Source: Craspedostauros australis (lineage: Eukaryota). From it: DNA of 20,000 bases. The stretch is from the NCBI GenBank assembly GCA_030167865.1, contig JALAGF010003459.1, positions 55,533 through 75,532 of the forward strand. Direction: 5' to 3'. Shown piece by piece: positions 1-20,000 of the stretch. The translations under genes were made by a program, and so were the position numbers. The notes under the pieces are model-generated. The model saw only the letters and a list, made by a program, of their open reading frames with translations. It did no database searches and had not been told where the DNA came from. Each line of letters starts with the position of its first letter. The stretch's first letter is position 1.

Positions 1-49
1 ACAGGACTCTCACTAGCATCAGGAGCAGGAATCGCAAGCCAAGTGCCAT
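1..49 (-). CDS. Possible 5' end of a secreted or targeted protein running off the window (MALGLRFLLLMLVRVL...)
   Basis: ATG at 49 on the minus strand opens a signal-peptide-like hydrophobic stretch that is open to the window edge. Only 16 codons are visible. Confidence 0.25.
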   Translation of the reverse strand, partial: MALGLRFLLLMLVRVL

Positions 50-2405
50 CAACAAAGAGGTGAGTCGATCGCGCTCAACGATTGGTGGTCCTGGCTTGTA
101 CGAGTACGATCTATGATGCCCGATGTCAACAGATGGGATTGACTGCGGGAGGCCAGCTCAGAGAGGAGGAATCGTCGCGAAGCACCGACACTTGCGACGC
201 TTTTTGGCTCTCCACGTTGTTTGTATCGGGTCGGTCCGGATCGTGGCTGATCTTGGTTCTTCTTATGCGGTCGCCGATACTGGGGTTCCTGCAAGAATCG
301 GAGGTGACGACGGTGCTGTTGCTAACGACAAAAGCACCAATGGCTTGTGGAGGATAGAGCGCGCAGTCGTTCGATTACACCACAGTTGATCAGTGGTCAC
401 AAACAAGAAGGTGGGCAAGTGAAATCGCACCAGTGCGGAATTGGTGTCCGTACGATGATACGCCGAAGTAGTCGGCAAGGGGGAGCGTCAGAACCACCCA
501 CGCTGGAGAGCCGAGCGTGGCTTTCCGACAGAATCTGCCGAGCGAAGAGCACTGAAAGATCGCAGAAAACGAAGGGAAGGTGTGATGTGGCGGTTACAAA
601 TCCACGGTTCGGCACCTTTCGTTGTCGCTCTCGTGCTATCTCCATACCTCGCTTCGGTTCATCTTTGGCCGCGAACGCGTGGCGGGATGATTCTGTCAAC
701 CGCAAAGCGCGGCGATTTGCCCATCTCGGTACACGAGAGAAAAGACCTAACATCGGTACTAGCGATTGGCTGCATCACAGAATCAACAACAGGTCGTGGA
801 TTTTGTGACAAGGGCGACATCACAACATGCACCACGCAGACACCAATGGGGACGCGTCAGCAGATTGCAGCATTGCGTGTGGGGAGCGAGAAACAGATGT
901 CACATAAGTGGACCCTGGCGTTTGTCGTTCCACGTCATGGGTGGACGTTTCGTCATACGGGAGAATTTCCGAGCCCATAAGTACGAGTGCCACATGCTCC
1001 AAGCTGGAGCCAGCTGCGAAATCCATTTGGTCGTGAGACTTCCTTGTCTCACCCAAACTCCACAATTTCAATTTCTCCACACGCACAACGACAACAAACT
1101 AAGTGCGAAGCAACCGTATCTGGAGAACGAAAATGCAGAAACCCAAGTACAGAGCAAGACAAGCAGACGCAGCCCGTGTTCATGCATGACGGATCAACCG
1201 ACGGAAGTCTCCGTATCTTACCCAAGCGAGCTACGTTGAACGTTCTGGAGAAAGCCAAATCTGGCAAAGTGTAATGTAATACGGCCTATAGGTTCCACAC
1301 CCTTGCGTACCAACGAACCGCTCTCGCGATGTGTACCAAATCCGAATCCTCTGCTGGTATCCCAAACCCTCATTGTGTCGGGAGGTCCGTGCGACCACGT
1401 GGTGGCGTCTTCGTCACCATCCCTGCCACTGCGAATCAATTCCAAGAGAGATAGAGGAATCTGTGTTGGGACGGCGCGACAGCGGATGGTACGACTGCTA
1501 TCTACGAACATGAGTTTGGATGCTTGCGAGCGGCCCAGCGGAAACGAAAGTGGCCGAGCACAAACTTCGCCGCTCTTGAATTCAAGGAAGCGAACGATCG
1601 GCAAGACTGCCAATACCACACCATCCAGAGCTACGCGTGTCCACACATTCAAGTAGGCGCCTGCAGCGTGAGAACGGGGGTGTGAGCAGTTTCACTTCTG
1701 GTGGTTATCAGAGTGGTTCGCAAGTGGTTTCAGAAACATCAAAGATTTATGAACACGTGGTGCTCATGATGTAGGAGATGTGGCACTGTCGAATGGCGTC
1801 ACGATCGAAAGGCACACAGAATCCTACAAAAGCCCCGTTACAAGAAAATCCTTGAAAACTAGTCTTGTGTTGGGAAGGCGATCGCTAACGACGTTCCAGA
1901 GTGCATCATTCCATCAGTTACTTCAACAATGTGAAGGGCGACGACGTTGATGTTGTCGGTTGTCGCGCTGCTCACGTCAGTCATTCACGGAGGAACAGGA
2001 CTCATCGTCGTTTTCACCATTGTCGTCGCGACTCAACCCAAGACCTCAAGGGTACGCACATCGAGACATGGGCCGTATGCAGAGATAGAGGAGACCGCGG
2101 CAACGGCAACAATGATGCTAACAACAAATGGAGATGCTTGTGTGTCGGACCCGGCTACTATGCCAATCATTGATCCTCTCTTTTCCTGATACCCTGTCAA
2201 AGTTGATCCAACCCACAAAGGTTTGTTTGCATCATCCTGTTACGAAAATGGTTCCGTGTTGTATTGGTGCTGTAGGCCGTAACAGGAAAACTCTGTTGGA
2301 TGCCGCAAAGCCAATGACTTGCAGCTGCTACTATACATCCTACGCGGAATCTTTGGCTGATGGAATACAATGCATTCGAGCTTCCGTTCACACCATACAA
2401 GCTAG

Positions 2406-2433
2406 AAGTGCAAGTGCAAGTGCAAGTGCAAGT
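2406..2433. repeat. (AAGTGC)4 hexanucleotide microsatellite downstream of the MATE stop codon
   Basis: Read directly: aagtgc x4 followed by aagt. Confidence 0.85.
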
Positions 2434-2554
2434 ACTCTATTTTCCATTCGGCCTTATCTAACCAAATGGATCCTTTTGTTCTGTCCATGTATGTTCGATA
2501 CTTCCACCTGCAGCCACCATCCTCGCATCACTGCCAGTACGCCCCTCCACTAGT

Positions 2555-4321
2555 TCATGCGTTGCCGTTCGCGGGTGCTTTGCTCTCTTTCGACCTTCTA
2601 CCTCTCGCCAGCGGCCCCAGCTTCAAGTAATGCCAGGCAACGCCGACGCCTTGGATGAGCGTGAAAATGACCTCGATTGCAAAGATCGCGCCGATGCTCT
2701 TTTGAGCGAATGGCAGGCGCAGCATTCCGACCAACGCGGCGGTGCTCGCCGCCGTGATGACGGCCAGGTCGCGGAACTGGCTCATGCCGAGCATTGCTCC
2801 TTCGCCGGCAAAGACGGGGCCGTTCAAGATATGCAGCAGCGCTGCGATCATGCCCGGCGTTTTCACCGCTTGCTGCACCTCCGGGATGGGGGAGAACATG
2901 GGGACCAGGAATGGCAAGGCCAGCAGCTGGAGGGCGGCAAGCACCAGGCCAACGATCATGCTCCATGAAAAGATGCGATCCCCGATCTCGACTGCCTTGT
3001 CGTCACCCTCCTTGGCTCTGGTTGCAGGGATTAGCGCGGCGGCGGTGCCCTGGATGGCGATGTGCACCACGATACCAACGGAGTAGAGCTGATTCACAAT
3101 GCCGAACGCCGCCGCTGAAATGCCGGACGGGTCCATGACTTGCGCTCGGCGGGCAGCGGAGATGATAGCGATGTTGATGGCGGCCTGTCGAGACAGCATG
3201 GAGATGCCTCCCTTCAGGATGGGGAGCAGGGCCTTCATTTTCGGTGGCTGCACCAGCTTGCGCACTGTGGCGAGCTTCCGCCGCACCAGCAGCCGGATGT
3301 AGACCATGCCGGACATCGTTTCCGATGCGGCAGTGGCCAACGCCGCTCCGATGAAGCCCAGGTTGAATGGTGGGAAGACCATCATGGGGTCCAGCACGAG
3401 GTTCAACGCATTGGCAGCCAGCGACACCTTCAACGGCGTCACGGTGTTCAGCAGACCACGGTACGCGGCGAATCCGGTCGCCGACGTGAGCGCTGGGATC
3501 ATGCTGAGACCTCGCAACCGCAAGTACGGCACGGCGTACTTCATGGCCGGTGCACCGCTTGGCAAAACCATCTTGAGGATGGACTCCGGAAACAGAACCA
3601 ATGCGATCGTTCCGAGCCCACCGAAGAGGTTGGACAGAAAGAGGCTCTCGCATACGCGATCTTGCGCCTTGTCGAGATCGCCCGATGCAACGGCTTCCGC
3701 CACGAGCGGTGCAGTGATGGTGGGGACGAAGGCGACCAGGAAGTACAGCGTGAAGAACGCGGAGTTGGCGGCGGATTGACCCGCGAGTGCAAGGGCGATG
3801 CCCATTCTCCCGACCCAGAAGGTATCCACGGCATTCACCAACGGCACGACGGCAAGGTTGACCATGCTGGGGATCGCCGTGGAGAGAATGAGCTTGTCAT
3901 TGGCGTTGTTGTTGGGCAGGGCGGCTCGCAGTCTCGACTTCTGTGGAGCGGCTGAATCGGATGGTGTCACGGGCTTGGCTGCCTCAGCACCGTTCACGGC
4001 AGCGCTATCGATATCATTTCTTGCATTAACTTGATCATCAGTATTTGTATTGGTATCGGTACTGTCTTCCGCCTTGGCTGGGACGTCAGCTTCGTTCGTA
4101 GTCTGTTGCTTTTCCCACAATTGGGTGCTTCCCAACGACCGTGATCCGGAGAGGCTCGATGGCACAGTCCTGATCCTGTTACCAATCGCAATCTTGTTGC
4201 TTTCTCGCCGATGCTCCGTTGCGCGTGGCTGCCGCACCGAATAACGCCGAACTGACAACGATGTCGATTGCTCGATTGTGCAGAGCCACACTGCGGAGGC
4301 GGCGATCAAGTGGTTCCTCAT
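2555..4321 (-). CDS. MATE family (DinF-like) multidrug/toxin efflux transporter, about 588 aa, possibly plastid-targeted
   Basis: Uninterrupted ORF. The first in-frame ATG is at 4321 (the ORF track starts at a GTG at 4357) and the stop is TGA at 2555-2557. It has typical MATE/DinF segments (AIPSMVNLAVVPLVNAVDTFWVGRMG, YRGLLNTVTPLKVSLAANALNLVLDP, LGFIGAALATAASE) and many hydrophobic helices. The N-terminus MRNHLIAASAVWLCTIEQSTSLSVRR followed by an R/S-rich stretch resembles a signal plus transit peptide (inference). Confidence 0.93.
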   Translation of the reverse strand: MRNHLIAASAVWLCTIEQSTSLSVRRYSVRQPRATEHRRESNKIAIGNRIRTVPSSLSGSRSLGSTQLWEKQQTTNEADVPAKAEDSTDTNTNTDDQVNARNDIDSAAVNGAEAAKPVTPSDSAAPQKSRLRAALPNNNANDKLILSTAIPSMVNLAVVPLVNAVDTFWVGRMGIALALAGQSAANSAFFTLYFLVAFVPTITAPLVAEAVASGDLDKAQDRVCESLFLSNLFGGLGTIALVLFPESILKMVLPSGAPAMKYAVPYLRLRGLSMIPALTSATGFAAYRGLLNTVTPLKVSLAANALNLVLDPMMVFPPFNLGFIGAALATAASETMSGMVYIRLLVRRKLATVRKLVQPPKMKALLPILKGGISMLSRQAAINIAIISAARRAQVMDPSGISAAAFGIVNQLYSVGIVVHIAIQGTAAALIPATRAKEGDDKAVEIGDRIFSWSMIVGLVLAALQLLALPFLVPMFSPIPEVQQAVKTPGMIAALLHILNGPVFAGEGAMLGMSQFRDLAVITAASTAALVGMLRLPFAQKSIGAIFAIEVIFTLIQGVGVAWHYLKLGPLARGRRSKESKAPANGNA

Positions 4322-4820
4322 TTTGATGCCTCTCGATTTTGTCTGTTCTCGCAGCACGTGATGGGTGGAATGTTTGTTGCTGCGGCTGTTACTGATGGAG
4401 ACGCGTGAGTGAGTAGATCTTGATGTCAGTGCGTAGAGTCAGCCGGAGCCAGTCTGCACGTGCGATGGAAGAGCAGAAGAGTCGAAGGTGTGTATGGTAT
4501 AGTGCCATACAGATAGAAATGTGTGGGCGTTGTCCACCTCCCGTAACAACGTCATGTTGACGGAGCGTTGATTGAAAGTTTTGTTGGTGTTGTGTCGGTC
4601 TCATTTTTCTTTCTTCATTTTCGCCTGCGTCATTGTTCTCACAAAATTGGACCACTTCGATTACATCAACAAAGTTGTTTGTTGTACTAAAAGGGGGAAT
4701 CGACATCCACCCCTAATATTACGGGGAAATGAAAGCTGGATCGTTCCCCGCCCCTAATACTCGTCATCATTCAAATCTTTGTCGCCACAAATCGACGCAT
4801 CAAATTACTGTTTGGGACGT

Positions 4821-4887
4821 CCAATCCATCAACCAATCGACCAACAAAGCAATCGACCAACCAAGCAATCGACCAACCAGCCAAGCC
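4821..4887 (+). repeat. Degenerate CAATCGACCAAC tandem repeat (3 copies) in the divergent intergenic region between MATE and the RibD-like relic
   Basis: ccaatccatcaac-caatcgaccaac-aaag-caatcgaccaac-caag-caatcgaccaac-cagccaagcc, which includes CCAAT words. Confidence 0.7.
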
Positions 4888-5045
4888 ACGAAGCAGCATC
4901 CATCGGCAAGAGTTGCGCCTTCCCATGGATCTGCTCCTCTCACATCACCATCTTCATCCTCCAACTGTCACCATGATGGAGCACAAGCACGAACATCCAC
5001 ATTGAGGCATGGCCGTTGGCCCTCAATCGCGTAGGAACCAAGATA

Positions 5046-5465
5046 ATGGTGCTCGCCATCACTTGTATGGTACCACAACAGATCTGTCCAAGCTCATCCA
5101 CCACTTCTTTACCTCGCGCGGCCGTCATGCCTGGCGAGGAGGAACATGGAGATAACAATCGCAGCGACAACGACGAAAGCGACACCAACACTGCTGGCAA
5201 TCACTTCGTTCAAGGCGTCGCCTTGGAGATCGCCGTTGATCAGAGTGGGGCGGTGGCGAACAAATCAGCAGGAGTGTTCACACGCTTCACACGCGGCGAC
5301 AACCTGTGCATGGTGCATCGATTGCGCCGTATGCCAGCCGCAGCACAACCTCCTCGCGTGGTGTTTGAGAATCAGAGCAGCGAAACTTCGGAGGTTGGCA
5401 CGATCGAATGGTGGTCGTCGCCTGAATTGGATTGGCCTGATTCAGATCTTTCCAGATGGCCGTGA
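5046..5465 (+). pseudogene. Degenerate RibD C-terminal (pyrimidine reductase/DHFR-fold)-like relic, apparently with an internal deletion and a truncated C-terminus
   Basis: GVALEIAVDQSGAVANKSAGVFTRFTRGDNLCMVHRLRR (5214-5330) resembles the RibD_C start VTLKxAxSLDGxxA...S.WIT..ES...VHxLR. QPPRVVFE resembles the QPxRVVLD motif. The intervening DAILVGxGTV..DxPxLxVR segment and the C-terminal xEGG motif are absent. Confidence 0.6.
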
Positions 5466-5655
5466 GATGTGCATGACAGGAGTACCTTGCGCATTCCTCA
5501 GCACCAACGGATACAAGTCACGAATATGAATGTGCCCAACACTTGTGGTCTGACGACATGGTAGCTCAATACGCGATGCGGCATGTGCCACACCGGAATC
5601 TAAGGTTCACATGCATTGGGTTGTGCTACCATATGTTTACTACGCTGCGACGACT

Positions 5656-8600
5656 TCATGAAATGTCCGTCAGCACGGAATCCTCGTCACCATCATCCAC
5701 ATCTTCAGCATATCCACTCCAGTGGGTGCTTGGCCCTCCATCAACACTTTCCTTCGCCGTCGAAGTCTTTGTGCCGTTTGTTGTTGAGTTCCTACCTGAA
5801 ATCGTCGGCGCACCAGCATGTTCCGGGGAGTGTACAGTCGCTAAGTCAAAGTTGATTGACGTTTGATGCTGAGGCGTGAACTCAATCGTCTTCTCTCCAA
5901 AGATGCTATTCCTGGCGGATCTCTTGACCTGCTCATTGTTGATATAATTGCCACGTTTGGTGCGCAAGTCGTCACACTTGGCACCTGCACCCCAGGCCTG
6001 ATAGAACTCCATTGCTCGGGTGAAGTATTCACGTGCCAGATCATCGCCATCGATGCTGGACCTCAGTATGTGCTCGCCTGCCATCTCGCATGCCAATCCG
6101 GCCTCGTGGATCTGGCCGTTGCGCTGGGAGAGGTCGATTGTCTTGTCATAGCACTGACGGACGTAGGTTGGCATAGTTGTGCTGGAAGTGATGGACTTCG
6201 CCTCTGCTCTGAGGAGTAGGTATCGGTTCAGCACGATCTTGCCCTTGGTGTCGCATATCTTCTTGAGTTGTTTCTTGCATTTGCGGAGCAGGTTTGCGTA
6301 CTTGCGTTGATTTGTCTGCCAGTATCGGTTGGAGGCCATCAGTCCAACGAAGAGTGGGATCGTGGTTTGTGAAGTGAAGTCGTTGCCTACCATTTTGGCT
6401 GCCATCATTTTGTCATAAACGATCTCTGCAAGTTCATATCTGCCAAGGTAAGTGGCAAGGAACAGGTGCCTCCAGTAGACAGCGATGCCGGAGAGGTGGT
6501 TGACGTTGTCATGCCCATTCACGTTTGTGAAATTCTGCCAATCAATCGAGAGTGTACCTGCGATTTGCTTGGCGCTGTTGCTGTACTCTCTCGTGGTATG
6601 CTTATGCGAGCTGACCTTCAACGCTTTTTCTTGTTCCAAGACTGAATCGATGTTGGGCAACAGGGTCGCAAGAGGATAACCCTGGACGAAAGCGTAGACG
6701 ATGCTCCCAAAACGCCCCAAAACACCGACCTCGAAATTCCCCGCCGACATCGCTTCCATGCTCGCAGTCCGAAAGTCTTGCGCAATCTCCGAGGGCGACT
6801 TGTAGAATGGATCAATGAATGATGCTGCCATCAAATACACCGTCCCATTGGCGGTGCTGGGAGTGCTGGCCTTGTCAACAATAGCTTTTGCCAGCTCGAT
6901 GTATCTCCGAGCGCTCTTGGGATCTCCAAGGCTATTGTATACTGTCGCCAGGATGGCAAAGCCATAGCCTGACTCCCCGCGAAATCCTACGCGCCTCGTG
7001 TAGTTGATCATGCGCACCACCCCTAACAAGCACGATATCGTGTCGTTGCTGATGAAGCCGCGAGTTATGATGTTGTACAGCAGCAAGATCGATGCCACAT
7101 GTTTTGGATTTGTCACAATCGGGGTTCGTCGCAAGAATTCCTCATTGGAGACACGGCGGAAGTATGACCTCAGCGACATCATCTGGCGAGCAACATGAAG
7201 CAAGTACCCGCGCTTGGGATACACGCCACATAGCTGCGCGGCCTTCTCGCTCAGTCGCAGTGCTTGGGCGTGCTCGCCTTGATGGCCCAGAGCCTTTCCC
7301 ATTGTGGCGTATGTAGGAAGTCTGTCATCGATGGATGTGGCACGCTCCACAACTTCGTTGCCAATTGCGAAGCCTTGCTCATAGTTGCGCAGCAAGAGTT
7401 CGATGTCGCATTGACTGCGAAGCAATCGAAGCACCAAGTCGTAGTGGTCCTCCCAAGGATCGCCCTTCAGCTTGCGGAGGGCTGTCGATGCATGCCGGAG
7501 GTACGTCGCAGCAGGCGAAAGAGCGGCCATTTGCAGCGCATGCTCGCCCGTTTGAAGATTGCGCTGCAACGTTTCTAAATGATCCTTGCTGGCCACACAG
7601 TTCAGATGGTCCGTCGCTATGAACATGAAACTGGCGTCGTTGCCAGCCGAAGTGCGCGCACGAGTTGTGGCAGAAGAGTTCTGCAGACTACGACTGTGGC
7701 TGAGTGATGGATCTGTGCACAGCTCCCACAGACATCGCCCGATACGCAGCCGGAGCTTGGTGCGGAGTTCCCCAATCGCAACCAGTCCCCGGGCTGCCTC
7801 CTGAATGCGATCATGAGCGAAGCGGTAGGTGGTTCCGCCGATAGCATTGTGCAAGAGACCTTCGAGCACGGCTTGCTCCAGCAGCTCGGAAAGGTCGCTG
7901 CCGCGTTCGTTCGCAACAAGCGCAGGGCCGGAATGGGCACGGCTGACAGCACTTTCGATGATATCATCACTGGCGCGATTGTGGCCCTCTTCGTAGTCCA
8001 GCACGATCTGCAGCAAATCAGAATCGAACGATGATCTGATGTACGATGCGATGGCCAGCGCCTTCTGCAAGGCGACAGGCAAAGTCTTCATCTGGGATGA
8101 GATGAGACGGATGACGTCTCTTGGGTCGGTCGATGATGATGAACCGAAGTCTGAGACCCCGTCGGTGTCAAACTCGTCATCCAGCTCCCATTTGGACATG
8201 ATGCGGTTGTACTTGAGGATGGTCTTGCGCTCCATATCCTGGAGCAGCTGTACGGAATGGAAGATGTTGCCGTTGGTTTGTTTGTAGAGGTAGTCAGCGA
8301 TCTTGGCTGTGACAGCTGTGCCATCTTCGTCGTCGCCGTTCGCTACTGGTATGCCAGCATCGACGGTGCTGTGCCGGTGAAGGAGTTGGGTCAACCATAA
8401 GTGGAGCTGTTGTTTCGTGAAGTTCGCAATGTGGATGTTGGTGTACGGTGGTTTCAGAGTGCCGTCGTCATTATCAACTTCATCATCTTCACCGTCGTCG
8501 TTGCCGTCGTCCTGGTCAACGCACTGCGATGCATCATCTTGCGACTCATTCACCTGGGCTTGACGCATCTCACTCAGAAGCTTCATGAACGGGACCTGGG

Positions 8601-9750
8601 GATCCAGATCCAACAGCTCAGTTGGCGAGTGGGGATTGTAGTCTTGTCGGATCGTACCGATCCAAAGGAAGTTGGCATGATTCATCGTGGTGGACATGAG
8701 CTCCATGCTCTGCTGGGATGCCCATTGCAGATCATCGAGCACCAGTATCATTGGGGATGCCTTCGACGAGATGGCGGTCAAGAGCTGGGAGAAGGCGTAC
8801 TGGAATCTGTTCCAGATGGTGTCGTTGGCGGTGATCTGAGAGGAAACCGCTTCAGATCGTGACTGGGATTGGGACTTCGCATTTGGCGATTGGTCGCTGT
8901 TGTCGTTGTTGATGAGGATGGAGAGCGATGGCACGAAAGACAGCAGAAGGTTGATCTGTTCGGATGTCAACGTGCTTGCCTTCACCTGGGACCTCAGCCG
9001 CTGTAAATCCGTTGTGCCCGCACAAGCACTGGTGTTGGATTTGCGGCTCTTGGTTGCGAGGTGGTTGTCTGTATGCGGTGCGGTAGAAGTGGCCAGCGCA
9101 TTGCACCATCCTGAAAATGCCTGCGTGATGGCGGAGTAGGGATCGTTCTGCTGGTGCTGTTCGAACTTTCCCTTGAGGATACGAATGCCCATGCCGGCGG
9201 CCTTGTTCAGTTGTTTGTTGCGAATCTGCTTGCAAAAGGCGTCCACGAGATGTGACTTGCCGGTTCCGCTTCCACCCCAGACGAACGCGGCCGGGATGGA
9301 TGGTGAAGCGTCATTGTTGTTCGATCTAGCTTTGTGGGTACAGGCAGGGGTGGAAGAAGAAGATGATGATGACGCTGTTGATGGCAGGGTGGAAACAGTC
9401 GATGATGCCGGGGAAGTAACAGTGCCTTTGCGCACGATCTGATTGAAGACTTGATGTAGCGTTTTCAACTCCTGATCTCTACCGTAACAGCTGGTGGCAT
9501 TGCCATCTCCGTGGCCGTCCCCATGGCCGTTGCCGCGACCGCATTCATAGCTCTTCTTGAAGAAGATCTGGGGTGCGTCAACACTTCTTCGAACGTCATG
9601 GTGTCGATGATCATCTGTACGAGTATTGCTGGGCGATGCAGTCATGCCATGCATCGCAGAACGCGCCATGGTGGACTTGCCCTTTGATGACACCGATGAT
9701 GCCGCTGAGGCTGCATCGGACTTGTGGGCGCGGTTTGCAGTGCCTGTCAT
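5656..9750 (-). CDS. Large STAND-class P-loop NTPase (COG3899/AAA_16-type predicted ATPase) with C-terminal TPR-like helical region, 1364 aa
   Basis: Uninterrupted ORF from ATG to TGA. Motifs: YGRDQELKTL (GRxxE), Walker A GGSGTGKS (about 9253-9276), GKFEQ..PYSAITQAF, Walker B ILVLDDLQWAS (about 8715-8750), TNGNIF, YRFAHDRIQEAA (about 7793-7828) and C-terminal FYQAWGAGAK. These are hallmarks of the ATPase module of bacterial STK-AAA-GAF-HisK proteins. Confidence 0.9.
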   Translation of the reverse strand: MTGTANRAHKSDAASAASSVSSKGKSTMARSAMHGMTASPSNTRTDDHRHHDVRRSVDAPQIFFKKSYECGRGNGHGDGHGDGNATSCYGRDQELKTLHQVFNQIVRKGTVTSPASSTVSTLPSTASSSSSSSTPACTHKARSNNNDASPSIPAAFVWGGSGTGKSHLVDAFCKQIRNKQLNKAAGMGIRILKGKFEQHQQNDPYSAITQAFSGWCNALATSTAPHTDNHLATKSRKSNTSACAGTTDLQRLRSQVKASTLTSEQINLLLSFVPSLSILINNDNSDQSPNAKSQSQSRSEAVSSQITANDTIWNRFQYAFSQLLTAISSKASPMILVLDDLQWASQQSMELMSTTMNHANFLWIGTIRQDYNPHSPTELLDLDPQVPFMKLLSEMRQAQVNESQDDASQCVDQDDGNDDGEDDEVDNDDGTLKPPYTNIHIANFTKQQLHLWLTQLLHRHSTVDAGIPVANGDDEDGTAVTAKIADYLYKQTNGNIFHSVQLLQDMERKTILKYNRIMSKWELDDEFDTDGVSDFGSSSSTDPRDVIRLISSQMKTLPVALQKALAIASYIRSSFDSDLLQIVLDYEEGHNRASDDIIESAVSRAHSGPALVANERGSDLSELLEQAVLEGLLHNAIGGTTYRFAHDRIQEAARGLVAIGELRTKLRLRIGRCLWELCTDPSLSHSRSLQNSSATTRARTSAGNDASFMFIATDHLNCVASKDHLETLQRNLQTGEHALQMAALSPAATYLRHASTALRKLKGDPWEDHYDLVLRLLRSQCDIELLLRNYEQGFAIGNEVVERATSIDDRLPTYATMGKALGHQGEHAQALRLSEKAAQLCGVYPKRGYLLHVARQMMSLRSYFRRVSNEEFLRRTPIVTNPKHVASILLLYNIITRGFISNDTISCLLGVVRMINYTRRVGFRGESGYGFAILATVYNSLGDPKSARRYIELAKAIVDKASTPSTANGTVYLMAASFIDPFYKSPSEIAQDFRTASMEAMSAGNFEVGVLGRFGSIVYAFVQGYPLATLLPNIDSVLEQEKALKVSSHKHTTREYSNSAKQIAGTLSIDWQNFTNVNGHDNVNHLSGIAVYWRHLFLATYLGRYELAEIVYDKMMAAKMVGNDFTSQTTIPLFVGLMASNRYWQTNQRKYANLLRKCKKQLKKICDTKGKIVLNRYLLLRAEAKSITSSTTMPTYVRQCYDKTIDLSQRNGQIHEAGLACEMAGEHILRSSIDGDDLAREYFTRAMEFYQAWGAGAKCDDLRTKRGNYINNEQVKRSARNSIFGEKTIEFTPQHQTSINFDLATVHSPEHAGAPTISGRNSTTNGTKTSTAKESVDGGPSTHWSGYAEDVDDGDEDSVLTDIS

Positions 9751-11252
9751 TGTTGCTTGCGCATCAGTAGGAATTGGTGTGGCTGGTTTGTTGATGAAAG
9801 ATTATTGTGGCGCTTGGTTTGGTTTGATGTTTGAAAGATGATCAATTGTACGTTCAAACCCATCGAGAGACCTTGGACCATGGAGCTGGTTGAGTGTCTT
9901 TGGATCGTTCGGAGGCAGATGCTTCGTTGCGCAGATTTTCTCTTCCCGTCTCTTCAAGACCGTACTCCCCCGATCATTGGAGTTTCAGCCTTCAGACCCA
10001 CACCATACTCCCGAAGGGCTGGAACTGCATCGATTGGAGTGGTAGCATTGGTTGATGCCGACCATAGCTTCCGCACCATCAATAAGTATTCGCGCTGGGA
10101 GGATGGAGGGGTACTGCAGTGTGGAAATCACGTTCCAAAATGGCGAAGTCGTTTTTGATCAGGTCTTGCTCATGTTTTGTGTGGATAACTCTGGCGCTTT
10201 TGTGCATGGAGAGTTCGACAGCCGGACGGAGCATTACGCCTTCGTGGGCGCATAATGTTGCGTACGTACTACGCATGCTGCACGTGCTTGCGTTTGTATG
10301 AGTCCTCGTATGCGAGTTGTGAAGTAGAATAGTTGAAAGCTCATCCTCATTGCACCCACGCGAATAGGGATGATGCTTTGGGGAACCGTTTGCATCACTC
10401 CACCCAAATGGCATCATCGGCTGACTCGCCTCCGTATTGGTGAGGCGACTACTCGTGCTGGAAGAGGGTGGGACCGTGTCAACGTGGCGTCTGTCTCTCT
10501 GCGATCTCTAGAGAGAGCAGAAGGCAGAGGATAGCTCTTACGGATTGGTAACGACCGCGCTTTGGTCTGGTGACATGTCTCTCTCTCTGGGCGGCTGAGA
10601 CCGCGCTTGCTTCCACTAAATGCCGGCGATGCCGGAGCGCCTGGATGAGTTTCCACCTTCTGGCGAACAGGCAGGCGCTCAGACCCGTAGATCATTCCGA
10701 CAAGGACTGCGAGCATTCCACTCCTTGCCGACACAGTGTCGAAGGCTCGACGACCTACCCCATTTGTGTGTGCCGTGGCCAACAACCGATGCCCACAGAG
10801 GTCCTCGGGTCCACAACAGAGCGCATCGCGATCAACACAACAACAACACATTGATCCATGTAGCTCTTCGCCCATGAGATCGCGGTGCGTTTTGTGTCAA
10901 CAATCGTCGCAAGAGAAAGGCGCGAACAAATCTTTGTTGTTCGACTCTATTCGACTGGTTCGATCCACGAAAATCTACAGAACAGGGCCTGATTAAGTAC
11001 CGGATCTCGGCTCTGTTCCATTCCCGTGTCGTTGTCGTCACAAGATCGTATCCTGCCACGATTTGGAACGCACGAACACAAGGACAAGCCCAACCACATC
11101 GGCACGGATCTTGCACTACCTTCAACGAGTTGCCCGCGGCCGCCCTGTTGCTGAGGCCGCAGCCGTCCACAGCAGCATCTGCGAGCAACGTTGGCGACAC
11201 TACAAGTACAGGCGCGTTACTGCCACCTTTGTGCAGAAGTGTGTCCATCATC

Positions 11253-12479
11253 ATGGCGAGTCAAAGGAACAAGGAGCGTAAGAAGTCCAAAAAGCGGCGA
11301 CTGAACCAGCCAAGCTCACAGACTCAAATCGATGGAGGAGACCAAGACGTCACAGGCGATCCGTCGACAGCATCCGCAAGCGTGGCCAAGCCATCGAAAT
11401 CCACATCAGGATCGTCTGATTCGCAGCAAGATGGCGGGGTCAAACCCCAACCTTCTGGTTCATCGCAGCAGGGTGAAACACATGGCGATCAATCGATTGA
11501 GAAGAAGAGGAAGGCCAAGAAGAGACGACGGAACGAGACGAAACGAGAGAATAAGAGCAAACCCATCCCATCGAGCCGAGGCGGCCCCAACGGCGGTTCT
11601 TCGGCGTCACCGTCGACATCGAAGTCACTGTCACAGCCACATCCAAAAGAATCACAATCGTCGTCAACAGCAACAGAAATAGACACAGCAAAACCGTCCG
11701 CCAAGGTGGAGCACGCATTCGTCACCGATGAAAGCGATCACTGCGAAACTCCGATGCAGGCATATCGCGACGCTCTGCCGTTGATCGACAAGCTCATTGC
11801 AGGGTTGAGCAAGACACGCAAAACCGTCACGGTGTATGATCCGTACTACTGCAATGGTGGGATCCAGACAAAGCTGGCGTCCTTGAGATTTGCCAACGTC
11901 ATCAACCAGAACCGTGACTTCTATGGAGACATTGCGGACGATACCGTGCCAGAGCATGATATCCTCGTGACGAATCCACCGTACTCTGGCGTGCACATTG
12001 AGCGGCTTCTCAAGTTCGCAATGTCGAGTGGCAAGCCGTTCCTCCTGCTGCTGCCGCACTTCGTATACACCAAGGAATACTACAGAGGCAGCATGCAAGG
12101 ACACGGCAGCAAGCAGATTTTCTTTCTGGTTCCGAAAGCGCGGTACTCCTACGTGCCACCGGCGTGGGCCTCGCACGCGGAAGGATCAACAGCGCTTGCT
12201 AAAGGCAAGACGCAAACGGCGCCCTTCCCAACCTTTTGGTACTGCCACGTTCCAACCAATGTTGGTATCGGCAAAGATTGGTTGCAGCGGACATTTGGGA
12301 GAAGCGGTGTGTACGACCGACATCGCAAGCTGCAGTACGCAAGCTGCGCACAGGATATCCCACGCGATTTCAAGGGAGAGTTTGACAAAACGAAAAAGCG
12401 GCCCAACAACAAGGCGCGCAAACGGGCTGCGGCAAGGCGAAGGAAAGAGCAAGAGCAAAAACAGAACGAACGAAGGTAG
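11253..12479 (+). CDS. Putative N6-adenine (amino) methyltransferase, phage/Dam-like motif set, with basic NLS-like N- and C-terminal extensions, about 408 aa
   Basis: The first ATG is at 11253 (the track starts at a TTG at 11130) and the stop is TAG at 12477-12479. Motifs in order: DHCETP (11736), VYDPYYCNGG (SAM-binding motif I-like, about 11832), NRDFY, DILVTNPPYS (motif IV, NPPY at 11973-11984) and KPFLLLLP. Basic clusters: KERKKSKKRR, KKRKAKKRRR, KKRPNNKARKRAAARRRK. Confidence 0.8.
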   Translation: MASQRNKERKKSKKRRLNQPSSQTQIDGGDQDVTGDPSTASASVAKPSKSTSGSSDSQQDGGVKPQPSGSSQQGETHGDQSIEKKRKAKKRRRNETKRENKSKPIPSSRGGPNGGSSASPSTSKSLSQPHPKESQSSSTATEIDTAKPSAKVEHAFVTDESDHCETPMQAYRDALPLIDKLIAGLSKTRKTVTVYDPYYCNGGIQTKLASLRFANVINQNRDFYGDIADDTVPEHDILVTNPPYSGVHIERLLKFAMSSGKPFLLLLPHFVYTKEYYRGSMQGHGSKQIFFLVPKARYSYVPPAWASHAEGSTALAKGKTQTAPFPTFWYCHVPTNVGIGKDWLQRTFGRSGVYDRHRKLQYASCAQDIPRDFKGEFDKTKKRPNNKARKRAAARRRKEQEQKQNERR

Positions 12480-12829
12480 GCAAACACCAACTTCGGATGG
12501 ATACCGCAATCGTTAGGAATTGGGTGAGGCACGGAAAGTTTAATGCACGTACTCCGCATACTCACGTTCTCTTCGCGTGCAGCAGACGCATGCACAAATA
12601 AGAGCGCAGGTATGGTTCATATGAATACGAGTAGAGTGTTGTTACACGGCGCTTGCATGTTGGCATGGCACAAGATGTGATTTACTAGTATTCTAGAGCA
12701 GCGAGACGACTCCTCTACGAGTATATCTCAAAGTGTTACTCTATATCTGCTGAGTAGTGTACATATAATACGACTCTGCATTTTATCGTAGAGTATCATG
12801 AACGGATCGGCAGTGGTCATCCCGTGAAC

Positions 12830-14497
12830 TTAGCCACGCATGGCAAAGCACTTCGCGGCCAGCTGCACCTGGTCCTGCGAGGCCGGCAGCTCCAGCGCTG
12901 CTGTCATGAGCAGAGGAGGGACGAACGCGATGACCAAGTGGAAAGCGGAGTGTGACCAGCCACCGATGGGATACTTGGCGAAGAGCCATCCGCAGATGGC
13001 AAAGTTGCACCACAGCTTTGAGAACAAGAGGATATCGCCCCTGCGCAAGACCGGGATCGTGTATGCGAGGACGCTGATTCCGATCCGAATCTTGTTGGCA
13101 CGCGGACGCACCCTTTTCTTGAACTGCCGGAACATGCAGTCCAGGTTGAACAAGGCGTTGGCCAGGAAGAAATCAAGCCGCCCAGATGTGGCGTACGACA
13201 TGGAGGCGGAGGTCACGTGGATCATGGCCTGGTCCATGCGACGACTCCAATGATCGGTGCGCGCAAATCCTGGTGGCAATCGGTGCGCGTACTTCCAGTG
13301 GTAGATGATTGAGAACGGCGCTTGCACGATGATGCCAAATGCTGCGGCGAGAACCGGCAGCGGTGGCAGCGCGTAGAGATTGGGAAACCATGATGAATGG
13401 ACGCAACCGTATGTGTCGATAAACGGCATGTCGAGCGTGTCTGCCGCTGCTGCATGTGTCAGTGTTGGTGGCACGTCATTGTTGCCATCGGCGTACTTCA
13501 TGAGAAGGGATTTGGATAGCCAGGCGCCGGACACAAGGAAGTACAGGCAGAAGACGACGCTGGGGACGATTGTGATGGCGTTCATCCTCTCCTGAAGCGG
13601 CGTCATCTCACGACCTGCCATGTATGCAGCCACATCGACGTCCGAGATGAGCTGAGATTTGGCGAACGTGACCAGTGAGTCGCCGGATTCCGGCGATGAT
13701 GAGGCGCTCGTGTCCGAAGATGCTGCTTTGCTGATGTTCAGGTCCTCGTCGTCATCCTTGCTGCAGTCAGTTGCATGACGACCCGGAAACCGCGGGCTGA
13801 GGAGCATACCAGCCTCATGTGTGCTGCTACGATCCGCTGCGAGGGGCAAGGTTTCCTCGTTTCCTGATGACGACAATGCTGGTGGTTTGTCCCGCTCTGA
13901 ACCAATCTCAACCTGTGAAGTCAGCGCTGATGATGAAGCGAATGCGATGTTGCTGTTGATTTGGGCGCTGGTACGTTGGGGCGCTCGCTCTGTACCAGGG
14001 CTACTCATCGTGCCTCGGAGACCGCCGTGTCTGCCTGCTCCTTGTTCGATCATCTCCAACTGCACGGACTCGCTTCTGTCAAACTGATGGACCGGCAACC
14101 GTGCCACCAGTGGTGTCACCATCGATACCGACCTTCGTCCTGGACGACGATGCGGCACACTCCTCACGCATGCGTGGACATTGGCAATCGGGTGATTGCT
14201 GGTGTCCCTCGACGTTGCATTGCTGGCGATGGTCATCGCAGCCAAATCAGGAGCAGAAGTTGGAGCGGCGAGGGCGCTTCCGGCCGCACCGGGACCCGCA
14301 AAACCCATCGCCCCGATGGAAGTTGGAGTGACATCGCTCACCCCTTGTCGTGCCAAGAGGCGCTCATGTTCGTGTCCATGTTCATTCTCGTATTCGTTGT
14401 GTTGATCTTGAGTGGACGAGGCATCGACATGCTCGTCGGTCGTATTGCGTGCGCGATATTGCAGTGGCCGCGATAGGTTCATCAAGAATGATGCCAT
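12830..14497 (-). CDS. PAQR/haemolysin-III-like (CREST superfamily) multi-pass membrane protein with a long disordered N-terminus, 555 aa
   Basis: Uninterrupted ORF from ATG to TAA. The C-terminal ~255 aa are hydrophobic and carry ERMNAIT (ExxNxxT), SIIYH (SxxxH, 13298-13312), RRMDQAMI (conserved Asp) and SHSAFH (HxxxH, 12938-12952), the signature motifs of CREST/PAQR proteins. Confidence 0.8.
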   Translation of the reverse strand: MASFLMNLSRPLQYRARNTTDEHVDASSTQDQHNEYENEHGHEHERLLARQGVSDVTPTSIGAMGFAGPGAAGSALAAPTSAPDLAAMTIASNATSRDTSNHPIANVHACVRSVPHRRPGRRSVSMVTPLVARLPVHQFDRSESVQLEMIEQGAGRHGGLRGTMSSPGTERAPQRTSAQINSNIAFASSSALTSQVEIGSERDKPPALSSSGNEETLPLAADRSSTHEAGMLLSPRFPGRHATDCSKDDDEDLNISKAASSDTSASSSPESGDSLVTFAKSQLISDVDVAAYMAGREMTPLQERMNAITIVPSVVFCLYFLVSGAWLSKSLLMKYADGNNDVPPTLTHAAAADTLDMPFIDTYGCVHSSWFPNLYALPPLPVLAAAFGIIVQAPFSIIYHWKYAHRLPPGFARTDHWSRRMDQAMIHVTSASMSYATSGRLDFFLANALFNLDCMFRQFKKRVRPRANKIRIGISVLAYTIPVLRRGDILLFSKLWCNFAICGWLFAKYPIGGWSHSAFHLVIAFVPPLLMTAALELPASQDQVQLAAKCFAMRG

Positions 14498-14801
14498 CGA
14501 TACTTCCTGTGCCCGTCTCTTGGCTTGCTCTTAGGTTGCCTGCGAGAACGTGAATGCTCTTGGTGTAATGTAATGCGATGTGGTGTAATTCCTCGGTTGG
14601 TTGCTGCTTTGCGATGCTCAATTGTGAAATGACCCTTTGCAGATGATCTTGAGGAGCCGGAGGAGGGCGGGATTGTGTCGGACTTCTCGGCGAGGCGGTT
14701 CGTGAAGGAGGTCTGTGATGTTTTGTGCGTGTTTGTCTGACTTCGGAGACGCGCCAAGAGTTCCGTTTTGAACAACACGACTGACGGACACAAAATCAAG
14801 C

Positions 14802-14876
14802 TGACGTGACCCAATCAAAAGCGCGGAAAAGAGCTGTGAAGAAGCACAAAGAGAATGAGTGGAGAATTCTGATTGG
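14802..14876. promoter_or_regulatory. Candidate promoter elements upstream of the PAQR-like gene: TGACGT (bZIP/aureochrome-type box) next to CCAAT, plus an inverted CCAAT
   Basis: TGACGT at 14802-14807, CCAATC at 14811-14816 and ATTGG at 14872-14876, about 305-380 nt upstream of the ATG. These are short motifs, so chance occurrence is possible. Confidence 0.3.
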
Positions 14877-16626
14877 CTGAGAGGTCTTCTATTCGCTATG
14901 CGAGCGTGACGAAATGAATGAACATCAAATCGCGAAGACAACCACCGAAATCGTGGTAAATTCGAAGCCAAAGAGAGAAAGAGAGGAACACCAACGAACA
15001 CATCAACACCGACACCAACGCCACAACGCAAAACAACGCAAAAACAACACACGCACATGTCGACACGTTCCCGCTCCACGCATCCTGCAGGGCGACTGGG
15101 GCCATGACCATGGCGACGATCATGATGGCAGTGGCGTTGATGGTGTCAACTGCCGCATGCGACACCAGCCATGATGTGCCTTCTATAGACCATTTGCGTC
15201 CACTCATCTGGTCAAAGTCCACTGTCTGCTTTCCGCAATCGACAACTCGCACGCCAACATCCGTGCGACGGCGACGATGGCAGCAGCACAGCAGTAAGAA
15301 TGCCACATTCACTCACTCGTTTCAAAGCCTGATAGAGAGACCCGAAGTTAATGGCCGCGATGGCTGCTTTATGGGAGAATGGAGTGTCGTGTCGTTGCTC
15401 AGCACTGCGACTACACGACTATGCACAGCGTGGTAGCTCGCATGCGTTGCAAAGCTTCCGTACTTTGTTTGGTGGGCGCACGACGAGGCTCTGGAGAGAA
15501 GCTCCCAACCAGAAGAGCATCGAGAACAATGCGCGGCGTTCTGAGCAGTTACACTCTCCAATACAAAATCGAGTCGCGGGTGACATGGTCATGGAACGTC
15601 GACGGATGTTGCGATGTGACACCATGCGGCGGAATTGTTGAGTGATGTGCGAAGTGCCATGATTCGCATCTGGGGGCCTCGATGGCTCTGATGGCCTGGG
15701 TGTCAACTCCCCTCCTCTCCCGTCACATCCATCATCTTGTTGTCATCACGAAACAGCGAAAGTCCCTCTCCACGAAAGGTGGTTCTGATTTGTCTCATCA
15801 GGGAGGCGCGACCTGCCACGGCCTTTCTTCTCAATACTCGTCCAGAGTGGAGAGGTGCATACTCGTAGGCCAGAATACAACTCTCTAATAGTACAGCTGG
15901 ATCAACATGGGGACTGCTGTTGGGAAGCGTGCGGCGAACGGGTCGAGAGAGGCCACCAAAGCACCAACAAAACCAGGGCTTGGACTCTCCCTTGGCGATC
16001 GCGTCATGTGGAGGTGAAACGGTTCCTGTCATTTTTGTTGATGCTGCTGTTGCTTTTCTTCACCGCGGATGACAAGAGGCTTCCCAAATGGTGACACATC
16101 TTTCTCCCACCGAGATCTGGAGCCCTCTCAGAGTCATGTTCTTCTTTTGGGCTGAGAAGTTGATGTTGGAATCTATTTGGTGCTCCTGATTGGTAGAGAG
16201 GATCGCAGTATCTATCTCTACTCTTGCTCGTAGATCGTATTATATTATGTACATACTCAGATGAACACCAGGGCATCGACCAGCCTCACCTATCATCCAC
16301 ACTTGCATGGTGTAAAGTTAACGATGGAGTAGAGTAGAGCATAGGAGACCAGAGGACGCTCCAGTGTTTGTACCGGTAGCGTACGAGTACCGTATGGTGG
16401 AGTATTATCAAAGGCAGAATAGCACTACATTGCTGTCTGCGTTGTTCCAAAATGCCTTCGCCTGCATGGTCCAACTTCTCAAGAGATCCTCGCACCATCG
16501 TCCAGCAAAGCAAATGTTCCGCTCCAGGAGTATCTACAGCAGCAGGTGTAGCGCCACGATTGATCAGAACCAGGTGGCGTGTTGCAAGTTATTTGTGGCT
16601 CTTAATAGGATTTAGTTACACACTTG

Positions 16627-16644
16627 CTCTCTCTCTCTCTCTCT
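16627..16644. repeat. (CT)9 microsatellite downstream of the ADH stop codon
   Basis: Read directly from the sequence. Confidence 0.9.
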
Positions 16645-16705
16645 GTAGAGCGAGAGCTGCCGCTACCGTTGCTGCGGATGGGGCCGCTGCTGTGGCTGTT
16701 GTTGA

Positions 16706-17770
16706 TCAATTAGATTGTGGCAAGCACACCACCTTTCCAACGCACTGGCACGACTTGATCTTCTCCAGACCGACTTGGAAGTCCTTGAGCGCGATGGTGG
16801 AATCAACGATGGTTTTCACTGTGCCGTCGCCAACGAGGTCAACGGCCTCTTTCAAATCCTCCAGCGTCGCACCGACGCTGCCGATGATCTGCTGCTCGTA
16901 CACGATGAGGGGCATTGGATGGCAGCGGAAGTCATGGTCGGATCCGGCATGGTATCCGATCAGCACCAACCTACCACGTCTTCCCAGCGCGCCGACCCAT
17001 CCGGCGCAGGCATCCATCGTCTCGCGGTGTCCCACGCACTCGAAGATCATGTCCACGCCGTTGCCGTCGGTTGCAGCACGCACTGCGGCTGCCACGTCTT
17101 TGACCTCGCTGGCATCCACCACAGCATCGGCGCCGAGCGCCTTCGCCATATCGATCTTGGCCTGGGAACGGCACACGCACAGCACCTTGGTCTTGAATTT
17201 GTTCTTCAGCAATTGCAGGAGGCCGAATCCAACGCCGTTCACGCCGTAGATCATGGCCCATTCGCCCTCCTGCGGCTTGGCCAGCTTGGCGGCGTGCACA
17301 GCCGTGGTGACACCGCATCCGATCGGTGCTGCGTGCACGAAATCCACCGAATCCGGCAGCTGAACGGCGTTGCGTGCTGGTGCCGCGACGAACTCGGCGA
17401 GGCCGCCATCGCTGATGAAACCGTACTCGGCCTTGAGAGCTGGGCAGACCTGCTCGTCGCCCTGCTTGCACCAACGGCAGTCTCCGCAACCGACGTAGTA
17501 GTAGACGATGACGCGCTCACCGATGCGGTTCTCGGAAACCTTCGATCCCACCTTGGTGATCACACCCACAGCTTCGTGGCCCAGCGTCATCGGCTTGACG
17601 CCCAAATCGAGGGTGCCATTGCTGAAGTGCAGCTCGGTGTGGCACAGCGCGGCCGCATGGATCTTCACGAGCACATCATCCTCGGCCAGCTCATCGGGCA
17701 CGGGAACATCCTCGAAGGTGAGTGGTTCGTTGGCACCGTGGTAACGGACTGATTTCATGTTTGGTGCCAT
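16706..17770 (-). CDS. Zinc-dependent alcohol dehydrogenase (MDR superfamily), 354 aa
   Basis: Catalytic Zn ligands LCHTELH, GHEAVG and IGCGVTT; structural Zn cluster CGDCRWCKQGDEQVC; Rossmann motif YGVNGVG; VDMIFECVG. An in-frame stop upstream makes ATG 17770 the first possible start. Confidence 0.95.
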   Translation of the reverse strand: MAPNMKSVRYHGANEPLTFEDVPVPDELAEDDVLVKIHAAALCHTELHFSNGTLDLGVKPMTLGHEAVGVITKVGSKVSENRIGERVIVYYYVGCGDCRWCKQGDEQVCPALKAEYGFISDGGLAEFVAAPARNAVQLPDSVDFVHAAPIGCGVTTAVHAAKLAKPQEGEWAMIYGVNGVGFGLLQLLKNKFKTKVLCVCRSQAKIDMAKALGADAVVDASEVKDVAAAVRAATDGNGVDMIFECVGHRETMDACAGWVGALGRRGRLVLIGYHAGSDHDFRCHPMPLIVYEQQIIGSVGATLEDLKEAVDLVGDGTVKTIVDSTIALKDFQVGLEKIKSCQCVGKVVCLPQSN

Positions 17771-18386
17771 GATGCTGCTCTTACGTTCTGTGAGTGTGAT
17801 GGGTTCGACGGGTTTGACGGCGCTGATGATGACGGTGCAGATGGACTACTCCGCAGTCTCTCGTTATTGTGCGGGTACCAAGCTTTTCTTGTGATCATCG
17901 CCATGGTCGCTTCCTCGCTGTGACGGAGACCCTTGTCCGCAACACATTTGCGCATAGGTTCATTCGGCTGCAGGTGTCAAAGCAAGTGTTTGGTTGGTGG
18001 TGAATGTTTCAGAATCCAAATGTTGCGAACAGGCGAATAAAAGTGCGTCAGTTGTGTTGCGTTGTTTTCGTTTTTGCGTTCGAGGACTGAACCAGAAGCA
18101 GTATCCCTTCGTGAGTACCATTCTACTTGGTACCATGGAAGCCAATTCCGTTCGCAACAGGGGAGCGAGAGTCAAGTTAGCCGGCTCCATGCACTCGCGT
18201 GATACGGGCACATGCAATGTGAGCGCCTCAAGTACACGAGCATGGCACCAGAGTAGAGTAGATTAGAGTCGAACGGGATTGATTGCAGCACTGTGGGTGT
18301 GATGTCAACATGGTACAGAGTACTACGAGCCACGCAATTAATGGAACAGCGTGTATGGTGCGTGAAGGCGTCCAGTTGGTGCTTCT

Positions 18387-19739
18387 TCATGGAGATTGGT
18401 TCGGTGCCTGAACCTCAGCGACCTTGCGGGTGTTGATCATGACGGCCACGATGTACAGGATCTTGTAGAATGCGCCGATGGCCAGCAAGATGGCGATGTC
18501 CTGTCCCACGTTGTCTTTGTTCTCCACAACGGGGAACACCCTGTGTAGCTTCTCCAGCGCCTCTTCGCTGGTCAGGCTATCGTCGAAGTCCGTGTCGTGT
18601 AAGATGGTGTACATCATGCTGTGGATGTAGTATCCATACGGCATGATGTAATAGAACAACTTCAATGGCCAGTACTGATCCGATTCAGGGACGAGGAAGC
18701 CACTGAAGAGGAAGCTTCCAGACTAAAAGATCATGAATTGCATCATGCCGATGATCGGATCGTCAACCAGCACGGACAGTGCCTCCGCAGCACTCTCGAA
18801 GACGAACATGATGGCTGCGCACAGAATAATGTGTATGCCGAACGCTTCCCACGGCAAGCCGTGGATGGCGTATGCTGGAATAAGGAGGGAGAAGATCGCA
18901 AAGAGGATGAAGATGGGAACGACGAGGATGGACTTGACCATGACATAGGTGGCTGCGGAGACCATTCCATTCTGCGATTCTTGTTGAATGGATTTGAACT
19001 CATTGTTTAATGCGCACACCGCGACGATTCCCACTGTTCGCGTTCAGATCATATGGAATGCAGCAGAGTAGAGTAGGCACAGAGTAAAGTAGAGTAGGAT
19101 GGAGTAGAATGGGATAGAGTAGACAATGTGAGCATCATCATCGTTGCCGCCCTATTCGTACATAGTCGTTGGCATGCGCATATTGACAGTTGCAATAGAA
19201 GGCGGAAGATGCACAAAAGATATGTTGTGTCTCGGTTTCCATTTCAGTTCATTTCATTTCGTTTCTTGGCTTCGAGCCATTCACCACGTACTCTTGGTCG
19301 AGATGCTCACAAACCAGACCTGGCTCCACATCTTGTTGTACAGCTGATCGAACTCGTTGTCTTGCGCATTCCAGAACACGAAGCTAATCACCGTGCTCAT
19401 CATGAGGAAGACGAGGCAACGTCCGAGATACAAGATGGGATTACGGCCGATCAATAGCAGATGGCGTTTGAACATGATGCTGATTTCTGTCATGAAGCTG
19501 GTGCCTTGGGTCTTCCCCATGCCCGCCGCTTCGTCGTCGTTGGCATCATTGTCAATTAGTTCTGTGTCAAGAGTGGAACCTCTGTGGAACAACGCATTCT
19601 TCGACTTGTGCTGGTCCCAAAGGTTGAGAATGTGCTCCGCTTCTTCGTCACCAGAGAAGTCAGAATTTACAAGATCAAGGAAGTGATCGGCTGGGTTGGT
19701 GGCCTCTGGGAGTGGAAATCCGATGCGATCGAAGTATGG
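18387..19739 (-). pseudogene. ABCG (White/half-size) transporter, 3' portion (linker + ABC2 membrane domain), disrupted by an in-frame TAG at 18723-18725 and a 5' junction to foreign sequence at 19740
   Basis: Exons 19739-19292 and 19033-18387 splice in frame (...STK-A|TG-GIVAV...). Motifs: YFDRIGFPLPEATNPADHFLDLVNSDF, FKRHLLLIGRNPILYLGR, ESQNGMVSAATY, F*SGSFLFSGFLVP..YWPLKLFYYIMPYGY. The ORFs 18723-19034 and 18387-18665 are in the same frame and are separated only by one TAG. No nucleotide-binding domain is present in the window. Confidence 0.8.
19034..19291 (-). other. Spliceosomal GT-AG intron (258 nt, phase 1) in the ABCG gene
   Basis: Donor AAGA|GTACGT at 19291 and acceptor GAACAG|TG at 19034. 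Removing it joins two ABCG-like frames. It contains low-complexity CTACT and GAAAT repeats. Confidence 0.85.
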
Positions 19740-19854
19740 TGTTAGAACGTAATCGTAGATGGGTCGTAGGATACCGCACCGAGAACGTAGAGTGATCAAG
19801 TCGTTGTTGTTGGTGAGGAGAGTGTTTGTTTACTGTATTATTCGTATGGTAGTA
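19740..19854. mobile_element. Possible LTR-retrotransposon terminus inserted into the ABCG exon
   Basis: ABCG similarity stops at ...tatgg|TGTTAGAAC..., and TGTT...AACA is the canonical LTR end. There is no usable splice acceptor between the gap and the PYFDRIG codons, and the sequence runs into an assembly gap. The other terminus and any coding domains are not visible. Confidence 0.45.
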
Positions 19855-19888
19855 NNNNNNNNNNNNNNNNNNNNNNNNNNNNNNNNNN
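19855..19888. other. Assembly gap (34 N)
   Basis: Run of N bases. Confidence 1.
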
Positions 19889-20000
19889 GAACTGTGAGCA
19901 TGAGAGAGACATGACAGGTCTCATGCAATTTGCAAGTGAAATTAACACGGAGACAACACGGCAAATGTGCGTGTTACTGCGTGAAGATGAGGTGCAAAAG

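Follow-up and report, generated by a model that had tools for sequence, protein, structure and literature searches.

The closest described relatives of the gene analysed here form Group-2 clade 3 of the N6-adenine methyltransferases, which is typified by CHLREDRAFT_205675 and was defined by Iyer, Zhang and Aravind in 2016 (PMC4738411; here and below, papers given by PMC number are cited for their accessible parts). Members are described as carrying a TP motif ahead of strand 1, lacking a well-defined strand 3 and usually occurring as two active copies. CCCH, KH and DUF501 fusions are found among the published members. The KH or CCCH fusions are occasional, and from them the authors predicted RNA methylation (PMC4738411). 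Nine diatom genes are listed: five from Thalassiosira pseudonana, two from Thalassiosira oceanica and two from Phaeodactylum tricornutum, PHATRDRAFT_41248 and PHATRDRAFT_36383 (PMC4738411).

Here we describe a gene in a 20,000-nt stretch of the Craspedostauros australis genome (contig JALAGF010003459.1, positions 55,533 to 75,532), which we call the window. A first-pass annotation had presented it as coming from an understudied eukaryotic clade. The gene is not new in kind, as its methylase clade was named in 2016 with diatom members on the list (PMC4738411). Because that definition already included diatoms and an RNA prediction, we regard the gene as an inherited member of a named family. It is an ordinary member of this uncharacterised family, not a new family. 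Our literature search, which covered the text of mainly open-access papers, found no experiment on the clade, and within the same scope six gene identifiers occurred only in the 2016 paper (PMC4738411).

The gene and its predicted fold

The frame at 11253-12479 of the forward strand runs without an internal stop from the first in-frame ATG to a TAG and encodes 408 aa; a TTG lies upstream of the predicted start. The ordered motifs, three K/R clusters and putatively disordered N-terminus of ~150 aa that had been noticed earlier are all present in it. The features are as follows.

11253..12479, + strand: single-exon open reading frame of 408 aa, predicted Group-2 clade-3 (CHLREDRAFT_205675-like) N6-adenine methyltransferase of diatom subfamily A
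11253..11708, + strand: low-complexity N-terminal region by composition (aa 1-152), with two K/R clusters, sequence not conserved
11265..11306, + strand: K/R cluster 1 (aa 5-18), candidate nuclear/nucleolar signal
11496..11546, + strand: K/R cluster 2 (aa 82-98), candidate nuclear/nucleolar signal
11709..12254, + strand: Rossmann amino-methyltransferase core without strand 3 (aa 153-334), from the AlphaFold2 model and fold searches
11736-11753, + strand: DHCETP (from aa 162), the Group-2 TP motif preceding the first helix
11835-11861, + strand: YDPYYCNGG (from aa 195), end of strand 1 and loop, putative SAM-binding position judged from the fold
11916-11924, + strand: DFY (from aa 222), by motif search of the protein
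11967-11987, + strand: VTNPPYS (from aa 239), by motif search
11973..11984, + strand: NPPY catalytic motif (aa 241-244), straight after strand 4, mechanism as given in PMC4738411
12033-12056, + strand: KPFLLLLP (from aa 261), by motif search
12231-12245, + strand: TFWYC (from aa 327), by motif search
12255..12476, + strand: C-terminal extension with an extra strand, the conserved basic stretch GEFD..KKRPN..ARKR and a helix end (K/R cluster 3), candidate nucleic-acid-binding arm

Each K/R cluster has 7 or more basic residues in a stretch of 10; the three begin at aa 5, 82 and 389. Residues 1-152 consist of 53% S/T/Q/G/P and 13% hydrophobic residues, a composition that suggests disorder. The conserved part needs no intron, as homologue matches span 92-100% of aa 150-400. 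No Rfam match was found within the window. RNA came from one run, X1 (share 0.06), whose contig spans 12660-12800 only and thus lies outside the methylase gene.

Residues 150-396 were modelled with AlphaFold2 from 103 sequences (pLDDT 90.9, pTM 0.88). In the model the TP motif is followed by a helix, strand 1 (ending at D196), strand 2, a short helix and strand 4; then come NPPY, strands 5-7, one extra strand and the basic C-terminal helix. T166-P167 (model positions 17-18), 93% conserved in 121 sequences, immediately precede the helix at 19-35. Between the strands at 66-68 and 88-91 there is no strand of three or more residues, at a pLDDT of at least 90, and NPPY occupies positions 92-95, directly after the second of these strands.

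A structure search with VIA-align against 48,161 chains gave its highest scores to Rossmann methyltransferases, which lie within about one Z unit of each other: lmo1582 (Z 10.8, rmsd 3.4, 164 aligned), METTL5 (Z 10.6, rmsd 3.1, 149 aligned), PH1948 (10.5), DIMT1 (10.1), a type I M subunit (9.9) and M.TaqI (9.8), with Mtq2 (8.3) and TrmN (8.0) further down. Foldseek ranked RlmJ first (E = 7.8e-4). The first-pass annotation had called the protein a SAM-dependent amino-methyltransferase. The Rossmann core and the NPPY motif after strand 4 of the model, together with the fold searches, settle this class at the level of a predicted structure. Fold similarity in the model does not separate RNA from DNA enzymes.

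At the sequence level phmmer gave no PDB match at E≤10, and a profile search of the PDB gave two type I M subunits only, at E about 1, none significant. No Pfam family reached its cut-off with the window protein (PF13651, E = 0.064), and the family is without a Pfam model or a solved structure. Thus, phmmer, profile and Pfam searches revealed no orthology to a characterised rRNA or protein methyltransferase. METTL5, DIMT1/KsgA, RlmJ, METTL16 and ZCCHC4 share the Rossmann amino-methyltransferase fold with the window protein at 7-16% identity in structural alignments. An orthologue of METTL5, ZCCHC4 or METTL16 was rejected, as there was no PDB sequence match and structural identity was 12% for METTL5 and 16% for ZCCHC4.

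Family membership and paralogues

A search with aa 150-400 identified 351 of 768 candidates as homologues at E≤0.001. In 121 aligned sequences D196, P197, C200, G202, D236, T240-P243, S245, H248 and P268 are conserved at ~100% (rounded), and all 121 carry NPPY or NPPF. The motif pattern is therefore not a matter of chance. Among near-full cores, NPPY/F is present in 362 of 387. The best 120 matches include named diatom relatives from Cylindrotheca, Pseudo-nitzschia, Seminavis, Thalassiosira and Chaetoceros (46-57% identity) and one from the labyrinthulid Hondaea (44%). As had been predicted for the gene itself, the source names of relatives are hypothetical, unknown or uncharacterized only. 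When 1.84 billion representatives were searched with a profile, 2,577 matched at E≤0.001, and 1,051 of these reached E≤1e-30, so that the family comprises at least 1,051 clusters at the latter threshold, counted among 50%-identity representatives.

The basic segments are also widespread. Among the same 120 matches, 87 of the 100 with an N-terminal part of at least 40 aa have a K/R cluster (7 in 10), and 114 of the 117 with a long C-terminal part have a basic C-terminal tail. A KRPN..R motif is common to subfamilies A and B, including the paralogue L003. As such tails are usual and the motif is shared by A and B, K/R cluster 3 is a conserved element and not only a candidate import signal.

The window protein almost certainly belongs to Group-2 clade 3. 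It has the TP motif, no strand 3 and an intact [DNSH]PP[YFW] closing strand 4, and the genome holds at least two active-looking copies. Judged by eye and unscored, the published clade-3 rows have the same motif blocks in the same order and spacing, as in the Ostreococcus row DHCETP..IYDPYYCEG..GF..VYNRNEDFY..P.FDVLVTNPPYSGDH..KPWLLLLPNFV.RKSYY (PMC4738411); among diatoms, the comparison covered the rows up to THAPSDRAFT_9806. DHCETP occurs at least 13 times in the accessible supplement text. A cluster look-up of ten proteins tied none of them to an accession on the published list. The Pfam scan found no CCCH or KH fusion in the window protein. Such a fusion is not required for membership, because most published members lack one (PMC4738411), and apart from this the window copy shows no difference in kind from the clade, sharing its motif string, its several copies per genome and, likewise, mobile-element relatives beside a C5 methylase. 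Its stramenopile subfamily is distinguished by a PPxW..GS..KGK insert and a GEFD..KKRPN tail.

Several other methylases were set apart. MT-A70/METTL3/AMT1/METTL4 were rejected since the motif order is unpermuted (strand 1 and the SAM loop come before NPPY), there is no DPPW-type motif and PF05063 does not match. Group-2 clades 1 and 2 resemble the protein in having TP ahead of the first helix, DP on strand 1, NPP[FY] and a reduced strand 3, whereas the window protein lacks the [D/N]G before strand 4 and any PWWP, ZfCW, ParB-HTH or WW domain. PCIF1 (clade 1), whose PF12237 domain usually comes together with WW, was excluded as PF12237 matched neither the window protein nor 103 relatives, and chlorophyte-type Dam (clade 2) as DFY..P..D stands where [D/N]G is expected, with no PWWP, ZfCW or ParB-HTH match in Pfam. 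In Group 3 Dam a winged-HTH insert follows the second strand-helix unit (PMC4738411). T4/E. coli Dam was rejected, since strands 2 and 4 lie ~20 residues apart here and no such insert is present. METTL16 (one locus, E = 6e-51) and PCIF1 (two loci, L006 = C5219 and L007 = C4023, both above the Pfam cut-off) are found elsewhere in the genome; being separate genes, they show that the window protein is neither of the two. Searches of the genome with PF05063 (MT-A70) gave no candidates, and PF10237 likewise gave none, with no positive control matched. The Nannochloropsis ‘6mA methylase’ NO08G00280 was considered as a tested clade member and rejected, being an N6AMT1 homologue (PMC10943562).

The genome holds three matches to the family, each of them free of internal stops: the window gene, L002 (43% identity) and L003 (40%). 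All three keep NPPY, DPY, the TP/TS/SP motif and the D-F/C-Y motif. For a FastTree phylogeny we used 134 core sequences, of which 24 were chosen and 110 were a random sample of the remaining 339; the alignment had 177 columns, and we chose a virophage protein as the root. The relative P0098 is outside this tree. The window protein groups with proteins from Seminavis, Thalassiosira, Pseudo-nitzschia, Cylindrotheca and Chaetoceros (33 sequences, support 0.988), and this group is nested in one of 52 (0.918) that includes Hondaea. Second copies from Seminavis, Pseudo-nitzschia and Cylindrotheca join L003 in a separate clade of 27 (0.969); L002 belongs to a third, of five sequences (0.996). Read from these sequences, the duplications predate the diatom genera named, and the gene was inherited rather than recently gained. 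L003 and the Chlamydomonas prototype have YNDHFETS in common, and by eye L003 looks closer to this prototype. Recent transfer or contamination is ruled out by the clade of diatom orthologues and by the ordinary host neighbours, namely a MatE transporter, an AAA_16/TPR protein, a membrane protein and a zinc dehydrogenase, with no mobile context.

Some further observations concern these loci. At L002:238-2139 a K/R-rich 5′ exon, from 238 to about 855, seems to end at a GT 550-600 bases upstream of the catalytic exon, which would be a long intron for a diatom. L003:2589-3509 (− strand) lies tail to tail with a neighbouring gene whose product presumably resembles the C-terminus of a DEAH-box splicing helicase. 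In the window, 12830-14497 (− strand) holds a 555-aa frame with no Pfam match, a long low-complexity N-terminus and a multi-pass C-terminal part; the X1 contig at 12660-12800 is at its 3′ end. The motifs S..YH, D..MIH and HS.FH in this C-terminal part recall the CREST (PAQR/ceramidase/HlyIII) membrane hydrolases. At 5656-9750 (− strand) there is a STAND-like 1364-aa single-frame protein with an AAA_16 ATPase (E = 1.5e-20) and weak TPR matches.

Viral and mobile-element relatives

The first-pass annotation had suggested kinship with small phage N6-adenine methyltransferases rather than with MT-A70 enzymes, and this was borne out. The profile phrog_799 (DNA methyltransferase) matches the window protein at E = 2.9e-6 and also all five relatives tested. 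In BFVD the top-ranking models belong to phage proteins 136-211 aa long, and some of these are named adenine methylases. A virophage relative of 165 aa, P0252, aligns with an hhalign probability of 99.3 (E = 3e-20, 28% identity); it differs from the window protein in having neither the basic tails nor the C-terminal extension. With the small phage and virophage adenine methylases the protein shares the core D..ET, YDPYYC.G, G[YF].NV...DFY, NPP[FY]S and KPF.L..P. The phage methylases compared were phrog_799 and those in the neighbourhood of EcoRI_methylase (PF13651) and Dam (PF05869). In the ESM Atlas a 92%-viral cluster at 0.95 lies between two eukaryotic clusters.

The virophage contig IMGVR_UViG_3300017770_000391 (L004:620-6240) carries Sputnik-type major and minor capsid genes. 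Three genes stand there in tandem: a C5-methylase-like gene, for which PF00145 scored just below cut-off, the minimal clade-3 adenine methylase directly behind it, and the gene for the small subunit of a ribonucleotide reductase. A second contig, L012, is a near copy. This arrangement parallels the bacterial clade-3 cognates, which are described as paired with a C5 methylase and located in conjugative elements (PMC4738411). A tblastn search of 50,697 GenBank phage records gave no match, and IMG/VR gave one relative among 26 pattern matches and two loci among five with the virophage protein as query. In a search for shorter forms, 51 of 59 candidates were retained; by identity and the few names they look like eukaryotic fragments. 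The gene descends from viral and bacterial DNA methylases.

Candidate substrates and mechanism

We propose that the protein is probably an inherited SAM-dependent clade-3 N6-adenine methyltransferase that is active on RNA in the nucleus or nucleolus. The first-pass annotation had left open a writer of 6mA/m6A or 4mC. Of these, m6A on RNA is favoured, genomic 6mA is less likely, and 4mC is disfavoured because the catalytic motif begins with Asn and not with the Ser of N4C enzymes (PMC4738411). In a survey of 18 species genomic 6mA tracked AMT1, and in AMT1-less species it was a uniform background; Phaeodactylum ‘exclusively harbored 5mC’ (PMC12695648). As this diatom has two listed clade-3 members yet 5mC only, a genomic 6mA writer is less likely. 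Together with the CCCH fingers found in a few relatives, this makes RNA likelier than DNA. One of these, P0098, has an N-terminal CCCH finger, is 45% identical and belongs to the window's own subfamily by its PPxW and GE[FL]D..RP signature. P0150 has a CCCH finger above the Pfam cut-off, P0155 a Nab2-type finger below it and P0183 a zf-met finger. RNA-finger fusions are rare, however (3 of 123, 1 of 103 and 0 of 116 proteins, the 123 being the new relatives among 150 listed from the profile search), and the window protein itself has no RNA-binding domain. PHD, chromo, PWWP and AT-hook families matched none of the same 342 proteins.

Against RNA, the ancestral job may have been kept, that is, methylation of DNA adenine at a low level or in special DNA such as single-stranded DNA, repeats, rDNA or incoming viral DNA, which the nanopore survey would read as background. 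Outside eukaryotes, the closest relatives are DNA methylases by annotation or by placement. This descent, with the phrog_799 match, the small phage adenine methylases among the viral models, the virophage gene directly behind a C5-methylase-like gene and the cognates in conjugative elements, speaks for such a role. So do the SAP domain of an Aureococcus member (PMC4738411) and the Fpg glycosylase of P0145; the latter may stem from a merged gene model. Low 6mA has moreover been reported in Nannochloropsis (PMC10943562) and Microchloropsis (PMC12019312), a lineage that holds a clade-3 gene (PMC4738411), although it was assigned there to N6AMT1. Rare 6mA sites could have been overlooked by the nanopore survey. 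With 6mA following AMT1 and none above background in Phaeodactylum despite two members (PMC12695648), and with CCCH/KH fusions but no chromatin reader among the 342 scans, we regard a DNA substrate as rather unlikely. P0145 itself is an 815-aa protein with an SDE2-like N-terminal piece and the Fpg DNA glycosylase at its C-terminus.

Within RNA, the reading in which clade 3 is a METTL3-independent mRNA m6A writer, derived from a virus or plasmid DNA methylase in protists without MT-A70, is distinctly unlikely, and so is mRNA adenine as the substrate of this protein. It would fit the lack of PF05063 candidates in a genome where METTL16 and PCIF1 were detected, the naming of Phaeodactylum under only PCIF1 and clade 3 among the methylases in the accessible supplement (PMC4738411), and m6A in Phaeodactylum poly(A) RNA by ELISA (PMC12024952). 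It would also fit Trypanosoma, which is reported to have no known m6A writer (PMC12905994) and is represented among the listed clade-3 species by T. cruzi, T. rangeli and T. grayi (PMC4738411). Yet the PF05063 blank is weak, since PF10237 was blank too, and METTL16 or PCIF1 could account for the ELISA signal. For Cylindrotheca closterium no MTA transcript is reported, but MTA-like mapping hits were obtained in a related Cylindrotheca genome (PMC11312118), and T. brucei is not among the clade-3 species in the accessible list. Methylation of another RNA amino group, N2 of guanine or N4 of cytosine, is improbable. NPPY is present in m2G enzymes too, Trm14 and TrmN are among the fold matches, and PMC4738411 places all such enzymes in one clade; against this, the motif has Asn where N4C enzymes have Ser (PMC4738411), Trm14/TrmN rank lower and the non-eukaryotic sequence-level relatives are all adenine-methylase-like. 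About as improbable is a protein methyltransferase of the HemK/Mtq2 kind with a glutamine or lysine acceptor. NPPY is the HemK motif (PMC4738411) and Mtq2 is a fold match, but the window protein and 103 relatives had no MTS or HemK-type Pfam match, and descent from mobile-element DNA methylases, the conserved basic arm and the RNA-finger fusions all speak otherwise. Pairing of members (PMC4738411) raised a METTL3-METTL14-like dimer, and Seminavis, Pseudo-nitzschia and Cylindrotheca have retained both subfamilies A and B. That one paralogue is an inactive METTL14-like scaffold is nevertheless very improbable, with the motifs intact in all three paralogues and both copies described as usually active in the accessible supplement (PMC4738411). 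A complex prediction for the window protein and L003, made without alignments, scored 0.00 and 0.00 and gives no answer either way.

The preferred reading, an RNA adenine methyltransferase, suggests a mechanism by analogy. In related enzymes the base stacks on the aromatic residue of the motif, with its amino group bonded to the Asn and the Pro-Pro carbonyl (PMC4738411). Here the target adenine would stack on Tyr244, with Asn241 and the Pro-Pro carbonyl binding its amino group, and would accept the methyl from SAM in a single SN2 step; the Asn would be positioned by a residue in the N-terminal helix region. SAM may be held by D196 and the PYYCNGG loop, N218 and D222-F223. The RNA backbone could be gripped by the basic KKRPN..ARKR helix and by the loop that links strands 6 and 7 (R297-Y298..PPxW..KGK), which together would replace the CCCH or KH domain of some relatives, and the K/R tails would import the protein and retain it in the nucleus or nucleolus. 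By analogy with METTL5, DIMT1/KsgA, RlmJ, METTL16 and ZCCHC4, the protein probably works on a fixed RNA site. The likeliest target would be a structured RNA (rRNA, snRNA or other ribonucleoprotein RNA), modified at one or a few fixed adenosines, with mRNA less likely, and we make this narrower assignment tentatively; the paralogues may act at different sites. ZCCHC4 is reported as confined to Amorphea (PMC8868631), which would leave room in diatoms for another large-subunit rRNA writer.

Taken together, the gene is one more beside the nine listed diatom genes, and its interest lies in the large family to which it belongs. Diatoms suit the question of the substrate, as Phaeodactylum can be edited, carries two of the listed genes and lacks genomic 6mA. 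If the substrate is RNA, the family would represent a further switch from a mobile-element DNA methylase to an RNA writer, and if it is mRNA, a writer would have been supplied where METTL3 seems to be missing.
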